Positions 1 to 64,000 of a stretch of 64,000 nt of DNA are shown here, piece by piece (the first letter of the stretch is position 1; every line of letters starts with the position of its first letter). Source of the stretch: Bernardetia sp. MNP-M8 (GTDB taxonomy: Bacteria > Bacteroidota > Bacteroidia > Cytophagales > Bernardetiaceae). The position numbers and the translations under genes were made by a program. The notes beneath the pieces are model-generated. The model did no database searches and had not been told where the DNA came from. It saw nothing but the letters and a program-made list of their open reading frames with translations. The stretch covers positions 3,244,676 through 3,308,675 of the forward strand of contig NZ_CP147012.1 of the NCBI RefSeq assembly GCF_037126285.1, in the 5' to 3' direction.

Positions 1-1602
1 TCCTATCCAAATATCATTATATGTATCTTGCATCATTGTCCAGACACTATTGTCTGCAAGTTGAGGGTCATTTTTTTCTTGTTTATTTGCTAATTTGGTC
101 AAATCAAATGGAATAGCTTCAGAAGTAGAGTTTCCTGTAAGTCCTAATGATTTTAAATTGTATTTGTACAATCCGTCTTGTAGTGTTCCTATCCAAAGAT
201 TTCCATTTTTATCTTCTAATAAGCTCAAAATATGTTTGTTTCGAAGTCCAATTTTATCACTTATTTTGATGAGTTGCCATTCTGTTGATTCTGGTTTTGG
301 CATATAGACATACAATCCATTTTCTGTTCCCAACCAAGTATTTCCTAAATAATCTTGTTCTAAAGCCCAAATTTCGGTTTGAAGATGGTGTGCTACATAT
401 TGTAACGGAATTGGATAATTATAAAAGACCTCTTTTTCTTCATCATATTTATTAAGACCATCATAAGTTCCTATCCACATGATGCCACTTCGGTCGTGGT
501 AGATAGTTTGTACAATATCATCACTCAATGAATACTGTTCAGCATCATTCTGACGGATAGTTATGATCTGTTCTGTTTTGGCTATAAAACGATTTATTCC
601 ACCTCCATACGTTCCTACCCAAATGTCTCCTTTTTGATCTTGTGCAATTGTTTTGACAATATCATTACTAAGTGTATGTGGGAAACTTGTAGAAGAATAT
701 TTTTGTACTTCTGTTTTTTTTCTATCTAATTTAAAAGCTCCTTCTTGTGTTCCTATCCAAAGATTTTGTTTTTTATCTTCAAAAAAAGTATAGACAGGAA
801 ATTGTGTAAGTTGTTTGTCATTTATAAAAACAGAAACAAATGCTTTACGGTGTCTATCTAATTTATAAAGACCATTTTCAGTTCCTACCCAAAATGTACT
901 ATCACTATCTTCGAATAAAGCCAAAACAGGAACATCTAAAAGACCATTATATTCTTGTGAGTATTCTATACTATTATTTAGCTTATCATAAATCTTGATT
1001 CCGTTTTCAGTTCCTACCCAAAGTGTTTCATGACTATCTTGAAAAATACTTCTTACTGTACGAGTATTTAGATTAGAAATTTTGTTTTCTTTAAGTCTGT
1101 ATTGAATAAAACGATCTTGAGTAAAGTCATATTTATTGATTCCATTTGTAGTTCCTACCCAAAGCACTCCATTATCGTCTTGATGTAAAGCTGTTACCAT
1201 TCCAGAGGAAAGTGAAGAAGAATCTTCTACTATGTGCGTATAGTTTTTGAACTCATATCCATCATAACGACTAAGTCCGTCACCTGTTCCTACCCATAAA
1301 AAACCACGAGTATCCTGTAAAATAGCAGTAATATTATTTTGTGCTAAACCATCATCAGAGTTAAATTTCTTGAAACGCAAGCCCATTATTGCTTGTGCTT
1401 GTTGTATTTGTTCGGCTTGTATTTGTTTAGAAATTCCTTTTTGGGCGTACGTAGAAAAACTAGAGCCAAAGAAAAAGACTACCAAAAGGACAATGTAACC
1501 TAGAAGAGGTACTATAAAAAATGGAAGCGAAAAAACACTTCTATATAGGTTATATAAATTGTTTTTGGTAAAATTAGTATTTAAAGAAGATAGAGATCTC
1601 AT
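1..1602 (-). CDS. Two-component regulator propeller (Y_Y_Y-type beta-propeller repeat) domain protein, N-terminal part. It has an N-terminal TM helix, starts at ATG 1602 and the ORF runs off the window at position 1. Probably the sensor part of a large hybrid kinase or AraC-type regulator.
   Basis: The reverse-strand reading frame is open from 1602 to 1 (534 codons). Repeated 'W(I/V)GT..GL..YD' propeller motifs, e.g. LADNSVWTMMQDTYNDIWIG at the window edge. Hydrophobic N-terminus. Confidence 0.65.
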   Translation of the reverse strand, partial: MRSLSSLNTNFTKNNLYNLYRSVFSLPFFIVPLLGYIVLLVVFFFGSSFSTYAQKGISKQIQAEQIQQAQAIMGLRFKKFNSDDGLAQNNITAILQDTRGFLWVGTGDGLSRYDGYEFKNYTHIVEDSSSLSSGMVTALHQDDNGVLWVGTTNGINKYDFTQDRFIQYRLKENKISNLNTRTVRSIFQDSHETLWVGTENGIKIYDKLNNSIEYSQEYNGLLDVPVLALFEDSDSTFWVGTENGLYKLDRHRKAFVSVFINDKQLTQFPVYTFFEDKKQNLWIGTQEGAFKLDRKKTEVQKYSSTSFPHTLSNDIVKTIAQDQKGDIWVGTYGGGINRFIAKTEQIITIRQNDAEQYSLSDDIVQTIYHDRSGIMWIGTYDGLNKYDEEKEVFYNYPIPLQYVAHHLQTEIWALEQDYLGNTWLGTENGLYVYMPKPESTEWQLIKISDKIGLRNKHILSLLEDKNGNLWIGTLQDGLYKYNLKSLGLTGNSTSEAIPFDLTKLANKQEKNDPQLADNSVWTMMQDTYNDIWIG

Positions 1603-2015
1603 AACTTAAATTATTAATTACGTATGGGTGCGTATAGGAAATAGGATTTTTACTTAGCCTTTGCCTATACTTTTCAAACTTATAGCCATAAAGAAGCTAT
1701 ATGATAAAAATGCTCGGTAAATAATCTGAAATACTCGACGAAAAAAAGGAAGCTATAACTATTTGAAGATTAGTGTCTTTAGGATGTAGTATGCACCAAA
1801 AAGGCAAGTTATTTGCTTTAAATTTTATACACCATTAATATATACCAATTTAAACAAAAATACGTTCTCTAAATACATTTTGACAGAACCAAGTCATCAA
1901 AAATTTCGTACTTTTGTATTATTATCGTCTTTTAAATTATATTTATTTCTTGAACTAGTATTTTACCATTATCCTAGTAATCCTAAAGATATTTTATACC
2001 TCAAAATTTACTTCT

Positions 2016-2168
2016 ATGAAAATTACTTCAATCAAAAATCTTCGCAGAGCATCAGCTATCATCGGTTGTCTTTTAGTAATCACAGCTAGTTCTTGTGCCT
2101 CTTACAAAACATGTCCTACCTATGCTAAAAAAACAAACACAGTTCAAAATTCTTCTGTGAATAGCTAA
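2016..2168 (+). CDS. Small putative lipoprotein (50 aa), MKITSIKNLRRASAIIGCLLVITASSCASYK...
   Basis: ATG ORF below the ORF-track size cut-off. Signal peptide followed by a lipobox-like ITASSC. Confidence 0.3.
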   Translation: MKITSIKNLRRASAIIGCLLVITASSCASYKTCPTYAKKTNTVQNSSVNS

Positions 2169-2381
2169 TTCGTTTTCTATCTATACGATAAAAAAGGCTT
2201 ACTGTTGTCGTTAGAAAGTATATCGCCCTTACTTATTTTTCAAAAATGAGTAGGGGTTTTGTGTGTTATAACTTATATTTGTTTAATGATTTTTTTTTAA
2301 GATGTTATTTTGTGAGTTAAGTTTAAACATTGTATCTTTACTGTTTAATAAAGCTAGACTATTTTTTAAACATTCTATTTT

Positions 2382-3011
2382 TTGTCTTTCATGTCCACTA
2401 TGTCTATTCTTCAAACTGTCCGAACTGTTACTCGCCCTAGGCATGATTTAATGGAAAGTCTGATTGGCTCAGACCGTTTGAGTAACTTTTCTGTTGAAGA
2501 TTATAAGTTGCTTTTAAGTACCAATTATCTTTTTCATTCTCATTTAGAACATCAAAGTCATTTTTTTTTATCTCTAAAAGATGAAAATCAAGAAGAGCAA
2601 ATCAAAAAACTAGATTTTTTAAATCGTATCAAGAAAGATTCTTTAGAAATAGAATTAAGAGCAATGCTTCCTGTAGCTATTTTTCAAGAACTCAAACAAC
2701 AAGAAAATACAATTCATTTTTCTAGTTTTGAGAATCTTTTGGGCTGGCTATATGTAGCAGAGGGTTCAATGTTGGGAGGAAAGATGATTCATAGAATTTT
2801 GGCTCAAAATAAAGAAATTCCTTTAGTTACAAACTTTGATTTCTTTAAAAATTATGAAGAAAAAACATCTTATTTGTGGAAGTCATTCAAAGAACTAGTT
2901 GAACAAGCGTGTAATTCAGAGCAAAAAAAAGAATCATTTTTAGAGGGGGCAGAAAAGTCATATCTCTATTTTGAAGCAGCATTTTATAAAGCTAAAAACA
3001 TTTTACAATAA
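2382..3011 (+). CDS. bphO: Heme oxygenase (biliverdin-producing, BphO-like)
   Basis: About 200 aa. Proximal-His region 'TRPRHDLMES' and distal 'YVAEGSMLGGKMI' Gly-rich helix typical of the HO fold. Lies directly upstream of the bacteriophytochrome. Confidence 0.7.
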   Translation: MSFMSTMSILQTVRTVTRPRHDLMESLIGSDRLSNFSVEDYKLLLSTNYLFHSHLEHQSHFFLSLKDENQEEQIKKLDFLNRIKKDSLEIELRAMLPVAIFQELKQQENTIHFSSFENLLGWLYVAEGSMLGGKMIHRILAQNKEIPLVTNFDFFKNYEEKTSYLWKSFKELVEQACNSEQKKESFLEGAEKSYLYFEAAFYKAKNILQ

Positions 3012-3074
3012 AAATACTTAATACAGACACCTATTAGAAACTGCCTTTATTCATCCTAAATTACTTATTTATCT

Positions 3075-5489
3075 ATGTCTAATTTATCTGAAAAGGAATT
3101 AAAAAATGCTATCGAAAATTGTGCAAAAGAGCCTATACATCGTTTGGGTTCAATACAACCTCATGGTTTTTTGATTGTATTTTCAGAAGAAATGACAGTA
3201 TTAGGAGTAAGTCAAAATCTAATACAAGAAACAAATTATAGTTTTGAAGACCTTATAAATAATTCTTTTTCTAAATTATTGGGAGAAAGACAAACTCTTT
3301 TTATCCAAAAAAAGATAAAAGAGGTTAACCTACAACAAGAAACAGCTTATTACAAAACAATCAACCCGTTACGTCTTTTCTTAGAAATAGATACAGAAAA
3401 AAAGCCATTTGATGGAATTATTCACAAAAGTAATCAAGGATTTATATTAGAATTAGAATCAATAGATACAGAAAAAACAGAACTTATAAGAGATAATTTT
3501 TATCAAATCAATAAAAAATCTATTATTCGTTTTCAACATTCCAATACGCTTACAGAGCTATATAAAGTAATTGTAGAGGAAGTAAGAAATATTACAGATT
3601 TTGATAGGGTAATGCTTTACAAATTTAATGAAGAATATGATGGACAAATTGTAGCCGAAATAAAAAGAGAGGAAATGAATCCTTATTATGATTTATGGTT
3701 TCCTTCTACCGATATTCCTCAGCAAGCAAGAGAATTATATCTCAAAAATTGGCTGCGTTTGATTGTAGATACAGATTATAAACCCTCTCCTATTTTATTA
3801 GCTGATTCTCTACAAAATGATTATTTAGATTTGAGTTTTTCCACGCTTCGAAGTGTTTCTCCTGTGCATATCGAATATCTCAAAAATATGGGAGTGGGTT
3901 CTTCTATGTCTATTTCTATTGTTATCGATAATAAACTGTGGGGACTTATCTCGTGCCATCACAACTCTGCTAAAAGAGTAGATTATTCTACTCGTATGAC
4001 ATCTGAGTTTTTTGGTCAGCTCGTTTCACTACAAATTGACAGATTACAAAAAAATGCCATTCAATATGATAGATTAGAAAAAAGAATTTTATCAGAAGGT
4101 ATTATCGAATCGCTCAATGAAGAGAGAAATATCTATGCAGGAATGATAAAGAAAGGAAATTCTTTTCTTAGGCTCTTGGAAGCTGATGGTTTTGCTGTTG
4201 TCAATCTTATTGAAAGTACTAGAAAAATAAAAAAAATAGGAATCACACCAACTGATGAACAAATTTGGGAAATTACGGATTGGTTAGATAAGGAATATGA
4301 AAATGAATTGTTTTTTTCCTCTTGCATTACTGATGATATTTCAAGCATTAATATAGATACGACTATCTGTTCAGGATTACTCAGTATTCCCATTTCAAAA
4401 GAAGATAATAGCCGTATAATTTGGTTTAGAAAAGAATTACAACAGAGTATCAGTTGGGGAGGAAAGCCTGAAAAGGCTATTTTCAAAAACGGAGATGAGT
4501 TTGTACTTAAACCTAGAAATTCGTTTGCTAAATGGAATCAGAGTGTAGAATGTCATTCAAAACAATGGAATTTGACAGAAATAGATGTTGTTCAAAGTAT
4601 TCAAGCTAAAATTTTCTATCTTGTTACTCAAAATATGAATGAATATAGAGAAGAACTAAGAAGGAAAGAGTTGGAACAACAAGTACAGATTCGTACAGAA
4701 GAACTCACAACAACAAATGAAAAATTAATTCAGGAAGTGAGTCAAAGAGAAAAAATAGCTTTTCAACTTAATGCTGGAATGCGACAACTAGAGCTAACTA
4801 ACAAAGAGTTAGAACACTTTGCTTATGTAGCTTCTCATGATTTACAAGAACCATTGAGAGCAATTGCTAGTTTTAGCCAACTTTTAGAAAAACGCTATAA
4901 AGGGCAGTTAGATGAAAAAGCTGATATGTATATTGGTTTTATTATTGAAGGCTCAAATCGGATGAAAAGTCTTATTATGGATTTGCTGCTTTACTCAAGA
5001 TTGCATCGCAACGAAACTCCTCATAAAGAAGTAAATTTGCAGCAAATTTATCAAAATGCACTCAAAAACCTGACTCTTAGAATAGAAGAAACAGAAGCTA
5101 AAATAGAATTGCAAGATGAATTACCTACCACAAATTTAATGGGTAATGAAACAAAGCTAACTCAACTTTTTCAAAATTTAATAGGAAATGCAATTAAATA
5201 TCGCTCTGAAAAAACTCCTCATATAAAATTATCTTATACAGAAACAGAAAAGTATTTTGAATTTACTATCTCAGATAATGGAATCGGAATTGATTCAAGG
5301 TTTGCTGAGAGAATCTTTGTTTTGTTTCAACGTTTGCACACAAAAGAACAATATGAAGGAACAGGAATCGGACTTGCGCTTTGTCAAAAAATTGTAGAAC
5401 AGCATAACGGAAAAATTTGGCTAAATACTCAAAAAAGTAAATTTGGAGAAGGAACAACCATCCATTTTACATTAAAAAAATCAAATTAA
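3075..5489 (+). CDS. bphP: Bacteriophytochrome histidine kinase (PAS-GAF-PHY + HisKA/HATPase)
   Basis: N-terminal 'ENCAKEPIHRLGSIQPHGFL' matches the biliverdin-binding Cys and IQPHG motif of DrBphP-like proteins. H-box 'SHDLQEPLR'. C-terminal HATPase G-boxes 'DNGIGI' and 'GTGIGL'. Confidence 0.9.
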   Translation: MSNLSEKELKNAIENCAKEPIHRLGSIQPHGFLIVFSEEMTVLGVSQNLIQETNYSFEDLINNSFSKLLGERQTLFIQKKIKEVNLQQETAYYKTINPLRLFLEIDTEKKPFDGIIHKSNQGFILELESIDTEKTELIRDNFYQINKKSIIRFQHSNTLTELYKVIVEEVRNITDFDRVMLYKFNEEYDGQIVAEIKREEMNPYYDLWFPSTDIPQQARELYLKNWLRLIVDTDYKPSPILLADSLQNDYLDLSFSTLRSVSPVHIEYLKNMGVGSSMSISIVIDNKLWGLISCHHNSAKRVDYSTRMTSEFFGQLVSLQIDRLQKNAIQYDRLEKRILSEGIIESLNEERNIYAGMIKKGNSFLRLLEADGFAVVNLIESTRKIKKIGITPTDEQIWEITDWLDKEYENELFFSSCITDDISSINIDTTICSGLLSIPISKEDNSRIIWFRKELQQSISWGGKPEKAIFKNGDEFVLKPRNSFAKWNQSVECHSKQWNLTEIDVVQSIQAKIFYLVTQNMNEYREELRRKELEQQVQIRTEELTTTNEKLIQEVSQREKIAFQLNAGMRQLELTNKELEHFAYVASHDLQEPLRAIASFSQLLEKRYKGQLDEKADMYIGFIIEGSNRMKSLIMDLLLYSRLHRNETPHKEVNLQQIYQNALKNLTLRIEETEAKIELQDELPTTNLMGNETKLTQLFQNLIGNAIKYRSEKTPHIKLSYTETEKYFEFTISDNGIGIDSRFAERIFVLFQRLHTKEQYEGTGIGLALCQKIVEQHNGKIWLNTQKSKFGEGTTIHFTLKKSN

Positions 5490-5620
5490 TTAATGGCTTA
5501 AAATAAATAGCACTTAGTTGATATAAAATAAAAATAAACAAAGATAGATGATTCGTTGTTTATCTAAATATAACTAACTAATCAAATAAACACTTACTTA
5601 CAAACAAAGTAAAAATAATT

Positions 5621-6049
5621 ATGAAACCCATCAAAATTCTTTTAGTAGAAGACAATCTTGCTGATACCGTATTGATTCAGGAAAGCTTGCTTGAAAGTAA
5701 ACTTAATCTTGATATTGATGCTGTTATTGATGGCGAAAAAGCAATGGAATATCTGTACGAAAGGCTAGAAAATGGCTGTGAAAGACTACCAGATTTAGTT
5801 ATCTTGGATTTGAATATGCCTCGTAAAGATGGAAGAGAAGTATTAAAGGAAATCAAAGAACATGAGGAGCTTTGTCTCATACCTGTTGTGATTATGACTA
5901 CTTCTGAAAATGAAGAAGATGTAAAATTTGCATATAAAAATCATGCAAATAGTTATATTAGTAAGCCTGTTGAAATGGATGAATTTACCAAAATTGTTTC
6001 TTCTATAAATAATTTTTGGCTGACCATAGTAAAACTGCCTAACTCATAG
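5621..6049 (+). CDS. Single-domain response regulator (CheY/Rcp-like receiver)
   Basis: 'ILLVEDN', 'LDLNMP', 'KPV' receiver motifs in a 142-aa protein. Typical phytochrome-associated response regulator. Confidence 0.85.
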   Translation: MKPIKILLVEDNLADTVLIQESLLESKLNLDIDAVIDGEKAMEYLYERLENGCERLPDLVILDLNMPRKDGREVLKEIKEHEELCLIPVVIMTTSENEEDVKFAYKNHANSYISKPVEMDEFTKIVSSINNFWLTIVKLPNS

Positions 6050-6105
6050 ACTAGAACAAAAACACAAAAAGTGACCTTTAATTTTGAGCAATAACCTTTT
6101 ACATC

Positions 6106-7242
6106 ATGAATCGAACTTTGAATAGAATACATATTTTATTGATAGAAGATAATATAGCTGATCAGTTTCTCATGCAAGAAATACTAGAGAAGACTACATT
6201 CCCTGTCAAAAATCTAATTACAGCAGGCACTCTTACTGAGGGTTTAAAAGAATTGAATACAAAAAAAGTAGATTTAGTATTCTTAGATTTGTCATTGCCT
6301 GATAGTCATGGATTAGAAACATGTAAAACAATTACAGATAATTATTATGGAACACCTGTTATTGTTTTGACAGGATTAAATGATGTTCATGTAGGTTTAG
6401 AAGCTATTTCTTTAGGAGCTGCTGATTATATTGTCAAAGGAACATTGGATGAGTTTGGCATGGAAAGAGCGATTCTGTATGCTTTACAACGCAATGAAGC
6501 TCAAAAACAAATGACCAAAACAATGGACATGCTCAGAGGATATAATCAAAAACTAGAACAGTTTGCTCATATTATTTCTCATGACCTTATGTCACCAATT
6601 ATTTCTATAAAGGCATCTATTCAACTGTATGAATTAGAAAAAAAACACAATGATTTGACCCAAACTGCCGAAGAGGTAATGGACGAGGTATATAAAGGAG
6701 TTGACAAATTACACCTTAAATTAAAATCACTTGTCAAAACTCTTGTCGAACAGCAAACTTCGGGTTCTAAATTTGATACAATAGAATTATCTAGTTTTAC
6801 TAGAAAGGTAATTCAAGATATGCGAGAGATTTACAATCAACCCGATATTGACATTGAAGTAGATTTAACAGACGAACAAACTATTTCTTTTGTTCCTGAC
6901 TTAATGTATAGTATTATGCAAAACCTCCTTTCAAATGCTATAAAATATCGCTCTCCGAAACGTACTCCCAAAATAAAAATATGGGCAGAATCTCAAGAAG
7001 AATATTATTGCTTAAATGTAGAAGATAACGGAATAGGAATCGACATGGAAGCCAATAAAAACCGTCTATTTGGTATGTTTCAACGTTTGCACGAAGATAA
7101 TACTGAAATAGAAGGAAGAGGAATCGGATTACATTTAGTTAGAAATATCGTATACAGTAATGGTGGAAAAATAGATGTAAAAAGTACAGTTGATGAAGGA
7201 ACTACTTTTATTGTTTGTTTGCCTAGAGAGCCAAAATTTTAA
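6106..7242 (+). CDS. Hybrid response-regulator receiver + histidine kinase (REC-HisKA-HATPase)
   Basis: N-terminal receiver ('ILLIEDN', 'LDLSLPD'), H-box 'SHDLMSPI', C-terminal 'DNGIGI...GRGIGL'. Confidence 0.85.
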   Translation: MNRTLNRIHILLIEDNIADQFLMQEILEKTTFPVKNLITAGTLTEGLKELNTKKVDLVFLDLSLPDSHGLETCKTITDNYYGTPVIVLTGLNDVHVGLEAISLGAADYIVKGTLDEFGMERAILYALQRNEAQKQMTKTMDMLRGYNQKLEQFAHIISHDLMSPIISIKASIQLYELEKKHNDLTQTAEEVMDEVYKGVDKLHLKLKSLVKTLVEQQTSGSKFDTIELSSFTRKVIQDMREIYNQPDIDIEVDLTDEQTISFVPDLMYSIMQNLLSNAIKYRSPKRTPKIKIWAESQEEYYCLNVEDNGIGIDMEANKNRLFGMFQRLHEDNTEIEGRGIGLHLVRNIVYSNGGKIDVKSTVDEGTTFIVCLPREPKF

Positions 7243-7685
7243 TCTTCTTCAAAAAATTTCTTATAAACAGGACTTCTATAGGCAAATTGCGCCCACATTC
7301 CAGGATAAATTATTGTATCTAAAATTTTAGATGAAGTATAATAATCTATATCATCGATAATTATACACGAATTCTCATCTACTTTTCTTATTCTGTGGTG
7401 ATGTTTCCATTTTTTGAGAGGAAAGGGCAAATCTTTTTCGGCTGTATCTATAAAATAAATTTCACTTTCTGTTTCAGCTTGTTCAACAATATAGGAAGTC
7501 CATTTTGAGCTATAAATTCCAAAATCTAATTCTAGATGTACTTCATCGCCTACCTTACAGCCATCAAAACGATTGAGTTTGAGCTTCGGAAAAGGAGGAC
7601 TAAGTTTTAAAAATAGTTTTTCTGTAAAGCCATTCCATACCTCTTTGGCAGAACGGTTGATTGGAGTTTCAATGGTTAGTTTCAT
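7239..7685 (-). CDS. SRPBCC (START/Bet v1-like, polyketide-cyclase-fold) family protein
   Basis: 148 aa. Pattern resembles COG4276-type ligand-binding SRPBCC proteins. Convergent 4-nt overlap with the upstream kinase. Confidence 0.45.
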   Translation of the reverse strand: MKLTIETPINRSAKEVWNGFTEKLFLKLSPPFPKLKLNRFDGCKVGDEVHLELDFGIYSSKWTSYIVEQAETESEIYFIDTAEKDLPFPLKKWKHHHRIRKVDENSCIIIDDIDYYTSSKILDTIIYPGMWAQFAYRSPVYKKFFEED

Positions 7686-7840
7686 AATCTATAAAATCAA
7701 ATTGTGAAGGAAAATGTTTTGTTATCTTTGTAAACTTAAATTCTTTCTCGGTCTGACCTTCGGCACTGACCTACATCATAAATAAAAAGATATTTTGCAT
7801 TCATTCACAATTTATCATTCATAATTCACCATTCAAAAAA

Positions 7841-8947
7841 ATGCTTTTCTCTGATATTTTAGGTTTAGATCAACTCAAAAAAACGCTTACTTCTGCTGTT
7901 CATAATAATCATGTGGCACATGCACAGCTTTTTTTAGGTTATGAAGGAAGTGCAGGTCTTTCTCTTGCTTGGGCGTATGCTACTTTTTTAAATTGTGAAA
8001 ACAAACAAGAAAATGATGCTTGTGGAAAGTGTAGTTCGTGCATTCGCTACAAAAAGCTAATTCACCCAGATTTACATTTTGTTTTTCCGACAGCAAAAGC
8101 AAAAGCCTACAAGGAGAGAGAGGAGTTTATGAAAGGTTGGCGAGAATTTTTACCAAAACATAAATACCCAGTTTTGCAAGATTGGTCTGATTATTTGGAA
8201 ACAGATGGCAAGCAGTTTAGTATTTCGGTGGCAGAAAGTCGTTATATTTCAAAAATTTTATCTCTGAAAGCGTATGAAGGAGGTTACAAGATTTTGATTT
8301 TGTGGTTGCCTGAATATATGAATGCGAGTGCAGCAAACGCACTTTTGAAAGGGTTAGAAGAACCTCCAAAAAATACTATCTTTCTTTTGGTAGCCGAAAA
8401 AACTGATAAAATATTAGCTACTATTCTTTCTCGTTGTCAGCTTATTCAAGTTCCTCGTTATTCTGACCAAGAAGTCAAGGAATATTTGATAAGTCAGAAT
8501 ATAAAGGAAGAAGAAGCTGGAGAAATTGCGCCTTTAGTAGATGGAAACTTGAATGAAGCCATGAAACTAAGTGAGCATTCGCAAAACAAAAATCAAGAGC
8601 TTTTTAGAGATTGGATGCGCCTTTGTTTCAAACACGATTATGCAGGTTTTGTAAATCAAGCTGATGTATTTCATAGCCTAGGAAAAGAAGGTCAAAAAAC
8701 ACTTTTAATGTATGCTCTGACTATTTTGAGAGAATCTTTGATTTCTAATTTTGGCACAGAACAGCTTATCCGTACCGAATCTGAAACACTAAAATTTGTA
8801 CAGAATTTTGCTAAAGTTATCGATGAAAGAAATATTTTTTCGTTGGTAGAAAAGATAGATGAAGCCTATTTTCACTTAGAAAGAAATGCAAATTCTAAAA
8901 TTATTTTTATGGATTTGTCGGTACAGATTGCTAGATTATTGAGATAA
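7841..8947 (+). CDS. holB: DNA polymerase III delta' subunit
   Basis: 'HAQLFLGYEGSAGL' degenerate Walker region, 'CGKCSSCIRYKKLIHPDLHFV' zinc-module/box typical of HolB, 'ILWLPEYMNASAANALLKGLEEPP' sensor motif. Confidence 0.8.
   Translation: MLFSDILGLDQLKKTLTSAVHNNHVAHAQLFLGYEGSAGLSLAWAYATFLNCENKQENDACGKCSSCIRYKKLIHPDLHFVFPTAKAKAYKEREEFMKGWREFLPKHKYPVLQDWSDYLETDGKQFSISVAESRYISKILSLKAYEGGYKILILWLPEYMNASAANALLKGLEEPPKNTIFLLVAEKTDKILATILSRCQLIQVPRYSDQEVKEYLISQNIKEEEAGEIAPLVDGNLNEAMKLSEHSQNKNQELFRDWMRLCFKHDYAGFVNQADVFHSLGKEGQKTLLMYALTILRESLISNFGTEQLIRTESETLKFVQNFAKVIDERNIFSLVEKIDEAYFHLERNANSKIIFMDLSVQIARLLR
8897..8947 (+). repeat. Copy A of the ~50-bp holB 3'-end direct repeat. It encodes ...KIIFMDLSVQIARLLR* and is the functional holB end.
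   Basis: aaaattatttttatggatttgtcggtacagattgctagattattgagataa. Near-identical copy at 11927..11978 and a degenerate copy at 9478..9517. Confidence 0.8.
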
Positions 8948-8971
8948 AAAAACTTCTAAACTATTTATACA

Positions 8972-9448
8972 ATGAGAAAAACAGTTGTATTTGCTATTCT
9001 ATTTTTGATTTTTTCTTTTACTACTATTTCTTCAAACTCAATTATAGACAATAAAGATGATTTTTCTATTGAAGTTGAAGAAAGCGCAATGCTCATTCAC
9101 AATAATTACAAAATCTCACAAGATTGTATTAATATAAGATTACAAACACCACCTATAAAAGATGTATCCTATTCAAAAGTAGTTTCTAAAACTGATAGAA
9201 AAATAATTACTGATTTATTAGATAAAATAGAATTTGACGAACTTCGGAAAAGCTATTCCTATTATGCCATTGATGATATGGTAGAATATGATTTCACAGT
9301 CAATTACAAAGGAAAGAGTAAATCAATTCACATATACGATGTCAAAGTAAAACCTATTTTTGATTTGGTAGCAAAAATAAATACACTCTTGCCAAAAGAA
9401 TATGCTATTGGTTATGATGAAGCCTACCTTTCTTTATCTAAAAGATAA
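8972..9448 (+). CDS. Hypothetical secreted protein (signal peptide), cargo of the holB-adjacent insertion
   Basis: ORF with hydrophobic N-terminus MRKTVVFAILFLIFSFTTISS. No recognisable domain. Confidence 0.45.
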   Translation: MRKTVVFAILFLIFSFTTISSNSIIDNKDDFSIEVEESAMLIHNNYKISQDCINIRLQTPPIKDVSYSKVVSKTDRKIITDLLDKIEFDELRKSYSYYAIDDMVEYDFTVNYKGKSKSIHIYDVKVKPIFDLVAKINTLLPKEYAIGYDEAYLSLSKR

Positions 9449-9477
9449 TAATACCAAAATGAAAACTAAACTACACC

Positions 9478-9517
9478 TAAATTTTTATCGATACAGATTG
9501 CCAGAGTTTTGAGATAA
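9478..9517 (+). repeat. Copy B, a degenerate internally deleted copy of the holB 3'-end repeat
   Basis: aaatttttatcgatacagattgccagagttttgagataa aligns to copy A with an ~8-nt deletion. Confidence 0.6.
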
Positions 9518-9608
9518 CTTTTTAATATTTCTATATAGGTCAGCCTCGTAGAGCAGACCGTTTATAGTCTGTTCAAATAATAATCTAGTCTTTTTTCGTT
9601 CTTTAGTT

Positions 9609-10559
9609 ATGAAATATCTACAAAACCCTTATTTGCCTACGGCTATTCTGTTGTTTCTACTCGCTTTTTTGGGGTACAAGACTTTTTTTGATGAACGTTA
9701 TACTCAAACTGAAAAAGAAATTTTTGGTTATAATTATCATCAAAATATAGGCTTGAAGGAAGAATATACTGAATTAGCAACAAGAGCGTGGCATAGTGTG
9801 GGAAGGCATTTTGAAGAACATGGAGTTGAAGAAAACGATTACATAAAAAAGATAGATGCTCGTTTCAAAAAACAAAGAGATGAACTTCAAAAAATTTATC
9901 AAGAAACTCATAATACCTATTTTGAAGAGCCAAGATTTGAGTTAGTCAAAGAAAAAGTAAAATCAAATCCCAAATATACAGAAGAGCGTACCGTCGTCGA
10001 ATTTCCTAATCTGAAAGTCGTTACAGCTTTCAATGAATATGTCCAAAAAGTATCAGCTTTAGATTCCTCGCTTTCGAAGCGTTATCAAGATTTTGTGTTT
10101 GAAGAGGGAATGAACAACAAAGAATTAGACGATTTTTATTTTGATACAGACGATTATTTGAGAGCCTTTCATTATTCTCGTTTTGAGGCACAACTTGCCA
10201 CTATGTATTACGAAGATGCAAAACTACTTTCAAGAAAATATTTTCTCTTTCCTCTTGATTTGAAAGCAGAAGATATAAAAGTTGTGCCTTATGTGCATTA
10301 CAAAAAAGAAAAAGACAAACCATATTATATTATTACAATGAGTGTTGTTCCTTTCGATAAAGAGAATACTCGTCTCGTTTACCCAGAAAATGTAGAAACC
10401 AAATTTGATGAAAATGGATTTATCATTGTCCCAAAAGAATTTAGAAAAGGAATACAGAAATTTCAAGTACAAATTCCAACGCTTCTTCAAAGTGATACTT
10501 CTTTTGTTATCGTACAAGATTTTGACTACCTAAATAAATATTATAAAGATGAAGAGTAA
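9609..10559 (+). CDS. Hypothetical N-terminally membrane-anchored protein (paralog group member 1)
   Basis: N-terminal TM. Followed by two paralogs with overlapping start/stop codons. Confidence 0.5.
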   Translation: MKYLQNPYLPTAILLFLLAFLGYKTFFDERYTQTEKEIFGYNYHQNIGLKEEYTELATRAWHSVGRHFEEHGVEENDYIKKIDARFKKQRDELQKIYQETHNTYFEEPRFELVKEKVKSNPKYTEERTVVEFPNLKVVTAFNEYVQKVSALDSSLSKRYQDFVFEEGMNNKELDDFYFDTDDYLRAFHYSRFEAQLATMYYEDAKLLSRKYFLFPLDLKAEDIKVVPYVHYKKEKDKPYYIITMSVVPFDKENTRLVYPENVETKFDENGFIIVPKEFRKGIQKFQVQIPTLLQSDTSFVIVQDFDYLNKYYKDEE

Positions 10560-11133
10560 AACTGTATTTTCTGTTTCGCTTTGGTTCTTGATTGCTTTCT
10601 TAGGGGGGTATTATTTCGTTTCTCAAAAGAGTAATAAAGAAAACGAAGTTTTTGCAGTAGAAAAAAGTAGTCAAGTCTTGAAAAAGTCGATAAAACAGGC
10701 TCATAAAGACAGATATTTGACACTTTTGTATCACGTAGGAGCTACTATTGCTTATAGTAAAAGAGAACAATACACATTTCGCAACATAGAAAATGCTCAT
10801 AAACTGGCAGAAATCAGATACGAAAAAGGTACTATTTCTCTAGATGATATGGAAAAATATCCTCTAACCAAAAATGAGTTTTCTAATAAAATTATTTCTC
10901 AAAATGATTTTAATTATTGCTCATCTAAGGAAAATAAATTTGTACAAAAATTACACAAACTTTATTTGTACAAAGACTTGATGAATTTTGTAGATGATGA
11001 AACCTACCCAAACATATCTTATTGGGGAACAGGATATAGAAGGTTTGATATTAAAATTATAGAAAACGATAAAATAGCTATTAGATTGACAGATATTTTT
11101 CATCCAGAACCTATTGAATACTATTTAAAATGA
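10549..11133 (+). CDS. Hypothetical N-terminally membrane-anchored protein (paralog 2, MKSKTVFSVSLWFLIAFL...)
   Basis: The start overlaps the upstream stop by 11 nt. Its N-terminus is paralogous to the 11130 ORF. Confidence 0.5.
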   Translation: MKSKTVFSVSLWFLIAFLGGYYFVSQKSNKENEVFAVEKSSQVLKKSIKQAHKDRYLTLLYHVGATIAYSKREQYTFRNIENAHKLAEIRYEKGTISLDDMEKYPLTKNEFSNKIISQNDFNYCSSKENKFVQKLHKLYLYKDLMNFVDDETYPNISYWGTGYRRFDIKIIENDKIAIRLTDIFHPEPIEYYLK

Positions 11134-11876
11134 AAACTAAAACTATATTTTCTTTTTCTCTTTGGAGTTTGATAGGGATTTTTTGTTGTTCATACTTTTT
11201 TTTGGAAGAAAGGCAAGAAGAGAGAAATATCAAATCACTTGAAATCAGTAGTAGATTTTTGATAGAGAAAAGCAAGACAATTTTTTTAGAAGAATTACAA
11301 GAAGGAGAAACTCAAATGGCAGAAAGTGGCTATCACCCAAAAGATGTCAGTTTATATAGTTCATTGAGGAAGAATTATGAACTTTCGGATTCTTTGTACA
11401 AAACCGACAATTATAAATGGACTGTATTGAAAGAATATTTGAGAGATAGCTCTTATCAGAATATTATTTCTACCAAAAGTACAGAGTTATTAAATTATGG
11501 AAATCCTAACTCTTCATTACTTCAAAAATTTCATACAATGACTTTGTACAGGATACACAATCAAGCTGAAATAAGAGAATTTAGCCGAGTGAGTGGTAAC
11601 TGGGTTTCTTTTGATAAATTTTCGCTCAACCTTATTGCTTTAAATCCAAAGATATTTTTGTATTACTCTGATAATCCTAAGTTGTTTTCTTACCAACTCT
11701 ACCAAAACAATCAACCCATAGAAAATCTATATTTTGATATAGAAAAAGACACGACATTTCATTTTCAAATCCGAACAGATTATTACACAAATGATATATT
11801 CAAAAACACTAAAAACTACAAACTCAATATAAAAGCTGGGCAACGAAATGATTTTGAAATTGAGGAAGTATTTTGA
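11130..11876 (+). CDS. Hypothetical N-terminally membrane-anchored protein (paralog 3, MKTKTIFSFSLWSLIGIF...)
   Basis: ATGA start/stop overlap with the upstream gene. Shared N-terminal motif MK(S/T)KT(V/I)FS(V/F)SLW. Confidence 0.5.
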   Translation: MKTKTIFSFSLWSLIGIFCCSYFFLEERQEERNIKSLEISSRFLIEKSKTIFLEELQEGETQMAESGYHPKDVSLYSSLRKNYELSDSLYKTDNYKWTVLKEYLRDSSYQNIISTKSTELLNYGNPNSSLLQKFHTMTLYRIHNQAEIREFSRVSGNWVSFDKFSLNLIALNPKIFLYYSDNPKLFSYQLYQNNQPIENLYFDIEKDTTFHFQIRTDYYTNDIFKNTKNYKLNIKAGQRNDFEIEEVF

Positions 11877-11926
11877 TTTATACAAGGCAGGTATTTAAAC
11901 TATTTCCAAAATTACTTTGGGTTACC

Positions 11927-11978
11927 AAAAATTATTTTTATGGATTTATCGGCACAGATTGCTAGGCTTTTGAGGTAA
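11927..11978 (+). repeat. Copy C of the holB 3'-end repeat. It would encode KIIFMDLSAQIARLLR* and is probably the displaced ancestral holB end.
   Basis: aaaattatttttatggatttatcggcacagattgctaggcttttgaggtaa. About 43 of 51 nt identical to copy A. Confidence 0.8.
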
Positions 11979-12198
11979 GGACAAAATAAATATAAAGTAA
12001 CATAGACTTCAAATGTAAAAAATCTTGTCAATCGATACAAAGTTAGCTTTGGTCTAAAATAGAGTAGTATAATAACTATTTTTATCCTATTTTTGACTTT
12101 AAGGCAAAACTATTGCAGTTATTTAACTCTTATAGTTTTCAAAATTCTTAAAGATTTCAAGACAAATACACAAATTAAAAAACTCATCTTTCCTTTCT

Positions 12199-14202
12199 AT
12201 GTTCAAATTTCTCAATCATGTTTCTATAAAGACAAAAGTAGTCGGTTCGATTATGATAGCGACTATTATTGCTTTGATAATTGCCTTTTCGGCTTTTATT
12301 ATCTATGACTTGATTGATTACAGAACCGAATTAGAAACAGGTTTGCGTGATAGAGCGCAGATTATTTCTAGGGATGCTTATCTTCCAGTTAGTTTTGCAG
12401 ATCCTAAAAATACAGAAGACCAGTTAAAAGATTTATTTGCTTCTGATCCTAATATTTTGGCTGCACAAGTATATGATACACTTGGCAGACCCTTTGCAAA
12501 ATATGAGCGTTTGGGAATGAAAGTAAATCCTGCTTATAAAAAACCTCCTTATGAAAATTCTGACTTTGATTTACTAAATAATCAAATGTCAATTTATCAT
12601 CGTAGAGAAGTAGATTTAGCTAATTTTGATAAAGATAATACAACAGGACTTTCGATAGATAATCGTCCTCCAACTTATCCAACCGTTTATCTTTTATCTA
12701 ATCTTGACCGTTTTTATGATCGTATGCAACGTTATGCGCTCATTACGGGGCTTATTTTGCTTACCGTTTCTCTTCTTACTTATTTTATAGCTATTCGTTT
12801 ACAAAGATTAGTTTCGAAACCGATTTTGGAACTGACAGCACAAACAAAACAAATTGCTCAAGAAAAAGTCTATTCTACACGAATTAGTAGAGGAGAAAGA
12901 AGGGACGAAATCGGAACACTGACAGAAAGTTTTGATGATATGCTTGCACAAATTGAACAGCAAAACTTAGCTTTAGTTTTGGCAAAAGAACAAGCCGAAC
13001 AATCTGCAAAAGCAAAAGAACAGTTTTTGGCAAATATGAGTCATGAAATTAGAACACCTATGAATGGCGTTTACGGAATGTCAGAGCTTTTATTGGATAC
13101 TTCTCTAAATAATGTTCAGTTGAAGTATGTCAATGCCATTAAATCTTCTGCTGACCATCTTTTAGTTATTATCAATGATATTTTAGATTTATCAAAGATT
13201 GAATCTGGAAAAATATCTTTTGAAGAAAGTCCAATTGATTTTTATCCAATTGTAGAAAATATGATAAGTAGCATCAAAGTAAAAGCTGATACTAAAAAGG
13301 TTACTTTAAGAAGCAAAATAAGTCCAGATATTCCTGCTCGTTTTGTGGGCGATGAAGTGCGTTTAAGACAAGTTTTGCTTAACCTCCTAGGAAATGCTGT
13401 AAAATTCACACACAAAGGAGAAATAGTAATTGGTGCTAATTTGGTAGATGAAGATAAAAATTTTGTAACACTTCATTTTTATGTAAGTGATACAGGAATA
13501 GGGATTTCAGAAGAAAAGATAGATGATATTTTTACAATGTTTACGCAAGCAAGTAGCGATACCACACGAAAATATGGTGGAACAGGTCTAGGTCTTGCAA
13601 TATGTAAACAATTGGTAGAACTTCAAGGAGGAGAGATTTATGCAAAAAGTAAAGTAGGACAAGGTTCTACATTTGCTTTTCAACTTCGCTACAAAAAATA
13701 TACAGAAGTAAGTCAGCCTATGGTACAGCGAGATAGAACAAATCAAATTCCTGATTTTCTGCGTAATGCAATCAACTCTGAAAATCTTATCCAAAAAGAG
13801 AATATAGACAGTACAAGTATTGCAGCTCCCAAACCAATTACAAATAAGATTTTATTAGCAGAAGATAATGAAATCAATCAGCTTTTAGTAGTAACAATGC
13901 TTAAAAACTGGAACTATGAAATTGAAGTGGCTTTCAATGGAAAAGAAGCCGTCGAAAAGCTACAAAAAGAAGAGTTTAATTTGGTCTTAATGGATGTTCA
14001 TATGCCTGAAATGGATGGTTACCAAGCTACCAAAATAATCAGAGAAACTATTTCAAAAGATTTGACTATTATCGCCATGACTGCTTCTGCACTAAAAGGA
14101 GAAGCCGAAAAATGTATTGCAGCAGGAATGAATGATTATATTGCCAAACCATTTAATAAAGAAGCCTTCAAGCAAAAACTTGCTAGTTATTTGAGAAAGT
14201 AA
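12199..14202 (+). CDS. Hybrid sensor histidine kinase (TM sensor, HAMP, HisKA, HATPase, C-terminal receiver)
   Basis: H-box '[10 protein letters not shown]', 'GNAVKFT', 'DTGIGI', 'GGTGLGLAI', then receiver '[11 protein letters not shown]...[11 protein letters not shown]...KP'. Confidence 0.85.
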
Positions 14203-14420
14203 AGTAAAAACCTAGAAATAACAATTATTTTTTGAGAATCGGCTAATTCTATACATATTTTACGTCTCATTTTTGATGTTTAACATAGTGAAAAAAAACT
14301 TAAATACCTTTATACTTCTCTCTTTGTTAGTACAAACAAGTATAATTTTTGCGATATTTAGAGTTAGATTCAATTTTATATATTTGAATTAGAATTAATA
14401 AAAAAGACAAAAATCCAATT

Positions 14421-15695
14421 ATGAAAAAAAAACTTATTCTATCTCTATTCTTTCTGTTTTTTATAAGTGTTTCAAATTTTGCTAAAGCTAATCAGATAAT
14501 GATTGCGATGGACGAAACACAGAAAAATCATTTAAAAGCCTACGGAATTGCATTTGCTGTTCTTAAACAAGATATGACTGTCGAATGGCTTCTAAACTAT
14601 CGTGGTGGTAGTTTTATGTTTGATTATTCTCGTCCTTTTGAAGAAGAAATGCGCCTTCGTGGAGTGAGTTTTGAAATTATCTCAGAAGCTCAAGCAACTC
14701 AAGTTCGCAGTCAGATTGCAAAGGCTGATGTTAATATGGACATTGTAAAACTGGAAGTTGCTCCAAAAATTGCTGTTTATTCTCCAAAATCCAAACAGCC
14801 TTGGGATGATGCTGTAACGCTTGTTCTGACTTATGCAGAAATTCCTTATGATGTCGTTTTTGATGATGAAATTATGCAAGACAAACTCCCTGAATATGAT
14901 TGGTTACATTTGCATCACGAAGATTTTACAGGACAATATGGAAAATTTTATGCTAGTTATTCAGGTCAAAAATGGTATCAAGACCAACAAAGAGAATATG
15001 AAGAAGTAGCCAAAAAATATGGTTTTGCTAAAGTTTCAGAGCTTAAATTAGCTGTTGTAAAGAAGATTCAAGGATATTGCTTAGGTGGTGGATTTATGTT
15101 TGCCATGTGTTCGGCAACAGATACATACGATATTGCGCTTGCAGCTGAAGGAATTGATATTTGTGATAGAGTTTATGACGGTGACCCTGCCGATCCAGCA
15201 GCCAATAAAAAATTGAAGTTTGAGAATACATTTGCTTTCAAAGATTTCAAATTAGTCTTGAATCCTTTTGAATATGAGTATTCTAGTATTGATAATAGTT
15301 ATCGTCAGCGCACAGGAATCACAGAAAAGAATGATTATTTTGAGCTTTTTCAGTTTTCTGCCAAATGGGATCCAATTCCGACTATGCTTACTCAAAACCA
15401 CGTTACGAAAGTAAAAGGTTTTATGGGACAAACGACAGCTTTTAGAAAAGAGTTAGTAAAATCTGATGTTGTGATTTTGGGAGAATTCAAGACAGTAAAT
15501 GAAGTTCGTTATATTCATGGAACAATGGGAAAAGGAACATGGACTTTTTATGGGGGACACGACCCAGAAGATTATCAACATTATGTAGGAGAAGCTCCAA
15601 CAGACTTAAACCTACACCCACAATCCCCTGGATATAGACTAATTTTGAATAATATTTTATTTCCTGCTGCAAAGAAAAAGAAGAGAAAAACGTAA
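14421..15695 (+). CDS. Conserved hypothetical secreted protein (signal peptide, Lys-rich C-terminal tail)
   Basis: 424-aa ORF with an N-terminal signal peptide. No motif I can assign with confidence. Confidence 0.5.
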   Translation: MKKKLILSLFFLFFISVSNFAKANQIMIAMDETQKNHLKAYGIAFAVLKQDMTVEWLLNYRGGSFMFDYSRPFEEEMRLRGVSFEIISEAQATQVRSQIAKADVNMDIVKLEVAPKIAVYSPKSKQPWDDAVTLVLTYAEIPYDVVFDDEIMQDKLPEYDWLHLHHEDFTGQYGKFYASYSGQKWYQDQQREYEEVAKKYGFAKVSELKLAVVKKIQGYCLGGGFMFAMCSATDTYDIALAAEGIDICDRVYDGDPADPAANKKLKFENTFAFKDFKLVLNPFEYEYSSIDNSYRQRTGITEKNDYFELFQFSAKWDPIPTMLTQNHVTKVKGFMGQTTAFRKELVKSDVVILGEFKTVNEVRYIHGTMGKGTWTFYGGHDPEDYQHYVGEAPTDLNLHPQSPGYRLILNNILFPAAKKKKRKT

Positions 15696-15817
15696 GCAAA
15701 TTTAGAAGGTAGATTTTAGAAGTTAGAATTAAATGAATTTTTACTTTTAGAGTTTACGTTTTGTATTTCTAATTTTACTTCTGAATTCTAATTTCTAAAA
15801 TCTAACTTTGTTCTCCT

Positions 15818-16270
15818 ATGTTATTCGAAAAACAGCTTGCTGAACTTGAGTCTTATATTCCACAACTAGAAAAAACAAACCCAAAAGTCACACATTCAAA
15901 TGTAGGTTGGCAGGTTGACCATGCACTGCGTGTTATTCGTGGAGTAGCTAAACAGCTAGAAGACTCTAACCCAAGTGAGTTTAAAAGTAAATTTAGTTTT
16001 CCTAAGTTTTTTGTAATGCTAACAAAGCATATTCCTAGAGGAAAGGCAAGAGTTCCCAAATCTGTCCGAAATGAAAATCCAATTACAGAAGAATCAATTA
16101 GAGAATTTTTAGAAAAAACGAAATTGCAGGTTGATAAGATAGAAGATTTGAATAAAAACACTTATTTTCCTCATCCTATTTTTGGACACATGAATAAAAA
16201 AGAAGCAATTCGTTTTATAGGAATTCATACTGAACATCATTTGAAAATTATTCGTGATATGCTTCAATAA
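15818..16270 (+). CDS. DinB/YfiT-like (DinB_2/DUF1569 four-helix-bundle) family protein
   Basis: 150 aa with C-terminal 'HTEHHLKII' His-cluster typical of the DinB_2 superfamily. Confidence 0.5.
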   Translation: MLFEKQLAELESYIPQLEKTNPKVTHSNVGWQVDHALRVIRGVAKQLEDSNPSEFKSKFSFPKFFVMLTKHIPRGKARVPKSVRNENPITEESIREFLEKTKLQVDKIEDLNKNTYFPHPIFGHMNKKEAIRFIGIHTEHHLKIIRDMLQ

Positions 16271-16527
16271 AAACCAAAAAAAATAGAATAAAATAGGTAA
16301 GAACAGGGCATAAGAATTTACTATTTGTGATTAATTGTCGACTAATCAGTAATTTAAATCCATAATTCGCAATTTTTAATTCGTAATTGTTATTTAGGGC
16401 TTTTCAGAATTGAAAAAGTCCTTATTTTTTTGCAATTTTGTTTGTTGATATTGCTAACACTTTAAAGTGTCCTAAAAAAGAATTTCATTATACATTTATC
16501 AAAAATGTATTTATATATATAAAAGTT

Positions 16528-18870
16528 ATGCTAAAAAAATCCTTATTCATAAAAGCCATAAAAATTACTTGGGCAGTCTTCGGAGTAGGACTATTTTTTA
16601 TTGCCATGTGGGTAATGGCAATTCAAGAAGATTTTGGAGGTTATTTTGGTGGTATGCCAGACCTAAAAGATCTTGAAAATCCAAATAGTAATGTTGCTTC
16701 TGAAATTTATTCAGCAGATGGAACATTGATGGGAAAATATTATAGAGAAAACAGAACTCCTGTACCACTCTCCGAAATTTCTCCTAATGTAATCAATGCT
16801 TTGGTTGCTACCGAAGATATTCGTTTTAGAGAACATTCTGGGATAGACTTTATTAGTTTATTACGTGTTTTTTATGGAGTTATTACTTTTGAGCTTGATG
16901 GAGGAGGAAGTACAATTTCTCAACAGCTTGCCAAAAACTTATTTAATACTCGTACCGAAAAATATGAAGGAGATTGGACAACACCAGACAATAGCAAAAT
17001 TCTACGTATGGGAATTATCAAATTTAAAGAATGGATGCTTTCTATAAAACTAGAACGTTCTTATACAAAAGATGAAATCCTTTATTGGTATCTCAATACT
17101 GTAGATTTTGGTAGAAATGCTTTTGGAATAAAAGTAGCTGCAAAAACGTATTTTGATAAAGAACCAATTGATTTGACATTGCCAGAAGCTGCTACACTTG
17201 TTGGAATGTTGAAAGCTCCTACTTCTTACAACGCTATCGGAAATCCTGAAAAATCTAAGTTTCGTAGAAATGTAGTTTTTAAGCAAATGGAAAAATATAA
17301 TTACATTACTGCTGAAGAACGTGCAATTTTGAAGGAAGAACCAATGGTAACAAATGAAAATTATAGTGAAGTTGATGCACACCACAACGGAGCAGCCCCT
17401 TATTTCAGAACTATTGTAAGAAATGAAGTGATGAGATGGTGTAAAGAAAATGGCTACGATTTGTTTGCTGACGGACTACGAATTTATACTACTATTGATT
17501 CAAGAATGCAACAGCATGCAGAAGGAGCAGTAAAAGAACACATGAAAGAATTACAAGGTAATTTTTTCAAACAATGGAAAGACAAAAATCCTTGGAGAGA
17601 TGAATATGGAAAAGAAATTGAAGGTTTTTTAGAAAAAGCAACAAGACAAACCGAACGTTACCGTCTTACAAAAATAAAACATGACGGAGATTCTACTCTC
17701 ATAGCACAAGATATGGCACAACAAATGAATGAGCCTATCAAAATGAAGATTTTTGACTGGAATAGCAAAGGATATGAAAAAGATTCTGTCATGACACCGT
17801 TAGATTCTATTAGATATTACAAGCACTTCATGCATGTTGGTATGATGGCAATGGATCCACACACAGGACAAATAAAGGCTTGGGTAGGTGGAATCAATCA
17901 CAAACACTTCCAATTTGACCACGTACAACAAGGAAGAAGACAACCAGGCTCTACTTTCAAACCTATCGTTTATGCAACGGCTATTTCTGAGAAAAAATTT
18001 CATCCTTGTTTTCAAGTTACAGATGTTCCAAAAACATTTAATTTAGAATCAGGTGGAACTTGGACAGCCAAAAATAGTGGTGGTTATACAGGACAAACCA
18101 TGACACTTCGTCAAGGACTTGCTCGTTCTGTAAATACAATTGCAGCTTATCTGATTGGAGAACTAGATTCTAAAAATGGAGCAAGTAAAGTAATTGAATA
18201 TGCTCGCAGAATGGGAATAGAAGCTCCTTTAGATGCCGTTCCTGCTTTAGCATTAGGCGTAAGTGATGTTTCTGTTTATGAAATGGTAGGAGCTTATGGA
18301 ACTTTTAATAATGATGGGAACTGGACAGAACCTATCTTTATTACTCGTATAGAAGATAAAAATGGACGTGTACTTCGTGATTTTTCTCCAAAAACTCGTC
18401 CTGCACTCTCCAAAGATGATGCAAACACAATGCTTTATATGCTTATGGGCGCAGGAGAAGAAAGAGGAGGAACAGCTTTAGGATTATGGAAATATAAATT
18501 TAGAAAAGCAGGTGTTCAGATAGCAGGAAAAACAGGAACTACACAAAATTATTCTGATGGTTGGTTTATGGGAATGACCAAAAATTTAGTTGTCGGAACA
18601 TGGGTAGGTGGAGATGATAGAAGTATTCACTTCAACAACTTTGCTTATGGACAAGGCTCAAGAATGGCAATGCCAGCCTATGGAATGTTTATGGATTCTT
18701 TGTATATGGATTCTACTATTACTGATTATGTACTACCAAGAGTAAATCTAGTAAATAGATCAGAGCTTTCCATTGAAACAGATTGTAGTAAATATAACCG
18801 TTCAGGAAGTGACTCTTCACTACGTGATCTTATGCCAGTTAGAGGCTCTTTGGAAGATGATATTATGTGA
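16528..18870 (+). CDS. mrcA: Class A penicillin-binding protein 1A (glycosyltransferase GT51 + transpeptidase)
   Basis: 'EDIRFREHSGID' and 'GGSTISQQLAKN' GT51 motifs, 'STFKP' SxxK, 'KTGT' transpeptidase motifs. The start was chosen at the internal ATG preceding the TM segment. The ORF-track start at 16438 is less likely. Confidence 0.9.
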   Translation: MLKKSLFIKAIKITWAVFGVGLFFIAMWVMAIQEDFGGYFGGMPDLKDLENPNSNVASEIYSADGTLMGKYYRENRTPVPLSEISPNVINALVATEDIRFREHSGIDFISLLRVFYGVITFELDGGGSTISQQLAKNLFNTRTEKYEGDWTTPDNSKILRMGIIKFKEWMLSIKLERSYTKDEILYWYLNTVDFGRNAFGIKVAAKTYFDKEPIDLTLPEAATLVGMLKAPTSYNAIGNPEKSKFRRNVVFKQMEKYNYITAEERAILKEEPMVTNENYSEVDAHHNGAAPYFRTIVRNEVMRWCKENGYDLFADGLRIYTTIDSRMQQHAEGAVKEHMKELQGNFFKQWKDKNPWRDEYGKEIEGFLEKATRQTERYRLTKIKHDGDSTLIAQDMAQQMNEPIKMKIFDWNSKGYEKDSVMTPLDSIRYYKHFMHVGMMAMDPHTGQIKAWVGGINHKHFQFDHVQQGRRQPGSTFKPIVYATAISEKKFHPCFQVTDVPKTFNLESGGTWTAKNSGGYTGQTMTLRQGLARSVNTIAAYLIGELDSKNGASKVIEYARRMGIEAPLDAVPALALGVSDVSVYEMVGAYGTFNNDGNWTEPIFITRIEDKNGRVLRDFSPKTRPALSKDDANTMLYMLMGAGEERGGTALGLWKYKFRKAGVQIAGKTGTTQNYSDGWFMGMTKNLVVGTWVGGDDRSIHFNNFAYGQGSRMAMPAYGMFMDSLYMDSTITDYVLPRVNLVNRSELSIETDCSKYNRSGSDSSLRDLMPVRGSLEDDIM

Positions 18871-19116
18871 TTTTGAGTAAGCATTTTTGATTAAATTATG
18901 AATTTTATGATTTAACCTAACAGAATCATATAAATTGTGTGTTTTTTAGTAAAAAAAATAAAGTGAAGCGTGGAAATGTATATCATTATACAATAAAAGT
19001 TAAAATACTATTATGTAATTTCATTAAATTATCCTAGATTTACATACTAGCTGCTTATTATAACTTTAGATTGATACAAATCTTACCCTTTTACTTTTAT
19101 TTATTTTATACTAATT

Positions 19117-22100
19117 ATGAAGCACAGATATTCGTTTTCTTCTTCAAAGAACTCAATTATTTCTTATCAAAAACTTGTATTATTACTTGTTTTGGGAATA
19201 GGTATGTTGAGTTCTCAAATGCAATCAGCAATTGCACAAAGCTCTTCCCCTTCCTTACGTTTAAAATCGTCTATTGAACAGTATACATCAAATACTGAGC
19301 AGTTTAAAAATGATAAGAGTAGTTTTTCAGATGCTCTTTTTGGAAATCATTATTTTTTAGTAGTACAATTTACTACTCTGCCATCATATCAAGAACGTCA
19401 AAATCTAAAAAGTAAAGGTATCGAACTGATTCAGTATTTGCCAGATTTATCCTATACTGCAAAAATCAATTCTACTATTTCTAATGATAAATTAGAAGCT
19501 CTTATTTCAGATTTTAAGATTCATGCGTTTGTAAAACTGTCTGTTAATCAAAAAACGCAAACAAGATTAGTACAAGGAGATATTCCTGAGTGGGCTATTT
19601 CTGAGTCTAATCAAGTAGAATTGAATATTATTCCTTTTGATACTGTAAATCCAATGCTTACTTCTATGGCTATGACAAACATGGGAGGAAAGCTAATCTA
19701 TGAAAGTAAAGTATCAGGTATTTTGACAGTAAGTGTCCCTCAAACGGCAATTATGCAAGTAGCTAGTTTGCCTTGGGTACTTTGGGTAGAATCTTTACCA
19801 GAGCCTCCAAAAGAAGAAAATTATTATGGAAAATCAGCTCACCGTTCGGCTATCCTAAATTATGGTGCTAGAAATTTAGATGGTTCAGGAGTGAATCTTG
19901 GAATTTGGGACGGAGGAAACGTTGCAAATCATTTAGACTTTAGTGGAAGACGTACTCTTGTAGAAAATACATCAGATAGCGACCACGGAACACACGTAGC
20001 AGGAACAATGGCAGGAGCAGGTTTACTAAATCCTAGAAATACAGGAATGGCTCCTAATGCTCAAATTTATTCTCATAACTTTAATGGAGATATTGCTACT
20101 GAAATGCAAAATGCCATTACTAACTTTGGTATTGTAATTACTCAAAATTCATACGGAGGAGGTCCTAATTGTGCTACTGGAGACCCTTATGGTAGTAATA
20201 ATAGAGGACAAGATTTATTAGTAAATAATAATCCTCAACTTGTCCATGTATTCTCATCAGGCAATTCTCAAAGTTCTTGTGCAGGTGGTTTTGGAACAAC
20301 AACAGGAAAAGCAGCCAAAAATACAATTACAGTAGGAGCTTTAACAAATAACGATGTTATTACTACATTTAGTAGTTTTGGTCCTCTTGAAGATGGACGT
20401 ATCAAACCTGAAGTAAGTGCATTTGGAAATGGTGTAGTTTCTACATTACCAAGTAATGGATATGGAGCAAATAGTGGTACTTCAATGGCAGCACCAGGTG
20501 TTTCGGGTACGGTAGCTCAACTTTATCAAAGCTATCGTCAATTAAATGGAAATGCAGACCCTATTGCCTCACTTATGAAGGCTGTGTTATCAAATAATGC
20601 TGATGATTTAGGAAATACAGGTCCTGATTATAAATATGGTTTTGGTAGAATTAATGGTTTGAAAGCTGTTAAAGCATTAGAGGGAAATAATTATGCAATA
20701 AATACAGTTACGACAGCAGGACAAAATGATGTTACTATTGCTGTTCCTGCTGGTACACACGAATTGAAAGTAATGTTATGTTGGTCAGACCCAGCAGCAG
20801 CAGCAAATGCAAATCCTGCTTTGATAAATAATTTGGATTTAGAAGTATTAGACCCAACTACAAATACATGGCTTCCTTGGACATTAGACGGCGCAAATCC
20901 GAATAATGTAGCTATTAGAGCTGTAAATAATGTAGATATTATCGAACAAGTAACTATTCCTACCCCAGCAACAGGAACATACACACTAAGAGTAAAAGGA
21001 ACGGCTGTTCCTTCTGGAGCAAATCAGCAATATTCATTGACTTGGACAGTTACAGAACCTTATATTGAAGTTACTTATCCATCAGCAGGAGTGTCTTTGA
21101 CTCCTTCTGCTACTGAACTTATTCAATGGGATATGGAAGGAGTTTCAGGAACTACTTCTGTTGAATATTCTTTGGATAATGGAACTACTTGGACAGTTAT
21201 TAATGGTGCTGTGGCTGCCAACACTCGTCGTTTGAGTTGGACAGTTCCAAATGCAATGACTAATGAAGCGAAAATTCGTGTTTCTTCAACAACTCCATCT
21301 TTAAGTGGAACAAGTGAAGCATTTTCAATTATTGGTGTTCCTACTGGCATTACAGGTCAGCCTTGTAGTGGTTCAGCTATCTTACAATGGAATGCAGTAA
21401 CTGATGCAGACGAGTATATTGTTTATCAGTTGAACACTACTACTGGAGTATATACACAAATAGGAACAAGTGCAACTACTACTTTTACTGCAACAGGGCT
21501 TTCAGGACAAACTTGGTTTAGTATTCGTGCAAGAAATACAACTACAGGAGCTACAAGTCAGCGTTCAGTAGCATTTTCTATTACTCCTGCTGCTGGCTCA
21601 GGAATAGATTTAGAACTTTCAGCAATCGTTTCTCCAACACAAGGTTGTGATTTGAGAACAGCTGCTGAAGCCATTACAATTCGTATCAAAAACTTAGCTT
21701 GTTCTGCTATACCAAGTGGAACAACAATCCCAGTTTCTTATACAGTAAATGGGGGAACAGCAGTAAATGAAAACCTTGTTTTAGCTAGTGATTTGAATGG
21801 TGCAGCTAGTTTAGATTATACATTTACTACTACAGTAGATATGTCAGCAGGAGGTAGTTATGTTCTTACAGCATCTGCTAACCTAGCAACTGATACAAAT
21901 GGAGCAAATAATACTATTTCAAATCATACAGTTCAAAATAATCCTCCTGTTACTGTACTACCTTATACAGAAGATTTTGAGAATCCAAGCCCTGCAGAGT
22001 GTTGGGATATAATAAATGATGGAGCAGGAGTTGGAACTTGGCAATATGGAACTAACTTGGGAAGTTCTTTCTTTATTATCCCAGATGTTCCTGCTGGTAA

Positions 22101-25100
22101 TCAATATGCAGCAGCAAACGATGATGCTTGTCCTAGTCCAGGTTGTGGAGCACCTTATAAATCGTGGTTGATTAGTCCAAAATTTGATTTTTCCTCTTAT
22201 TCTCAAATTGAAATGGCATTTAGAGCTGTATTCCGAACGGATAGAGGAGAAGTTCGTATAAGTACAGATAGAATTACTTGGACAACCATTCATTCAATGG
22301 CATCTATATCTGGCGTTTGGCAAGATATTACCTTAGATTTAGATGCATATGCTAACGAACCTCAAGTATGGATTGCTTTTTACTATGATGATTTGAATAC
22401 TTGGGGATATGGTTTTGCTGTTGATGATGTAGTTGTAAGAGAAAAAGCTATTCAATTAGTTAGTTTTTTGCCTGCAAACAATGCGACTAATGTAGATACA
22501 AATACATCACTAGCTCTTACTTTTAATCGTGTTCCTACTATCGGTACAGGCTCTATTACTCTTACAGGAGGAGCTACTCCAATTGTAATTCCTGTTTCTG
22601 CAACTAATACTACAATTACAGGAAATACAGCAACCGTAACTTTACCTTCAGCACTAGCAACTTCTACAACTTATTCTGTGGATGTTCCTAGCAGTACATT
22701 TACAGCTAATAGTTTAGGTTTTGGAGGAGTTTTACCTGCTAACTGGCAGTTTACTACTATTACTACATCAGCAGATGCAGACTCACGAATTGTTGCGCCC
22801 ACTACAATGCCTGCTTCTGCCTCAATATCTTCATTGGCTACTACATCAGCTAGTGCAGTAGAAGTATTTTCTTTTAAGGTAGAGGATTTAGCAACGACAG
22901 ATGCTTTACCTACCGATGTAACTCAGATTGATGTTAAACAAGGAGCTGCAAATACAGTAACAGACTGGACAACACAACTACAAGGAGCAGAATTATGGTC
23001 TGGAGGAACTCAGATTACTGCAACCACAACTATTACAGCAGATAGAATTCGTTTTACTATTCCTGCTGGTAATGCAAGTATAGCAAATGGAACAAATACA
23101 GATTATACTATAAAAGTGTTTTTGAATACAACAGGAATTTTAGACGAAGGAGTATTACAATTCCAAATTCCTACTGTGGCACATGGAGTACAAACTTCAA
23201 ATAGTTCTTCTTCTTTTGCCTCTACTTTTCCTGCTAATGTAGTATCAAATACATTTACTTTAGATGTGGTGGCTACACGTTTAGGTTTTTCAACTGTACC
23301 AACAACAGCAACTGTTAATTCAAACTTTGCAGTAAGCGTACAGGCACTTGATGCAAATGGAAATATAGACCGAGCAGCCAGAACAATTACATTGTTAAGA
23401 GATGGAGGAACTGGAACAGGAGTTCTTAGTGCTACTTCTGGATTAGGAAGTCGTGCTATGATAAATGGAGTATTTACTTGGTCAGATTTACAATTTGATG
23501 AAATTGGAGAGTATAGTATACGAGTAAATGATGATGGAAGTGCTTTTACCGATTTAAGTAGCCTTATAAATGTAGTTGCTCCAACAGGTGGAGGAGGAAA
23601 TACTATACCATCAGTATCTGCACCTACACAATTTAAAGCTATTGCAATAGATACTTCTCGTATTGACCTTACTTGGCAAGCTGCTACAAATGCAACTGGG
23701 TATAAGTTATATAGATTAAACCGTTTGGTGGCAACTCTATCAGCTTCTACTCTTTCTTACGATGATAGCTTATTGAATGAAGATACTTTTTATGGGTATA
23801 GACTAGAAGCATTCAATTCAGTATCTAGAAAAGAAGTTGCTACCAATGCTGTTACTTACCCTAAAGCTCCAACATTAATAAGCAAAACAGATGCTTGTGC
23901 AGGTGGAAAAGGAAAGATTGTAGTAAATAGCACACATACAACAAGAAGTATTCTTTGGTATGAGTCTGAAACAGCTACTGAGCCTATTCAAGATGATTCT
24001 TACACTTTCGAAACTCAAAACCTTACTGCTGCAAAAACCTATTATGTCACTGCAAATGGTATTCGTTATGAAAGTCAGACTAGATTAGCTGTTACTATTG
24101 ATGTTAAAGAAATTCCAGTAGCAATTATTTTAGGAGATTTAGTCCGTTCAACCTGTGAGAACACATTGACTTTAGAAGCAGATACACAAAATGCTTCTTC
24201 TGATTTGATTTATACTTGGTATTCAAATGGAGTAGCTATACAAAATAGTAATGCGCCAACTTATCAAGCTACTAGAAGTGGAAACTACTCATTAAGAATA
24301 ACACAAAATGAGTGTGTTTCGATGGTATCTTCAACTGTTCAAGTGAAAGTAGGACAAGTTGCTCCTGCTCAAATAGAACAAGGTAGTCAAGTATCGTTGT
24401 GTGAAATAGGTGAGTTATCTGCTTTAGAAGTAGAAGGTGCAACTTATCAATGGTTGTTTAATGATACTGAAGTAGGAACAAGTTCTTCTATTACAGTTTC
24501 TAATTCAGGAACGTATACATTGCGAGTAAGCAAAGAAACATGTACTCAAGAAGCTCAAATTAATGTAGAAGTAATTTCATTTCCAACAGATATTAGTATT
24601 ACTACTGACAAAGAGCAATTTTGTGCAGGAGACCAAAGTGCTACAATTTCTGTTTCAGAAGTAGAAAATGCAATGTATACTTTATTCAGAAATGGAAATA
24701 GATTGCGTATAGGTTCTGAAAATAGAAACTTTACTGTGAATAGTTCAGGGGAGTATCATGTTGAGATTTCTTTAGGTACTGGTTGTGTATTCATTACGGA
24801 TTCAGTGAGTATTGAAAGAATAGATGTTCCAACAGCACATATAAATCTAATAGAAGAAAATATGGCAACAATAACATCTACTGGAACAATTACAGAAGTA
24901 GAGTGGAACAAAGATGGTGAAATGCTTAGTGTTTCTAATTCTCTTTCACTTGCTCTTAATGAAACAGGGCGTTACAGAGCTAAAGTTACCTATGATACAG
25001 GTTGTCAAGCTATTACTTCAAATAGTATTTTCTATCGCAAACCAGAACCAGTTACAGGTGTTGAGGACGAAGAAGGAAATTGTTGTACAGTAGTTTATCC

Positions 25101-25332
25101 AAACCCAACTAGTTCTGAGGTTCGTTTGAAATTAGCAGCCAACTTAAAAGATGCCTTCACACTTACACTTACTGATGGTATTGGTAGAACTCTCATCACT
25201 AAATCTATTTCCAAAGAAGAATCTCAACAAGAAATCCGTTTGGATTTGAGTAAGTATGCTTCGGGAATGTATTTTATCAATGTAGTTACGCCAAGCGAAA
25301 CACTTACTTTCAAAATAGCTAAAGAAGATTAA
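19117..25332 (+). CDS. Giant secreted subtilisin-family (S8) peptidase with many Ig/FN3-like repeats, a MAM-like domain and a T9SS C-terminal sorting domain
   Basis: Catalytic triad contexts 'GIWDGGNV' (Asp), 'HGTHVAGT' (His), 'GTSMAAPGVSG' (Ser). The C-terminal 'VYPNPTSSEVRLK...MYFINVVT' matches the Por/T9SS CTD pattern. 2071 aa. Confidence 0.85.
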   Translation: MKHRYSFSSSKNSIISYQKLVLLLVLGIGMLSSQMQSAIAQSSSPSLRLKSSIEQYTSNTEQFKNDKSSFSDALFGNHYFLVVQFTTLPSYQERQNLKSKGIELIQYLPDLSYTAKINSTISNDKLEALISDFKIHAFVKLSVNQKTQTRLVQGDIPEWAISESNQVELNIIPFDTVNPMLTSMAMTNMGGKLIYESKVSGILTVSVPQTAIMQVASLPWVLWVESLPEPPKEENYYGKSAHRSAILNYGARNLDGSGVNLGIWDGGNVANHLDFSGRRTLVENTSDSDHGTHVAGTMAGAGLLNPRNTGMAPNAQIYSHNFNGDIATEMQNAITNFGIVITQNSYGGGPNCATGDPYGSNNRGQDLLVNNNPQLVHVFSSGNSQSSCAGGFGTTTGKAAKNTITVGALTNNDVITTFSSFGPLEDGRIKPEVSAFGNGVVSTLPSNGYGANSGTSMAAPGVSGTVAQLYQSYRQLNGNADPIASLMKAVLSNNADDLGNTGPDYKYGFGRINGLKAVKALEGNNYAINTVTTAGQNDVTIAVPAGTHELKVMLCWSDPAAAANANPALINNLDLEVLDPTTNTWLPWTLDGANPNNVAIRAVNNVDIIEQVTIPTPATGTYTLRVKGTAVPSGANQQYSLTWTVTEPYIEVTYPSAGVSLTPSATELIQWDMEGVSGTTSVEYSLDNGTTWTVINGAVAANTRRLSWTVPNAMTNEAKIRVSSTTPSLSGTSEAFSIIGVPTGITGQPCSGSAILQWNAVTDADEYIVYQLNTTTGVYTQIGTSATTTFTATGLSGQTWFSIRARNTTTGATSQRSVAFSITPAAGSGIDLELSAIVSPTQGCDLRTAAEAITIRIKNLACSAIPSGTTIPVSYTVNGGTAVNENLVLASDLNGAASLDYTFTTTVDMSAGGSYVLTASANLATDTNGANNTISNHTVQNNPPVTVLPYTEDFENPSPAECWDIINDGAGVGTWQYGTNLGSSFFIIPDVPAGNQYAAANDDACPSPGCGAPYKSWLISPKFDFSSYSQIEMAFRAVFRTDRGEVRISTDRITWTTIHSMASISGVWQDITLDLDAYANEPQVWIAFYYDDLNTWGYGFAVDDVVVREKAIQLVSFLPANNATNVDTNTSLALTFNRVPTIGTGSITLTGGATPIVIPVSATNTTITGNTATVTLPSALATSTTYSVDVPSSTFTANSLGFGGVLPANWQFTTITTSADADSRIVAPTTMPASASISSLATTSASAVEVFSFKVEDLATTDALPTDVTQIDVKQGAANTVTDWTTQLQGAELWSGGTQITATTTITADRIRFTIPAGNASIANGTNTDYTIKVFLNTTGILDEGVLQFQIPTVAHGVQTSNSSSSFASTFPANVVSNTFTLDVVATRLGFSTVPTTATVNSNFAVSVQALDANGNIDRAARTITLLRDGGTGTGVLSATSGLGSRAMINGVFTWSDLQFDEIGEYSIRVNDDGSAFTDLSSLINVVAPTGGGGNTIPSVSAPTQFKAIAIDTSRIDLTWQAATNATGYKLYRLNRLVATLSASTLSYDDSLLNEDTFYGYRLEAFNSVSRKEVATNAVTYPKAPTLISKTDACAGGKGKIVVNSTHTTRSILWYESETATEPIQDDSYTFETQNLTAAKTYYVTANGIRYESQTRLAVTIDVKEIPVAIILGDLVRSTCENTLTLEADTQNASSDLIYTWYSNGVAIQNSNAPTYQATRSGNYSLRITQNECVSMVSSTVQVKVGQVAPAQIEQGSQVSLCEIGELSALEVEGATYQWLFNDTEVGTSSSITVSNSGTYTLRVSKETCTQEAQINVEVISFPTDISITTDKEQFCAGDQSATISVSEVENAMYTLFRNGNRLRIGSENRNFTVNSSGEYHVEISLGTGCVFITDSVSIERIDVPTAHINLIEENMATITSTGTITEVEWNKDGEMLSVSNSLSLALNETGRYRAKVTYDTGCQAITSNSIFYRKPEPVTGVEDEEGNCCTVVYPNPTSSEVRLKLAANLKDAFTLTLTDGIGRTLITKSISKEESQQEIRLDLSKYASGMYFINVVTPSETLTFKIAKED

Positions 25333-25360
25333 TCTAGTTTAATTAGAAAGCAATATAGAA

Positions 25361-25397
25361 AAAAGGCAAATTCTTAATTTGAGAATTTGCCTTTTTT
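25361..25397 (+). terminator. Rho-independent terminator after the S8 peptidase gene
   Basis: aaaaaaggcaaattct taatt tgagaatttgccttttttt hairpin plus T-run. Confidence 0.7.
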
Positions 25398-25753
25398 TGT
25401 CAAAGCTTATTAAAAAATAGAACTATGTGTATTTTAAAAGAGATAAAGTAGTATTGTTTTTTGATTCTGTATGCAAATTTGTGCTAGTCTGGTCTGTGCC
25501 ACCAAACTACTAAAAAGAAAGTGTAGTATTGTAAATAAAATTTGCAAAAAAAAATTACATTAATATATTGTTGAAAATAATTATTATTGAATATTATAAG
25601 TACTTGTAAATTATCAATATTTAAAAAATGTAGTTTGAGTAAAAGTATATATTTCATAAAGATTAACATCATTTAAGTTGTTGAAAATCAATTTATTGTG
25701 TTTTTTGTTGAAAATAATTATATTTGTATTTGGAATTGAAGTTTCTTTTTTGC

Positions 25754-25777
25754 GATATTTACAACATCAAACTTACT
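25754..25777 (+). promoter_or_regulatory. Conserved upstream element GATATTTACARCRTCAAACTTACT. A second copy at 26465..26488 sits the same ~75 nt before peptide 2, each preceded by a TTGAAAATAA...TATTTGGAA box.
   Basis: Two near-identical copies at fixed distance from the peptide start codons. A partial third copy lies at 26341..26360. Confidence 0.45.
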
Positions 25778-25854
25778 CCAAAAACTAATTAAAAATTTTG
25801 AAAAGTGGTTTGAATATTATTTATAAATTATCATTTTTAAACTTATTTTTTATT

Positions 25855-26025
25855 ATGAAGTCTTTGAAAAAGAAATTTGGAAAATTTGTGGTTTCTGAAA
25901 AAGAAATCCAAAAACTGAAAGGTGGTTTTAATTACTGTAATTGTGATCATTATCATAATTGTCCAAGAGGAGCAGCAAATTATATCGAACAACCAACAGG
26001 TTGTCAAGCTGTATGTTGTGGCTAA
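25855..26025 (+). CDS. Double-glycine-leader Cys-rich precursor peptide 1, MKSLKKKFGKFVVSEKEIQKLKGG|FNYCNCDHYHNCPRGAANYIEQPTGCQAVCCG
   Basis: Leader paralogous to two downstream peptides. The GG motif precedes a 6-Cys core. The internal ATG was chosen over the ORF-track start 25798 by paralog alignment. Confidence 0.65.
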   Translation: MKSLKKKFGKFVVSEKEIQKLKGGFNYCNCDHYHNCPRGAANYIEQPTGCQAVCCG

Positions 26026-26061
26026 AATGAGCTCAATATAGTTCAGTTTTGTGTATACAAT

Positions 26062-26092
26062 CACGTCTTACAAAATCTTGTAAGACGTGGTT
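26062..26092 (+). terminator. Terminator hairpin after peptide 1
   Basis: cacgtcttacaa aatc ttgtaagacgtg, a perfect 12-bp stem, followed by ttattt. A second hairpin, aaaaaaggcgtttt ataa aacgccttttttt, lies at 26148..26186. Confidence 0.65.
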
Positions 26093-26204
26093 ATTTAAAG
26101 ATGATTTAAAATTGGCTCTTTATCTGAAACACAATACCACTTCTAGCTAGACAAAAAAGGCGTTTTATAAACGCCTTTTTTTGTCAAAGGTTATTTCAAA
26201 AAAA

Positions 26205-26310
26205 TCAATCAAGCTCAAATTTCAAGTAATATTATATTACTTTTTGCATACTATAAAGTAGAGTCTTTAGCTATTTAGATTAAAAAGAAAGAATTATCAT
26301 AAATTATAAC
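26205..26310 (+). pseudogene. Remnant of the 5' part of a second C39-like/VKOR gene, homologous to 27160..27260
   Basis: About 100 nt at ~75% identity to the region encoding DAQTLSDLTTLLAHYKIESLAVQIGKEH of the 27083 gene. The reading frame is interrupted by a stop. Confidence 0.55.
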
Positions 26311-26562
26311 CTTTGAAAAATAGCAATATGTTGGGTTTTAATTACAACATCAAATACTTTGTGTTTTGAAAAAATAACATTTTGTAATTTACTGTTATTC
26401 AGAAAGTTATATCTTTTTTGAAAATAAATGTAATTTTTATTTGGAAATATGATTTATTTTTATTGATATTTACAGCGTCAAACTTACTTAGTAAGTATTA
26501 GAAATATATAAGTAAGTAATCTTGATAAATTATTTTAATTATACCTATTAAACTCAATTTTT

Positions 26563-26715
26563 ATGAAATCTTTGAAAAAGAAATTTGGAAAATTTGCTAT
26601 CTCTCAAGAAAAAGCAAATAAAGTAAACGGTGGTGAGCCACCATATCCGTGTAAGAATAAGTATTTTCCTAATCCAAATGATCCTTTTGAGTGTGATCCA
26701 CTTAGAGGAAATTAA
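26563..26715 (+). CDS. Double-glycine-leader precursor peptide 2, MKSLKKKFGKFAISQEKANKVNGG|EPPYPCKNKYFPNPNDPFECDPLRGN
   Basis: 50-aa ORF below the ORF-track cut-off. The leader and 5' flank are nearly identical to peptide 3. 2-Cys Pro-rich core. Confidence 0.6.
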   Translation: MKSLKKKFGKFAISQEKANKVNGGEPPYPCKNKYFPNPNDPFECDPLRGN

Positions 26716-26779
26716 ATTCATTTATTATTGATTCATTTTGTATCAATATTTTTTAATAAAACATCTGAACTCAATTTTT

Positions 26780-26965
26780 ATGAAATCTTTGAAAAAGAAA
26801 TTTGGAAAATTTGCTATCTCTCAAAAACAGAGCAAACAAATTACAGGGGGTTTTGATAATTGTGAAGTAGTTTTTTGGTGTCAAGGTAAAACGTATCCTA
26901 CAAAATCACAATGTGAGTCAGGGTGTGATGATTTTTGCTATGGACAATATGTATTTCCGTGCTAG
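26780..26965 (+). CDS. Double-glycine-leader Cys-rich precursor peptide 3, MKSLKKKFGKFAISQKQSKQITGG|FDNCEVVFWCQGKTYPTKSQCESGCDDFCYGQYVFPC
   Basis: Paralogous leader. 6-Cys core. Own terminator at 26987..27038 (atagcgatagaa...ttctatcgctat + T-run). Confidence 0.65.
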   Translation: MKSLKKKFGKFAISQKQSKQITGGFDNCEVVFWCQGKTYPTKSQCESGCDDFCYGQYVFPC

Positions 26966-27082
26966 TATAAGTAATTAATATAAAAAATAGCGATAGAATA
27001 AACTTTGGTATTGCCAAACTTCTATCGCTATCTTTTTTGTAGTTTTGCAAGCAAAAAAAACAATATTTAAAGCAATTGTAAT

Positions 27083-28741
27083 ATGAAAACTATTGTAAGT
27101 ATCCTATTAGATAAATTTGAAGTTTCTTACACTATCACTTATTTACAAAAACTGACAGCAAAATATAATGATGCTCAAACATTAAGTGATCTTACTACAC
27201 TTTTAGCACACTATAAAATAGAGTCTTTAGCTGTTCAGATTGGAAAAGAACATTTATCAGAAATTCCTTTGCCTGCTATTGTTTTGGCTTCTCATAATGA
27301 TGAAAATGGAAGAACACACACTGATTATTCTATTTTAGACGAAGTTAGAGACAATGAAGTAGTCTTGATTAATGTGAATTCAGAGAAACAGATAGTTGAA
27401 ATAGAAGAATTTGAAAAATCATGGACAGGTTATACACTGTTATTAGATAAAAATGAAAATGCAGCAGAACCAAATTACTCTGCTCATAAAAAAGCACAAA
27501 AGAAACAACAGTTTTTTGACACTATAAAAAATACCATTCAATTTTTAGTGGGTATTTCTTTTTTATTTTTAGTTGGAAAAACTTTTTTTGACACGAATCA
27601 ACAAGTCACAAAGTCTATTCTTGAAATTTCCTTTTATATTTTACATACTATAGGATTTGTAATTAGTGCTATCTTACTTTCTGGAGAAATTTTTAAAAAT
27701 AATGCAGTTTTCAAAAAAGCTTGTACTGCCTTCGGAAAATCATCTTCATGTGCTGATACAAAACAAGAAAATACAAGTAAAATAGATTCAATCAAAAAAT
27801 GGTTTACCTTTTCAGAATTGGGTGTTTATTATTTCTTTGGGGCATTTTTATTTTTACTGATTGGTAATTTTAATTCTTTAACATTCGTTTTTCAGAGTTT
27901 GATTTCTGTTTTGGGGATTTTTGCAGTCATTGCATCTTTATATTATCAAAAGTTTATTCTTAAAGAATGGTGTTCGCTTTGTGTTTCTATAATGGCAGTT
28001 TTGTTTGTAGAATCTTTGGTAGGGGGAGTATATTTATTTAGCTTTCAAGATGAAATTTCATCTTTTACTTTTACTTTGTATTCTGTTTTTTCAATTTTAG
28101 TAATAGCTGTTTTTTCATTCCTGTTGCCTATATTTATTTGGAATATTTTAAAACCAGTTCTTGAAAAATATAACTCTTCTAATAACGAAACTAAGAATCT
28201 ACGTTCTTTTAAGTATGATTATGAGGTTTTCAAAACACTTCTTCATCAAAATAAAAAAGTAGATATAAGCGAAGTTCCAACCCATTTTGTAGAAGGAAAT
28301 ACTATTTCAGCCGAACTAGAGGAAGAAGAAGAGGAGAATAAAGTTTCTTTAGTTGTCATTAGTCGCCCTACTTGTCCACCTTGTATTAGTGCAAAGAAAG
28401 ATTTACAAAAATTGAGAGAAGATTTTGGCAATTATTTTACTACAACTATGTGCCATTTGACTCCCAATCAAACAAGTGAAGATTACAAGCAGATTTCAGA
28501 AATGTTATCCCATCTTCCGACATTTTATTCTGATAAAGAAAAAGAAAGTATCATTTCACAACATTATACTTGGATAAATCAGACAGGAATTACTTTTACA
28601 CCTGCTTTTATTGTAAATGGGTATTTATTACCAGAAAAATATACAGTTACTGATTTAGAGTATTTTTTAGTGCATTTGGCTAGTGAAATGGATGATTCAG
28701 AAGAAAATCCAGAAGAAGAACTATCTTTGCAAGAAAACTAA
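27083..28741 (+). CDS. Fusion protein with an N-terminal peptidase-C39-like domain lacking the catalytic Cys, a VKOR-like 5-TM core (loop Cys pair CTAFGKSSSC, TM 'CSLC') and a C-terminal thioredoxin-like domain ('TCPPC')
   Basis: 'IPLPAIVLASHND' and 'EEFEKSWTGYTLLLD' match the C39 C-terminal half but no Cys occurs in the first ~140 aa. Multi-TM middle with CxxC. 'VVISRPTCPPCISAKK' Trx motif. Confidence 0.7.
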   Translation: MKTIVSILLDKFEVSYTITYLQKLTAKYNDAQTLSDLTTLLAHYKIESLAVQIGKEHLSEIPLPAIVLASHNDENGRTHTDYSILDEVRDNEVVLINVNSEKQIVEIEEFEKSWTGYTLLLDKNENAAEPNYSAHKKAQKKQQFFDTIKNTIQFLVGISFLFLVGKTFFDTNQQVTKSILEISFYILHTIGFVISAILLSGEIFKNNAVFKKACTAFGKSSSCADTKQENTSKIDSIKKWFTFSELGVYYFFGAFLFLLIGNFNSLTFVFQSLISVLGIFAVIASLYYQKFILKEWCSLCVSIMAVLFVESLVGGVYLFSFQDEISSFTFTLYSVFSILVIAVFSFLLPIFIWNILKPVLEKYNSSNNETKNLRSFKYDYEVFKTLLHQNKKVDISEVPTHFVEGNTISAELEEEEEENKVSLVVISRPTCPPCISAKKDLQKLREDFGNYFTTTMCHLTPNQTSEDYKQISEMLSHLPTFYSDKEKESIISQHYTWINQTGITFTPAFIVNGYLLPEKYTVTDLEYFLVHLASEMDDSEENPEEELSLQEN

Positions 28742-28806
28742 TTATCAAAATAGTTTAAAGTTGTACCTAATTAGTTTCTACTACTAAGAATAATGTAAAT
28801 TTTGTA

Positions 28807-30138
28807 ATGGAAGATAATATAGAAAGAGAAGAGGTTTTTCGCTCTTATTCAGAAGAAACACAAGAATTATTGACAAGTCCACAAGGCTTTTTTATGCGTT
28901 CAGGTATTACAATCATCTTTGGTGTTTTGCTTCTAATGCTTGTCGTTTCTCATTTTATACGCTACCCTGAATTATCGACTTCAGAAGTAACACTATATGC
29001 AAATCAAGCAAAAGCAAGTTTGTTTCCAAAGATTAATAGCCGTATTATTTTTATAAATGCAGAACATAGTCAAGAGGTAAAAGAAAATGAGCTTTTATTA
29101 GTCTTGGAAAGCACAACAGATTGGAAAGAAGCCAAAAAGTTAGAAGATTATTTAGACACACTTTCTAGTCAAAATTCAGTATTTGAAAGTGTAGATTTTT
29201 TTCAAGAAAATGAAATTCCTCTTTTTACAAATTTGGGAAATTTACAATTAGATTACGAAAGACTAAAAAATAATATTTTAGATTATCAGTTATTTTCTAA
29301 AACTAACTCGCATGCTCAAAAACAAGCTGCTATTCGTTCAGAAATAGAAATTCAAAATTCGTTAAGAGTTATTTTACAAGAAAAATATGAACTTCAAGAA
29401 AGAGACTATGAGTTGAGCAAACAAAAATATATTACCGATTCATTATTGTATAAAAGTGAAGCAATTGCCAAACAAGAATTTTTACAAACAAAGAGCGCAT
29501 TTCTAAACAAAGAAAGTAGTTTTTTGCAAAATAAAGAAGCAAATCTAAATGCCCAAATGCGAGTTAGTCAGCTCAATCAACAGCTTGTAGAAGTTTCTAT
29601 TGCTTATCAAGAGCAAGCATTTAAGTATAAGCAACAATTACGAACTAGTTTTGCAACTCTAAAGAAAATGTTAGAAGATTGGAAAACCTCTTATTTGATT
29701 ATTAGTCCGATAGAAGGTAAAGTTAATTTCTTTAATCCTCTTAATTTGTATCAATCAGTTGGTATGGATAAAGAGGTTATTTCTGTTATTCCTCAAAAAA
29801 ATGCTATTTATGCCTATACAAAAGTAGACTCAAAACATATTTCTAAGCTCAAGGAGGGAAAAGAAGCCAATAAAGCAAAAATAAAATTAGAAGCCTATCC
29901 TTTTGCTCGTTATGGTTGGATAGAAGCAGAAGTTGCACAGATAAGCCTTGCGCCACAAGAAAATAAATATTCTGTCCAACTAAAACTAGACAATGGTTTA
30001 CAAACCAACAGAAAGGTCGAAGTAGATTTAGATTCTAAGAATGAAATTTATGGAACAGTAGAAATAGTTCTAGAGGAAAGAAGTCTACTAGATAAATTTT
30101 TGGAACAGACAGTCTATTCAGTTGAAGCCTTTGAATAA
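28807..30138 (+). CDS. HlyD-family membrane fusion protein (type I secretion / bacteriocin export adaptor)
   Basis: Cytoplasmic N-terminus, single TM 'IIFGVLLLMLVVSHFI', long coiled-coil region, C-terminal beta domain. Typical HlyD layout. Confidence 0.7.
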   Translation: MEDNIEREEVFRSYSEETQELLTSPQGFFMRSGITIIFGVLLLMLVVSHFIRYPELSTSEVTLYANQAKASLFPKINSRIIFINAEHSQEVKENELLLVLESTTDWKEAKKLEDYLDTLSSQNSVFESVDFFQENEIPLFTNLGNLQLDYERLKNNILDYQLFSKTNSHAQKQAAIRSEIEIQNSLRVILQEKYELQERDYELSKQKYITDSLLYKSEAIAKQEFLQTKSAFLNKESSFLQNKEANLNAQMRVSQLNQQLVEVSIAYQEQAFKYKQQLRTSFATLKKMLEDWKTSYLIISPIEGKVNFFNPLNLYQSVGMDKEVISVIPQKNAIYAYTKVDSKHISKLKEGKEANKAKIKLEAYPFARYGWIEAEVAQISLAPQENKYSVQLKLDNGLQTNRKVEVDLDSKNEIYGTVEIVLEERSLLDKFLEQTVYSVEAFE

Positions 30139-30156
30139 TAATAATACAGATAATAC

Positions 30157-30193
30157 AAAAAAAGCCTTTTTTCGTGAAAAAAAGGCTTTTCAG
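30157..30193 (+). terminator. Rho-independent terminator after the HlyD gene
   Basis: aaaaaaagcctttttt cgtg aaaaaaaggctttt. Confidence 0.7.
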
Positions 30194-30268
30194 TTTTATA
30201 ATGATAATAATTTCTAGTTAGTCAAATTGTGATAGTTATAGTTAAAGAGTATAATATCTAATTTAAGA

Positions 30269-30727
30269 TTAATTAGTCATATATTGACTCAAAATTGGGT
30301 TATCTCCCAAAATAGCGATTCCGACCATTAAAATTACGAGTACAACTCCCATTACAGTCATTGCACTTTTAAATTTGAATTCTTTCTTCATTACGTATGC
30401 AAAACCTGTAATCATTCCAACTGCGCCACCTAAAAGCGCACTACCAATAGCTAAAACAGCTATTCTACGAGCTAAGTTTACATCTGGATTATCCATAACA
30501 GAGTGCATAACAAAAACTTCTAAACCCACAGCGACCAAAAATACAACCATGCTTGTTAACATAACACGCATAATAAATGAAGGTGCTTGACCTGCTGGTC
30601 GGGATTGTACTTCATCAGAATCCAATTGATTAAGTTTTGCTTGTGCCGTTTCTTCAGATTCAAATTTAGAATCTCTGTCCATTGAGGTATAAGAAGTATC
30701 TTCTTGATTTGCTTGATAAGTTGCCAT
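30269..30727 (-). CDS. Hypothetical membrane protein (acidic N-terminus, 3 TM helices)
   Basis: ORF with clear hydrophobic segments. No recognised domain. Confidence 0.45.
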   Translation of the reverse strand: MATYQANQEDTSYTSMDRDSKFESEETAQAKLNQLDSDEVQSRPAGQAPSFIMRVMLTSMVVFLVAVGLEVFVMHSVMDNPDVNLARRIAVLAIGSALLGGAVGMITGFAYVMKKEFKFKSAMTVMGVVLVILMVGIAILGDNPILSQYMTN

Positions 30728-31014
30728 AAAAATAAGTGTTCAAAAAAGTGAGGTAAAAAAAATAGACTACTATAAAATTTGTAATCTACCTATATAACAT
30801 AGAAATATGTATATTGTTTTGGAAAATTGATTTTATTTGACTATAAGTTGATTTTATGGTTTTTTAGATAGATTATAGTTTCTATACTTAATTTTGGTTT
30901 TATTTTATGGTATCTTTGTAGTAAAAACAAATAAAAAGCGATTTTGATAGAACTCAAATGCTTTTTTATAGTTCGATAAATAAGTAACCAGTTAATTTTA
31001 ATCTATAAATCATT

Positions 31015-31614
31015 ATGGCAGTAATCACAGATAACAACCGTGCGCCCCACGTACATATATATGTAGAAGAAAATCCAAATCCTAATTCAATGAAATTTGT
31101 GATGAGCTTTATGCTCATGGCAGATGGAATAGTAAAAGATTATGCAAGTAAAGAAGACACAACAGATTCTCCTTTAGCAGCTGCTCTTTTTAATGAATTT
31201 GATTTTGTAGAGCGTGTATTTTTGAGTAAAAACTTTATTACAATTACCAAAACTGAAAATGTAGAGTGGGTAGAAATCAATTCTATCCTTCGTAATTATT
31301 TGAAAGACTATTTTGAGGCTCAAAAGCCTGTTTTTTCAGAAGACTTACCAGACTCAAAAGTCGAACTCAATGATGATCCAACTATTGCAAGAATAAAAGA
31401 TATTTTAGACCAATATATTCGTCCTGCTGTAGAAATGGACGGAGGAGCAATTTCTTTTTCTCAATTTGATAAAGAAACAGGAAAGTTGAGCGTTTTGCTT
31501 CAAGGTTCTTGTAGTGGATGTCCATCTTCTTCAATTACTTTGAAGGCTGGAATTGAAAATCTTTTCAAAAATATGATGCCTGAGGTAAAAGAAGTAGTGG
31601 CCGAAAATGGCTAA
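31015..31614 (+). CDS. NifU-like Fe-S cluster assembly protein (Nfu-type C-terminal domain)
   Basis: 'GGAISFSQFDKETGKLSVLLQGSCSGCPSS' Nfu CxxC scaffold motif. Confidence 0.8.
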   Translation: MAVITDNNRAPHVHIYVEENPNPNSMKFVMSFMLMADGIVKDYASKEDTTDSPLAAALFNEFDFVERVFLSKNFITITKTENVEWVEINSILRNYLKDYFEAQKPVFSEDLPDSKVELNDDPTIARIKDILDQYIRPAVEMDGGAISFSQFDKETGKLSVLLQGSCSGCPSSSITLKAGIENLFKNMMPEVKEVVAENG

Positions 31615-31777
31615 GTCAGTCAGCAGTAAAGTAGTAATCAGTTACCAGTTTATTTCATTGTTAGATGTAATTATTCATTTTTATAAAAAATCTAAACAGT
31701 GTTCTAATTAAAAATCTGATGCTTACGTAGTTGTATTCATTTATCATTCATAATTAATAATTTACCATTCCTAATTT

Positions 31778-32359
31778 ATGGCTAAATCACTTCCAGAAAA
31801 AGAAAAACTACATATTTTCAATACCGAATTTATGCCTCATGCAGATGCTATGTACAACTTTGCTTACAAACTTACCTTTGATGAAGACGATGCCAAAGAT
31901 TTGGTACAAGATGCTTACATGAAGGCATATCGTTTTGCAGGTTCGTATGAAGTAGGTACAAATGCAAAGGCATGGCTTTTTCGTATTTTGAAAAATAGTT
32001 TTATCAATAATTACAGAAAAAAGACAAAAGAACCTTCAAAAGTAGATTATCAAGACGTTGAGAATTATTACAATTCGGCTTCGGTAGAAACGGCTGAAAT
32101 GAATCATACTGTTGATTTACGTACTTCGACAATGCAAAATAAAATTGGTGACGAAGTTACGGGAGCTTTAAATTCTTTGCCTGTTGATTTTCGTACTGTG
32201 ATTATTCTTTGCGATTTGGAAGGGTTTACGTATGAAGAAATGGCTGTAATTTTGGATATTCCTATCGGAACAGTTCGCTCTCGTTTGCATAGAGCGAGAG
32301 GTGTTTTGAAGGAAAAACTCATCGAATATGCCAAACAATTTGGTTTCGATGTTGATTAA
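31778..32359 (+). CDS. RNA polymerase ECF-type sigma-70 factor
   Basis: Region 2 'DLVQDAYMKAYR...AWLFRILKNSFINNYR' and region 4 'DLEGFTYEEMAVILDIPIGTVRSRLHRAR'. Confidence 0.85.
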   Translation: MAKSLPEKEKLHIFNTEFMPHADAMYNFAYKLTFDEDDAKDLVQDAYMKAYRFAGSYEVGTNAKAWLFRILKNSFINNYRKKTKEPSKVDYQDVENYYNSASVETAEMNHTVDLRTSTMQNKIGDEVTGALNSLPVDFRTVIILCDLEGFTYEEMAVILDIPIGTVRSRLHRARGVLKEKLIEYAKQFGFDVD

Positions 32360-32429
32360 AATAAGTAAACAAACGAACACTTAACTCAAATAAATTAACC
32401 CTTTATCAATAAAAACATTTAAGAATACC

Positions 32430-33077
32430 TTGACAACTCTAGAAAAATTACAAAAATTTAGCAACAAACACCAAGAACTTGCCAATACAATCACACACGG
32501 ATTAGGCATTGTTCTGAGTGTCATTGCTCTTATGCTTCTTGTTAATTGGGCAAGTGAAGCACAAGATATGTGGAAAATAATTAGCTTTTCCATTTTCGGA
32601 ACTACACTTGTTTTGCTTTATACAGCTTCTACACTTTATCATGGAGCAAGAACAGTTAAACTAAAAAAGTTTTTTGAAAAAATAGACCACATGGCGATTT
32701 ATCTTCTAATTGCAGGTTCTTACACTCCTTTTACACTTGTTACATTGCGTGGGGCTTGGGGCTGGACGCTTTTTGGTATAATATGGGGAATTGCTCTTTT
32801 AGGAATTATTTATAAAATGTTCTTTTTGGGAAGATGGAAACGATTTTCTGTCATTCTTTACGTTTCTATGGGATGGATGGCTGTTGTGGCAATACAACCT
32901 TTCTTTGAAAATTTACACACAGGAGGACTTATTTTGCTCGGAATTGGTGGGCTTTCCTATTCATTAGGTGTAATATTTTTTATTTGGGAAAGACTGCCTT
33001 TTAATCATGCTATTTGGCATCTATTCGTTTTGGGAGGAAGTTTGTGTCATTTCTTAGCTGTTGGATTATATGTCTAA
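32430..33077 (+). CDS. Hemolysin III / PAQR family membrane protein
   Basis: 7-TM protein with 'HGLG' N-terminal motif and 'HAIWHLFV' C-terminal His motif. Confidence 0.8.
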   Translation: MTTLEKLQKFSNKHQELANTITHGLGIVLSVIALMLLVNWASEAQDMWKIISFSIFGTTLVLLYTASTLYHGARTVKLKKFFEKIDHMAIYLLIAGSYTPFTLVTLRGAWGWTLFGIIWGIALLGIIYKMFFLGRWKRFSVILYVSMGWMAVVAIQPFFENLHTGGLILLGIGGLSYSLGVIFFIWERLPFNHAIWHLFVLGGSLCHFLAVGLYV

Positions 33078-33200
33078 AAATTTTGATATAGATCTTTTTT
33101 GAACCAAAGAAAAAAAGTATTTTTGAATCCGAAAATTATGAAAGTAGTTTTCGGATTTTTTATGTAAAAAAATAATTCGAATACATTAATTATTTAGAAA

Positions 33201-33662
33201 ATGGGCTTTATAAAAGAATTTAAGGATTTTGCTGTCAAAGGAAATGTCATTGATTTGGCTGTCGGTGTAATTATTGGAGGAGCTTTTGGGAAAATTGTAA
33301 CTTCACTTGTCAATGATATTATTATGCCTCCTATCGGAATATTGACGGGAGGAATTGATTTTGCTAATCTAAAATTTGTACTTAAAAGTGCTGTTTTAGA
33401 TGAAACAGGAAAAGTGATTGAAGAAGCTGTTTCTATCAATTACGGCAATTTTATCAATATTGTAATTCAATTTCTCATAATTGCTCTTTGTGTTTTTGCT
33501 GTTGTAAAGGCTTTTAATGCCTTAAAAAAGAAAGCAGAAGACCCAAAAAATGTAGAAGCACCAACACCAAAAGATATTCTATTGCTTACCGAAATTAGAG
33601 ATTTACTAAAAGGAAGTTCTTCAAATAATATAGAAGAAGAAGACAAACTGAAAACAGAGTAA
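33201..33662 (+). CDS. mscL: Large-conductance mechanosensitive channel MscL (copy 1)
   Basis: '[28 protein letters not shown]' canonical MscL N-terminus/TM1. Confidence 0.85.
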
Positions 33663-33818
33663 AAACAAACTATAAATTTGAGTAAATCTATTTTTTTCCA
33701 TAAATAAGTTTGTGAAATTTAATAAATTAAAAATTAATTGCAATAAAATGCGTTTATTGCCTGTGAATATGTTTTTAATATTTTCTCTTCCTTTTACAAA
33801 CTTGACTAGAATAAACTT

Positions 33819-34235
33819 ATGGGATTAATCAAAGAATTTAAAGATTTTGCTGTTAAGGGCAATGTAGTCGACCTTGCTGTCGGTGTGATTATCGGTGCTG
33901 CTTTCGGAAAAATTGTTACTTCGTTTGTCAATGACATCGTTATGCCACCTATCGGATTGGCAACTGGAGGAGTAGATTTTGCAGACTTAAAGCTAGTATT
34001 AAAAGAAGCTGTTGTAGATGCAGCAGGCACAGTTACTACCGAAGCTGTAAGCATCAATTATGGTAATTTTTTGAATATCATAATTCAATTTTTGATTATT
34101 GCGCTTTGTGTGTTTGCTGTTGTTAAAGGCTTTAATTCATTAAAGAAAAAAGCAGAAGACCCAAAAAATCCAGAAGCCCCAACACCACAAGATATTTTGT
34201 TACTTACCGAAATTAGAGATTTATTGAAAAAATAA
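33819..34235 (+). CDS. mscL: Large-conductance mechanosensitive channel MscL (copy 2, tandem paralog)
   Basis: About 80% identical to copy 1 over the N-terminal 120 aa. Shorter C-terminus. Confidence 0.85.
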
Positions 34236-34252
34236 ATTTTCAATTTTCATAA

Positions 34253-34297
34253 CCGCAAAAAAGTCTGAAACTTACAAAAGTATCAGACTTTTTTTGC
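34253..34297. terminator. Bidirectional terminator between mscL-2 and the convergent GNAT gene
   Basis: aaaaagtctga aacttacaaaagta tcagacttttt. Confidence 0.6.
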
Positions 34298-34355
34298 AAG
34301 CTAAAAGCAATATAATTTTTTCTATTCATTTCTGATGTTTCCATTAGCGACATAA

Positions 34356-34925
34356 TTATCTAAAAATCTCATAATAAACATATTCTTTATGGATATAATC
34401 TTGTTCACTTGCCACAAAACCTGCTCTTTGAAGTAACTCAATTGTAGCAACATTTTCTTTTGTGGTATAAGAAAGAATATAATTTTTATCTAATTGATTG
34501 AAAATTGCTTCTTTAAATGTTTCGATGGCTTCTAATGTATAATATTTTTCTCGGTGATTTTCTGTTGTTGCAAAACCTATCGTGCAGCGTTTGTGATTGT
34601 CATTTAGCGTTTCTTTACTCAAATCATAGAGATTAAAAACACCAATATACTCACCTGTATTTTTGTTTTTATAAAACCAATCTGCTGCACCTCGTTTATA
34701 AGAATATTGAGCAAAGTTGAGTTGATAATCTATATATTCTTCTAATTGATCTATTGTTTTGTAATCATTCATAACAAAAATACTCCTATCTTTTTCAAAC
34801 ATAGTGAGTAATTTTCTATAATTGTGCCAGTCTATTTGTTCGTATTCTAACCGTTCTGAATCTTCTAAAACTGGAAGGGTAATCGGAATAGAGCTTATCA
34901 TTTTTCTATCTTCTTTTTTAGTCAT
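34356..34925 (-). CDS. GNAT-family N-acetyltransferase (RimL/RimJ-like)
   Basis: 189 aa. 'RCTIGFATTENHREKYYTLEAIETFKEAIF' resembles the GNAT motif A region. Confidence 0.55.
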   Translation of the reverse strand: MTKKEDRKMISSIPITLPVLEDSERLEYEQIDWHNYRKLLTMFEKDRSIFVMNDYKTIDQLEEYIDYQLNFAQYSYKRGAADWFYKNKNTGEYIGVFNLYDLSKETLNDNHKRCTIGFATTENHREKYYTLEAIETFKEAIFNQLDKNYILSYTTKENVATIELLQRAGFVASEQDYIHKEYVYYEIFR

Positions 34926-35014
34926 TTTTGCAAAAGTATACGTACAGTACGTATTTGCACCTTAAAAGGTACGCTACACTATTTCGAAGATAACAAATTT
35001 TAGATAAAATTGTC

Positions 35015-36775
35015 TTATTCTTCTGCAATTTTTTTGACAAGCCAATTTATAGCTAAAACACTTCCTATAAAAATTCCAAAAGAAATTCCGAAAAGCATCC
35101 ATTTAGAAAAAATAGCATATCCAATTCCAAACAAAAAGCTATATCCTAAAGCAATTCCGACAAACCAAGCTGCAATCATATACGGCAACTGATTTTTTGG
35201 TTTTGGAAGGTTCAATGAAATACGAATAGGTTGCCAACTTCCCTGTGGGCGTACTCGTTCGTAAAACTTTTGTAGTGTTTGCTCGTCAGTAGGTTTTGTT
35301 AAAAATGTAATCAACACCCAAGCAACTGTCGTAAATCCTAAAATAAAAAATAAAGAATATGGAGATTCTAAATGTAAAACAGTTCTATTTAAAATGACTC
35401 CAATAAGAGGTGTAATAGTTGCAGCGAGTTCACTAAACACATTTATTCTCCACCAATACCAACGCAAAATCAAAACTGCTCCTAGTCCTGCTCCTGCTTC
35501 TATTAAAAATACAAAAGCAGCTTCTAATGAGGTGATTTGTGTAGTAACCAAGATTCCAAAAAGCATAATTACAAATGTTGCAATTCTTGAAGCTGTAACA
35601 AGTTCTTTTGAGCTTGCTTTTGGCTTATAAAAACGTTGATACAAATCATTAATTATATAACTTGCTCCCCAATTTAATTGTGTAGAAATGGTACTCATAT
35701 AGGCTGCAAAAAAAGCAACCAATAAAAGACCACGCAAACCTGTAGGTAAAAAGTCCTTCATTGCCAAAACATAACCTAACTTTTCTTCTCCTGCTATCGG
35801 ATTTGGATATAAAATAATAGCTGATAAAGCCACCAAAATCCACACCCAAGGGCGCAGACCATAATGTGCAAGCTGAAAAAACAAGGTTGCTTTAAAAGCG
35901 TGTTCTTCATCTTTAGCAGACATCATACGTTGAGCCACATATCCACCTCCCCCTGGTTCTGCCCCTGGATACCAACTTGCCCACCATTGAATGCCTATAT
36001 AAGCAAAAAAAGTAGCCAAACTAATACTAAGCATTTGAAATCCATTTTTTACTAATTCTGTATTACTAGAATCTTCAATTTGAGGGAAAAAATTAAGTGT
36101 ATTTGCTGGTAACTTTTCTATCAAACCAGATACTCCCCCAATTTTTGGACTATCCAACACTAAATAAGTAAGAACAACACAACCTGTCATTGCCAAAACA
36201 AACTGCAAAACATCAGTAATAGCAACACCCAAAAGTCCCGAAAGACTGGAATAAATAACTACAATAACCATTGCAGCAGCTACATAATAAATAGTCTGAT
36301 TTGCAGGAATATCAAAAAACACTTGCAAAAGAGCTGCAAGTGCCACATTTACCCAAGCAATAATGACAGCATTAAAAAAAAGCCCTAAATAAACAGCACG
36401 AAAACCACGTAAAAATTTAGCAGCTTTTCCAGAGTAACGCAATTCTATTAGCTCCAAATCTGTAATTACCTTTGCTTTTCTCCACAAACGAGCAAAAAGA
36501 AAAGTAGTAAGCATTCCTCCAATTAGTCCGTTCCACCAAAGCCAGTTTCCACTAATTCCATTTTTTACTACTAATTCTGTAACCAAAAGAGGCGTATCGG
36601 CTGCAAACGTAGTAGCTACCATAGAAGTACCTGCCACCCACCAAGGAAGATTGCGACCACCTAGAAAAAAGTCTTCGGTTGAGCCACTTGCTTTTTTGGT
36701 GTAATAAATTCCGATTCCTAAAGTAAGAAGTAGAAAAGAAAAGATGATGAGCCAGTCGGCAAGTTCAAGTATCAT
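35015..36775 (-). CDS. Sodium:solute symporter family (SSF) transporter
   Basis: 13+ TM helices. 'FFLGGRNLPWWVAGTSMVATTFAADTPL' SSF signature region. Confidence 0.85.
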   Translation of the reverse strand: MILELADWLIIFSFLLLTLGIGIYYTKKASGSTEDFFLGGRNLPWWVAGTSMVATTFAADTPLLVTELVVKNGISGNWLWWNGLIGGMLTTFLFARLWRKAKVITDLELIELRYSGKAAKFLRGFRAVYLGLFFNAVIIAWVNVALAALLQVFFDIPANQTIYYVAAAMVIVVIYSSLSGLLGVAITDVLQFVLAMTGCVVLTYLVLDSPKIGGVSGLIEKLPANTLNFFPQIEDSSNTELVKNGFQMLSISLATFFAYIGIQWWASWYPGAEPGGGGYVAQRMMSAKDEEHAFKATLFFQLAHYGLRPWVWILVALSAIILYPNPIAGEEKLGYVLAMKDFLPTGLRGLLLVAFFAAYMSTISTQLNWGASYIINDLYQRFYKPKASSKELVTASRIATFVIMLFGILVTTQITSLEAAFVFLIEAGAGLGAVLILRWYWWRINVFSELAATITPLIGVILNRTVLHLESPYSLFFILGFTTVAWVLITFLTKPTDEQTLQKFYERVRPQGSWQPIRISLNLPKPKNQLPYMIAAWFVGIALGYSFLFGIGYAIFSKWMLFGISFGIFIGSVLAINWLVKKIAEE

Positions 36776-36892
36776 GACAAATTGAGAATGGATAATTTAG
36801 AAGGAAAATCTTTTTTATAAAAATAATCTGAAAGATACGGATTTTAAACAAACCAAACCTATAAGGTTTTGAAAACCTTATAGGTTTAAAGA

Positions 36893-37843
36893 TTACTTCA
36901 ATTTCTCAATAAAACTTTTCCCTACCAAAATCTTCATTCCTAAAATTAGTGTATTTTTATTATAACCTAAATAAGACACCATTTTTTTCCAAAAATAAAA
37001 GGCTTGTTTTCTGTTTTTATCGATATAGGAATGAACAGCACAAAACTGATAGGAATGACCTTTTAAAATAATCAGTTCAGCATCTGAAAGGGATACTTCA
37101 TTTTCTAAAAAAGTAGTGGCTTCTAATCTTGCTGAAATAACTTTTTGATTATCTGCCATCGAACGATTGGGGTGGTCGTTTACCGTAATTGTTGTTTTAT
37201 CAATTACATAAATCGGAATGTTGTGAGCAAATAGATTTCTAAACAAAAAAATCCAATCTTCACAAATATTAAATTCAGTTGGAAATGGTTTTAAGCCTTC
37301 CTTAGTTTCAATCAATTTTCTATCAAAACAAACTAAAGTACCAAAATAAGAACCTTCTAAAATCAATTTATAATCATAAAAACCTTCCTTTAAGTGTGAA
37401 ATGTGAGAAGGAAATATTTTACCTTCATTCTCAAACTCAAATTTTGTTGCCAAAAACTGTGCTTTTGGATTTGCTTTTATTGCTTCATAAAGCGTCTGCA
37501 AATGATGAGGCTGCATAAAATCATCCGAATCAAAGAAGAGAATATAATTTCCTTTAGCTTTTGAGATACCAAAATTTCGTGCTGCCGAACGCTCTTCATT
37601 TTCTTTTTGAAAGTATCTCAAACGGCTTTCAAATTTAGTAGAATTTTCCTCTAAGAAAGTTTTTTCAATGATTTCTTTTGTATTGTCTGTACTTCCATCA
37701 TCTACTACAATAACTTCATAAGAAACAGTTTTGTTTTCTACTTCCGAGTCAAAAACCTGATTAAAAATAGAATCTAAAGTAGCTACAATCAAATTTACAC
37801 GATTGTAGGTGGGAATTATGACGGAGAAAAAAGGAGTTTTGAT
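36893..37843 (-). CDS. Family 2 glycosyltransferase. The conserved N-terminus 'KTPFFSVIIPTYNRVNL' lies upstream of the first canonical start (TTG at 37792), so the start is probably non-canonical (ATC at 37843 or ATT).
   Basis: The frame is open from the stop at 37867..37869 to 37792 with no ATG/GTG/TTG. 'VIIPTYNR' and 'VIVVDDGSTD' GT2 motifs. Confidence 0.65.
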   Translation of the reverse strand: MKTPFFSVIIPTYNRVNLIVATLDSIFNQVFDSEVENKTVSYEVIVVDDGSTDNTKEIIEKTFLEENSTKFESRLRYFQKENEERSAARNFGISKAKGNYILFFDSDDFMQPHHLQTLYEAIKANPKAQFLATKFEFENEGKIFPSHISHLKEGFYDYKLILEGSYFGTLVCFDRKLIETKEGLKPFPTEFNICEDWIFLFRNLFAHNIPIYVIDKTTITVNDHPNRSMADNQKVISARLEATTFLENEVSLSDAELIILKGHSYQFCAVHSYIDKNRKQAFYFWKKMVSYLGYNKNTLILGMKILVGKSFIEKLK

Positions 37844-37892
37844 AAAATTGAAAATTAGAATTGAAAATAATAGCTTAACATATCACAACTTG

Positions 37893-38309
37893 CTAAAGTG
37901 AGAGTAAAATTAAAACTAAAATCAGAGGAACAAAAATTAAACCTCCTACAAGTAATAAAACACCAAGTAAAATTTCTCCAAATGCAAGAGCAATAATTCC
38001 TCCTATAAGTCCTCCCAAAATAAGTAAAACTGAAATTAAAATGGTAGCAAAGAAACCATCTCCATCAGATTTTATTTTTTTTGCCTGTTTTTTCTGTGCT
38101 TTTTTGATTTTCTTCTTGACAAGTTTTAAAGCTAATCTCTCTTTGAAATTGAGCTTTTTCTGTTTTTTTATACTAGTTTTTTCTGATTTTTTTACAATTT
38201 GATTTATAGTAATTTCTTTTTGAGTTGAAGTTTTAGAATCGCTTTCACTTGCAAAAGTAGAAAGCGAGAAAAAGAAAAATAGAAGAGTAATAAAGTAGGT
38301 GGTTTTCAT
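37893..38309 (-). CDS. Hypothetical small protein: signal peptide, Lys-rich basic middle, Gly/Leu-rich C-terminal TM
   Basis: Internal ATG at 38309 (MKTTYFITLLFFFFSLSTFA) was chosen. The longer ORF-track version overlaps the esterase gene. Confidence 0.4.
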   Translation of the reverse strand: MKTTYFITLLFFFFSLSTFASESDSKTSTQKEITINQIVKKSEKTSIKKQKKLNFKERLALKLVKKKIKKAQKKQAKKIKSDGDGFFATILISVLLILGGLIGGIIALAFGEILLGVLLLVGGLIFVPLILVLILLSL

Positions 38310-38400
38310 AATTTTGTGGTTTTTGAATAACATCATAATCTGTATTTGACCTTTTAGATGTTGCTTTTTATGAAAACGTTGCTTCGTACAATTATAATGA

Positions 38401-39252
38401 TTACTCTCCGTTGTTGGTATTCTCACCAACGACACAATTAAAAAGCCATTTCCACATGCTTTCATCTTCATAAGCAGATTTCCAACTTCCGTGTCTTACT
38501 TTTTCGTATTCTGTATAATAAATGTCTTTGTTTCCTGTTTTCTTCACTGCTTCTACCATGTTTCGGCTGCGTTGTGGTTTTACGGTTTGGTCTAATGCTC
38601 CATGAAAAACCCAAATAGGCATATATTTTAAAGAATCTGCTGTTTTTTCGTCTGCACCTCCACAAATAGGTACAATAGCTGCAAACTTTTGAGGGAAACG
38701 TGCAGCCAAATCCCACGTTCCATATCCTCCCATCGAAAGTCCTGTAAGGTAAATTCTATTCGAATCTATTGGTAGTTCTTTCTCTAACTCTTCCAAAAGC
38801 TCAACTGTCAAGTTCATATACTTACTCATTTCTTTTGGTTGATTGTGTGAATCTGCCGACCAATCTACTTCTACCCATTTATTCTTCTTTTCACATTGAG
38901 GAACAAGCACAAAACATTCATAATCTTTTCTATTTTTTTCTTGCAATGCCCAAGCTCCTATATGTTTGACAGTAAGCGAACTATCGCCACGTTCTCCTGC
39001 ACCATGAAGGAATAAAACTAAAGGATATTTCTTTGTAGAATCATAATTTTTGGGAAAAAGCAAACGATAAGCCATCGAATCTGTTTCATTTGTAGAATTA
39101 TTATGCATGACGAACAACTTATGTTCAAAAAGTTCGTATCTTAGTAGTTGAGGCTCTGTTTGTTGTCCAAAAACTGGAACTGACAAACTAAGCACAAACA
39201 CACACAATAACAGACACAAAGAAGCACTAAAAGAATACATTTTATTTTTCAT
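38401..39252 (-). CDS. Secreted alpha/beta-hydrolase esterase (phospholipase/carboxylesterase or PHB-depolymerase-like family)
   Basis: Signal peptide. 'PLVLFLHGAGERG', nucleophile elbow 'GLSMGGYG', 'VFHGALDQTV'. Confidence 0.75.
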   Translation of the reverse strand: MKNKMYSFSASLCLLLCVFVLSLSVPVFGQQTEPQLLRYELFEHKLFVMHNNSTNETDSMAYRLLFPKNYDSTKKYPLVLFLHGAGERGDSSLTVKHIGAWALQEKNRKDYECFVLVPQCEKKNKWVEVDWSADSHNQPKEMSKYMNLTVELLEELEKELPIDSNRIYLTGLSMGGYGTWDLAARFPQKFAAIVPICGGADEKTADSLKYMPIWVFHGALDQTVKPQRSRNMVEAVKKTGNKDIYYTEYEKVRHGSWKSAYEDESMWKWLFNCVVGENTNNGE

Positions 39253-39330
39253 AAAGGAAATTATTATAAACCCTAAGGGTTTTGAGAAACCATTAGTTTT
39301 TAGAAACTACTTAGACAACCAAAATTAATT

Positions 39331-40821
39331 ATGAGCGAAATTCAAGCCGATTCCGTTTCTTTTGCAGGTCAAGACTCAAATTCAGGCGCAAAAGATAATT
39401 CAAAAGAAGATTTTAAAAAACAAATAGACGAAATTTTTGAAGCACAACAAAATAATCGTTGGGCAGTTTCAAAAACAACATCAAAAGAGCGTATTGAAAA
39501 ACTAAAACGTTTGCAAGATGCACTCTTCAATTATCGTTCAGCTTTTCATCATTCTCTTCGTCAAGATTTTGGAAAGCCAGAAGCAGAAACCGATTTATCA
39601 GAAATTTATCCTACATCAAACGAAATAAAACACGCTATTTCGAATCTTGAAAAATGGATGAAAGACGAATCTGTAAGCACGCCTGTGGCTCTTTTAGGTT
39701 CAAAATCCTATATTCGTTACGAAGCAAAAGGTGTTTGTTTGATTATTGCACCTTGGAATTACCCAGTAAATTTAATCTTAATTCCTCTTATTTCTGCCAT
39801 TGCAGCAGGAAACTGTGTAATTTTGAAACCTTCTGAATATACGCCAAATACGAATGCGATTATGGCACAACTTATCAAAGAAGTTTTTGCAGAAAATGAA
39901 GTAGCCTTTATAGAAGGTGAAGTAGAAGTATCAAAATATTTGACTCAACAGCCATTTGACCATATTTTCTTTACAGGAAGTACAGCCGTAGGAAAAACAA
40001 TTATGAAGGCTGCAGCAGAAAATTTGACTTCTGTAACCCTTGAACTTGGTGGAAAATCACCCGTTATTGTTGATGAAACAGCAAATATTAAAGAGGCAGC
40101 CAAAAAAATTGTTTGGGGTAAATTCTTAAATGCAGGTCAGACTTGTATTGCTCCTGATTATGTGTTGGTTCATGAAGACATCGAACACGAACTTATCCAA
40201 CAAATGCTCAAATATTTAAGTGAATTTTACGGACAATCTTCTGGCGAACGTTTGGATTCTCCAGATTATGCACGCATTATCAATGAAAAACAATATAAAA
40301 CACTTGTTGAGCTTATCGGAAAAGCAAAAGGGCAGGGTGCAGTTATTCATACAGGAGGAACGGTTGTAGAAGAGCAGCGTTATATTGCTCCAACAATTAT
40401 GTCAGAAGTTCCTTTGGATTCGGAAGTAATGCAACAGGAAATTTTTGGTCCTATTATGCCAGTTATTCGATATAAATATCTGAATGACGCACTAGATTTA
40501 ATCAATAAAAAAGATAAGCCATTAGCGTTGTATCTTTTCTCACAAGAGCGCAAAACGATTGATAATGTGCTTGCTTCTACTTCTTCGGGTGGAGTTTGTA
40601 TTAATGATACTGTTATTCATTATTTCCAACATAATTTACCTTTTGGTGGTGTCAATCATAGTGGAATTGGAAAAGCGCATGGTATTTTTGGATTTAGATC
40701 TTTCTCTAATGAACGTGCTGTTTTGGAACAACCAACTCGTTTTAGCGCACCTCAACTGATGTACCCTCCTTACAAATCAGAAGTTCAATCACTTATTGAT
40801 TTTACTGTAAAGTGGATTTAA
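39331..40821 (+). CDS. Aldehyde dehydrogenase (class 3 / fatty or coniferyl aldehyde dehydrogenase-like)
   Basis: 'ELGGKSP' and catalytic 'GQTCIAPDY'. NAD-binding 'FTGSTAVGK'. Confidence 0.9.
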   Translation: MSEIQADSVSFAGQDSNSGAKDNSKEDFKKQIDEIFEAQQNNRWAVSKTTSKERIEKLKRLQDALFNYRSAFHHSLRQDFGKPEAETDLSEIYPTSNEIKHAISNLEKWMKDESVSTPVALLGSKSYIRYEAKGVCLIIAPWNYPVNLILIPLISAIAAGNCVILKPSEYTPNTNAIMAQLIKEVFAENEVAFIEGEVEVSKYLTQQPFDHIFFTGSTAVGKTIMKAAAENLTSVTLELGGKSPVIVDETANIKEAAKKIVWGKFLNAGQTCIAPDYVLVHEDIEHELIQQMLKYLSEFYGQSSGERLDSPDYARIINEKQYKTLVELIGKAKGQGAVIHTGGTVVEEQRYIAPTIMSEVPLDSEVMQQEIFGPIMPVIRYKYLNDALDLINKKDKPLALYLFSQERKTIDNVLASTSSGGVCINDTVIHYFQHNLPFGGVNHSGIGKAHGIFGFRSFSNERAVLEQPTRFSAPQLMYPPYKSEVQSLIDFTVKWI

Positions 40822-40871
40822 TATAGTTTTAAGGTCGTTGGTGAAAATACCAACAATGGCAAAATATTTTT

Positions 40872-40912
40872 ATAAAAACCTATTCTTTCTTTTTTGAGAG
40901 AATAGGTTTTTT
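40872..40912. repeat. Left copy of a ~40-bp terminator-like hairpin direct repeat (aaaaacctattctttcttttttgagagaataggttttttt)
   Basis: Near-identical copy at 43614..43653 on the far side of the OLD-family operon. Confidence 0.75.
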
Positions 40913-40949
40913 TGTATATTTAAAAAAAATAAATTTTAAAAGACTTTTA

Positions 40950-41171
40950 ATGGAAAATTTACAAAAAACAGTTTACTTTTCTACAAGAGAAGGACTTCAA
41001 GCAATAACTCATATAGATTATGCAATAGATGCAGTAACTAAAAAGCGTGATATTTTCATAGAAGAAAATACAGATAAAATAGCAAAGGTAATAGAAGAAA
41101 ATATTACTACAGAAATTTACAATAATACTATACTAATTATTATCCTTAAGTTATCTTATTATCCTAAATAA
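40950..41171 (+). CDS. Small hypothetical protein (73 aa), paralog A, ends ...KLSYYPK
   Basis: Shares N-terminal ME(N/K)L.KTVYF, central D.FIE.N.D.IAKVI and C-terminal KLSYYPK with the next ORF. Confidence 0.5.
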   Translation: MENLQKTVYFSTREGLQAITHIDYAIDAVTKKRDIFIEENTDKIAKVIEENITTEIYNNTILIIILKLSYYPK

Positions 41172-41199
41172 TTATACATTTAAAATAAAAAACATCTAC

Positions 41200-41418
41200 A
41201 TGGAAAAATTATTAAAAACTGTCTATTTTACTGGAATAGGAGCTATTTCGCAAATAGATGAGGTAATAAAGAAAGCTACTGATAAACGTGATGAATTTAT
41301 AGAACTGAATTCAGATGAAATTGCTAAAGTAATACAAGAAGATATTATACCTGTAACATACCATCAAAATCAATCACATACTTATATAACGATAAAGTTA
41401 TCTTATTACCCTAAATAA
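41200..41418 (+). CDS. Small hypothetical protein (72 aa), paralog B, ends ...KLSYYPK. Stop lies 2 nt before the OLD-family start.
   Basis: Paralog of 40950..41171. Confidence 0.5.
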   Translation: MEKLLKTVYFTGIGAISQIDEVIKKATDKRDEFIELNSDEIAKVIQEDIIPVTYHQNQSHTYITIKLSYYPK

Positions 41419-41420
41419 TT

Positions 41421-43202
41421 ATGCGTTTAAAAAAAATTGAAATTATAGATTTTAAATCTGTAAAAAGGGAAACCATTGATGTTAATTCAAATCAACTTTG
41501 TTTTGTAGGAAAAAATGAAAGTGGTAAGTCAAGTTTAATTCTTGCAACGAGTTATTTGAATATTTTAGATACGGAATTTACTACAAATCTATTAAATAAA
41601 AGTTCTGAAAGATACCCTGAAGGTTTTCCTATGGTAATCGGTTTGTTTGAACTATCAAAAACAGATTTTACTACTTTAAAGAATATACTTAAAAGCCATT
41701 TTTCTGAAAAAGAACTCAAATTTCCTGCTGGAAGTTCAGATAATTGTTTGTTGCAATTAAAAAGATGGGGAAATGGATTGAATAATATATCTATCAAAAT
41801 TATTCAGAAAGATTCATTTGGTCTAGAATTATCAAAGATGATAACTGATAAAGCTAAGTTTTACGATGAATTTTTTACCAAATTATATCCTACAATTACT
41901 TATTTTGAAAAAGAAGATTTACTGATTGAACCTTCAACAGTAGAAGATTTAATAGGAGAAGATAGGCAATTTGAAACTTTTAGAAGACTATTAATAATTG
42001 GAGGTTGTAAAGATTTTGAGTACTTGAATAGTTCTGATACTTCTTTCGTTACTACATATATTTCTAAAATAGAAACGAAGCTCAATGCAATTTTCAAAAA
42101 ACATTATAAACAAGACGGTAGTATTATTATAAAAATAGTTACTACATTTAATAATAAGTTAGATTTAATTATACAAGATAGTTCTAAAAATAGTTATTCG
42201 ATAAAAGAAAGAAGTCCTGGATTTCAATACTATTTTGCATTTTTAATCAATAAATTATATAATAAGCATATAAGCAAAAGTAAAAACTCAATTTTACTAC
42301 TAGACGAACCTGGAAATAGTTTACACCCAAAAGGAGCTAAAGATTTATTAAAGTCTTTTGATGAAATAGCAGAAAATTCTCAAATATTTTATACTACACA
42401 TAATCCATTTTTAGTAATTAGAAACTGCTTAGATTCTTTAATTTTCGTAGATAAATCTGAAACACTTGGTAGTCAAATAAAGAAAAAACCATTTCTTAAT
42501 AAATATCAAGTTCTACGAAAAGAACTAGGTATTATGCTCAATGATAGTTTTCTAATTGGAGATATTAATTTAGTTGTAGAAGGAAATACAGAAAAATTAG
42601 CTTTTCATCGCCTTTTTCAAGACACAAAGTTTAGAGATTTAGAATGGATGAATATTTATAATGCTGATGGAGTGACAAATATTCCACAAGCTATAAACTA
42701 TCTTGGAAAAAATAATCTCAAACTTTCTGGTATTGTTATTTTAGATAGCGATGCAGAAGCAGAGAACATAAAAAAGAACAAATCCTACAAGAAAAATATC
42801 GCAGAGGCTGATTGGGAAGAAATAGAAATAAATAGTGTTTTTAGTGATAAAAAGGATAGAACGTTTGAGGATTTATTTCCTCAAGAAATATATATCCAAG
42901 CATTTAATAAATATTGTCATTCTTTAAGTGGGTTAGAAGTTTTTGAGAAAAAATATCAAGATTTCAAATCTATTGAGCCTTTGGAAACTCCTATTGTCAA
43001 TCATGTTAATCAACACTATAAGACATTTTTATCTTCCTCTAGTAAATCAACAATTACTAAACAAGATGTAATTAGACATTTGCTAGACATAGTAGATACT
43101 CTTTCTGAAAACGAACAAAAAAAAGTGTTAGAAAATGCTTTTAAACTATGCGAAAAAATAAAAACAGCTTTCATTAAAATAGAAAAACATGTCAATAACT
43201 AA
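41421..43202 (+). CDS. OLD-family (overcoming lysogenization defect) protein: N-terminal ABC-type ATPase + C-terminal TOPRIM nuclease domain
   Basis: Walker A 'VGKNESGKSS', Walker B/H-loop 'ILLLDEPGNSLHP', TOPRIM 'LVVEGNTE' Glu and 'ILDSDAE' DxD. 593 aa, as in P2 Old or GajA. Confidence 0.75.
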   Translation: MRLKKIEIIDFKSVKRETIDVNSNQLCFVGKNESGKSSLILATSYLNILDTEFTTNLLNKSSERYPEGFPMVIGLFELSKTDFTTLKNILKSHFSEKELKFPAGSSDNCLLQLKRWGNGLNNISIKIIQKDSFGLELSKMITDKAKFYDEFFTKLYPTITYFEKEDLLIEPSTVEDLIGEDRQFETFRRLLIIGGCKDFEYLNSSDTSFVTTYISKIETKLNAIFKKHYKQDGSIIIKIVTTFNNKLDLIIQDSSKNSYSIKERSPGFQYYFAFLINKLYNKHISKSKNSILLLDEPGNSLHPKGAKDLLKSFDEIAENSQIFYTTHNPFLVIRNCLDSLIFVDKSETLGSQIKKKPFLNKYQVLRKELGIMLNDSFLIGDINLVVEGNTEKLAFHRLFQDTKFRDLEWMNIYNADGVTNIPQAINYLGKNNLKLSGIVILDSDAEAENIKKNKSYKKNIAEADWEEIEINSVFSDKKDRTFEDLFPQEIYIQAFNKYCHSLSGLEVFEKKYQDFKSIEPLETPIVNHVNQHYKTFLSSSSKSTITKQDVIRHLLDIVDTLSENEQKKVLENAFKLCEKIKTAFIKIEKHVNN

Positions 43203-43611
43203 ACATAAGATTTTTGAAATAGAAATTGAAGAGGTGGATAACCTTTCTTTATCAGAAAATGCAATAAATGCTATAAATGATTTCTTAAGTGAACCCAATT
43301 ACATTTATGTAAATCATTCTATAACTGTTTTAACTAAAGATGAAGAACATTATGAGCAAATTAAAACTAAATGTAAATATTTGGTTTTAAGTCTTATATA
43401 TAAAGACTTGAATGCAACATCACTTGATATAAAAAAATCTTCTACAAAAGTAAAAAATGTGGTACGTAAACAAATTGAAGTTGGAGAAGACATGGAAGAG
43501 CCAAATATTGAAACAGAAATAGATAGAGAGATAAGAGTAATGAATGTTAATACTGGAGCAGATACAGATAATTTTGAAGAAGAAGGCTTTATAGAAGGAC
43601 AACCAATGTAA
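43189..43611 (+). CDS. Hypothetical small acidic protein (140 aa), translationally coupled to the OLD gene (14-nt overlap)
   Basis: ORF overlapping the OLD gene stop. Highly acidic C-terminus. Confidence 0.45.
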   Translation: MSITKHKIFEIEIEEVDNLSLSENAINAINDFLSEPNYIYVNHSITVLTKDEEHYEQIKTKCKYLVLSLIYKDLNATSLDIKKSSTKVKNVVRKQIEVGEDMEEPNIETEIDREIRVMNVNTGADTDNFEEEGFIEGQPM

Positions 43612-43613
43612 AC

Positions 43614-43653
43614 TAAAAACCTATTCCTTCCTCTTGAGAGAATAGGTTTTTTG
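43614..43653. repeat. Right copy of the terminator-like hairpin direct repeat (aaaaacctattccttcctcttgagagaataggtttttt)
   Basis: About 36 of 40 nt identical to 40872..40912. Confidence 0.75.
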
Positions 43654-43719
43654 CTTTTAAAGCAATTTATCTAAATTTGCTTTCAAGTATTCAAATAAAA
43701 TCCAAACTTATCTACTCTA

Positions 43720-44994
43720 ATGTTGCAAAAAACAGTATATCTTATCTTCGTTATTGTATTTTTATTTTCCTGTAAATCAAATACAGAAAAAAAAGAAATT
43801 GTATCCAGTCCAAGTGAAGAAACTACAAATTATGATAAAATCGATAGTTTGGCAAGTCGTTATCTTGATTTAGGGCGTTTTAGTGGTACACTATTGATTG
43901 CTCAAAATGACTCTATCATCTTTAATAAAAGCTATGGTTTGGCAGATTATGTCACTATAAAAGAATTTACAGACAGTACAGCTTTCAAAATTGGGCATCT
44001 TTCTGAGCTTTTTACAGAGGCTATTATTAGAGATATGATAAATCAAAATTTGATACAATCAAATGAAAAAATAGCTACATATATTCCTCAAATAAAACAG
44101 AATTTTACAGTCGAAGAGTTATTAAATCATAAATCAAACCTTCAAACAATTGCTCAAATACAAGAAGTAAATCCGAATAAAACCTATTCGTTAATTGATT
44201 ATGTAAATCTATCAAATAATGAAAATGATAAAGCAGCAGAAATTCAATCTGAACTAGATTATAATATTTTAGGATTGGTTATTGAAAAAGTCACGAACAA
44301 AACATTTTCAGAGGTTTTGGAACAGTATGCTCAAAAATGGAATTTGGAAAGCACTTATTTTCATAAAACAGATACAACTCATCTTGCAATCGGTTATTTA
44401 TTTTATAATTATCGAAACCAAGGGTTAAAAATAACCCCATCACCAAAGTATCAAGATAGTATGGCTTTTAGTAGTAGAGGAATAAAAGCAACAGTAAAAG
44501 ATGTTTTTAAGTTTGTAAATAATTTTGAAAATCAAAGTTTGGATAAAGAAGGGTATTTAATGAATGATGGCTTTAGTTATTCACTCAAAAAAGATAATGA
44601 TAAAAAACGAACAGTTCTTATTTTGAGTAATCGTAAGCATCCAGTTGCTAGAGAAATGTCTGAAAGTATAGAAAAAATATTGAATAATGAAGAATATGAG
44701 CTTCCTTTACTTCGTCAAGAAATAGCTATTAACCCAGATTTATTGAAAGAATATGAAGGCGTGTATGCAATGAATTCAACTATGAACTTGACTTTTGTAG
44801 CTGAAAATGATAGTTTGTTTGTACTGATGGGAGAAAATAAAGTGGAGCTAAAACCACAATCTGAAAATCAGTTTTTTATGTTTGAAAGTGATGCTTCTAT
44901 TCGCTTTGAGAGAGATGAGAATAATAAAGTTGCAAAAGCTGTTTTACTAGATGGCTTTTTGGAAGGAAATACAATTTTGAAAGTTAAGGGATAG
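43720..44994 (+). CDS. Beta-lactamase-fold / serine-hydrolase-like lipoprotein, possibly non-catalytic
   Basis: Lipobox 'LFSC'. 'FSGTLLIAQNDSIIFNKSYGLADY...TAFKIGHLSELFT' resembles class C/esterase N-terminal region but with S-E-L-F in place of SxxK. Confidence 0.55.
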   Translation: MLQKTVYLIFVIVFLFSCKSNTEKKEIVSSPSEETTNYDKIDSLASRYLDLGRFSGTLLIAQNDSIIFNKSYGLADYVTIKEFTDSTAFKIGHLSELFTEAIIRDMINQNLIQSNEKIATYIPQIKQNFTVEELLNHKSNLQTIAQIQEVNPNKTYSLIDYVNLSNNENDKAAEIQSELDYNILGLVIEKVTNKTFSEVLEQYAQKWNLESTYFHKTDTTHLAIGYLFYNYRNQGLKITPSPKYQDSMAFSSRGIKATVKDVFKFVNNFENQSLDKEGYLMNDGFSYSLKKDNDKKRTVLILSNRKHPVAREMSESIEKILNNEEYELPLLRQEIAINPDLLKEYEGVYAMNSTMNLTFVAENDSLFVLMGENKVELKPQSENQFFMFESDASIRFERDENNKVAKAVLLDGFLEGNTILKVKG

Positions 44995-45069
44995 TTTGCT
45001 AATTTGAAATTAAATGTATTCTTAAAACAACCTTCTAAGTAAATTCAAATCTTTAAAACTCTAAAAAAT

Positions 45070-45591
45070 ATGGCTTTAATTCTTCCTGTTCGTGGTTTTT
45101 CTCCAAAATTTGGCAAAGATTGTTTTCTTGCTCCCAATGCAACTATTGTAGGAGAAGTAGAAATGGGTGATAATTGTAGTGTTTGGTTTAGTGCTGTTAT
45201 TCGTGGCGATGTAAATTATATCAAAATTGGTCATCATACCAATATTCAAGACAATGCCACTATTCATGGAACTTATCAAACTGCTCCGACAACTATCGGA
45301 AATTATGTAAGTATTGGACATAATGCTATCGTTCATGGCTGTACTATTGAAGATAATGTTTTGATAGGAATGGGTGCAAGATTGATGGATGGTGTAATTG
45401 TCAGAACGGGAAGTATCGTAGCAGCAGGTGCAGTCGTTTTGGAAGGAACAGAAATTGAAAGTGGATTTATTTATGCTGGAGTGCCTGCAAAAAAAGTAAA
45501 ACCAATTGGCGAAAGAGGAGAAATGTTAGAACGAATTGCTACCAATTATATAAAATATTCTAGCTGGTTTATGGAAAATAAAGAAGAATAA
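45070..45591 (+). CDS. Gamma-class carbonic anhydrase-like / hexapeptide-repeat (LbH) protein
   Basis: 'APNATIVGEVEMGDNCSVWFSAVIRGDVNYIKIGHHTNIQDNATIHG', typical YrdA/PaaY gamma-CA family. Confidence 0.8.
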   Translation: MALILPVRGFSPKFGKDCFLAPNATIVGEVEMGDNCSVWFSAVIRGDVNYIKIGHHTNIQDNATIHGTYQTAPTTIGNYVSIGHNAIVHGCTIEDNVLIGMGARLMDGVIVRTGSIVAAGAVVLEGTEIESGFIYAGVPAKKVKPIGERGEMLERIATNYIKYSSWFMENKEE

Positions 45592-45866
45592 AACAAACAA
45601 AATTTCCTTTTCCTATCAAAAGTTCTTATCTTTGTAACTCATTTTCAAACAGATATGTAAAATTCTGTAAATCAATAACTTACTTTGTTTTATTCTGAGT
45701 TTTATTTCTTTTTTAAATGAATTTTATTCAAATTATTTTATCACAGTTAATTAAACACCTTATAAGCATAATTTCTTTTAATTGATTTTATTACCAGTTA
45801 AAAAAAATGCTATAAAGGCAGGCACTACGACAAGCCTGAAAGTAATTGTCTTTTTTATTTTATTAT

Positions 45867-47699
45867 ATGAGTAATTCAAACACTTCAGCAGGCGAAATCA
45901 ATTGGGAAGAATTAGAGTCTAACAAAACAGGCTTTGGTGCTGGCTATAAAGATTCACGTCAACAAGAACTTGCAGACCTTTACGAAGAAACACTTACTGA
46001 GTTTTCAGAAAATGAACTTGTTACAGGTACAATTGTAGGCGTTACAGATCGTGAAGCTATCGTAAATATCGGTCATAAATCAGACGGACTTGTATCTCTT
46101 TCAGAATTTAGAGATTTACCAGAACTTAAAGCTGGTGACCAAGTAACTGTTTATGTAGAGAAACAAGAAGACGCAAACGGACAAATTTTACTTTCTCGTC
46201 GTAAAGCAATGGCTCTTCAGGCGTGGAAAAAAATTGAGCAATCGCATCAAGGAGATGAAGTTATCGAAGGAATTATCAAACGCCGTACAAAAGGTGGTTT
46301 GATTGCAGATATTTTTGGTATTGAAGCATTTTTACCAGGTTCACAAATTGACGTTAAGCCAATTCGTGATTTTGATGTATATGTGGATAAGAAAATGGAA
46401 TTGAAAGTTGTCAAAATCAATTATGCAAATGACAACGTAGTAGTTTCTCATAAAGTTCTTATTGAGAAAGATCTTGAAAAACAACGTTTACAAATTCTTG
46501 ACAACCTTGAAAGAGGACAAGTATTGGAAGGTGTGGTTAAAAATATCACTAACTTCGGTGCTTTTGTTGATTTGGGTGGCGTAGATGGATTACTTCACAT
46601 TACTGATATTTCTTGGGGACGTATTTCTCATCCAAATGAAGTATTAGAACTTGACCAAAAACTTAATGTTGTTGTTCTTGATTTTGATGAAGACAAAAAA
46701 CGTATTTCATTAGGTATGAAACAACTTCAAGAGCATCCTTGGGATTCGCTTGAAGCTACTTTAGAAGTAGGTACAAAAGTAAACGGACGTATTGTGAATG
46801 TTGCTGATTATGGTGCATTCTTAGAAATCAAACCAGGTGTAGAAGGTTTGATTCACGTTTCAGAAATGTCTTGGTCGCAACACTTGCGTAATCCACAAGA
46901 ATTCTTGAGTATCAATGATACAGTAGATGCAGTTATCTTGACTATTGACCGTGAAGAGCGCAAAATGTCATTAGGTATCAAACAACTTACTGAAGATCCT
47001 TGGACGAAAGAAGAAGTTAAAACTAAATATGCTTCTGGTGAGCGTCATACAGGTACAGTTCGTAACCTTACTAACTACGGTTTATTCTTAGAGTTAGAAG
47101 AAGGAATTGATGGACTTGTTCATATTTCTGACCTTTCTTGGACTCGTAAATTCAAACACCCATCTGAATTTATCAAAGTAAACGAAAAATTAGAAGTTCA
47201 AGTATTAGAACTTGATACAGAACAACGTCGTTTGGCTCTTAGTCATAAACACATGGAAGAAAATCCTTGGGATACTTTCGAAACTATCTTTACACCAAAC
47301 AGTGTACATAAAGGTACTTTAGTGAACAAAAATGACAAAGGTGCAAATATCGAACTTCCTTACGGTGTACAAGGATTTGCTTCTACAAAACACCTTACTT
47401 TGGAAGAAACAGGTAAAACTGCTGAGGTTGGAAACAACATCGACTTCAAAGTAGTAGAGTTTTCTAAAGACGAGCAACGTATTATTCTTTCTCACGTAGC
47501 TACATACCGTAGTGGAAAAGAAGAAACTGCAGCTCCTGCAAAGAAAGCAAAAGCTCCAAAAGGAGAAGCTAGTAAAGAAACAGCTTCAAAATCTAAAGAC
47601 ATGAAAAACTCTAAAGATTTGGAAACTACTAGTTCATTAGGAGACAATTCTGCACTTTCTCAATTGAAAGATGACATGAAAAATGACGAAGGTAAATAA
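45867..47699 (+). CDS. rpsA: 30S ribosomal protein S1
   Basis: Six S1-domain repeats ('GxV.NITNFGAFVDLGG.DGLLHISD' pattern repeated). ATG 45867 was chosen over the TTG at 45846. Confidence 0.9.
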   Translation: MSNSNTSAGEINWEELESNKTGFGAGYKDSRQQELADLYEETLTEFSENELVTGTIVGVTDREAIVNIGHKSDGLVSLSEFRDLPELKAGDQVTVYVEKQEDANGQILLSRRKAMALQAWKKIEQSHQGDEVIEGIIKRRTKGGLIADIFGIEAFLPGSQIDVKPIRDFDVYVDKKMELKVVKINYANDNVVVSHKVLIEKDLEKQRLQILDNLERGQVLEGVVKNITNFGAFVDLGGVDGLLHITDISWGRISHPNEVLELDQKLNVVVLDFDEDKKRISLGMKQLQEHPWDSLEATLEVGTKVNGRIVNVADYGAFLEIKPGVEGLIHVSEMSWSQHLRNPQEFLSINDTVDAVILTIDREERKMSLGIKQLTEDPWTKEEVKTKYASGERHTGTVRNLTNYGLFLELEEGIDGLVHISDLSWTRKFKHPSEFIKVNEKLEVQVLELDTEQRRLALSHKHMEENPWDTFETIFTPNSVHKGTLVNKNDKGANIELPYGVQGFASTKHLTLEETGKTAEVGNNIDFKVVEFSKDEQRIILSHVATYRSGKEETAAPAKKAKAPKGEASKETASKSKDMKNSKDLETTSSLGDNSALSQLKDDMKNDEGK

Positions 47700-47737
47700 T
47701 CTATTCTTATTTGAATAGAATTGTTTCTTCAACTATA

Positions 47738-47775
47738 AAAACCCTTATTTCAATAAAGAAATAAGGGTTTTTGTG
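47738..47775. terminator. Terminator hairpin after rpsA
   Basis: aaaaacccttatttc aataaa gaaataagggttttt. Confidence 0.7.
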
Positions 47776-47847
47776 TTTTAGGATTTGTTGAATTTATGAC
47801 AATCAATTCTGAGAAGCCCTTGTCGGTGTCTCACGATGATACAAAGC

Positions 47848-48348
47848 CTATGAAAGCACATTCTGAAAATAACGTTTAAGCCACGTATTAGAAGCCTTAT
47901 TTTGCCATTGAGACTCTAACTGTTCTTTTATTTGAACCAAATTATCAAAAATAATTGTATCAGAAGTGATTTTTTGATCAATAACTAGTTCTTTAAGTTT
48001 AGAAAGAGAGGTAATGCTTATTTTATCTTCTTTATCAAAATAAGCTACTTTGGTTCTATCAAAAAGTGAAATTTTAAACTCGTCTTCAATAGCTTTCATA
48101 AGTGCTACAGATTTGTCAATAGAACATCCTGTTGCTTTTGTAAGTTCTTCGTTTACTGCCAAAATTAAAAAACGCTTATGACGAATTTCGAAAGACGAAA
48201 CTAAAGAGTTACCATGGGCTTGCCAATTTTCAATAAAATTTGTTAAAACATTCGTAATTGCCACAACTTCACTATCTGTAAGTTCTCTATCAGACTGATA
48301 AATCCAAATACGAGAATAAGAAGGCATTTTTTCAAAAGAAAGAAACAT
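47848..48348 (-). CDS. Hypothetical protein
   Basis: 166-aa ORF (start possibly at the internal ATG 48327). No recognised motif. Confidence 0.4.
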   Translation of the reverse strand: MFLSFEKMPSYSRIWIYQSDRELTDSEVVAITNVLTNFIENWQAHGNSLVSSFEIRHKRFLILAVNEELTKATGCSIDKSVALMKAIEDEFKISLFDRTKVAYFDKEDKISITSLSKLKELVIDQKITSDTIIFDNLVQIKEQLESQWQNKASNTWLKRYFQNVLS

Positions 48349-48869
48349 AATAATATTATTTTATCACTATTTTATTATAAAAAAATAGTTTGAATTAATT
48401 TAAAAGATTAAAGTTTTTATAATGTAGATAATCCTATTTTAGTAAAAAATTATAGAAGCAATATAGAAATAAAATAAAAAAAATGTTTCAAATTAATTAT
48501 AAATAGAAAATAGCCATTAAAATAGTTGATTTATTAGAATAATAACACAACTCTACAAAGTTATGTATTTTATTAGAAAGTTGCAAGATTAAAGAGGCTG
48601 CTTTTGTTTTATGTTTATAACATATTGATTTCAAGTAAGTTCAAATATTCACTATTTTTCTATTACCAATTACTATAATAATTTAATCAATATTACCTAC
48701 ATAGCAAGGTTTATGTATATACTGTTAAACTATGTTTATTTGTACTTCCTTTAACAAACTACGCTCATTTAAAGTTATATAATTGAGTTCATTTTTTTAA
48801 CTTACTAAATTCAGACCTTAATAAAACAATTTAGGCAAAACAATTCTATCACTATTTTTATAACTCATT

Positions 48870-50036
48870 ATGTCAGAATCTCTATTAAAAAATACTACTA
48901 TTACTCATTCTCAATCTAGTCTATATTTTCCCCTTGAAGTTTGTAAAGGAGAAATAGGCAAAAAAGTTTCAATTTCAGAGCTTTCTCAAACAGTTTTGTG
49001 TAGTTCTTATAACCAACTTGTAATTAGCTTTTGTATGGAATGGCAGAGCAATAAAAATGAATTTATAGTTCATACATCAGGCTCAACAGGCATTCCAAAA
49101 CCAATTACTCTTACTAGAAAACAAATGCAAAATAGTGTTTTGGCAACAGCTAAAGCATTGAATTTGAAGCAAGATGAGCGTTTTCTGATATGCTTAAACA
49201 CAGAATATATTGCAGGAAAAATGATGCTAGTTCGGGGAATGGAATTAGATGCAGAAATGATAATAGTTCCTCCCAAACGTAACCCTTTAGAAGATTTTGA
49301 TGAAAAAATGTGGTTTGATTTTGCTGCTTTTGTTCCCATGCAATTACAAACTATTTTAGACGAAACACCTGAGAAAATTGCGATTTTGCGTCAGATGAAG
49401 GCAATTATTATTGGTGGTGCGCCTGTTTCATATTCTCTTCTCAAAAAAATTCGTTCTATAAAAGCTCTCAACCGAGTTCCAATTTATTCTACTTATGGAA
49501 TGAGCGAAACTGTTACTCATATTGCATTGAAAAGGCTTAATGGAAAAGGAAAAAAGGAAATTTCGGATACCTACAAAACACTTCCAAATGTAAATATAAA
49601 AACGGATCAGCGTGGTTGTTTAGTTATTTCTGCGCCTCACACTTTGGGAAAAGAAATCACAACAAACGATTTGGTAGATATAAAAAATGACAATGAGTTT
49701 GAGTGGCTTGGGCGTGCAGATTTTGCTATCAATACAGGAGGTGTAAAAGTTTTTCCAGAAAAAATAGAAGGTTTTATTGAAAGAGCTTTTTATGAATTAG
49801 ATTTACAAAAACGCTTCTTTATTTCTTCTATACCTGATGAAACATTAGGCGAAAAAGTGATTTTGATTATTGAAGGGTTACCATTTGATAAAAATTTTGA
49901 AAATGACCTTTTACAGCATCTCAAAACAAATCTGCCTGCTTATCATACTCCCAAACAATGTTTTTATATTTCTAATTTTGCTATGACACAGACAAGTAAA
50001 ATAGATAGAAAAGAATGTCTGAATTTAATTTTTTAA
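48870..50036 (+). CDS. AMP-dependent synthetase/ligase (short form, o-succinylbenzoate-CoA ligase-like)
   Basis: 'IVHTSGSTGIPKPITLTRKQM' AMP-binding motif I, 'YSTYGMSET' motif. Confidence 0.75.
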   Translation: MSESLLKNTTITHSQSSLYFPLEVCKGEIGKKVSISELSQTVLCSSYNQLVISFCMEWQSNKNEFIVHTSGSTGIPKPITLTRKQMQNSVLATAKALNLKQDERFLICLNTEYIAGKMMLVRGMELDAEMIIVPPKRNPLEDFDEKMWFDFAAFVPMQLQTILDETPEKIAILRQMKAIIIGGAPVSYSLLKKIRSIKALNRVPIYSTYGMSETVTHIALKRLNGKGKKEISDTYKTLPNVNIKTDQRGCLVISAPHTLGKEITTNDLVDIKNDNEFEWLGRADFAINTGGVKVFPEKIEGFIERAFYELDLQKRFFISSIPDETLGEKVILIIEGLPFDKNFENDLLQHLKTNLPAYHTPKQCFYISNFAMTQTSKIDRKECLNLIF

Positions 50037-50122
50037 TAAAACTTAAAATAGAAATATAACTAAACTACTTTTATTTTTTTGTAATTTTCGTTTCAAAATT
50101 ATAATACCTAAATTTTATCTGT

Positions 50123-51118
50123 ATGAAGTTACTTTCGTTTTTTGCGCTCTGTTTTGTGTATCTTTTTACACTTTCAAATTCATTTGCTCAAACCAATAAC
50201 GACTTTAAAGAAACAGAGAGTTATGAAAAAGTAGCACAAAATTTTGATAATTATTTCAATAATTTTGATTATGATAGCATTTTTGAGATGTTTTCTTATG
50301 GAATGAAAAAAGCAATGCCTTTGGAAGAAACTAGATTATTTTTGAAAAATTCATACCAACAAACAGGAAAAATAATAAAAAGAGAGTTCTCTAGGTATGA
50401 AAAAGGGAGTTATGCTGTCTATAAAACGAAATTTGAAAAAGGAACAGCAGCATTAAATATTTCGGTAGATAATCAATGCAAAATAAATGGATTGTTTATT
50501 AAACCCTATGAAGAAATTACTGAAATACCTACACCTGAACGTAATCAGACTAAACTCATCTTGCCTTTTGAGGGAAAATGGACAGTTACTTGGGGAGGAG
50601 ATACAGAAAAGCAAAACTATCATGTAGAAAGCCAATCACAGAAGAATGCGTTTGATTTTTTGATTATGAAAAATGGAAAAACCTATACAACAAATGCAGA
50701 AAAGAATGAAGATTATTATGCTTTTGGACAAGAAATTTTTGCACCTTGTGATGGAGAAATTGTTTTGTCAGTAGATGGAATAAAAGATAATAAGGTAGGA
50801 GAAGTCAATAATCAGTTTATTACAGGAAATACAGTGATTCTGAAAACAGAAAACAATGAATATTTATTTTTTGCTCATCTCAAACAGAATTCTATAAAAG
50901 TAAAGGAAGGACAAAAAGTAAAACAAGGTGATGGGTTAGCACTTTGTGGAAATTCTGGTCATTCTACTGAACCTCATTTACATTTTCACATTCAAAATAC
51001 GGAAAACTCAAATCAAGCAACAGGAATAAAATGTTATTTCGATAAAATTATTGTTGATGGAAAAGAAAAAACAGATTATTCTCCAATTCAAAATGAAGTA
51101 ATCGAATACTCTAAATAG
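50123..51118 (+). CDS. Secreted M23-family metallopeptidase
   Basis: Signal peptide. 'GNSGHSTEPHLHFHIQN' (HxH) and upstream 'FAHLKQ' M23 motifs. Confidence 0.75.
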   Translation: MKLLSFFALCFVYLFTLSNSFAQTNNDFKETESYEKVAQNFDNYFNNFDYDSIFEMFSYGMKKAMPLEETRLFLKNSYQQTGKIIKREFSRYEKGSYAVYKTKFEKGTAALNISVDNQCKINGLFIKPYEEITEIPTPERNQTKLILPFEGKWTVTWGGDTEKQNYHVESQSQKNAFDFLIMKNGKTYTTNAEKNEDYYAFGQEIFAPCDGEIVLSVDGIKDNKVGEVNNQFITGNTVILKTENNEYLFFAHLKQNSIKVKEGQKVKQGDGLALCGNSGHSTEPHLHFHIQNTENSNQATGIKCYFDKIIVDGKEKTDYSPIQNEVIEYSK

Positions 51119-51167
51119 AAATAATTATTTTTGTATTTATCTCAAAAAAATACAGACTCATTATAAA

Positions 51168-52466
51168 ATGAAAAGAGCAAAAATCGTATTATTATTTACT
51201 TCATTTCTTTTAGTTTTATTATTTGGATTTGAAGTTTTAGGGCAAACAAATTTTCTTATAAAAGGAAAAGTTATCGATTCAGAAACCAAAGAACTCTTAC
51301 CTTTTGCTTCCATTGGAATTGAAGGAACAAGTGTAGGAACGGCAAGTAATTCGGCTGGAATCTTTGAATTTCGCCTCAATCCTACTTGGAAGGATAAGTT
51401 TATTGTTTGTTCTTTTGTAGGTTATCAGCCTTTAAAGATAAAAGTTTCAGAAGCATATCAGTATTCTAAAAGTAATCAATTAGTTTTAGAATTAAAATCT
51501 AGTGAATCTCTCAAAACAGTTACGATTAGTTCAAAAAGAATTCCTAAGGTAGAAAAAATAATGAAACAGGTCATAAAAAATCTACCTGAAAATTATCCAC
51601 AAACTCCTTATAATGTAGATTTTTTTTATAGAGAATATCTAAAAGATTCGACAGCTTATGTTCGTTTGGTAGAAGCTGCACTTCATGTATATGACAAACG
51701 AGCGTATGTTCCTATTATCTATAACTACAAAAGTGCTCCTACTATTTTGAACCTAGAAGAAGATTATTTTGCACAAGTAAAAGAGAGAAGAGCATCTTAT
51801 GATTATTCAAAATCAAAGATAAATAATTTTTTTATTGATGTAGAATACGGCACAAAATATAATTGGATAAGAAAAAATCAATTCATTTTTGATAAAATGA
51901 TGTACGAAAAATTTGACTATGAACTAGTAAATCTAACTTCAATAGGCAAAAAAACAGTTTATGAAATCTCTTTTTCTTATAATGGAACAATTGACCGATT
52001 TAGAAAACTTAAAGGAAAACTCTTTGTAAATGACGAAGATTATGCTGTTCTCCAACTTCATTTTTCCTATCTTCCTGTTGGTGCAATGGGGGGCTATAAT
52101 GCAAAAGAACGTTATGGATATAATATTTATTTAGAGAACGAAGAGCATTTTTATTTCAAGAAATACGATGAAAAATATTTGGTAAGTTATCAATCGTTGC
52201 GCTCCATCGAAAAATATTATGAGAGTCAAGAAGCCTTTGAAGAATCTGTTTCTGAATATTTTGTCGAACAACTTACAGTAAATGTAAATCAAAAAAATCC
52301 GACTCCACAAGATTTGCAAGACGATTCGAAGCTAAAAGAAATTGATTATAATACTGCTTTTTGGGAAAGTTATAATGTGTTAGCAGATTCTCCTCTAAAT
52401 ATAAAAATCAAAGCTGATTTGGAAAAAAGACAGTCTTTAGAAAAGCAATTTGAATTGAAAAAATAA
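51168..52466 (+). CDS. Hypothetical protein with N-terminal carboxypeptidase-regulatory-like (CarboxypepD_reg) domain
   Basis: Signal peptide + 'IKGKVIDSETKELLPFASIGIEGTSVGTASNSAGIFEF'. Confidence 0.55.
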   Translation: MKRAKIVLLFTSFLLVLLFGFEVLGQTNFLIKGKVIDSETKELLPFASIGIEGTSVGTASNSAGIFEFRLNPTWKDKFIVCSFVGYQPLKIKVSEAYQYSKSNQLVLELKSSESLKTVTISSKRIPKVEKIMKQVIKNLPENYPQTPYNVDFFYREYLKDSTAYVRLVEAALHVYDKRAYVPIIYNYKSAPTILNLEEDYFAQVKERRASYDYSKSKINNFFIDVEYGTKYNWIRKNQFIFDKMMYEKFDYELVNLTSIGKKTVYEISFSYNGTIDRFRKLKGKLFVNDEDYAVLQLHFSYLPVGAMGGYNAKERYGYNIYLENEEHFYFKKYDEKYLVSYQSLRSIEKYYESQEAFEESVSEYFVEQLTVNVNQKNPTPQDLQDDSKLKEIDYNTAFWESYNVLADSPLNIKIKADLEKRQSLEKQFELKK

Positions 52467-52534
52467 TTATTTTTTGGATAAAGTTTTGTATTTTGTATAA
52501 CAAAAAATTATTGAGTCCAAAAATTATTACTTGT

Positions 52535-53050
52535 ATGAATATTCTACCCTACGAAAATCTGACTTATAAAACTCATTTATCTAAAGATGAAATTCTAAAA
52601 AGAGTGAGAAATGAAACAGAGCCTAAACAATGGATTCGAATGACAGGTATTTTTTCAAGTGGAAATCATAAGGCTTATGAGGGAGTTGTAAATGAAAATT
52701 CTTTCAAAATAAGTCGTATTATTAGTTACCGAAATTCATTTTTGCCACGAATAGAAGGGAAAATTGAAGAAAATAAAGAAAGTACACTTATTCATATCAA
52801 AATGAGATTACACACTTTTGTAATTGTTTTTCTTGCTATCTGGCTTTCTTTCATGTTTGTAGCTACTCTATTTTTGATTCCTATTTTTAGGCAAGAAATG
52901 GAAAACCAATCTATATTTAATTTGGCTTCTTTCACTCCTTTTCTGATGATACTAATTATTTCTGTAGTGACAGTTTTGGCATTTCATTATGAAGGAAATA
53001 AGTCTAAAATATTTTTTGAGAATATTTTTGAAGTAGAAAAAGAAGATTAG
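52535..53050 (+). CDS. Hypothetical membrane protein
   Basis: ORF with two TM segments near the C-terminus. Internal ATG chosen. The ORF-track start is 52493. Confidence 0.35.
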   Translation: MNILPYENLTYKTHLSKDEILKRVRNETEPKQWIRMTGIFSSGNHKAYEGVVNENSFKISRIISYRNSFLPRIEGKIEENKESTLIHIKMRLHTFVIVFLAIWLSFMFVATLFLIPIFRQEMENQSIFNLASFTPFLMILIISVVTVLAFHYEGNKSKIFFENIFEVEKED

Positions 53051-53118
53051 AAATGAAAAAAACCATTATAAAGTTTTCAGCTTCATAATGGCATTTCTAA
53101 ACTAATTTTTATAAAAAA

Positions 53119-53940
53119 TTATCCTAACATATTTGTACGAATCATTTCTCTAAAATCTTCATACGGTTGATTTTGTCTCGCACCCCAAAGCTGTTGAGCA
53201 TCATTTCCTAAGACATAACGAAGTTGTTTTTTGCCGTCTGTTGCTGCATCAAAAATTCCTTCTGCCATTTGTTCGGCTGTCGAATAGGTATCTGAACGTT
53301 CTGTTCCTTCAAAATTTTTCATCATTCTAGTAATTGTTTTTTGATAAGCTGCGTCATTTTCACTCTCAAACATATCCAAAGAACGCCCTGCAAAATCAGT
53401 TTTTACTCCACCCGGTTCAATGATTTTTAATTCAATTCCTAAAGGATTGAGTTCATATTGTAAACCTTCTGTCAAGCCTTCAACTGCCCATTTTGTAGCA
53501 TGATAAATTGAAAACATTGGCAAAGTAATAAGCCCACCAATAGAAGAAACATTCATAAAAAGACCATTTTTGTTTTCTCTAAAGTGAGGCAAAAAAGCAC
53601 GAATTACATCAATCAAACCAAATAAATTGACATCAAATTGTCTTTTAATTTGCTCATCTGAAGCACTTTCCAAAACACCAGCCGTTCCATATCCTGCATT
53701 GTTCAAGACTACATCTATTTTTCCGAAAGTTGCAATAGAATCTTTAACTGCTTTTTCTATACTATTTTTGTCCTGAACATCTAAAGCAAATTTTTTGAGA
53801 TTGGCGGTTTCTGTAAGTGCGTCAGATGTATTACGCATTGTAGCTGCTACATTCCAGCCTTTGTTTGCAAAATATTCGGCTGTTGCTTTTCCAATTCCTG
53901 AAGATGCACCTGTAATGAAAATTGTTTTTTGAGTTGCCAT
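53119..53940 (-). CDS. Short-chain dehydrogenase/reductase (SDR) family oxidoreductase
   Basis: 'ITGASSGIGKATA' Rossmann motif, 'NNAG', catalytic 'YHATKWAVEG'. Confidence 0.85.
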   Translation of the reverse strand: MATQKTIFITGASSGIGKATAEYFANKGWNVAATMRNTSDALTETANLKKFALDVQDKNSIEKAVKDSIATFGKIDVVLNNAGYGTAGVLESASDEQIKRQFDVNLFGLIDVIRAFLPHFRENKNGLFMNVSSIGGLITLPMFSIYHATKWAVEGLTEGLQYELNPLGIELKIIEPGGVKTDFAGRSLDMFESENDAAYQKTITRMMKNFEGTERSDTYSTAEQMAEGIFDAATDGKKQLRYVLGNDAQQLWGARQNQPYEDFREMIRTNMLG

Positions 53941-54064
53941 AATTGTATTGAATTTGAATTGAAATTAATTTATAAGTGAAAAAAAAGTCATTTTTGGTTT
54001 TAAAAATAGACTATTTATTGAAATAGCCTAATTTATGTTTTTCTATATTTTTTATATCTTTTTC

Positions 54065-54637
54065 TTATTTTCTGATTCCGTGCCAATAGATTTCAAAGCT
54101 TTCTTCTATTAGTTTTGGTGTGTAATCCAGCTTTTTTTGAGTAATTTGAAGACCAATGTGATTAGCCATTCCTTGAAATACACTTATCAATAATTCAATA
54201 TCTAAATCTTTGATGTCTGATGAATCAATTCCTTTTTGAAAAAATGATTTTGTCTTTTTCATAAATGAATCTGAAATACTTTTATTCGAATCATCTAAGA
54301 TATTAGAACTTGCACATTGACTCATAAAATGTATTTCTATCTGATTATGAACCAAATAATGTAAATAATTTTGCCAAACAAGCTGCATTCCGTCCTTGAT
54401 AGAATACTCTTCAATATTCTCTGGAAGAAGTTCTGCACTTACTCTACTTTTGATTTTTTTATAGAGTTGATTAATAAGTTCTTTCTTGTTTTTGAAATAA
54501 ATATAAAGCGTTCCGTGTGCTAAATCTGCTTCTTTTGCAATATCGGAAATACGCAAACCTGCTAACCCTACTTTTTGAGTAAGTTGCAAAACAACTTCAT
54601 AAATACGCTCTTCTTTTTCTATGGATTTTATTTTCAT
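54065..54637 (-). CDS. TetR/AcrR-family transcriptional regulator
   Basis: N-terminal HTH 'GLAGLRISDIAKEADLAHGTLYIYFKNKKEL'. Confidence 0.85.
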   Translation of the reverse strand: MKIKSIEKEERIYEVVLQLTQKVGLAGLRISDIAKEADLAHGTLYIYFKNKKELINQLYKKIKSRVSAELLPENIEEYSIKDGMQLVWQNYLHYLVHNQIEIHFMSQCASSNILDDSNKSISDSFMKKTKSFFQKGIDSSDIKDLDIELLISVFQGMANHIGLQITQKKLDYTPKLIEESFEIYWHGIRK

Positions 54638-54774
54638 AACTTGATTGTGTTACAAATATAAATGACTTTTTTGTCATTTTAAAATTTAACCTAAAATTTT
54701 TATACTCTTTTTTAGTTTTTAACCTTTACTAAGACTAAGACAAATCTAGTAAAATCAATTTTCTAAATCTTAAA

Positions 54775-57543
54775 TCAGATGCCTATACTAAAACGAATAC
54801 CAATTTTTTTAATAGAATTAGGTCTACTTTCTAGTGTTCTGTCTTGTTTTAGAGAAGAATTCAGAGCAAACACAAAATCAGTTCGGACAACTTTAAAAAT
54901 ATTTTCAAAACCAATGCTTAATTCTGTATAATGTTTTGCAGCAGGTGTATAAAGGTAATTCGAACTAGCTACCAATTGCCAACCTAATTTTTTCATAAAT
55001 CCTATTCGGTGCAATAAATAACCATTAAAATGCTGTTCGGCATGAACTTCTACAAATGGCTTAGTTGTGCTATATTCATAAAAAGGCAACAATAAAAACT
55101 GACGCAAATTGTTTTTTGCTACAAAAATAGGCGAAGTAGAAAAATGAAAATTATCTACAAAAGAAGTATAGTTATTCCACAAAAATGCTCCAGTTTGAAT
55201 ATCATAATTGATTGTACCTAAAATTCCTAAATTCATTCCATCACTAATATTCAAGACTAATTTTCCAAAATCTGCTTTACTTTGTGCTATGTTTTTTATG
55301 GCTTGTGTGTAAGTAAGTGCCAGCAAAGGATATTTACTAGATAAACTAATTCGTTCTTTAGGACGTAAAATATACTTTTCACCAATCAGATATTCAAAAC
55401 GAGCTTTTATCAAAACGGCATTATGAAGTTCGAAAAAAACCGATTCACCTTTATAATCAATAGGCAAATTAGATGTGAAAGTTATATCTTTTCGGTCTAC
55501 AAGTGAAGATGCTTTTGTATTATTTTCTAAAGGAATGCGCCTTTCAAAACTTCCTTGCAAGCGAAAAAATGCACCTTGAAAAATACGTTGTCCTGCTCCG
55601 ATTTGAAAATAATTTTTCTGATAAATCTTCATTAAATTTTGTTCTCTGAGCTGTGTATAAACTCCATTTACAAAATATGGAATAGCATTTGGTTCAAATT
55701 GTTCTACAAAAGCTCCCCCTTCTATAAAAATATATCTATCGTTTATTCGATTAAAAAGATGAGAAATTTCTCCTTTGGCTAAAAATTTCTTGCTTCCAAA
55801 ACCATATCTAGCATCTGCACCTAGTTTGGTCTGACTCAAATCTTTTTCTCTATTTTTTATTCTATCTACTCCAAAATTAAGTGCCAGTCCTTCTACTGTA
55901 TTAGATTGAATGACATTCAAAACAGAAGGAAATTTATAAGTCAATTCTTTTTTACGAATTTTGTAAGAATAGCCTACTAACAAATCTTTAAACTTAAATT
56001 TATTGCTTTGTCTGTCCATTGAATCTAAATAAGAAGGTTGGTTGTGTGCTTCTTCTATGCTATCACTTCTATGATAATGGTTTGCTTCTTTCGTTGTAAG
56101 GGGAACAGGACGCACTTTTTTCCAATATGATGTAGTTTTTTGAGTAGAACTATCTAACAAAATAGATAATTCGTTGCTAAAAAAATCCTCCTCAGCTTTA
56201 ACCTGTTTTGTTGATAATTCTTTATTTTTTATTTTTTCTTCTAGTTTATCTAATGATACAGTATCGATAATGGAAATTTGTTGTTCATTCTGCTTTTGGT
56301 TCTGTTTTGTCCCCTGTTTTTCAGTAATTCTATTTTTATAAAATGAATCTTTGTCTAACTCATCTATATCTTTTTCTAATTGTGCAGAAGTAAAGTTTGG
56401 ATTTAGATGGTAATTAAAAAAACTGCCTGTATAATTTCCCTTTCCTATCGCTTCAACACTAAACAAATTAATCTTATAATTAAACAAAAAAGATTGAGAA
56501 GAACACATCCATAATTTATCTGTTATAGGTAAAAAAAGTTGTTTTATCGCAAGTGTGTCAATAATTTCTATTCCTGCTTGACGACTAATTTTCAAATCCA
56601 CACTATGGATTCTCCAAGTGCTATCTTGAATGTAAATATCTCCAAAAAATAGAGGTTGTCCTGTGTGTTTGGGTACGACTTTTATCTTATGAACTTTGAC
56701 TTTTTTATCAGTTGTTATATTTTCTGTAAACTCTGCTTCATATACATAATCGTAATAATTAAAGGCATTTTTTGCAATAGGAGAAATAAATTTTCTGTCT
56801 CCAATAGGAAGTGATAGAGAATTTTGATACAAATCAAAAATCAGAAAAAACGAACTATTCCAAGCAAAACCTCTGCTATCGCCATTTGCACGAGAAGAAA
56901 TAATTATTTCTTTTTGATAATTGGGAGCTAAGAAATAATATTTGGACACTAATTCTGAAAAGTAAATTACTTTATCTGTTTGCCATTCTTGTTTTAGTTG
57001 CTTTACTTGTCTAGTAGAAAATAATTTAGGAATATGAAAAGTATCTAATTGCTGTACATTTTTTATGTAAATATCACAAGAAAAAGCCTGTGCTTGATTT
57101 CTATAAAATTCTCTTTTTTGCTGTGCTGCTTGAATGATAGAATAAGCTTTATTTATTCCTTTTTTGTTGTCTTTATTTGAATCAATCACTATAGTTTCTA
57201 AAAGCATTGTCAAATGCTTCATTTGTATATTCAGCTCTATTTTTTCATCTTTTTGTACATTTTCTTTTGTAACAATTACTTCCTTAATTTGGGTTTGGTA
57301 ACTGATAGAACGAAATACAATTTGATAAGTACCTTCATTTAGATGTAGAAAATAATTTCCTTCTTGGTTAGTGATAGTTCCATAGGATGTTCCTTCTTGA
57401 TAAATGGTTATAAAAGGTAAATTTTTGCCTTCTGTACTAGTTACTTTTCCGAAAATTTGCACAGCTTTGGTATCAGGAGAAAGTAAAAAACAGGTAAAAA
57501 AAAGAAATAAAGCAAAGAAAAAATGTGCTTTTTGAGAATTCAT
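54775..57543 (-). CDS. Large CarboxypepD_reg-domain / DUF5686-family protein (Bacteroidota-specific, predicted outer-membrane associated)
   Basis: Signal peptide, N-terminal 'IFGKVTSTEGKNLPFITIYQEGTSYGTITNQEGNYFL', 922 aa. Confidence 0.6.
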   Translation of the reverse strand: MNSQKAHFFFALFLFFTCFLLSPDTKAVQIFGKVTSTEGKNLPFITIYQEGTSYGTITNQEGNYFLHLNEGTYQIVFRSISYQTQIKEVIVTKENVQKDEKIELNIQMKHLTMLLETIVIDSNKDNKKGINKAYSIIQAAQQKREFYRNQAQAFSCDIYIKNVQQLDTFHIPKLFSTRQVKQLKQEWQTDKVIYFSELVSKYYFLAPNYQKEIIISSRANGDSRGFAWNSSFFLIFDLYQNSLSLPIGDRKFISPIAKNAFNYYDYVYEAEFTENITTDKKVKVHKIKVVPKHTGQPLFFGDIYIQDSTWRIHSVDLKISRQAGIEIIDTLAIKQLFLPITDKLWMCSSQSFLFNYKINLFSVEAIGKGNYTGSFFNYHLNPNFTSAQLEKDIDELDKDSFYKNRITEKQGTKQNQKQNEQQISIIDTVSLDKLEEKIKNKELSTKQVKAEEDFFSNELSILLDSSTQKTTSYWKKVRPVPLTTKEANHYHRSDSIEEAHNQPSYLDSMDRQSNKFKFKDLLVGYSYKIRKKELTYKFPSVLNVIQSNTVEGLALNFGVDRIKNREKDLSQTKLGADARYGFGSKKFLAKGEISHLFNRINDRYIFIEGGAFVEQFEPNAIPYFVNGVYTQLREQNLMKIYQKNYFQIGAGQRIFQGAFFRLQGSFERRIPLENNTKASSLVDRKDITFTSNLPIDYKGESVFFELHNAVLIKARFEYLIGEKYILRPKERISLSSKYPLLALTYTQAIKNIAQSKADFGKLVLNISDGMNLGILGTINYDIQTGAFLWNNYTSFVDNFHFSTSPIFVAKNNLRQFLLLPFYEYSTTKPFVEVHAEQHFNGYLLHRIGFMKKLGWQLVASSNYLYTPAAKHYTELSIGFENIFKVVRTDFVFALNSSLKQDRTLESRPNSIKKIGIRFSIGI

Positions 57544-57791
57544 CTTAGAAAGAAATTAGAAAAAAATAAACAGAGTTAGTTAAAAAACTAATAGATATAT
57601 CATAAAGAAGAATTGGAGGAGAATTGTTTTTTAATCAGAAATACTTAAAGACCAGTAATACCATACAATCAATCATATTTTATTTTTTTTTCCAAAAAAC
57701 AATAACAAATCAAATCTGTTAGTTACTGTAATTTAAACCGATTAATAATTTTTAACATTTTTTTATTTAATAACTATTAAAAGCTAAAAAC

Positions 57792-58193
57792 ATGATAGTA
57801 AAACAAACGCAATTTTTTGTCCTTAGTTATTTTCCTGAAACAGAACTTTTAGAATTAGAGTGGTTGGCAGCAACTGCTAATATGACCGTTGAAGAGTTTC
57901 AAGAACATGTTCGTTTAGAAAATGAAGTCCTATTAAAACACAGACCAAAGAAAATATTAGCAAAAACGCTTGACATGCAACACACAATATCTCCTGATGA
58001 GCAAGAAAAGCACAATGATATAATACTACCTACCTTTAAAGCGATTGAACTTGAAAAACTAGCTATAATAATAAGCAAAGATTTATTTACTCAGGTTTCC
58101 ATTAGTCAGATAATAGATGACGATACTACTGCTGGTTACCAATCAAATTATTTTGAAGATACTGCTTCTGCAATGGAGTGGCTTAATAAGTAA
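57792..58193 (+). CDS. Hypothetical protein (possibly STAS-like)
   Basis: 133-aa ORF followed by a strong terminator. Weak resemblance only. Confidence 0.35.
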   Translation: MIVKQTQFFVLSYFPETELLELEWLAATANMTVEEFQEHVRLENEVLLKHRPKKILAKTLDMQHTISPDEQEKHNDIILPTFKAIELEKLAIIISKDLFTQVSISQIIDDDTTAGYQSNYFEDTASAMEWLNK

Positions 58194-58371
58194 TTTTTAT
58201 AGAAATAAAAACAAATTGGAGTTGTTAGGGAAATATAAAACAATTTTTTGCTCTTTAAAAGCATTTAAACTAAGAAAACACCTAAAAAAAGTATTCGTGA
58301 TTTTTATTACAAATACTTTTTGGTTCTTCCGACTTTTTAGCGAAACATTGTGTGTTCAGTTCCTCAGAACT

Positions 58372-58436
58372 GAAAAAAACGCTTCCTCAGAAGCGTGATA
58401 TTGCTTAAATCACGCTTCTGAGGAAGCGTTTCGTTC
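58372..58436. terminator. Unusually long perfect hairpin acting as a bidirectional terminator between convergent genes, adjacent to a second interleaved repeat set
   Basis: aaacgcttcctcagaagcgtgat attgcttaa atcacgcttctgaggaagcgttt, a 23-bp perfect stem, with A-run upstream and T-rich run downstream. Confidence 0.65.
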
Positions 58437-58530
58437 GTTTTTGAGAAGGGTGTAACCCTCAGCGAAGCTAAAACGAACGCACACCCTTTTATAATTTCGC
58501 TAAATTTTCTGAAGAGCCTACTTTTTTTAG

Positions 58531-59043
58531 TTACCTTAATTTTCTAAAAGTCAGACTCATACGAGGATTTTCTGTATTTGACTTTGGAATGGAATGCTGC
58601 CAATTATTTTGAGTTTCTTGATTCATATAAAAAAGACTTCCAGAAGGCAGTTCAAATTCCTTGAAAATAGTTTTGTTTTCTATGTTTCTAAACTTCAAAA
58701 TTCTAGTTTCTCCTAAAGAAATAATTGCAATCCCTGTATTTTCGGCTAAAATATCAATTTGGTCAGAATGATAACCCATTTTTGACAGTCCATTTTCATA
58801 ATAATTTATCAAACAATTATTTGTCTCAAAATTCAATTCTATTTTTATATTCTGACGAATTTTTTCCAAAAAACTAGGAAATTCTTGAAAAGGATAGCTC
58901 ATCTGAGAATAATTATAAGCCTTTCCAAAACTTGCTGTTTTGCGTGCTTTCATTCGGTTATCCCAAATTATAGAAATATTAATCAATTCAAATAGACTTT
59001 GTGGATTTTGTATGAAGTTTGGTTTTAGGAGGATGTCATTCAT
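58531..59043 (-). CDS. alkB: AlkB-like 2OG-Fe(II) dioxygenase (alkylated DNA/RNA repair)
   Basis: 'GYHSDQ' HxD iron ligands and C-terminal 'RMSLTFRKL' 2OG-binding Arg motif. Confidence 0.7.
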   Translation of the reverse strand: MNDILLKPNFIQNPQSLFELINISIIWDNRMKARKTASFGKAYNYSQMSYPFQEFPSFLEKIRQNIKIELNFETNNCLINYYENGLSKMGYHSDQIDILAENTGIAIISLGETRILKFRNIENKTIFKEFELPSGSLFYMNQETQNNWQHSIPKSNTENPRMSLTFRKLR

Positions 59044-59143
59044 TAGAGTTTAATTTTTATAAAAAAAAGGTTCAGAAATTACTTCAAAATAAAGTAGTTT
59101 CTGAACCATTAAGTTCATTTTCTAAAAGATATAAAAGTAAATC

Positions 59144-59482
59144 TTATAGATTTGCATCTAAAATAGTATCGTCTTTGATATAGGTTTCATCATCATTTGT
59201 TTTCCAATTTTTCTCTAAGATTCTATAAAATCCCCAACATGCTAAAACTCCAAAGGGAATAGCAATTAAGCCAATTAGATTTTCATCTACACTTTCAATA
59301 TTGTAGTAAGATGATAAGAAAAGATCAGAAACTACAAAAATAATAAATGCTCCTACCACAGTGCCTACATAATAGGAAAGTACGCCCAAGACAGCAAAAA
59401 GCCATTTGTTCTTTTCTCTTTCTTTAGCAAGTTTGAAAAAAGCTCTTCCTATAGACCATATTAGGAATAAACCAATTATCAT
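59144..59482 (-). CDS. Hypothetical small membrane protein
   Basis: 112 aa with 3 hydrophobic segments. Confidence 0.4.
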   Translation of the reverse strand: MIIGLFLIWSIGRAFFKLAKEREKNKWLFAVLGVLSYYVGTVVGAFIIFVVSDLFLSSYYNIESVDENLIGLIAIPFGVLACWGFYRILEKNWKTNDDETYIKDDTILDANL

Positions 59483-59501
59483 AGTATTATAAATTAAAGT
59501 T

Positions 59502-61004
59502 TTACTTCATCTTTTCTAATTCCTGTTCTATCAAAGCACTTGCAACTTTTGGGTCGGCTTTTCCTTTCGATTTTTTCATTACTTGTCCCATAAACATTCC
59601 TAGCAAACCAACTTTTCCACCGTTATATTCAGCTACTTTATCAGGAAATTGAGCCAAAACTTCTTTCACGATAGGCAAAATAGAATCTTCATCACTACTC
59701 TGAATCATATCCAATTCTTTCGCTTTTTCTTCTGGCGATTTGGTAGTGTCTTCTATTAGTGCAGGAAAAAGTTTTTGAGCAGCTAAGGCAAAACTTACTT
59801 TGTTCGAATCTACAAGTTCGATAAGCTGTGCCATTTTATCTGTATTTATTTTTGAAGCAAAATCAGAAAAAGAGATTTTATTTTCATTCAAATACGATTT
59901 TACAATATTGGTAATCCAGTTGGAAGCAGCTTTGTAATTTTTTGTTTTTTGACATAATTCATCAAAATATAAAGCTGTTTCTTTATCATCAATCAAAATA
60001 TTTGTGTCATATTCTGAAAGTTCATAGTCTTTCATAAAACGTGCTTTTAGTTCACGAGGAAGTGCAGGAAGTGAGGCTTTCACTGTCTGTAAATATTCCT
60101 CTGTAACTACTAATGGCTGCAAATCTGGCTCTGGAAAATAACGATAGTCATTCAACGTCTCTTTTGCACGAAGGCTGTATGTATTTCCTGTATTGGCATC
60201 AAACATACGTGTTTCTCCATAAATTTCGCCTGTTGTAGCTGGGTCTTCATAAAACTCTACTTGACGAATTACTTCAAAATCAATTGCTCTTTGTACGTTT
60301 CTAAACGAGTTCATGTTTTTTACTTCTACTCGTGTACGATAGGCTTCTTCTCCTTTAAGTCGTACCGAAATATTGGCATCACAACGCATCGAACCCTCTT
60401 CCATGTTTCCATCACAAATTTCTAAGTAACGCAAAAGACGACGCACTTCTTGCAAATAATAATAGGCTTCTTCACTAGAACGCAAACAAGGCTCAGAAAC
60501 AATCTCAATCAAAGGAACTCCTGCACGGTTCAAATCGACAAGCGTGTCGACTTCGGCAGCCAAGTGCATTGATTTTCCTGCATCTTCTTCCATGTGAATG
60601 CGTGTCAGTTCTAGGCTTTTTTCTTCGCCACTTGGAAGTGTAATCGGAATAAAACCACCTCTACAAATTGGCGTTTTGTCTTGTGTAATCTGATAGCCTT
60701 TTGGCAAATCGGGATAAAAATAATTTTTTCTATCAAAAATATTGTATTCTGTAATATCACAACCACAAGCAACGCCCATTTTGATAGCGTATTCCAATAC
60801 TTTTTTGTTGCATTTTGGAAGCGTACCGGGGTGAGCGAGCGTAATTACACTTACATTTGTGTTTGGCAAGCTGCCATATTCATTGGGGTCAGAAGAATAG
60901 GCTTTTGTTTGGGTAAGAAGTTGAGCATGGACTTCAAGACCAATTACAATTTCGTATTTTTCTAATGCTTTATCTAGCTTTTCTTGTAATTCTTGTGCTG
61001 TCAT
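59502..61004 (-). CDS. gatB: Aspartyl/glutamyl-tRNA(Asn/Gln) amidotransferase subunit B
   Basis: 'VIGLEVHAQL' and 'GTLPKCNKK' N-terminal GatB motifs. C-terminal Yqey-like tail. ATG 61004 chosen (MTAQELQEKL). Confidence 0.9.
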   Translation of the reverse strand: MTAQELQEKLDKALEKYEIVIGLEVHAQLLTQTKAYSSDPNEYGSLPNTNVSVITLAHPGTLPKCNKKVLEYAIKMGVACGCDITEYNIFDRKNYFYPDLPKGYQITQDKTPICRGGFIPITLPSGEEKSLELTRIHMEEDAGKSMHLAAEVDTLVDLNRAGVPLIEIVSEPCLRSSEEAYYYLQEVRRLLRYLEICDGNMEEGSMRCDANISVRLKGEEAYRTRVEVKNMNSFRNVQRAIDFEVIRQVEFYEDPATTGEIYGETRMFDANTGNTYSLRAKETLNDYRYFPEPDLQPLVVTEEYLQTVKASLPALPRELKARFMKDYELSEYDTNILIDDKETALYFDELCQKTKNYKAASNWITNIVKSYLNENKISFSDFASKINTDKMAQLIELVDSNKVSFALAAQKLFPALIEDTTKSPEEKAKELDMIQSSDEDSILPIVKEVLAQFPDKVAEYNGGKVGLLGMFMGQVMKKSKGKADPKVASALIEQELEKMK

Positions 61005-61236
61005 TTGTAGAGAACGTATATTTTCAGTTATTTTTATAGCAAAAGTAAGATGCAAAGATAGTTTTTTTCTTTGTAAAAGTTTTGAGTTTTGGAAAAACTA
61101 CTTTTTAGTAATTTATTACAGTTAAGGATTTGTAGCTAAACTTATTGCCAGCGTTCTTTTGGATTTCCGAAAAGCTATTTACAAATGTTGATAATATATC
61201 TTTATTTCCAAATCAAAAATAAATTAATCAAAAATA

Positions 61237-61599
61237 ATGAAATACCTACTTATTTTACCTCTAGCAATTTTACTTTTTGTAAGTTGTGTAGATAATTCGA
61301 AAACATCAAATCAAACGGACTCTGAAACAGCAGAAAATGATACTGAAAATTTTCCCACTTTTCAAATTTATGGAGAACTATTACCAGTAGATTGTTTGAA
61401 TGGTGAAAATTCAATTACAGAAAAATATGGATTTCGAATGGAGAGAATTTCGGGTTGTAACGTAGGAGTTTTTCAGGCTATAATAGCCAACATAAATAAT
61501 AAAGTAGTATTAGAAAAAATGAACATAAAATATGGCAAGAATTGGCAAGCTAAGTTTGAGAAAGAGACAGGATATAAATTATGGATTCCTCTTGATTAA
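61237..61599 (+). CDS. Hypothetical lipoprotein
   Basis: Signal peptide with 'LFVSC' lipobox. Confidence 0.45.
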   Translation: MKYLLILPLAILLFVSCVDNSKTSNQTDSETAENDTENFPTFQIYGELLPVDCLNGENSITEKYGFRMERISGCNVGVFQAIIANINNKVVLEKMNIKYGKNWQAKFEKETGYKLWIPLD

Positions 61600-61747
61600 T
61601 CTTTTTTAAAAAGGCATTATTTTACTTCTGACTTTATTTTTTTGTAAGTTTGCTTTTTTTTAAGATAGAAAAATAAGTAAAATTTCAAGGAAAACCACCA
61701 ATAATTAAAATAGAATTACTCACTAGAACACAGAAAAATAAATATCT

Positions 61748-62629
61748 ATGTCGCCTAATAATACAGAAAACTCAAATCGTTTGAAAATAGCGATACAAAA
61801 ATCGGGTCGTTTGAGTGAAAAATCACTTGCTCTACTTAAAGAATGTGGAATTCAAATCACAACAAGCCCGAATGCGTTGCGTGCAGAAGCATCTAATTTT
61901 CCCTTAGAAATTCTTTTCTTAAGAGATGATGATATTCCAGAATATGTACAAGATGGCGTTGCTGATGTTGGAATCATTGGCGAAAATGTAATGCTTGAAA
62001 AAGGTAAAAAATTGGAGATTGTGGACCGATTAGGTTTTGCAAAATGTCGTTTGTCTTTGGCTGTGCCTAGAGGAACAACTTATGATGATGTTTCTTTTTT
62101 TGATGGAAAACGTATTGCTACTTCGTATCCAAAAATCTTGGGTGATTATTTTAAAGAAAAAAATGTAAATGCTGAAATCCACATGATTAGTGGTTCGGTA
62201 GAAATTGCGCCTAGTATTGGTCTTTCAGAAGGAGTTTGTGATATTGTAAGCTCTGGAAGTACACTTTTGAGCAATGGACTAAAAGAAGTAGAAACGGTTT
62301 TGAAGTCAGAAGCTGTTTTGGTAGCAAATCCAGATTTTAATGGCGAAAAACGCAAGAATTTTGAGAAACTTTTATTTAGAATGCAATCTGTAAGACGTTC
62401 ACACAAAAATAAATATATTCTTTTAAATGCGCCAAAATCAAAATTGGATGCCATTATTTCAGTTTTACCTGGTTTAAAAAGTCCTACTATTATGCCTTTG
62501 GCTGATGATAATTGGGTTTCTGTTCATACTGTTATTAATGAAGATGACTTTTGGGAAAAAATTGATGCACTACAAGGAGCAGGTGCAGAAGGAATATTAG
62601 TTATTCCTATCGAAAAAATGATTGTGTAA
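61748..62629 (+). CDS. hisG: ATP phosphoribosyltransferase (long form)
   Basis: 'LKIAIQKSGRLSEKSL' N-terminus and C-terminal regulatory domain. Length ~290 aa. Confidence 0.85.
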   Translation: MSPNNTENSNRLKIAIQKSGRLSEKSLALLKECGIQITTSPNALRAEASNFPLEILFLRDDDIPEYVQDGVADVGIIGENVMLEKGKKLEIVDRLGFAKCRLSLAVPRGTTYDDVSFFDGKRIATSYPKILGDYFKEKNVNAEIHMISGSVEIAPSIGLSEGVCDIVSSGSTLLSNGLKEVETVLKSEAVLVANPDFNGEKRKNFEKLLFRMQSVRRSHKNKYILLNAPKSKLDAIISVLPGLKSPTIMPLADDNWVSVHTVINEDDFWEKIDALQGAGAEGILVIPIEKMIV

Positions 62630-62644
62630 AAACTAAATTCTAGT

Positions 62645-63973
62645 TCAAGCTTCGACGTTTGAACTAGAATCTATTTTTATTCCTACAATGGTAACATCAT
62701 CAGTTTGTTTGGTAAAGTCGCACCATTCCATAAATGTCATTTTCAAGCGTGTTCGTTGTTTTGACATGGGAAGTTGGTGTATTTTTAAAAATAATTCTCT
62801 CAAATTTTTACTATAAAATTTTCTATTTTCATTTCCTCCAAACTGGTCTTGAAAACCATCTGTGTACATATAAACTATTGTAGGTACAGAAATATCTATT
62901 TGGTGATCAGTAAATCTATTACCTATTTTGGACTTGAAATTTGAGTTACCAATACTCATTTTGTCGCCTTGAATGGTTTTCATTTCTCCGTTCTGAATAT
63001 ATGTAATTGGATTTCTAGCTCCTGCAAAATGTAATTTCTTTGTTTCATAATTAATTGTTGAAATAGAAATATCCATTCCATCTTTTATATTATGGACACT
63101 TCCACTAAAAAGAGTAGAAAAATAAACTTGTAAGGCATCTAAAATCAAAGCAGGTTCTGTAATTCCTTTTTCTAACACAATATTATTCAAAAGACTTTCT
63201 CCTATCATTGTTAGCATTGCCCCTGGAACGCCATGACCTGTACAGTCTGCTACTACGATTATTTTATTTTTGGCTTTTCCTTTTGCCCAATAAAAATCTC
63301 CTGAAACAATATCTTTAGGGCTATAAAAAACCATTACATTTTTTTCTCCAAACAGATTATCTAAATCAGAAAAAGAAGGTAAAACAGCTTCTTGAATTCG
63401 AAGAGCATATCTGATGCTATCAGTAGTATGTTTATTAGCATTTTCTAATTGCTCTGACTGTATTTGTAATTCTTCTGTTTGTTGAGCAAGTTCATTATTA
63501 AAAGACATAACCTTTTGACTTTGCTCTTTTAATTTACTATTTAACTGAATTAAATCCTTTGAAGATTCATTAGATACATAACTATAATACATCGTAACAA
63601 TGATTACTATTACAGAAACACTACTAATATTCAAAATTTCAAAAACAAATACTTCTATTTCATTAAGGGGAGCTATTGGGTTTTCATAGTTAGTATAAGT
63701 CGCCAAAGCGATATAAAAAACTACACAAGTTACATTGATAATATGAGCAGCAATAGCATTGCTTTTGGAAATAACCAAAGCTGACAGAATAGGAATAAAG
63801 AAGTAAATATGAAAGTTAGGTGTCCATCCTAATAAAAAAATAGCAAAAGTAGCATGAACAAGTATCTCTAAACTCGCTAAAATAAGTAGAAGAGTAGGGT
63901 TTCTTGATGAGCTACGATTAAAGTAAAAAATGCAGGCAAAAGTTAGAATACTTCCTATATTTAGATACATCAT
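62645..63973 (-). CDS. Membrane-anchored PP2C/SpoIIE-family serine phosphatase (multi-TM N-terminal sensor + coiled coil + PPM domain). The N-terminus may extend beyond the window.
   Basis: 'SGDFYW', 'VADCTGHGVPGAMLTMI' and 'YTDGFQDQFG' SpoIIE/RsbU motifs. 4-5 TM helices in the N-terminus. Confidence 0.7.
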   Translation of the reverse strand: MMYLNIGSILTFACIFYFNRSSSRNPTLLLILASLEILVHATFAIFLLGWTPNFHIYFFIPILSALVISKSNAIAAHIINVTCVVFYIALATYTNYENPIAPLNEIEVFVFEILNISSVSVIVIIVTMYYSYVSNESSKDLIQLNSKLKEQSQKVMSFNNELAQQTEELQIQSEQLENANKHTTDSIRYALRIQEAVLPSFSDLDNLFGEKNVMVFYSPKDIVSGDFYWAKGKAKNKIIVVADCTGHGVPGAMLTMIGESLLNNIVLEKGITEPALILDALQVYFSTLFSGSVHNIKDGMDISISTINYETKKLHFAGARNPITYIQNGEMKTIQGDKMSIGNSNFKSKIGNRFTDHQIDISVPTIVYMYTDGFQDQFGGNENRKFYSKNLRELFLKIHQLPMSKQRTRLKMTFMEWCDFTKQTDDVTIVGIKIDSSSNVEA

Positions 63974-64000
63974 AAAATGAGAATCAAATAGGAAAAAAAG

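Follow-up and report, generated by a model that had tools for sequence, protein, structure and literature searches.

We analysed a 64,000-nt stretch of DNA from Bernardetia sp. MNP-M8 (hereafter the window), in which holB, the gene for the delta' subunit of DNA polymerase III, is followed by two small cassettes and by two further copies of its own 3' end (Table 1). The holB protein is full length when set against 15 homologues, in all of which the C-terminal motif ERNAN.KI.F.DLS.Q.A is conserved. The neighbouring 148-aa protein on the left flank has no Pfam family.

Table 1. Features of the holB array and its left flank in the window.
Feature	Position	Strand	Remarks
Conserved 148-aa neighbour of holB, left flank, outside the array	7239..7685	-	adjoins holB in every recovered Bernardetia locus
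holB, DNA polymerase III delta' subunit, target gene	7841..8947	+	Pfam PF13177 DNA_pol3_delta2, 1.4e-43
Repeat copy 1, live holB end, attL-like	8897..8947	+	encodes KIIFMDLSVQIARLLR and the stop; reference copy of the repeat family
Gene A, cassette 1 cargo, 158 aa, DUF6438-like	8972..9448	+	PF20033 9.6e-5, below family cut-off
Repeat copy 2, cassette 1/cassette 2 boundary	9467..9517 (core 9485-9517)	+	71% over 51 nt and 28/33 in the core versus the live end
Spacer upstream of X with truncated MITE-like palindrome (~9538-9575)	9518..9608	+	conserved in L083 and L091, again following the repeat
X, cassette 2 cargo, 316 aa	9609..10559	+	N-terminal membrane helix, GldM/PorM-like fold
Y, cassette 2 cargo, 194 aa, N-terminal membrane helix	10549..11133	+	paralogue of Z, BLASTP 1e-8
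Z, cassette 2 cargo, 248 aa, N-terminal membrane helix	11130..11876	+	paralogue of Y
Repeat copy 3, attR-like, displaced older holB end, distal array boundary	11928..11978	+	88% (45/51) versus copy 1

A sequence-only reading of the window had reported three copies of the holB 3' end, at coordinates that proved right to within 1-10 nt and with an estimated identity of ~85% that lies close to the measured 88%. Our repeat search recovered the same copies as one three-member direct family confined to these positions within the 64 kb: a profile of 11 copies detected no further member in the window, and the degenerate core TCGRYACAGATTGCYAGR occurs three times there, always on the plus strand and at the repeat copies, against an expectation of 0.01. 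Among the 49 window genes, holB is the only one whose last 33 nt recur less than 6 kb downstream (28/33, compared with 23/33 for the next best gene). All three copies terminate at a stop codon, where the similarity ends; copy 3 keeps the register of holB and encodes KIIFMDLSAQIARLLR followed by the stop, while copy 2 encodes a peptide ending in LSIQIARVLR. Copy 2 is identical to the fourth copy of strain OM2101 (51/51) and corresponds in position to the live holB end of another relative, L084. Across the window and its relatives, the repeat measures 33-51 nt; homology starts in one of two clusters of positions (-45 to -55 or -33 to -38, counted from the stop) and invariably ends at the stop codon. 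The window holds a second repeat, of 42 nt (41148/41395), which is the common C-terminus of two tandem paralogous small genes and was rejected as an insertion scar on that ground.

The genes of the blocks, both here and in relatives, are all co-oriented with holB. Individual blocks span 0.55-3.5 kb and hold one to five genes, the first of which begins 17-50 nt past the holB stop; no terminator-like hairpin lies between that stop and the first block gene. Gene A has a hydrophobic N-terminus that, judged by eye, resembles a signal peptide, and its 11 homologues all lie on Bernardetia-type contigs, five of them with a precomputed PF20033 assignment. The product of X shows the arrangement that defines the GldM/PorM family, an N-terminal membrane helix followed by the helical D1 domain of the GldM fold, and Y matches no Pfam or NCBIfam family. 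The MITE-like palindrome that is truncated ahead of X is present in full in L096 (1-70).

For comparison we used nine other Bernardetia holB loci, drawn from independent assemblies that include two complete genomes. They carry from zero to four blocks per genome at the holB end and up to five repeat copies, and together form a series of an empty site, one, two and four blocks. In OM2101 (L083), five copies bound four blocks, namely AraC plus hydrolase, Asp-protease, A' and X-Y-Z'-Z, the last with a duplicated Z. Strain Wsw4-3y2 has the layout of the window. Gene A is missing from L091 (hydrolase, then XYZ), from L001 (XYZ) and from L084, which also lacks Y, retains X and Z and includes a toxin-antitoxin pair; conversely, L093 has a 174-aa gene followed by A and a repeat remnant, and no XYZ. 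These combinations support the two successive insertions that had been proposed from the window itself. Every unit boundary coincides with a repeat copy (the window has three, the relatives have between two and five), and array homology breaks inside the repeat core, with L091 1-1754 matching L083 6474-8217 and L091 1721-3467 matching L083 9876-11622. The right-hand copies of the hydrolase block, compared between OM2101 and L091 to place the crossover inside the repeat, are diverged and patchy. No repeat follows XYZ in L001 or L096. In L085, the sole contig from a metagenome scan to show the site pattern, holB is joined directly to the flank found in OM2101 beyond its final repeat, an empty site that rests on ~50 nt of flank homology in a locus ending 178 nt past holB; L084, L091, L001 and L093 are partly empty. 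The relatives do not all share one arrangement with no empty site, and the repeat is not a genome-wide dispersed element unrelated to holB. As a negative control, 80 distant Bacteroidota loci were taken from a contig scan with a holB alignment (no Bernardetia among the matches listed), and none of these 80 had a second holB-end copy. Paralogous XYZ clusters also occur elsewhere: an X-Z block beside mutS (L087; OM2101) has at its flanks a 69-nt repeat copied from the end of the adjoining gene, and clusters located after uvrC (L086, L090) or a TerD array (L088) have no such neighbouring-gene-end repeats.

The presence or absence of whole blocks among relatives, combined with the empty site, demonstrates that insertion or deletion has taken place. 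The displaced copies, in turn, bear the marks of former gene ends. Differences between the live end and displaced copy 3 are five synonymous to one non-synonymous (P=0.0006), and the other displaced-versus-live comparisons gave 5:0, 7:4 (P=0.002) and 4:1 (P=0.009); since they are mostly synonymous, each displaced copy descends from what was once a functional holB end. Copy 3 matches the live end of L085, the relative with the empty site, at 96% identity, which fits a displaced native end and supports the earlier proposal that each element supplied a replacement for the gene end and left the native one behind. Some displaced copies carry in-frame stops or deletions, indicating that they are decaying. 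The order of events can be read from OM2101. Window positions 8900-11227 align as a single block with L083 9296-11622, so the third OM2101 copy (L083 9296-9343), which is now displaced and carries an in-frame stop (CAG to TAG), is a former live end to whose holB side two blocks were added. As this copy is the counterpart of copy 1 in the window, new blocks are added next to holB and older ones pushed outward; short co-oriented cassettes are likewise added proximally in integrons, and the extra blocks of OM2101 are the proximal ones.

We then searched for the agent of insertion and for a known class of element. In agreement with the sequence-only reading, which had seen no integrase in cis, the proteins of all seven block types match no recombinase or transposase family in Pfam or NCBIfam, and Pfam searches of the ~39 other window proteins identified no recombinase. 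Neither a recombinase pseudogene nor an intact element was seen at any recovered Bernardetia holB locus. Two degenerate site patterns gave zero matches to viral contigs, and the 3.1-kb island gave only chance AT-rich matches to plasmids and none to phages. No obvious inverted-repeat core was seen in the repeats, nor any conserved arm sequences next to them. None of the three copies folds significantly on either strand relative to shuffled sequences (z -1.7 to +1.5), and there is no Rfam match in 7000-13000. Integron attC sites were rejected because the copies do not fold, with z in that range, and because the alignment contains no R''/R' GTTRRRY cores; nor is there an intI next to the array, whose neighbours are holB and the 148-aa protein. 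Xer-dependent IMEX insert at the 28-bp dif-like site, which has two inverted 11-bp arms and lies at the replication terminus. Such an element was rejected since the repeat has no two-arm inverted symmetry and there is no switch in GC skew, the cumulative skew climbing steadily across 5-16 kb. A transposon with target-site duplication was likewise rejected, as there is no transposase, the blocks have no common termini and the copies differ in the manner of diverged alleles rather than of identical duplicates that have decayed.

The holB end of Bernardetia is thus a recurrent insertion site that stacks small recombinase-less cassettes, much like an integron. Serial site-specific insertion of small blocks by a trans-acting recombinase appears to be the best explanation, and we consider it moderately probable. 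The holB 3' end would serve as the attachment site, with recombination taking place in the gene's final ~33 nt; an incoming block would supply its own holB-like end (33-51 nt to the stop), keeping the essential gene intact, and the previous end would persist on the far side of the block as a direct repeat with no function. Entry would be beside holB, shifting older blocks outward, so that the window would record two events, insertion of the X-Y-Z block (now 9518-11978) and then of the gene A block (8948-9517). The crossovers would be the work of a site-specific recombinase whose gene lies at another place in the genome or on a helper element; we infer that it acts in trans because no block encodes one. 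Counting against this explanation are the negative recombinase and carrier searches, the lack of an obvious inverted-repeat core or conserved arms, the 3' tips shared by copies of one genome, the homologous recombination seen at the locus, the missing repeat after XYZ in L001 and L096 and the short flank behind the empty site of L085. Co-orientation, the start of the first gene 17-50 nt past the stop and the lack of a terminator-like hairpin together suggest that transcription from holB probably extends into the block genes, in the way that integron cassettes are transcribed from Pc.

The same array could have arisen with no dedicated recombinase, if blocks were moved by RecA-dependent homologous recombination. 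Two repeats would loop out a circle containing one repeat and the cargo, and after uptake a single crossover would insert it at the resident holB end; relatives would also swap whole arrays through paired crossovers, one in holB and one in the common right flank. Homologous recombination is clearly active at the locus, as indicated by a ~550-bp patch in the window (9050-9600) where identity to OM2101 is 98-100%, while the surrounding sequence is 97-100% identical to Wsw4-3y2; moreover, the A-X-Y region of the window is 92% identical to that of OM2101 while holB is only 87% identical, repeat copies from the same genome tend to have 3' tips in common, a pattern also expected from gene conversion or homologous exchange, and no recombinase was found in the blocks or among the ~39 other window proteins. 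However, repeats of only 33-51 nt at 71-90% identity are poor RecA substrates, the patch does not start at a repeat, and this account explains neither the origin of the first repeat nor why at least five independent copies have 5' limits no more than 20 nt apart and a 3' limit that is always the stop. We therefore regard it as possible but rather unlikely.

Still less probable, in our judgement, is that the copies are scars of homology-facilitated illegitimate recombination, in which foreign DNA from a diverged relative was anchored in holB and its far end joined illegitimately a short way before the recipient's holB stop, so that the final few dozen bases of the recipient gene were stranded. 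Such events would need no recombinase and would also yield the synonymous type of divergence between live and stranded ends, yet their joints should scatter over the 1.1-kb gene and intergenic DNA, whereas the starting points of at least five or six independent copies lie 33-55 nt ahead of the stop. A block beside holB would also have to be present in the donor beforehand, and the hydrolase/XYZ and hydrolase/AspP/A/XYZ combinations break exactly in the repeat. That the copies share the orientation and register of holB would also be expected if they were remnants of a tandem holB duplication, or an RNA or regulatory element needed by the downstream genes, with no relation to insertion. Nevertheless, no other holB-derived sequence lies between the copies, they neither fold significantly nor match Rfam, some are decaying through in-frame stops and deletions, and the gain or loss of whole blocks together with the empty site shows insertion or deletion, leaving this explanation very improbable.

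Returning to site-specific insertion in trans, we can tentatively sketch a stronger form of it, which we think doubtful as a whole: an integron-like gene-capture system in Bernardetia, with the stop-codon end of holB as its fixed site, in which the blocks never encoded a recombinase, the 33-51-nt holB-end mimic would be the sole recombination site, a dedicated chromosomal recombinase would insert at the holB-proximal position and also excise, expression would come by read-through from holB, and the mutS-associated X-Z block of OM2101 with its 69-nt repeat would mark a second site belonging to this system or to a sister system. A full-text literature search, judged on titles and abstracts, found no earlier description of holB as an attachment site. 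The Bernardetia series shows how an essential gene can act as a landing pad without damage, and how the displaced older ends decay. Because the blocks have no recombinase and resemble integron cassettes in size and uniform orientation, the locus is a good place to seek a trans-acting, integron-integrase-like recombinase; such trans systems are poorly known in Bacteroidota. The 33-nt core is also a candidate safe-harbour insertion site for engineering Bernardetia.

Tandem islands that are bounded by repeats of the target-gene 3' end, some of them without integration genes, have precedents (PMC3146451, PMC5704250). The ssrA islands of Dehalococcoides are arranged in tandem downstream of a single-copy essential gene, with 3'-end direct repeats and in strain-variable number; some have no integration genes and were proposed to be cis-mobilizable, and past the last repeat there is older, syntenic cargo that may have become fixed (PMC3146451). 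They target an RNA gene and have a 20-bp repeat; the islands are ~10-30 kb and 16 carry the serine recombinase module dsiB (PMC3146451). The holB array, in contrast, uses a protein-coding end, has a repeat of 33-51 nt and blocks of 0.55-3.5 kb, and carries a recombinase in none of its seven block types.

In the CIMEs at the fda 3' end (the ICESt1/ICESt3 family), attL and attR include a protein-coding target end, integration and transfer genes are absent, and later integrations at the same site lead to tandem stacking; they are described as decayed ICEs or IMEs that are mobilised in cis by an intact neighbour (PMC5704250). The holB units are CIME-like in being bounded by direct repeats that copy the target 3' end, with an unoccupied site and differing contents among relatives. 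Unlike CIMEs, however, they have no intact element or recombinase pseudogene at any Bernardetia holB locus, and no cognate integrase was found in the blocks, in the ~39 other window proteins or in the viral, plasmid and phage searches. In Prochlorococcus tycheposon islands, successive integrations push older elements inward and partial target-gene copies mark the older events, but the targets are tRNA genes, active tycheposons carry tyrosine recombinases and the islands contain fragmented integrases (bioRxiv 10.1101/2020.12.28.424599). No fragmented integrases were seen in the holB array.

The SCC elements of staphylococci insert in the last codons of a housekeeping gene, at the 3' end of rlmH (orfX), and restore its frame. 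They form composite arrays bounded by gene-end repeats of ~15-18 bp, their serine recombinases CcrAB and CcrC are known, and ccr-less pseudo-SCC depend on a recombinase in trans. Compared with the holB array, SCC cassettes are larger, their repeats are shorter and the host phylum is different. Integrons consist of short blocks in a common orientation, most with a single gene and each with a recombination site after it, and a CALIN is a cluster of attC sites without an integrase. The holB repeats are gene-end copies rather than attC hairpins, with no GTTRRRY cores and no adjacent intI; on the other hand, the array shares with integrons and CALINs proximal addition, a toxin-antitoxin pair in one array (L084) and blocks free of recombinase genes. 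Taken as a whole, its closest parallels are the tandem islands at ssrA, fda or rlmH that are without a recombinase or have lost one.

A repeat search of the window detected a single direct-repeat family of three members, made up of the live end of holB (copy 1) and two copies downstream of the gene, with the core sequence TYTRTCNNNNCARATTGCYAGRNTWTTGAGRTAR. Across the 64 kb, a degenerate 18-nt core was matched at three places, all of them these copies, against 0.01 occurrences expected by chance, and a profile of 11 copies retrieved no further holB-end copies from the window. Among 49 window genes, holB is the only one whose last 33 nt recur downstream (28/33; next best gene 23/33). These comparisons establish that the three copies described in the sequence-only reading are real. 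holB itself is full length, and its C terminus aligns with those of 15 Cytophagales homologues, the last residues being conserved (ERNAN.KI.F.DLS.Q.A..).

Coordinates of the holB array and of other modules (window positions unless a relative's locus is named)
Feature	Position	Remarks
holB	7841-8947	DNA polymerase III delta' subunit (Pfam PF13177, 1.4e-43)
Copy 1 (live holB end)	8897-8947	repeat search
Gene A	8972-9448	158 aa; DUF6438-like: weak Pfam match, precomputed PF20033 in 5/11 homologues
Mosaic patch	9050-9600	~550 bp
Copy 2	9467-9517	core 9485-9517; 71% over 51 nt, 28/33 over core
Copy 3	11928-11978	88%
MITE-like element, window	9538-9575	truncated version of L096 element
MITE-like element, L096	1-70	AGGTCAGCC...GGGACTGACCT
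MITE-like element, L001	11140-11310	different palindrome
Small-ORF cluster	25817-28741	86-nt repeat family
Peptidase_C39-VKOR fusion protein	27083-28741	
Paralogue-nuclease module	40952-43611	42-nt repeat at 41148/41395
OLD-family nuclease	41421-43202	AAA_15 + TOPRIM
69-nt direct repeat, OM2101 (L087)	9914-9981, 11684-11752	93%
PemK-type toxin and small upstream partner, L084	12519-13141	opposite strand

Most of the displaced copies, when translated in register, still encode ..DLSVQIARLLR*, and where they depart from live ends the changes are mostly synonymous. Synonymous to non-synonymous counts, with P values from simulated random substitutions, were 5:1 for window copy 3 against copy 1 (P 0.0006), 5:0 for copy 5 of the relative OM2101 (CP170094) against copy 1 (P <0.0002), 7:4 for OM2101 copy 2 against OM2101 copy 1 (P 0.002), and 4:1 for copy 1 of locus L091 (a hydrolase gene and XYZ) against copy 1 of locus L084 (XZ; P 0.009). 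The copies therefore did not arise as in-place duplicates that drifted later; each derives from a holB end on which coding selection acted, in another lineage or, before displacement, in this one. On the 3' side the similarity among all copies always ends exactly at the stop codon, and on the 5' side four events have their limit at -45 to -55 nt relative to the stop, whereas two or three have theirs at -33 to -38 nt.

Homologues of holB, of gene A (first cassette) and of gene X (second cassette, XYZ) led to nine further holB loci in Bernardetia. Strain Wsw4-3y2 (CP147017) has the same gene order and three copies, and window 5000-16000 matches it in one alignment at 96.5% identity. Three metagenome contigs (L093-L095) carry holB, a 174-aa gene, A, a truncated repeat remnant (TCTAGGAGATAG) and the same right flank, without XYZ. 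In another metagenome contig, L085, the shared right flank begins immediately after the holB stop and is recognisable over its first ~50 nt (L085 11706-11811 matches 13400-13507 of the OM2101 holB locus, L083, at 81%). The L085 sequence, which covers 178 nt downstream of holB, is thus read as an empty site. The live holB end of L085 shares 96% identity with window copy 3, as would be expected if copy 3 is the displaced native end. The proposed insertion into the holB 3' end with displacement of the old end is supported by this likeness and by the empty L085 site. Outside the genus, a second copy of the own holB end (at least 27/36) was found in 0 of the 80 distant Bacteroidota holB matches listed.

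The toxin and its partner in L084 lie within the most distal array segment; after them comes a possible repeat remnant (CTAGAATAG), immediately ahead of the shared right flank. On both sides of the unit formed by a 148-aa gene, holB and the array, the window/Wsw4-3y2 lineage departs from all other Bernardetia loci (window 7239, 11979-12198; L092): phytochrome/response-regulator genes on the left instead of TANGO2, and a hybrid histidine kinase on the right instead of the 283-aa..GldN genes, with the right breakpoint a few tens of nt past copy 3.

The order of insertion can be read from OM2101. Window 8900-11227 and L083 9296-11622 form one 92% aligned block, so the live holB end of the window is the counterpart of the third OM2101 copy, which now lies outside any gene and has an in-frame CAG to TAG change. 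Two further blocks (cargo genes between two copies) have since entered OM2101 between holB and this former live end, which means that insertion takes place next to holB and displaces the end that stood there before. In the window the recorded order is XYZ before A, in line with the earlier suggestion of two sequential or tandem insertions. In L091 the hydrolase block is joined straight to XYZ, and homology to OM2101 switches within the 34-nt repeat core (1-1754 matches L083 6474-8217; 1721-3467 matches L083 9876-11622), indicating that blocks were independently inserted, or deleted, via recombination within the repeats.

None of the four cargo proteins has a recombinase or transposase family match in Pfam or NCBIfam, in agreement with the earlier statement that no integrase or transposase is present. 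Homologues are scarce (X, n=24; A, n=11); every source-named one is from Bernardetia, and most others are from metagenome contigs. The block genes all run in the direction of holB, the first of them begins 17-50 nt past the holB stop, and no terminator-like hairpin was found in 7600-12400; expression by read-through from holB is plausible. MITE-like palindromic elements fill the spacer between a holB-end copy and X in the window and in two relatives' loci.

The simplest account, which is strongly supported, is that a holB-end mimic on a circular block would recombine site-specifically with the live holB end, yielding an attL-like restored gene end and an attR-like stranded one. No recombinase gene was found in any block or among the ~39 other window proteins, and the holB-end site was not found in viral, plasmid or phage sequences. 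The repeat has no obvious inverted-repeat core, no folding and no conserved flanking arms. Given these results, a site-specific recombinase acting in trans probably inserts the blocks; RecA-driven loop-out with Campbell-type re-entry is unlikely, and scars of illegitimate recombination or non-insertional explanations are less likely still.

Homologous exchange certainly also acts at the array. The mosaic patch matches OM2101 at 98-100% identity and Wsw4-3y2 at only 49-76%, while the rest of 7000-13000 is 97-100% identical to Wsw4-3y2. It takes in the last two-thirds of gene A together with copy 2 and the spacer, and its left edge lies inside gene A, not at a repeat. The patch is a recent homologous import from another lineage. 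For the blocks themselves, insertion by a trans-acting recombinase is preferred, and the interpretation made from the sequence alone is supported and broadened.

In OM2101, the two copies of a 69-nt direct repeat, which reproduces the sequence immediately upstream of mutS, enclose a paralogous X-Z pair; this is the same type of cargo as at holB, at a different target. This block may mark a second attachment site working like the holB end. On its opposite strand the mutS repeat and the holB repeat have TTTTGAGAT in common, perhaps by chance. Elsewhere in the window, two tandem small paralogous genes, both ending in ..KLSYYPK*, lie directly upstream of an OLD-family nuclease gene and an overlapping 140-aa ORF, in what looks like a defence-type module. 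Three small ORFs with a common N terminus (MKSLKKKFGKF..) adjoin a Peptidase_C39-VKOR fusion protein and look like a bacteriocin-type precursor and processing cluster.

In anatomy the array matches tandem islands whose boundaries are repeats of the 3' end of a target gene. The ccr-less SCC-like cassettes found at rlmH offer another parallel. The Bernardetia array differs from known tandem islands in that its target is holB, its long repeat runs up to the stop codon, and all 7 of 7 block types are tiny, lack recombinase genes and leave no space for pseudogene remnants. In behaviour the array comes close to an integron, but it fails the defining tests, having no attC structure and no adjacent intI. 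Some units of the Dehalococcoides ssrA islands also lack integration genes and were proposed by the authors to be cis-mobilizable (PMC3146451), and CIMEs accrete at protein-coding gene ends (PMC5704250). In Tycheposon islands, older elements are likewise pushed outward (bioRxiv 10.1101/2020.12.28.424599).

What the first reader, a model, noticed from the sequence alone, without database searches (positions are those of the whole stretch)
25566..27046. Array of three paralogous double-glycine-leader, cysteine-rich precursor peptides, each a separate transcription unit
Three small ORFs share the leader MKSLKKKFGKF(A/V)(I/V)S.K......GG ending in Gly-Gly. Each has a different core: cores 1 and 3 have 6 Cys, core 2 is Pro-rich with 2 Cys. 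Each gene has its own terminator hairpin, and peptides 1 and 2 each carry the conserved composite upstream element. The 5' flanks of peptides 2 and 3 are almost identical over ~65 nt, indicating recent duplication followed by core diversification. Two of the three are below typical ORF-calling thresholds and would be missed by standard annotation. Even Cys counts imply disulfide-stabilised mature peptides, either bacteriocin-like or signalling.
Basis: seen in the sequence. Interest (0 to 1): 0.8.

Follow-up and report, generated by a model that had tools for sequence, protein, structure and literature searches.

The report
Disulfide peptide array with dedicated oxidase
Three small genes in a marine Bernardetia genome encode secreted cysteine-rich peptides (probably bacteriocins), and next to them sits an uncharacterised but widespread membrane enzyme that appears to recognise their shared leader and install their disulfide bonds, possibly on the cytoplasmic side before export.

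Summary
The three ORFs are real. p1 is 25855-26025, p2 is 26563-26715 and p3 is 26780-26965. They share a 24-aa double-glycine leader and have unrelated cores with 6, 2 and 6 Cys.

Several sub-claims fail:
- PGAP already annotates all three as hypothetical proteins.
- p2 has no terminator and p3 has no promoter-like block, so there are probably two transcripts (p1 alone; p2 with p3).
- The "identical 5' flank" of p2 and p3 is mostly leader-coding sequence.

The context explains the cysteines. Directly downstream lie a 552-aa fusion protein and an HlyD-type adaptor. The fusion joins a catalytically dead C39-like domain, a VKOR and a DsbA-like thioredoxin. This fusion family is large (at least 1187 clusters at 50% identity). 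In 15 of 15 loci examined it sits within 8 kb of GG-leader, Cys-rich peptides, usually with a C39-ABC exporter. The window itself has no exporter.

All 17 Bernardetia-clade peptides have an even Cys count.

The six-TM topology, the charge bias, the lack of a signal peptide and a PCAT-like N-terminal module suggest that all the functional domains face the cytoplasm.

Most likely these are bacteriocin-like precursors that receive leader-guided disulfides and are then exported. I rate this a new variant of a known kind. Everything here is computational.

The parts
25389..25418 (+). Short decayed remnant of the 5' end of the C39-like/VKOR/Trx gene, just after the terminator of the upstream S8 protease gene
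   Evidence: 84% identity over 32 nt to the L003 fusion gene 5' region. 90% identical to 26173-26201 (family D5).
25727..25777 (+). Promoter-like upstream block of p1 (TATTTGG, T-run, GATATTTAC, ATCAAACTTACT), resembling the Bacteroidota -33 TTTG / -7 TAnnTTTG layout
   Evidence: Repeated before p2 (2 matches against 0.01 expected). The block aligns with the regions upstream of peptide genes in L001-L003. The promoter assignment is inference.
25855..26025 (+). Peptide p1: 24-aa GG leader plus 32-aa core with 6 Cys (framework C-1-C-5-C-13-C-3-CC)
   Evidence: Annotated as WP_338790310. The framework is shared with an L010 peptide.
26059..26092 (+). Strong hairpin downstream of p1 (15 bp stem), likely terminator
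   Evidence: MFE -24.6 kcal/mol, z -4.73.
26127..26305 (+). Pseudogene remnant (~180 nt, in-frame stops) of the 5' end of a C39-like/VKOR/Trx gene. It contains a canonical terminator hairpin at 26153-26182.
   Evidence: 77.5% over 182 nt to the L003 lineage (E 1e-34), against 76.6% over 107 nt to the window's own gene. tblastn gives 59% identity over 51 aa with two stops. Hairpin z -5.38.
26438..26488 (+). Promoter-like upstream block of p2, a copy of 25727-25777
26563..26715 (+). Peptide p2: 24-aa GG leader plus 26-aa Pro-rich core with 2 Cys (C-13-C). No terminator follows it.
   Evidence: The spacer 26716-26779 folds at z 0.07.
26780..26965 (+). Peptide p3: 24-aa GG leader plus 37-aa core with 6 Cys. 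It has no promoter-like block of its own and is probably co-transcribed with p2.
26982..27038 (+). Intrinsic terminator after p3 (long hairpin followed by a T6 run)
   Evidence: MFE -25.4 kcal/mol, z -6.29.
27083..28741 (+). 552-aa membrane fusion protein. Residues 1-125 form a catalytically dead C39-like domain. An added TM helix follows at 151-169. The VKOR core spans about 182-317, with loop cysteines C214/C223 and the CSLC motif at 297-300. A sixth TM lies at 334-352. The C-terminus is a DsbA-like thioredoxin with CPPC at 431-434.
   Evidence: Pfam C39 9.6e-15, VKOR 1.5e-7, Thioredoxin_2 2.7e-5. The six redox Cys are invariant in 156 relatives. The catalytic Cys and His are absent. AF2 model pLDDT 88.9, pTM 0.80, with six TM helices. 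Foldseek matches ComA, PCAT1, LahT150, the HlyB C39-like domain, DsbA-like proteins and Synechococcus VKOR.
28807..30138 (+). 443-aa HlyD-family type I secretion adaptor (membrane fusion protein), 66 nt downstream of the fusion gene
   Evidence: NCBIfam TIGR01843 type_I_hlyD, E 1.1e-19, aligned over residues 30-429, below the curated cutoff. The same gene order occurs in all Bernardetia-clade loci.
30160..30190 (.). Bidirectional terminator hairpin closing the fusion-HlyD operon
   Evidence: Terminator scan, 13-15 bp stem on both strands.

Best explanation
p1, p2 and p3 are precursors of secreted, disulfide-stabilised peptides. They are most likely bacteriocin-type toxins of the double-glycine-leader class.

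Proposed pathway (shown: gene content, domain anatomy, conservation and linkage; inferred: every biochemical step):
1. Each precursor is made with a conserved 24-aa leader (V/I at -12, S at -11, L/V/I at -4, GG at -2/-1) and a hypervariable Cys-rich core.
2. The leader is bound by the catalytically dead C39-like domain of the adjacent 552-aa membrane protein. That domain lies on the same membrane face as the protein's DsbA-like thioredoxin domain (CPPC) and both VKOR cysteine pairs.
3. The thioredoxin domain oxidises the core cysteines to 3, 1 and 3 disulfides. Electrons pass through the VKOR cysteines to membrane quinone.
4. A peptidase-containing ABC exporter cleaves after GG and exports the peptide, working with the HlyD-type adaptor encoded immediately downstream. 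The exporter is adjacent in sister genomes and not within this window.

The most probable orientation puts all these domains in the cytoplasm, meaning an inverted VKOR. Disulfides would then be installed on the leader-bearing precursor before a type-I-style export that bypasses the periplasm.

The array appears to grow and change by cassette exchange. The conserved leader-coding sequence and the 5' end of the fusion gene serve as recombination anchors.
For: Leader and cores:
- The leader occurs 3 times against 0 expected.
- 17 peptides in 7 Bernardetia-clade genomes share the leader. Their cores are mostly unrelated, each has 2, 4, 6 or 8 Cys, and no leader contains a Cys.
- The p1 cysteine framework is conserved in an otherwise divergent L010 peptide.

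Fusion protein:
- Domains identified by Pfam, by a confident AF2 model and by Foldseek.
- All six redox Cys are invariant in 156 relatives.
- The C39 catalytic Cys and His are both absent here. Of 158 family members, 127 lack both and only 2 keep both.
- hhalign to the clade's own exporter C39 domain gives probability 95.9%.

Export genes:
- HlyD adaptor.
- A bona fide exporter with QMDCG and NHFVVV motifs is adjacent in L001, L002 and L010.

Linkage:
- The fusion family has 1187 50%-identity clusters at E <= 1e-30.
- 8 of 8 distant loci (~25% identity) carry GG/GS-leader peptides with 4-9 Cys within 8 kb. 5 of those 8 also have a C39-ABC exporter, each with a ~430-450-aa gene in the adaptor position (Pfam AprE beta-barrel hit in 2 of the 5).

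Topology:
- There are six TM helices, so the N- and C-terminal domains lie on the same side.
- There is no signal peptide.
- Over 156 proteins, K+R in the flanks of the first and last TM is 3.8 + 2.5, against 0.96 in total on the opposite face.
- The family profile aligns to PCAT1 through the C39 domain, the linker and TM1.

Precedent: bacteroidetocin loci need a TM protein and a thiol oxidoreductase for full toxin activity (PMC6671954).
Against: - No C39-ABC exporter lies within the 64-kb window, so export in this strain depends on a gene I could not see.
- No immunity gene is recognisable. The TlpA-like redoxins that accompany the peptides in most relatives are absent here.
- The predicted mature peptides are anionic (pI 4.1-6.0), unlike typical cationic class II bacteriocins.
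- Leader binding by the dead C39 domain is inferred from homology only.
- All characterised bacterial VKORs face the periplasm. Charges in the VKOR core loops are uninformative because canonical VKORs also carry positive loop charges (bioRxiv 10.64898/2026.03.26.714578).
- 2 of the 17 peptides counted in the distant loci have odd Cys counts (7 and 9).
- There are no expression, mass-spectrometry or activity data.
Confidence: 0.7

Rival explanations
1. Same components, but classical orientation. The VKOR and thioredoxin domains face the periplasm as in all characterised bacterial VKORs. Because there are six TMs, the C39-like domain is then periplasmic too. The peptides would be oxidised after crossing the inner membrane, and the dead C39 domain would bind the core, a still-attached leader, or a partner protein.
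For: - Characterised bacterial VKOR-Trx proteins are periplasm-facing (established knowledge; Synechococcus VKOR is matched).
- The thioredoxin domain is DsbA-like.
- The neighbouring TlpA-like redoxins in relatives carry signal peptides, so periplasmic redox chemistry is associated with these loci.
- VKOR loop charges are not decisive.
Against: - It requires translocating a folded ~130-aa N-terminal domain with no signal peptide, past a juxtamembrane segment that has 5 Lys in 15 residues.
- The N-terminal module is homologous to the PCAT C39 domain plus linker plus TM1, which is N-in.
- PCATs remove the leader on the cytoplasmic side. Type-I-style export bypasses the periplasm, so a periplasmic leader-binding domain would have no ligand.
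Confidence: 0.2
2. The peptides are secreted signalling pheromones (ComC/BlpC-like GG-leader signals) and not toxins.
For: - GG-leader peptides exported by C39-ABC transporters include quorum-sensing pheromones (established knowledge).
- The cores are anionic and small.
- Some distant loci have a response regulator or histidine kinase nearby (L007, L132, L133, L004).
Against: - No sensor kinase or response regulator adjoins the array in the window. The nearest hybrid kinase is about 11 kb away, behind unrelated genes.
- The pattern of multi-copy arrays of mutually unrelated cores, rapid cassette turnover between close strains and up to 8-9 Cys is typical of toxin diversification.
- Peptide/redoxin pairing in relatives looks like toxin/immunity pairing.
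Confidence: 0.1
3. The locus is an orphan or decaying remnant in this strain. Without an exporter the three peptides are not matured or secreted, and the genes persist only as recombination stock.
For: - No exporter lies within 64 kb.
- Pseudogene remnants of the fusion gene lie within the array.
- The upstream neighbour is an unrelated S8 protease, where sister genomes have the exporter.
Against: - The fusion gene, the HlyD gene and all three peptide ORFs are intact.
- p2 and p3 are identical, and p1 is in the same 90%-identity cluster (at least 90% identical), in a second strain, Wsw4-3y2.
- L008 and L009 also lack an exporter within 8 kb yet keep intact loci. A distal exporter is therefore the simpler reading.
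Confidence: 0.1

Closest known systems
Bacteroidetocins (class IIf bacteriocins of Bacteroidales; Coyne et al. 2019, PMC6671954)
   Same: - Bacteroidota GG-leader peptides with an even number of Cys.
- The locus carries dedicated redox proteins (a 5-TM protein and a thiol oxidoreductase, both needed for full activity) plus a C39-ABC exporter.
- Disulfides are inferred from the reduced versus non-reduced gel shift.
   Different: - The leader here is 24 aa, not 15-16.
- The mature peptides show no sequence similarity and are anionic, not basic.
- The redox parts are fused into one polypeptide and carry an extra dead C39-like domain.
- An HlyD adaptor is present.
- I could not test whether the bacteroidetocin 5-TM protein is a VKOR homologue.
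Class II microcins and class II bacteriocins exported by peptidase-containing ABC transporters (e.g. MccV with CvaB/CvaA/TolC; PCAT1)
   Same: - Double-glycine leader with the LSxxELxxIxGG-type pattern.
- C39-ABC exporter plus HlyD-type adaptor.
- Some members carry 1-2 disulfides (PMC12219008).
   Different: - Those systems have no dedicated leader-linked oxidase.
- The window lacks the exporter itself.
- The cores carry up to three predicted disulfides in 32-37 residues.
Dedicated thiol-disulfide oxidoreductases in Gram-positive bacteriocin operons (sublancin BdbA/BdbB; pediocin PedC-type accessory proteins). This entry rests on my own knowledge.
   Same: A bacteriocin operon encodes its own membrane oxidase and thioredoxin-like partner, so that the GG-leader peptide gets the correct disulfides.
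   Different: - Those are DsbB/DsbA-type or PedC-type proteins acting outside the membrane.
- They have no leader-recognition domain.
- They have no VKOR.
- They are not fusions.
HlyB C39-like domain (PDB 3ZUA)
   Same: C39 fold without catalytic activity, used as a substrate-binding module in a type I secretion context. It is structurally matched by the N-terminal domain (TM 0.68).
   Different: In HlyB the domain is part of the ABC transporter and binds an unfolded RTX substrate. Here it is fused to an oxidoreductase, and it lacks both the Cys and the His.
Synechococcus VKOR-Trx fusion (PDB 3KP9/4NV5) and archaeal inverted VKORi (Aeropyrum/Pyrobaculum)
   Same: - Four-helix VKOR core with a loop Cys pair and a CxxC motif.
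- A fifth TM linking to a C-terminal thioredoxin-like domain.
- Cytoplasm-facing VKORs exist in hyperthermophilic archaea (cited in bioRxiv 10.64898/2026.03.26.714578).
   Different: - An extra N-terminal TM and a C39-like domain.
- The predicted orientation is opposite to bacterial VKORs.
- The substrates appear to be dedicated peptides and not general exported proteins.

Membership tests
Double-glycine-leader peptides (substrates of peptidase-containing ABC transporters; class II bacteriocin / class II microcin type) | N-terminal leader of about 15-30 aa ending in GG, with conserved positions (hydrophobic at -4, -7 and -12; Ser at -11; Glu at -8) | tested here: met
   All three leaders have GG at -2/-1, L/V/I at -4, V/I at -12 and S at -11. 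p1 also has I at -7 and E at -8. p2 and p3 have A or S at -7 and K or Q at -8.
Double-glycine-leader peptides (substrates of peptidase-containing ABC transporters; class II bacteriocin / class II microcin type) | Cognate ABC exporter with a catalytic C39 domain (Cys and His) encoded in the locus | tested here: not met
   tblastn finds none in the 64-kb window. One is present and adjacent in L001, L002 and L010, and in 5 of 8 distant loci. The rest of this genome could not be searched.
Double-glycine-leader peptides (substrates of peptidase-containing ABC transporters; class II bacteriocin / class II microcin type) | HlyD-type accessory / membrane fusion protein | tested here: met
   28807-30138 matches TIGR01843 at E 1.1e-19 over its full length, although below the curated cutoff.
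Double-glycine-leader peptides (substrates of peptidase-containing ABC transporters; class II bacteriocin / class II microcin type) | Leader cleaved after GG during export; antibacterial activity; cognate immunity | not testable with these tools
   Needs mass spectrometry and bioassays. No immunity gene was recognised in the window.
Bacteroidetocins (class IIf) | 15-16-aa GG leader | tested here: not met
   The leaders here are 24 aa. Bacteroidetocin A and B have 15-aa leaders (PMC6671954 supplement).
Bacteroidetocins (class IIf) | Mature peptide homologous to bacteroidetocins A/B | tested here: not met
   blastp-short best E 0.033 against a 2-sequence database, with no meaningful alignment.
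Bacteroidetocins (class IIf) | Locus with a TM protein, a thiol oxidoreductase and a C39-ABC exporter | tested here: inconclusive
   Functionally analogous parts are present but fused and extended. The exporter is absent from the window. The sequences of the bacteroidetocin TM and oxidoreductase proteins were not available for comparison.
Peptidase C39 (bacteriocin-processing cysteine peptidase) | C39 fold | tested here: met
   Pfam PF03412 at 9.6e-15. Foldseek TM 0.67-0.72 to the ComA, PCAT1 and LahT150 peptidase domains. hhalign probability 95.9%.
Peptidase C39 (bacteriocin-processing cysteine peptidase) | Catalytic Cys and His | tested here: not met
   The protein starts just after the Cys position, and the His column holds Asp. 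Of 158 relatives, 127 lack both residues. It should therefore be filed as a C39-like pseudo-peptidase domain, not as a peptidase, despite the NCBI name.
VKOR family (PF07884) with fused thioredoxin-like domain | Four-helix core with a loop Cys pair and a CxxC motif at the start of TM4; an extra TM linking to a thioredoxin-fold domain with CxxC | tested here: met
   C214, C223, C297, C300, C431 and C434 are invariant or nearly so in 156 proteins. Pfam VKOR 1.5e-7. Foldseek hit to Synechococcus VKOR 4nv6, probability 0.99.
VKOR family (PF07884) with fused thioredoxin-like domain | Active sites facing the periplasm (as in characterised bacterial VKORs) | tested here: inconclusive
   Three things predict the opposite (cytoplasmic) orientation: an extra N-terminal TM, the charge bias of 6.3 against 0.96 K+R, and the PCAT-like N-terminal module. 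There is no experimental topology.
TIGR04149 (GG_sam_targ_CFB, rSAM-modified RiPP precursors of Bacteroidota) | Score above the curated cutoff and an adjacent radical SAM maturase | tested here: not met
   p1 scores 14.5 bits against a cutoff of 25. p2 and p3 have no hit. No radical SAM gene is nearby.

The most novel reading that the evidence does not exclude
Disulfide formation here may be a genuine leader-dependent, RiPP-style modification carried out in the cytoplasm. A pseudo-protease (dead C39) domain, borrowed together with its first TM helix from a bacteriocin exporter, docks the GG leader. It presents the core to an inverted, quinone-linked VKOR/DsbA-like module on the cytoplasmic face. 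Knotted peptides are thereby made before type-I export that bypasses the periplasm. This would be the first bacterial inward-facing VKOR and a new class of leader-recognition element. It would be present in more than a thousand Bacteroidota protein clusters now annotated only as 'C39 domain-containing' or 'thioredoxin domain-containing' proteins.
Probability: 0.45. Interest if true: 0.8.

Novelty: new variant of a known kind. Interest (0 to 1): 0.62.

Why it matters
Peptides exported by type-I-style systems in Gram-negative bacteria never pass through the periplasm, where disulfides are normally made. How they acquire correct disulfide bonds is therefore poorly understood.

This locus, and the large family it belongs to, points to a dedicated answer: an oxidase physically coupled to a leader-binding domain.

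If the mechanism holds, it would:
- give a genome-mining handle for thousands of hypervariable, disulfide-knotted peptides in environmental Bacteroidota (the handle is the fusion gene);
- offer a possible tool for making multi-disulfide peptides in the bacterial cytoplasm;
- provide a testable case of VKOR topology inversion in bacteria;
- correct the database name, because the protein is not a peptidase.

Tried and rejected
- Pfam and NCBIfam on the three peptides gave only sub-threshold leader-like hits (bactofencin A, TIGR04149). They belong to no curated family.
- Rfam on 25300-27100 gave nothing near any gathering score, so the conserved blocks are not a known RNA.
- A search for the exporter or TlpA-like redoxins in the window found none.
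- The exact look-up of the window's fusion protein in the contig index found nothing on record.
- The genome-contig scan returned only three close loci because the patterns were narrow.
- The second word-indexed protein search, with the family alignment, returned only the Bernardetia cluster and was wasted.
0 of 120 stretches encode a real leader peptide, so that test was uninformative.
- The first AF2 model, from 10 sequences, was too poor in the membrane part (pTM 0.34). It was replaced by the 130-sequence model.
- The afdb50 fold library was unavailable.
- I tried to use canonical VKOR loops as a charge control. Only a eukaryotic VKOR-like protein aligned, and its lumenal loop is also positively charged. 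I therefore dropped the VKOR core loops from the topology argument.
- A functional link to the upstream 2071-aa S8/T9SS protease was rejected because it is not conserved at this position in any other locus.
- Literature searches for VKOR with C39 or with bacteriocin found no description of the fusion. Subscription-only papers were not searched.
Full report
**Observation.** The window comes from Bernardetia sp. MNP-M8 (Cytophagia, Bacteroidota). The 552-aa protein downstream of the finding is 100% identical to a protein of that genome. Three small + strand ORFs are present as described:
- p1, 25855-26025, 56 aa
- p2, 26563-26715, 50 aa
- p3, 26780-26965, 61 aa

Each starts MKSLKKKFGKF and has Gly-Gly at residues 23-24. 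A 34-nt leader pattern occurs exactly three times in 64 kb, with none expected in shuffles. The cores carry 6, 2 and 6 Cys, and core 2 has 7 Pro in 26 residues. The cores have no detectable similarity to one another. The leaders fit the canonical double-glycine pattern: V/I at -12, S at -11, L/V/I at -4 and GG. p1 also has E at -8 and I at -7.

**Sub-claims that fail.**
- All three ORFs are already annotated as hypothetical proteins WP_338790310, WP_338790311 and WP_338790312. They recur in a second strain, Wsw4-3y2.
- p1 is followed by a strong hairpin (z -4.7) and a second canonical terminator (z -5.4). p3 is followed by a strong terminator (z -6.3). The p2-p3 spacer folds no better than shuffled sequence (z 0.07).
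- A 51-nt block (TATTTGG, T-run, GATATTTAC, ATCAAACTTACT) precedes p1 and p2. It aligns with the regions upstream of homologous peptide genes in three other genomes. It resembles the Bacteroidota -33/-7 promoter layout, which is my inference. p3 has no such block. Two transcription units (p1 alone; p2 with p3) are therefore more likely than three.
- The 'identical 5' flank' of p2 and p3 is a 57-nt identical run from -12 to +45, so it is mostly leader-coding.

**Surroundings.**
- Upstream lies an unrelated 2071-aa S8 subtilase with a T9SS sorting domain.
- Downstream, after the p3 terminator, lies a 552-aa protein with Pfam C39, VKOR and thioredoxin matches.
- 66 nt further on lies a 443-aa HlyD-family type I secretion adaptor (TIGR01843, E 1e-19, full length, below the curated cutoff).
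- A bidirectional terminator closes this pair.
- The 64-kb window contains no C39-ABC exporter and no TlpA-like redoxin.

**Comparative evidence.** In six other Bernardetia-clade genomes the fusion-HlyD pair is preceded by one to three small genes with the same leader, M[KNQDS]SLK[KE]KFGKF...GG (one variant peptide in L001 starts MSLLKSKFGKF and has GAGG at the leader end). That gives 17 peptides in 7 genomes.
- Most cores are unrelated, apart from a few recurring frameworks (for example CC-12-C-9..12-C). Every one has 2, 4, 6 or 8 Cys, and no leader has a Cys.
- p1 shares its cysteine framework (C-1-C-5/6-C-11/13-C-3-CC) with an otherwise divergent peptide in L010. A conserved disulfide scaffold would produce this.
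- A bona fide exporter (QMDCGPTC and NHFVVV motifs; TIGR03796 and TIGR01193 hits) lies divergently upstream in L001, L002 and L010.

The fusion architecture is a large family. It has 3890 representatives at E <= 1e-3 and 1187 at E <= 1e-30. The top 150 are almost all full-length matches of 500-560 aa. It is common in Chitinophagaceae and other Bacteroidota, where it is annotated only as 'thioredoxin domain-containing protein' or 'C39 domain-containing protein'.

I examined eight distant loci, about 25% identical to the window protein.
- All eight carry GG/GS-leader peptides with 4-9 Cys within 8 kb.
- Five also carry a C39-ABC exporter followed by a ~430-450-aa gene in the adaptor position; two of these have a Pfam AprE-type beta-barrel hit and the other three have no Pfam hit on record.
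- Most interleave the peptide genes with signal-peptide-bearing TlpA-like redoxins.

**Anatomy of the fusion protein.** With a 130-sequence alignment AlphaFold gives a confident model (pLDDT 88.9, pTM 0.80). It has an N-terminal alpha/beta domain, six long helices and a C-terminal thioredoxin fold. Foldseek matches:
- The N-terminal domain matches the peptidase domains of ComA, PCAT1 and LahT150 (which was solved with a bound leader), and the inactive C39-like domain of HlyB (TM 0.67-0.72).
- The C-terminus matches DsbA-like proteins.
- The middle matches Synechococcus VKOR.

The VKOR loop cysteines (C214, C223), the CSLC motif (297-300) and the thioredoxin CPPC motif (431-434) are invariant or nearly so in 156 relatives. 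In contrast, the C39 catalytic residues are missing. The protein begins just after the Cys position, and the His column holds Asp. Among 158 family members, 127 lack both residues and only 2 keep both. The domain is therefore a pseudo-peptidase. Its most plausible retained function is leader binding, which is inference.

**Topology.** Six TM helices place the C39-like domain, both VKOR cysteine pairs and the thioredoxin domain on one face of the membrane. This geometry suits a leader-docking domain that presents a core to the oxidase. Several points bear on which face that is:
- There is no signal peptide.
- The segment before the first TM is Lys-rich.
- Across 156 proteins, the flanks of the first and last TM carry 3.8 + 2.5 K+R, against 0.96 in total on the opposite face.
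- The family profile aligns to PCAT1 and ComA through the C39 domain, the linker and into exporter TM1. This suggests the N-terminal module was taken from an exporter, where it is N-in.

Together these points favour a cytoplasmic face, meaning a VKOR inverted relative to all characterised bacterial ones. Inward-facing VKORs are known from hyperthermophilic archaea (bioRxiv 10.64898/2026.03.26.714578). I dropped the VKOR core-loop charges from the argument because a canonical lumen-facing VKOR also has a positively charged loop. I put the cytoplasmic orientation at roughly two in three.

**Mechanism proposed.**
1. Precursors are made with a conserved leader.
2. The dead C39 domain docks the leader.
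3. The thioredoxin CPPC motif oxidises the core cysteines. Electrons flow through the VKOR cysteines to quinone.
4. A C39-ABC exporter, distal in this strain, cleaves after GG and exports with the HlyD adaptor.

Type-I-style export bypasses the periplasm, so a cytoplasm-facing dedicated oxidase would explain how such peptides become disulfide-bonded. Gene content, domain identity, residue conservation and genomic linkage are shown. Binding, oxidation, orientation, cleavage, export and biological activity are all inferred.

**Array evolution.** Window 26127-26305, between p1 and p2, is a ~180-nt pseudogene copy of the fusion gene's 5' end with in-frame stops. It is slightly closer to the L003 lineage (77.5% over 182 nt, E 1e-34) than to the window's own gene (76.6% over 107 nt). 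It contains the second 'terminator' hairpin. A shorter remnant lies at 25389-25418. L001 has an analogous remnant that matches the L002/L003-type gene and not its own. Together with the near-identical leader-coding DNA, this indicates cassette gain and replacement by recombination between two conserved anchors.

**Comparison with known systems.** The closest described system is the bacteroidetocin (class IIf) locus. It has a GG-leader 4-Cys peptide, a 5-TM protein, a thiol oxidoreductase and a C39-ABC exporter. Both accessory proteins are needed for full activity (PMC6671954). The window peptides are not bacteroidetocins:
- The leaders are 24 aa, not 15.
- There is no sequence similarity.
- The cores are anionic.

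They also fall below the cutoffs of TIGR04149 and of every other curated family. Class II microcins share the export logic but have no dedicated oxidase. Gram-positive operons with BdbA/BdbB-type or PedC-type oxidoreductases share the principle, but not the fold, the fusion or the leader-binding domain (my own knowledge). Searches of open-access papers and bioRxiv found no description of a C39-VKOR-thioredoxin fusion.

**Verdict.** The peptide array is real and is best read as a bacteriocin-like, disulfide-knotted peptide locus. That makes it a new member of a familiar class. It is probably a leader-guided disulfide installer, and it may face the cytoplasm.

Weaknesses:
- The exporter is not in the window.
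- No immunity gene is recognisable.
- The cores are anionic.
- Two distant peptides have odd Cys counts.
- There are no experimental data.

Noticed in passing
L005 724-7169; L134 9791-17623; L009 1-7446; L008 2502-6776; L003 362-2450; L002 1805-6991: In most related loci each GG-leader Cys-rich peptide gene is followed by a TlpA-like AhpC/TSA-redoxin gene whose product has an N-terminal signal peptide (up to 4-5 peptide/redoxin pairs in a row). This looks like toxin/immunity pairing, for example a periplasmic reductase that undoes the toxin's disulfides. The window's array has none.
   Followed up: partly
window 26127-26305 and 25389-25418; L001 5711-5848; L002 4226-4265: Pseudogene remnants of the 5' end of the C39-like/VKOR/Trx gene lie between or upstream of peptide genes. 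At least two match another lineage's gene better than the resident one, which indicates cassette exchange by recombination. One remnant has become, or contains, a canonical terminator hairpin.
   Followed up: yes
L132 4545-17605: One distant copy of the fusion gene, with an 8-Cys GG-leader peptide and a redoxin, sits among an integrase, RteC, a relaxase, a TraG-like coupling protein and SSB. It is on an integrative conjugative element, so the system is mobile.
   Followed up: no
window 30269-30727 (-): A 152-aa predicted membrane protein with no family hit lies directly after the HlyD gene. Homologues occupy the same position in L003 (5786-6169, -) and L010 (11083-11466, -). It may be a backbone gene or an immunity candidate.
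   Followed up: partly
window 19117-25332 (+): A 2071-aa S8 subtilase with Ig-like repeats and a T9SS C-terminal sorting domain occupies the position where sister genomes have the C39-ABC exporter. It is not conserved next to the peptide locus elsewhere.
   Followed up: partly
window 33201-33662 and 33819-34235 (+): Two tandem full-length MscL (large-conductance mechanosensitive channel) paralogues, each with Pfam E ~1e-46.
   Followed up: no
window 27083-28741: Public annotation names this protein 'cysteine peptidase family C39 domain-containing protein', and one homologue 'ABC-type bacteriocin/lantibiotic exporter'. It lacks the catalytic Cys and His and has no ABC domains, so both names are misleading.
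   Followed up: yes
L005 7181-7525: A stand-alone 114-aa ORF encodes only the N-terminal part of a catalytic C39 domain (QQDSMDCGPACLAM) just upstream of the fusion gene. It may be a truncated exporter fragment, which again suggests recombination between exporter and fusion genes.
   Followed up: no

Follow-up and report, generated by a model that had tools for sequence, protein, structure and literature searches.

The stretch between the first two of three small peptide genes in Bernardetia sp. MNP-M8 very probably contains the decayed 5′ stub of an older gene for a C39-like/VKOR/thioredoxin-like enzyme, of a sequence type (type A) that differs from that of the intact gene now standing downstream. 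The reading we favor, at a probability of roughly 0.55–0.6, is that an incoming block of peptide and enzyme genes displaced the older gene in one step. The window analyzed is a 64,000-nucleotide stretch of this genome, in which the elements concerned follow one another in the order peptide gene 1, stub, promoter block, peptide gene 2, peptide gene 3, intact (resident) enzyme gene and HlyD-type gene (Table 1). It was compared with orthologous loci, some of them found by a profile-based contig scan, namely those of B. litoralis (L001), Bernardetia sp. ABR2-2B (L003) and Bernardetia sp. OM2101 (L004/L010), and with MAGs and metagenome contigs (L005–L009 and L011–L014).

Table 1. Features of the peptide locus in the window and, where a locus number is given, in the genomes compared.
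Feature	Position	Strand	Description
Peptide gene 1	25855..26025	+	ORF; 56-aa precursor, leader MKSLKKKFGKF...KLKGG, six-Cys core
Hairpin directly 3′ of peptide gene 1	26059..26092	+	MFE −19.8 kcal/mol, z −5.7; same stem in L003
Whole relic	26124..26315	+	first 183–190 nt (codons 1–62) of a type A C39-like/VKOR/thioredoxin gene; 3 stops, ~7 indels
Window stub, alternative right ends	26124-26305/26315		gene nt 1–183/190; ATG now CTG
Portion first noticed	26199..26315	+	still alignable to resident gene 27160-27271; 77%, z 22.7
Terminator-like hairpin	26150..26185		A-tract, GGCGTTT/AAACGCC stem, T7 tract; MFE −19.1 kcal/mol, z −5.95
Promoter/5′-UTR block of peptide gene 2	26366..26562	+	paralogous to 25704-25851 (73%); 73.5–78% to L007 7531-7729/7800
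Peptide gene 2	26563..26715	+	ORF, 50 aa; orthologue L009 23-175
Peptide gene 3	26780..26965	+	ORF, 61 aa, six Cys; 65 nt after peptide gene 2; without its own promoter block
Resident intact enzyme gene	27083..28741	+	type B 5′ end; 552 aa; C39-like + VKOR + thioredoxin-like
HlyD-type periplasmic adaptor gene	28807..30138	+	TIGR01843 1.1e-19, below its cutoff
Upstream-block copies, window	25704-25851, 26366-26562
Upstream-block copy, L007	7531-7729
Upstream-block copy, L003	7585-7733
Upstream-block copy, L001	3121-3219
L004/L010 stub	6711-6777		gene nt 1–66; ATG intact
L007 stub	7338-7456		gene nt −42 to +80; ATG now GTG
L011 stub	3232-3265		gene nt 1–34

A sequence-only reading of the window had placed at 26205-26310 about 100 nt that align at roughly 75% identity with the intact enzyme gene and carry an in-frame stop, and had taken them for a pseudogene fragment of a second C39-like/VKOR gene. 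Local alignment of 26030-26560 with 26966-28800 paired 26199-26315 with 27160-27271, with 92 of 119 columns identical (77%), a score of 94, and stops as well as frameshifts in the fragment. The same alignment against 300 dinucleotide-preserving shuffles scored 28.6 ± 2.9 (maximum 40), giving z = 22.7, so the match is indeed better than that of shuffled sequence. The part of the resident gene concerned encodes ...NDAQTLSDLTTLLAHYKIESLAVQIGKEHLSEIPLP. A repeat search returned the ungapped pair 26200-26305 and 27160-27265 (75%), and BLASTN gave 76.6% over 107 nt (E ~1e-16) and no further copy of the fragment within the 64-kb window.

The match reported was real, but the relic proved to be about twice as long, since comparison with orthologous loci showed homology beginning some 75 nt further to the left, at 26124. 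Its right end lies at 26305 (gene nt 183), or at 26315 (gene nt 190) if the CCTTTG that follows a 4-nt insertion is counted. Against nt 6–183 of the enzyme gene of ABR2-2B, 181 nt were 77.9% identical (E 7e-34 to 1e-34). Global alignment to this gene gave 77.7% identity with 11 gap columns, compared with 81–91% and 0–2 gap columns for intact type A genes over the same segment. The former start codon at 26124-26126 has changed from ATG to CTG; TAG at 26276-26278 stands where the gene has the Gln codon CAG (...LAVQIG...), TAA at 26300-26302 where it has the Glu codon GAA, and a third stop is found at 26148-26150. The coding capacity of the stub is gone, and the earlier description of the fragment as a non-coding relic of a second gene of this kind is borne out. 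Outside the resident gene, the old gene gave no nucleotide or protein match beyond about its nt 190.

The counterpart of this region is uninterrupted in ABR2-2B. Peptide gene 1 has its orthologue at L003 7734-7910 (MKSLKKKFGRFAVSEKEMQKLKGGFNHCNCNYYYNCPKGGANYIQEPTGCQAVCCGSN), with 84.5% nucleotide identity, all six Cys kept, and 11 synonymous and 11 non-synonymous codon differences. The orthologue is followed by the same hairpin and spacer as in the window and then by an intact enzyme gene. Window positions 26026-26305 are collinear over 285 nt (77%) with L003 7905-8183, which run from the 3′ end of the peptide gene through hairpin and spacer to nt 183 of the intact enzyme gene.

Peptides 1–3 have nearly identical leaders (MKSLKKKFGKF...GG) and unrelated Cys-containing cores, and none of the precursors matched a Pfam or NCBIfam model. 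A block of about 150–200 nt with an invariant TATTTG lies upstream of most peptide genes compared across the loci (peptide gene 3 being an exception), and in the window, L007 and L003 copies the motif ATATTTACAnCnTCAAAC(TTAC) stands 97–100 nt ahead of the ATG. The block could be a common promoter with a long 5′ UTR or a regulator site. The stretch separating the stub from the block of peptide gene 2 holds a partial extra copy of the motif (TAATTACAACATCAAA, 26339-26354). Upstream of the enzyme gene in L003, L005, L001 and L011 we also observed other peptide genes, with the leader ...FAVSTEKMAKVKGG...; between them and the C39-like/VKOR gene stand one to four large AhpC-TSA/redoxin/thioredoxin-like genes.

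The HlyD-type gene follows the enzyme gene in every locus for which downstream gene calls were listed. Upstream contexts vary widely among genomes, and the downstream genes of the window (including nifU, a sigma factor gene and HlyIII) recur in L006, L007 and L008. A divergent gene for a C39-peptidase ABC exporter stands beside the peptide genes in L004 (3801-6029), L005 (2428-4656) and L006 (3457-5670). No such exporter was present among the nine long ORFs scanned out of about forty in the 64-kb window, and that of MNP-M8 is presumably encoded elsewhere in the genome.

The resident enzyme is 100% identical to P0001, a protein of Bernardetia sp. MNP-M8. Its N-terminus matched PF03412 (Peptidase_C39) with an E value of 9.6e-15 and 55 bits (cutoff 22) over residues 5–125, covering model positions 18–132 only, and residues 1–213 contain no Cys. 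A profile match that begins at position 18 and the lack of Cys in this segment mark it as a C39-like domain without the nucleophile Cys, which would not be a protease. A PDB profile search for a C39 active site returned only spurious transmembrane matches. Bacterial VKOR-thioredoxin fusion oxidoreductases form disulfides in a DsbB-like manner. The resident enzyme resembles them in a VKOR match above the cutoff (PF07884, 1.5e-7, 32 bits, cutoff 27.5), a membrane CxxC (C297-x-x-C300), the upstream loop cysteines C214/C223 and a C-terminal C431-P-P-C434, the two CxxC motifs being invariant in 12 homologues (P0001–P0012), and a corresponding activity is predicted. It differs from them in the extra N-terminal C39-like domain without the catalytic Cys and in thioredoxin Pfam scores below the cutoffs (PF13098 at 24.9 bits, cutoff 27). 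The absence of the catalytic Cys from this C39-like domain suggests that it recognizes leader peptides.

Bacteroidetocin (class IIf) clusters of Bacteroidales combine a four-Cys peptide with a GG leader, a dedicated thiol oxidoreductase and a C39-peptidase ABC exporter (PMC6671954). By analogy with them, the enzyme most likely recognizes the common leader and introduces disulfides. The Bernardetia loci likewise belong to Bacteroidota, have short Cys-rich precursors with GG leaders and a dedicated, predicted disulfide-forming enzyme beside the peptide genes, and in L004, L005 and L006 an adjacent C39 ABC exporter gene. They differ in that the enzyme is a three-part fusion with a HlyD-type adaptor gene next to it, and the likeness drawn here is one of cluster content; stubs are not described in the bacteroidetocin paper. 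A full-text literature search for VKOR, C39 and bacteriocin together found no paper, and close homologues in the protein search were confined to Bernardetia/Flexibacter-like Cytophagales. A plasmid collection gave no match.

Two of the enzyme genes from MAGs are themselves interrupted. In L011, from an uncultured Cytophagales, an otherwise full-length gene at 6001-7641 carries an in-frame TAG (LAV*IGKE) at the very Gln codon that the window stub also has as TAG; one transition turns CAG into TAG, and the TAG in L011 may mark a recent pseudogene, a sequencing error or a coincidence. The enzyme matches in L012 (2447-4070) fall in two frames (residues 1–406 and 420–541), a sign of a frameshift or of faulty assembly of that MAG.

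Two sequence types can be told apart among the 5′ ends of the enzyme genes. L003, L005, L006, L011 and L012–L014 have type A (MKNTITLLLDKLGVSYTPFYLSKL...), and the resident gene of the window, L001, L004, L007 and L009 have type B (MKTIVSILLDKLEVSYT...). The first 75 nt of the stub are type A. The resident gene matches the distal stub only, because its own 5′ end is of the other type. Over the distal stub, nucleotide identity was 84.6% to L001 (E 1e-27), 80.4% to L003 and 76.6% to the resident gene, and in tblastn the identity of the stub was 59% with the protein of L003 (E 2.6e-10) and 43% with that of the resident gene (E 5.5e-4). At the columns that separate the types, the stub agreed with A at 11, with B at 5 and with neither at 5 (3:0:0 under a strict criterion), the distinction being drawn mainly from the first 75 nt and the types being less distinct in nt 78–183. 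The resident gene, in its first 180 nt, and peptide gene 2 are both nearest to L009, where the enzyme gene most closely related to the resident one stands downstream of the orthologue of peptide gene 2.

With the stub of type A and closer to the genes of other genomes (84.6% to L001 and 77.9–80.4% to L003 vs. 76.6% to the resident gene; A:B sites 11:5), we rejected its origin as a recent in-situ copy of the resident gene. The view of the fragment as a duplicate of its intact neighbor is not supported. As a separate observation, the B. litoralis gene (L001 8001-8190) is type B for about its first 75 nt and then has a pattern nearly identical to that of the type A gene of L003, which suggests a past crossover within the gene near nt 75.

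Three further loci contain 5′ stubs of the enzyme gene (Table 1). All four begin at the gene start, are type A and have a peptide gene downstream; a peptide-promoter block comes after the stub in the window and directly after it in L004 and L007. No homology links their left flanks: in the window these are an L003-like peptide gene and hairpin, in L007 a 3′ remnant of a redoxin gene (L005 and L011 have such a gene too), and in L011 the end of another gene. The right flanks differ among the window, L004 and L007. The simplest reading of these flanks is that the stubs go back to independent events. That the window and L007 stubs descend from one ancestral event was considered and rejected on their non-homologous left flanks, later flank replacement being possible. 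The resident gene of L011 is type A like its stub.

We propose that the older type A gene stood directly after peptide gene 1, as it still does in ABR2-2B, and that a block consisting of a promoter, peptide genes 2 and 3 and the type B enzyme gene, probably with downstream DNA, recombined into the locus. The segment 26366-26562 is then the start of the newer block. The right join would have formed in homologous sequence and the left one, near nt 185 of the type A gene, illegitimately, that is, by homology-facilitated illegitimate recombination, or sequential displacement. The rest of the old enzyme gene would have been lost in the joining, leaving the stub as a neutral, decaying scar. Peptide gene 1 has a promoter of its own and the common GG leader; it would have stayed upstream, where the new enzyme could serve it in trans, and the peptide array would have grown by one module. 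The comparisons show the homology, extent and decay of the relic, its collinearity with ABR2-2B, its type and its recurrence in other loci; which way the event ran and by what mechanism, termination in vivo and the maturation of peptide 1 in trans are what we infer from them.

Divergence along the locus was measured against the syntenic L007/L008. Nucleotide identity was 79% for the enzyme gene and 82–85% for the HlyD gene, compared with 86–95% for the flanking NifU, sigma factor, HlyIII, acetyltransferase and SSF genes; lower values downstream were those of a 152-aa membrane protein (71%) and a 153-aa ORF (~80%). A divergence of the enzyme and HlyD genes above that of most flanks is consistent with allele exchange at the locus. 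The gene for the 152-aa membrane protein (30269-30727, − strand) lies just downstream of the HlyD-like gene, and its low identity may mean that it evolves fast as a partner of the locus, perhaps as an immunity candidate. On the right, a sliding-window mosaic of the resident gene was a noisy patchwork with no clear crossover breakpoint. On the left, the sequence of L009, the closest relative of the incoming block, starts 22 nt upstream of its first peptide gene. The CCTTTG at 26310-26315 could be junction microhomology, though it is offset by the 4-nt insertion. An inverted repeat that brackets the fragment first noticed (26180-26194 and 26306-26320) was put down to chance: its perfect core is 10 nt, and by a rough hand calculation about 0.4 such repeats would arise by chance in this AT-rich spacer.

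Part of the stub has become a hairpin. Positions 26150-26185 read GACAAAAAAGGCGTTTTATAAACGCCTTTTTTTGTC, and the corresponding type A coding sequence (nt 33–58) forms a modest hairpin, GGCGT...ACGCC followed by TTTTTATTT, of −11.7 to −13.4 kcal/mol (−11.7 in L003). When the same number of random substitutions and indels was applied to four type A sequences (3000 runs each), the mean MFE was about −5.4 kcal/mol and −19.1 was reached in none of the 12,000, on the assumption that the ancestor resembled present type A alleles. Since the simulation never reached this value, the changes are non-random as to structure; the hairpin derives from the weaker coding one and has been strengthened. Its strengthening suggests that a terminator or insulator was selected for between the units of peptide gene 1 and peptide genes 2/3; the predicted termination would probably insulate peptide gene 1 from the next transcription unit. 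A consensus terminator scan did not list 26150-26185, and we suspect that it missed the hairpin since the A-tract pairs with the T-tract and consumes the expected tail.

A short sequence upstream of peptide gene 1 (25388-25418) repeats 26173-26203 of the stub, which comprise the 3′ arm of the hairpin and its flank (29 of 31 positions identical, z 7.2, 0 of 500 shuffles). It adjoins the terminator hairpin (25359-25397, −21.4 kcal/mol) of an upstream gene for a 2071-aa protein and has the derived states of the stub (T7 and not TTTTTATTT, AAAG and not AAAA, TTAT and not TTAC). The repeat could go back to an earlier scar or to a short patch of conversion; a second full stub was rejected, as there is no homology on either side (z 0.9, −0.5 and −1.1).

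The strength of the hairpin, far above that of the coding ancestor and unreached in simulation, also favors a reading in which the stretch was kept for a function of its own, as a terminator, insulator or regulatory RNA, and resembles the gene only incidentally. That all four stubs begin at the gene start, and that those of the window, L004 and L007 keep the hairpin segment (degraded in L007, z −1.7), fits such a function as well. This retention is partly a matter of ascertainment, however, because short stubs are hard to detect, and the 34-nt stub of L011 ends before or within the hairpin. The 120 nt past the hairpin are plainly decayed, and Rfam returned only sub-threshold hairpin matches on 25300-27100, none above the gathering score. 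Collinear homology far above chance points to origin as a gene relic whatever the present use, and we consider this reading as a whole doubtful.

A second alternative is that two complete tandem modules once stood here, peptide gene 1 with enzyme A (and perhaps HlyD) and peptide genes 2/3 with enzyme B and HlyD, and that most of A and what followed it was later deleted. The end state would be the one seen, the stub and the resident gene differ in allele type as expected, and the locus is clearly dynamic. Yet two intact enzyme genes were present in none of 11 distinct loci within the fetched flanks (5–8 kb), so that the intact second copy looked for in related loci did not appear; the protein search likewise gave one homologue per named genome. 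The four stubs come with no intermediates, and the scenario invokes two events where one suffices. We regard it as unlikely. The sequence-only reading had likewise inferred repeated peptide-plus-enzyme modules, one of which lost its enzyme gene; the gene order in ABR2-2B supports the part in which the relic belonged to the module of peptide gene 1, but there is no evidence of a stage at which two intact enzyme genes stood side by side. Displacement in one step does without it, and two complete modules are therefore not required.

Still less probable, in our view, is an in-situ tandem duplication of the promoter, a peptide gene, the spacer and the first ~190 nt of the enzyme gene, followed by divergence and perhaps conversion of the resident 5′ end. 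The stub is followed by a paralogous promoter block and leader (73%), which is the architecture expected, but such blocks are paralogous in peptide genes across the loci, and these flanks therefore do not discriminate. The L011 stub, being of the same type as its own resident gene, fits local duplication equally well, and the repeat at 25388-25418 with the derived states of the stub hints at local copying. The main prediction, that the stub should be nearest to the resident gene, failed: the resident gene is among the least similar to the stub of the genes compared, and the two are of different types. Peptide gene 1, spacer and stub correspond to an uninterrupted stretch in ABR2-2B, peptide gene 2 and the resident 5′ end match L009, and the cores of peptides 1 and 2 are unrelated. 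Of the ongoing modular duplication and decay that had been read from the fragment, turnover of the locus is upheld, with 5′ stubs in three other loci, and in-situ duplication is the less likely part. Finally, a chance resemblance of AT-rich sequences, in a region that is very AT-rich and only ~77% identical to the resident gene, is refuted by the z score of 22.7, by E values of 1e-27 (L001) and 1e-34 (L003) and by the collinearity through spacer and peptide gene.

Displacement by an incoming block has a close parallel in the T6SS clusters of Vibrio cholerae, where orphan immunity genes and effector 3′ remnants record sequential displacement, and where orphan modules of Rhs and CDI loci are cited for comparison (PMC5361080). 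In both cases a module with a conserved and a variable part appears to be joined through homology on one side and illegitimately on the other, the older variable gene is kept, and the truncated older conserved gene is left as a scar. The nearest alleles to the remnants are those of other strains and not the resident copy, the arrays would grow stepwise, and the pattern recurs across strains. Unlike in T6SS arrays, the conserved gene here is a predicted peptide-maturation enzyme and not a toxin or structural gene, the relic is an upstream 5′ stub whereas there a displaced 3′ end lies downstream, and what is retained are not immunity genes but genes for small secreted-peptide precursors, each with its own promoter; the mechanism proposed here is read from sequence.

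For annotation, 26124-26315 should be labeled a pseudogene fragment, and not intergenic DNA or a small ORF. The scar is of an ordinary, already known kind and is moderately informative on the evolution of the locus. It also offers a small example of a pseudogene piece that has been reshaped into a terminator-like hairpin. A broader scheme, which we put forward tentatively as one possibility, is that Bernardetia arrays grow by repeated one-sided capture of foreign blocks (promoter, one or more GG-leader peptide genes and the C39-like/VKOR/thioredoxin-like enzyme gene). Each capture would cut the resident enzyme gene down to a 5′ stub, the stubs would be recruited as insulating terminators, and the older peptide genes would remain functional, served by the new enzyme because every leader fits it. 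If true, this would be a displacement-driven diversification of disulfide-rich secreted peptides around a leader-guided oxidase, which we did not find described in the literature searched. The stub would date and order events in MNP-M8, with peptide gene 1 belonging to the older module and peptide genes 2 and 3 having come with the present enzyme gene. For this hypervariable, antimicrobial-peptide-like locus, the four stubs together indicate that diversity in the arrays comes from the capture and displacement of modules more than from duplication on the spot, by the same logic as in Rhs, CDI and T6SS toxin loci.

Follow-up and report, generated by a model that had tools for sequence, protein, structure and literature searches.

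Why does an OLD-family nuclease gene with tiny companion genes sit between two housekeeping genes of a Bernardetia strain, and what may it do there? In the window (the whole 64-kb stretch of DNA analyzed here), four ORFs, A1, A2, OLD, and C, lie between an aldehyde dehydrogenase (ALDH) gene and a beta-lactamase-like gene. They are bracketed by two copies, each about 40 nt long, of one terminator hairpin. The G+C content of this islet is 23-28%, against 33-37% for its flanks. I consider it reasonably probable (about 0.6) that the islet is a horizontally acquired three-gene module, most likely serving anti-phage defence, which was grafted into a strain-variable slot.

Organization of the islet

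All features described here are on the + strand. The conserved left flank is the ALDH gene (39331..40821; NCBIfam/Pfam Aldedh), whose orthologues in other Bernardetia are 88-93% identical and are adjoined every time by a divergently transcribed esterase gene. The left hairpin (40873..40912) consists of a stem (40874-40889 / 40896-40911) and a T run (dG -10.9, z -6.3). It is followed by the leader TTTGTATATTTAAAAAAAATAAATTTTAAAAGACTTTTA (40913..40949), of which about 35 nt align with the GmrSD-bearing alleles described below and which probably holds a promoter or a 5′UTR. Next come A1 (40950..41171, 73 aa), its paralogue A2 (41200..41418, 72 aa), the OLD-family ABC-ATPase/TOPRIM nuclease (41421..43202, 593 aa), and C (43189..43611, 140 aa). 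The initial annotation had given the coordinates and lengths of these ORFs correctly, as well as the KLSYYPK ends of both small ORFs, the 2-nt gap before OLD, and the 14-nt overlap of the start of C with the stop of OLD. The right hairpin (43614..43652; dG -9.3, z -5.1) is followed by an 11-nt junction filler, GCTTTTAAAGC (43653..43663), which has no counterpart in the sister genomes; homology to ABR2-2B (L053) and to B. litoralis (L051) restarts at 43664. There, the final 11 nt of a HAD-hydrolase gene remain, including its stop codon (43664..43674; local alignment to L053 8158-8168 and to B. litoralis). The conserved right flank is a gene for a beta-lactamase-fold serine hydrolase (43720..44994) with orthologues in L051 and L053.

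It was revealed that the doubling of A is a local event. The segment 41395-41436, with the end of A2 and the true OLD start, recurs at 90% identity as a scar at 41148..41189 (direct repeat D1), which comprises the 3′ end of A1 and a remnant of the OLD start. Thus, A has been duplicated in tandem inside the operon. A1 and A2 are 57% identical and are mutually closest among 1.84 billion cluster representatives, and two A genes occur in the window only, among about 27 module loci. The four-gene operon proposed earlier is therefore four ORFs here, while the conserved unit is three genes with A tandem-duplicated in one lineage.

The OLD protein

The motifs GKNESGKSS, DEPGNSLHP, VVEGNTE, and DSD noticed at first sight are all present in the OLD protein. 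It passes the Pfam cut-offs of AAA_15 (58.3 bits, cut-off 32.1), AAA_21 (46.9 bits, cut-off 27), and OLD-like_TOPRIM (26.7 bits, cut-off 23.2). In 16 OLD orthologues, the residues G30, K36, and S37 (Walker A), D295 and E296 (Walker B), and H327 (H-loop) are invariant, and so are the TOPRIM glutamate E387, D442 and D444 of the DxD motif, and E446. The best PADLOC model is 'Old' (1.4e-23). The class 1 enzyme TsOLD (6P74) was the only PDB match that extends into the TOPRIM domain; the profile aligns residues 287-467, and the similarity is remote (profile E = 4e-5). A phmmer search of PDB sequences with OLD, A, and C gave nothing useful. As the initial annotation had said, ORFs, Pfam, and Rfam reveal neither a GajB-like helicase nor a retron RT or ncRNA, and the OLD gene is not split. 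No RT ORF lies in or beside the islet, and Rfam had no match in the window between 38000 and 46000. No close relatives of the OLD gene were found in IMG/VR viral contigs, INPHARED phages, or PLSDB plasmids, the PLSDB matches being at most 31% identical.

A conserved three-gene module

Is the association of OLD with its small neighbours a peculiarity of this strain? I found the same module, namely A (about 70 aa), OLD (about 593 aa), and C (about 120-145 aa), in about 27 loci of differing genomic context in Flavobacteriia, Bacteroidia, Saprospiraceae, Balneola, and one Acidobacteriota MAG. Of 27 related loci, 25 have A next to OLD and 26 have C next to it. The distance from the A stop to the OLD start ranges from -4 to +2 nt, while the start of C overlaps the OLD stop by 8-20 nt, mostly by 14 nt. 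Since they adjoin OLD so regularly, with stop and start codons always overlapping or abutting, A and C are not chance ORFs, and the claim that the small partners are real holds. Judged by this spacing, A and C are translationally coupled to OLD. In a sister clade with 41% OLD identity, C is kept and A is absent; two tandem DUF4177 ORFs lie downstream instead.

These observations bear on whether the OLD gene might simply encode an ordinary class 1 nuclease, with A and C as unrelated riders in the same cassette. The domain arrangement of OLD is indeed class 1-like, as are its best matches in PADLOC and the PDB, and in class 1, P2 Old and Vc OLD each work as a single gene (PMC10568477, PMC12392090). 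However, the gene order and the stop/start overlaps are kept across phyla while the flanks change completely, and C is kept even at 41% OLD identity. Moreover, A and C belong to families roughly as rare as the OLD clade; they are never seen fused nor, in the examined loci, apart from OLD, the exception being decayed copies. It is thus quite improbable that OLD works alone here.

The partners themselves resemble little that is known. A1, A2, and C had no significant match in Pfam, NCBIfam, PHROGs, or PADLOC, which agrees with the suggestion that this is not an already-described system. The A family has 76 cluster representatives of 65-107 aa among the 1.84 billion, always stand-alone, and the C family is similarly small, with 50 clusters. 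For A2, a beta-alpha-beta-beta fold is predicted from a model based on a 2-sequence alignment. C is predicted to have a conserved N-terminal domain of the same topology (residues 1-75), two helices, and a disordered acidic tail (residues 124-140) found in the window copy only; its AF2 model, made from a 50-sequence alignment, has a pLDDT of 77.9. The 140-aa protein was called acidic at first, and its net charge is indeed -14 in the window, but this acidity is not conserved, the orthologues ranging from -7 to +4. In Foldseek, the C model matches models of phage DUF4177 and Cse60 proteins with a probability of 0.95-0.99 at weak E values (0.017-0.16). Homology among the small proteins was not established by hhalign, which gave E = 0.11 for A and C, 0.26 for A and the small S proteins of the sister clade, and 0.015 for these S proteins and C. 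The S proteins barely reach the DUF4177 model PF13783 (25.1 bits, cut-off 25); A and C match neither it nor the Cse60 model PF10957. One C protein is fused to an HTH domain.

An integron-type cassette in relatives

How does the module move? In many relatives, both marine Flavobacteriia and other Bacteroidota, it has an attC site at its 3′ end with the architecture R''-L''...L'-R', and R'' is complementary to the start of its own cassette. The 5′ border of the cassette is G|TTAGCT with the closing R'' AGCTAAC, or G|TTAGGC with GCCTAAC in another attC family. In locus L026, three consecutive cassettes have three different R boxes, each with a 7/7 match. The L''/L' stem is 83.9-88% paired, against 35-55% when slid; it has seven compensatory pairs, a covariation matched by 0 of 500 shuffles, and two invariant G.U pairs that form in the bottom strand only. 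Rfam found no RNA family in a relative's array and gave no attC match; an attC covariance model built in this analysis found 13 further sites, all co-oriented. Many metagenomic contigs with the module are themselves cassette-sized (2.4-2.9 kb). Judged from the R''/R' complementarity, the covariation, and the co-oriented arrays, these relatives have the module as an integron-type cassette that includes an attC site. The genes called within 6-10 kb of their modules, a distance that does not reach the array heads, include no integron integrase, and tblastn with an approximate IntI1 query sequence had no match in 697 kb of sampled DNA; as far as sampled, the arrays are CALIN-like.

Among the neighbouring cassettes of these relatives are defence cassettes. 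They encode DRT2 (1e-144), the candidate system PDC-S04 (a Fic-domain protein, 2e-92), Abi_C with HEPN_AbiU2, PIN, SymE, and Barstar. Toxin-antitoxin cassettes are common in chromosomal integrons. OLD might be a toxic nuclease and A, C, or both its antidote, so that loss of the module kills the cell and cassette arrays are stabilized. The position of a small gene directly before a nuclease gene that may be toxic, with coupled translation, would suit this arrangement, as would the toxin-antitoxin-like genes in adjacent cassettes (SymE, Barstar, HTH, PIN, Fic). The decayed copies, however, tell against it, for L057-L059 have lost OLD and kept C and small ORFs, the reverse of what is expected, and A is altogether missing in the sister clade. 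An addiction role is thus unlikely, though it partly overlaps with the defence explanation, since a toxin-antitoxin module may also act by abortive infection.

The archaeal OLD-family ATPase Cran1 has been proposed to act in DNA repair, replication restart, or the cell cycle, but a housekeeping role of this kind fits the genomic picture of A-OLD-C poorly. Some OLD-family proteins are not defensive (PMC12796447), and no phage trigger is known for the module. On the other hand, its distribution is patchy, it is absent from the sister Bernardetia genomes, its G+C content is low, and it is borne on cassettes among defence genes with frequent decayed copies, all of which makes such a role highly improbable.

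The strain-variable slot in Bernardetia

The window copy is bounded differently. The attC covariance model (R1) had no match in the window, L051, L053, or a metagenomic relative (L054); only a degenerate trace of the R'' region (CAACCAATGTAA) was found at the end of C, and the borders are the terminator hairpins. The two hairpins, 40873-40912 and 43614-43652, align over 40 nt with three substitutions and one indel, all in the loop, and the alignment score of 58 far exceeds the shuffle maximum of 28-34. Both copies fold as a stem of 12-16 bp followed by a T run, so the duplicated hairpin of the initial annotation is real. It was also assessed whether the hairpin is a common REP element, and in about 104 kb of Bernardetia DNA this is not the case. 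The window (64 kb) has the core CCTATTC-N-GAATAGG twice, at these two hairpins and nowhere else, against a chance expectation of none. In L051, L053, and L054 (13 kb each), the core is likewise confined to the slot after ALDH. It is absent from locus L060. A weak hairpin-like match at 14427, at a gene start, was dismissed as a chance match.

The sister alleles show what the slot can hold. In ABR2-2B, it is empty and has one orthologous hairpin. In B. litoralis and L054, a GmrSD_N/HEC-05 gene, that is, a different defence gene, lies between two hairpins. An empty site with a single hairpin had been predicted, and this is what ABR2-2B has. In the window strain, the OLD module lies between the two hairpins and the HAD gene, intact in L051 and L053, has been lost. 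By comparison of these alleles, the position after ALDH in Bernardetia is a strain-variable swap site, and the arrival of the module in the window strain is coupled to the loss of the HAD gene.

Are the hairpins, then, the sites of a dedicated site-specific system, integron-like with one slot or dif-module-like, whose recombinase is encoded elsewhere? Two different cargos lie between copies of one unit, and a single copy is left in the empty allele. The unit repeated in B. litoralis includes the hairpin and, at 58-63 nt, has the size of an attC; in L054, the synteny breaks directly after the second hairpin. In addition, attC recombination mobilizes A-OLD-C in other Bacteroidota, and the L009 module, too, has at least 59 bp of target sequence directly repeated on its two sides. 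However, the hairpin resembles an intrinsic terminator, its short stem being perfectly paired and accompanied by A and T runs; it lacks bulges and an R/L box layout and is missed by the flavobacterial attC model. The loop or spacer differs between the copies in both the window and L054, which would block most tyrosine recombinases, and no recombinase was found within the 64-kb window. The leader after hairpin 1 is common to both cargos and the empty site, and descent of one slot with cargo replacement fits this better than independent site-specific insertions do. A dedicated site-specific system is thus possible but not favoured. In a search of all loci for flanking direct repeats, only those of the window and L009 were significant; the idea that the module generally brings about a transposon-like target duplication was therefore rejected.

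Proposed function and mechanism

OLD nucleases are among the commonest antiviral effectors, and A-OLD-C is, on present sequence evidence, a good candidate for an OLD-based phage defence of a new kind. In this view, OLD would act as an ATP-driven, DNA-cutting effector. Coupled translation would supply A and C in fixed proportion to OLD, and both may bind it as regulatory or sensing subunits that keep it silent until infection or direct it to its target. The module is a self-contained mobile unit, of which only the ORFs were grafted into the Bernardetia slot directly after the ALDH terminator. This slot is delimited by the two hairpin copies, together with the leader, and in sister genomes it stands empty or holds a GmrSD/HEC-05-type gene; the graft took out the adjacent HAD gene. 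Cargo exchange may most likely have occurred by recombination across the repeats of hairpin and leader and through the core genes on either side, since the islet and its surroundings encode no recombinase.

A bolder reading is that A-OLD-C forms a fifth, partner-defined OLD class and that the hairpin-leader repeat of Bernardetia is a recombination site for single-slot exchange. I regard this as rather doubtful. If true, exchangeable and duplicable small DUF4177/Cse60-like beta-alpha-beta-beta proteins, whose genes can also move upstream or downstream of OLD, would serve as phage-sensing or gating subunits. The hairpin-leader platform would be previously unrecognized and related to integrons in its logic, and the activity of integrons in Bacteroidota would greatly exceed what surveys now indicate.

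A review of the field asks how the class 1 enzymes, which have no partners, are controlled (PMC10568477). The A-OLD-C clade, whose OLD is always co-translated with two tiny proteins, offers a compact, clonable system of about 2.4 kb, in which the silencing and activation of an OLD enzyme could be studied. Natural variants for dissecting the function of the partners are at hand in the duplicated A of the window, the replacement by two DUF4177 ORFs in the sister clade, and the C-HTH fusion.

Comparison with known systems

By definition, an OLD system of class 1 comprises one gene (PMC10568477, PMC12392090). The members of this class (P2 Old, TsOLD 6P74, Vc OLD, and E. coli YbjD) likewise lack a helicase or RT partner, and they supply the best PADLOC match ('Old') and the TOPRIM-reaching PDB match (6P74) of the window OLD. 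In contrast, the window clade has two strictly co-conserved, coupled small genes, and its similarity to the characterized members is remote. In Gabija (GajA/GajB, class 2), an OLD-family nuclease is also followed directly by a partner gene, and GajA models match weakly (5e-15). However, C is a protein of 120-145 aa without helicase motifs, unlike the UvrD-like GajB, the islet has no helicase, and A-OLD-C has an additional upstream partner. PARIS (AriA/AriB, class 4) shares the chemistry of an ABC ATPase and a TOPRIM domain, and AriA models match the ATPase part of OLD, but in the window both domains are in a single 593-aa ORF and the partners are unrelated to AriB.

The relatives' module resembles the bacteriophage-resistance integron cassettes (BRiCs) and the defence cassettes of sedentary chromosomal integrons in being a compact, attC-bounded, defence-type unit in co-oriented arrays that adjoins other defence cassettes. 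BRiC homologues also occur outside integrons (10.1101/2024.07.02.601719), as do A-OLD-C homologues. A-OLD-C differs in its Bacteroidota hosts, in being a three-gene cassette with an OLD effector, and in the lack of an integrase in the sampled flanks; the window copy differs further by the loss of attC and the position between housekeeping genes. Integrons were reported to be rare in Bacteroidota (PMC9024848). The module provides clear examples of attC-bounded defence cassettes from Flavobacteriia and other members of this phylum, and it shows a cassette leaving the integron context to be grafted into a small strain-variable defence slot beside housekeeping genes.

The class 3 effectors of retron I-B and Retron-Eco8 align with OLD over the full length but weakly (ATPase-Toprim_I-B 1.8e-15, retron_eff_Eco8 3e-9), and the A-OLD-C operon differs in having neither an RT nor an msr/msd RNA. 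An RT gene does adjoin the module in a Dokdonia locus (L041). A retron reading of this neighbour was ruled out, as the RT is DRT2 in a separate attC-bounded cassette of its own.

OLD islet and its class

An ORF scan recovered the four plus-strand genes that the initial annotation had placed between the ALDH gene and the beta-lactamase-like gene: A1 (40950-41171, 73 aa), A2 (41200-41418, 72 aa), OLD (41421-43202, 593 aa), and C (43189-43611, 140 aa), the last of which overlaps the OLD stop by 14 nt. The assignment of the 593-aa protein to the OLD family held, with Pfam cut-offs passed for AAA_15, AAA_21, and OLD-like_TOPRIM. Its top PADLOC model is "Old" (1.4e-23), and the GajA, AriA, and retron I-B ATPase-Toprim models score below. 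The ATPase and TOPRIM catalytic residues show no variation in 16 orthologues. A1, A2, and C had no match in Pfam, PADLOC, NCBIfam, or PHROGs, and no Rfam family was matched in the islet region. A database protein matching at 100% identity lists Bernardetia sp. MNP-M8 as its host. The G+C content is 23-28% in the islet versus 33-37% in its surroundings. Another stretch of very low G+C content (22-23%), at 48100-48900, is intergenic and lies between a minus-strand 166-aa gene and a 388-aa AMP-ligase-like gene.

OLD classes are set by gene context: class 1 stands alone, class 2 is accompanied by GajB, class 3 by a retron, and class 4 is split into AriA/AriB (PMC10568477, PMC12392090). Domain tests place the 593-aa protein in the OLD family, and the islet lacks the defining context of each of the four classes. 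It is not class 1 because it has conserved partners, not class 2 because the GajB helicase is missing, not class 3 because there is no RT or ncRNA, and not class 4 because it is in one piece. Thus, the arrangement described at the outset, with no helicase, no retron, and no split, was confirmed for the islet. Class 1 is the architecturally nearest class, and TsOLD (6P74) was the sole PDB match extending into the TOPRIM domain. OLD systems themselves are already known; what is new here is that the OLD protein belongs to a module whose partner proteins are unannotated.

Conserved three-gene module

Homologues of the OLD protein (55-69% identity, nearly always 590-600 aa) were found in the Flavobacteriia Leptobacterium, Psychroserpens, Aquimarina, Nonlabens, Dokdonia, Mesoflavibacter, Epilithonimonas, and Brumimicrobium, as well as in Balneola, Saprospiraceae, Dysgonomonas, Sulfidibacterium, and one Acidobacteriota MAG; a cyanobacterial MAG has a disrupted homologue. 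Among 27 non-redundant loci, 25 have an A gene (63-76 aa) ending at -4 to +2 nt from the OLD start and 26 have a C gene (121-188 aa) starting within the final 8-20 nt of OLD, while the genes flanking A-OLD-C are entirely different between loci. The conserved unit is therefore the three-gene module A-OLD-C. The four ORFs of the proposed four-gene operon are all present, but among the loci compared a second A gene is seen in the window alone. At the end of A1, 42 nt (41148-41189) match the A2/OLD junction at 90% identity and contain remains of the sequence around the OLD start codon, which indicates that A was tandemly duplicated inside the operon. A1 and A2 share 57% identity and are mutually nearest among 1.84 billion cluster representatives (E = 1e-39; next best 7e-20). 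Close relatives of the OLD protein were not found on known phages or plasmids in the phage and plasmid collections searched. At two loci, L018 of the cyanobacterial MAG (3341-5259) and the marine contig L033 (230-2013), OLD is split into two ORFs; these are pseudogenes or assembly frameshifts.

Integron-type cassettes in relatives

Numerous OLD-bearing metagenomic contigs are just 2.4-2.9 kb long and contain exactly A-OLD-C. In marine Flavobacteriia, the module opens directly after G|TTAGCT and the end of the C gene is the complementary AGCTAAC, downstream of which lie the imperfectly palindromic L''/L', a variable centre, and a further GTTxxxx with which the next gene opens. The border rule is kept in a wetland array (G|TTAGGC and GCCTAAC), whose attC sites, about 130 nt long, form a homogeneous family of their own. 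One locus (L026) has three successive cassettes with three R boxes (GTTAGCT, GTTACCC, and GTTACCA), each matching its own closing R'' at 7/7 positions. The pairing of the proposed attC, the integron cassette recombination site, was assessed on the bottom strand of seven sites of the OLD cassette. Pairing reaches 83.9% in the proposed register versus 35-55% when slid, compensatory changes occur at seven pairs, and none of 500 shuffles reached the covariation score. Two bottom-strand G.U pairs do not vary, and their top-strand equivalents would be A.C mismatches.

A covariance model based on these attC sites detected 13 further sites in the loci, all co-oriented, which bound other cassettes, including one for a DRT2 reverse transcriptase. 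In Dokdonia (L007 and L041; L007 5533-7764), this 563-aa DRT2 (PADLOC 1.2e-144) has its own attC-bounded cassette (R' GTTGTGC, R'' GCACAAC) directly upstream of the OLD cassette. The remaining neighbours in the arrays comprise PDC-S04, a candidate system (a Fic-domain protein), Abi_C plus HEPN_AbiU2, and PIN, SymE, Barstar, and HTH genes. No integron integrase was found in any sampled flank, nor in the fetched DNA by tblastn with an approximate IntI1 query, and the arrays are CALIN-like as far as sampled. From these borders, the module in many relatives outside Bernardetia clearly appears to be an attC-bounded, integron-type cassette in Bacteroidota. Integrons have been reported to be rare in Bacteroidetes (PMC9024848). 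BRiCs, defence cassettes in integrons, and their homologues outside integrons have been described for Proteobacteria (10.1101/2024.07.02.601719), whereas the hosts of the OLD cassette are Bacteroidota.

The wetland array (L043 1-11461; L044-L050) is long and co-oriented and consists mostly of single-gene units, between which lie attC repeats of about 130 nt that closely resemble one another (ACACGCCTATG...CATAGCCTCGGTCGTTAGxx). It is typical of a sedentary chromosomal integron, in a Bacteroidota-like contig, and no integrase was seen within L043. In Leptobacterium flavescens (L003), a short direct repeat (AAATCATAGTCGC[C]TTAT; 7689-7710 and 10136-10160), located inside attC-like sequences of yet another family, brackets the module. 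The surrounding run of small genes (RusA, AHJR-like, HTH, SymE, Barstar, and DMP19) looks like a cassette array.

Strain-variable slot in Bernardetia

Four other alleles of the slot after ALDH were reached via ALDH orthologues 88-93% identical to that of the window. Bernardetia sp. ABR2-2B has, after the esterase-ALDH pair, one hairpin followed by HAD, beta-lactamase-like, hexapeptide protein, and S1 genes; this is the empty site with a single hairpin that had been predicted. B. litoralis DSM 6794 has a 672-aa GmrSD_N gene (PADLOC HEC-05, 2.8e-28) between two hairpins, followed by the HAD and beta-lactamase-like genes. The same hairpin-GmrSD_N-hairpin arrangement was found in a metagenomic Bernardetia (L054), after which synteny breaks, and a more distant relative (L060) has no hairpin and a different neighbour. 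In the window, the hairpin, A1, A2, OLD, C, and the second hairpin are followed by an 11-nt filler and the last 11 nt of HAD, where homology to the other genomes picks up again. Since only this remnant of HAD is left, the module must have replaced HAD in this strain. The upstream context of the esterase-ALDH pair differs in each Bernardetia genome examined.

The duplication of the roughly 40-nt hairpin was verified: 40873-40912 and 43614-43652 align over 40 nt with four differences, all in the loop. Each copy has a 12-16-bp stem with a T run behind it (z = -6.3 and -5.1). Within the 64-kb window the core motif is confined to these two copies, and about 104 kb of Bernardetia DNA contained the hairpin at the ALDH slot alone, unlike a common genome-wide REP. 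About 35 nt on the 3' side of the first hairpin are common to the OLD and GmrSD alleles, and the first 11-15 nt of these are also present in the empty site. The repeated unit of B. litoralis (58-63 nt) comprises the hairpin and the leader as far as the next start codon. Hairpin copies of the same genome have derived states in common, namely an identical core in B. litoralis and the GAGAGAATAGG arm in both window copies, which points to either local duplication or concerted evolution.

According to the covariance model, the window copy has no attC. The end of its C gene retains a degenerate trace of the R'' region and nothing more of attC, and the leader of the slot stands in place of the flavobacterial 5' UTR. 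Thus, essentially only the ORFs were grafted in. An exchange of slot cargo by a dedicated site-specific mechanism is less likely; the favoured explanation is general or homology-facilitated recombination that uses the conserved genes on either side and the repeated unit of hairpin plus leader. Two points add interest: the module is a clear attC-bounded, defence-type cassette in Bacteroidota, and in the window strain it was grafted into a strain-variable slot with hairpins at its borders.

A second small hairpin (GTTGGTGARAATACCAACAAYGG) has inverted copies at 38408-38430 (minus strand) and 40837-40859 (plus strand), at the 3' ends of the divergent esterase and ALDH genes; one of them overlaps the final esterase codons. 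In the Acidobacteriota MAG (L009), the module lies between the two copies (2213-2272 and 4824-4882) of a direct repeat measuring at least 59 bp. The repeated sequence is the 3' end of the acyl-CoA dehydrogenase gene that lies upstream, and its copies are 86% identical, third codon positions accounting for most of the differences. This insertion signature, att-like or homology-facilitated, parallels the Bernardetia slot. The A gene of this locus has a frameshift in a poly-A run.

Predicted function and partner proteins

The module has intact OLD ATPase and TOPRIM motifs and two strictly co-conserved, co-translated partners. It is mobile, patchy in distribution, located among defence genes, and, in Bernardetia, occupies a slot taken by a GmrSD/HEC-05-type gene in some other alleles. 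I estimate the probability of a defence function, as predicted from these sequence features, at roughly 60%. The observation of the initial annotation is thus confirmed and its interpretation supported and sharpened, with the defence function itself a prediction. A, OLD, and C might form a complex in which OLD would be the DNA-cutting effector gated or targeted by A and C; infection would lift the gate, leading to phage DNA destruction or abortive infection. The specific roles given to A and C are tentative guesses.

The A family has 76 representatives among the 1.84 billion cluster representatives, every one being 65-107 aa long and stand-alone, with no fusion to a larger protein among them. 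The C family has 50 clusters, none of which is annotated. The 140-aa protein is acidic as claimed (net charge -14), but the acidity comes from a tail that is found in the window copy alone and is disordered in the AF2 prediction. C was modelled by AF2 with a pLDDT of 77.9 from a 50-sequence alignment, showing a beta-alpha-beta-beta domain at residues 3-73 followed by two helices. The A2 model (pLDDT 82.9, from two sequences only) has the same beta-alpha-beta-beta topology; homology between A and C had no hhalign support. Compared with viral models, C resembles small phage DUF4177 and Cse60 proteins with high Foldseek probability and weak E-values. Judging from these models, A and C are small, probably oligomerising alpha/beta units with no assigned function. 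A fold class common to the accessory proteins is suggested rather than proven. One C homologue from a Logan contig (P0276, 206 aa) has a C-terminal LuxR/GerE-type HTH domain, which may be a true fusion or a read-through into the next cassette.

A sister clade, whose OLD is about 41% identical to that of the window, keeps C and lacks A. Two tandem 55-58-aa ORFs downstream of its C gene score at the threshold of the DUF4177 model. Decayed sister modules were also seen (L057 6886-7741, L058, and L059), in which a 44-aa OLD stub is left and C and the two DUF4177-like ORFs are intact.
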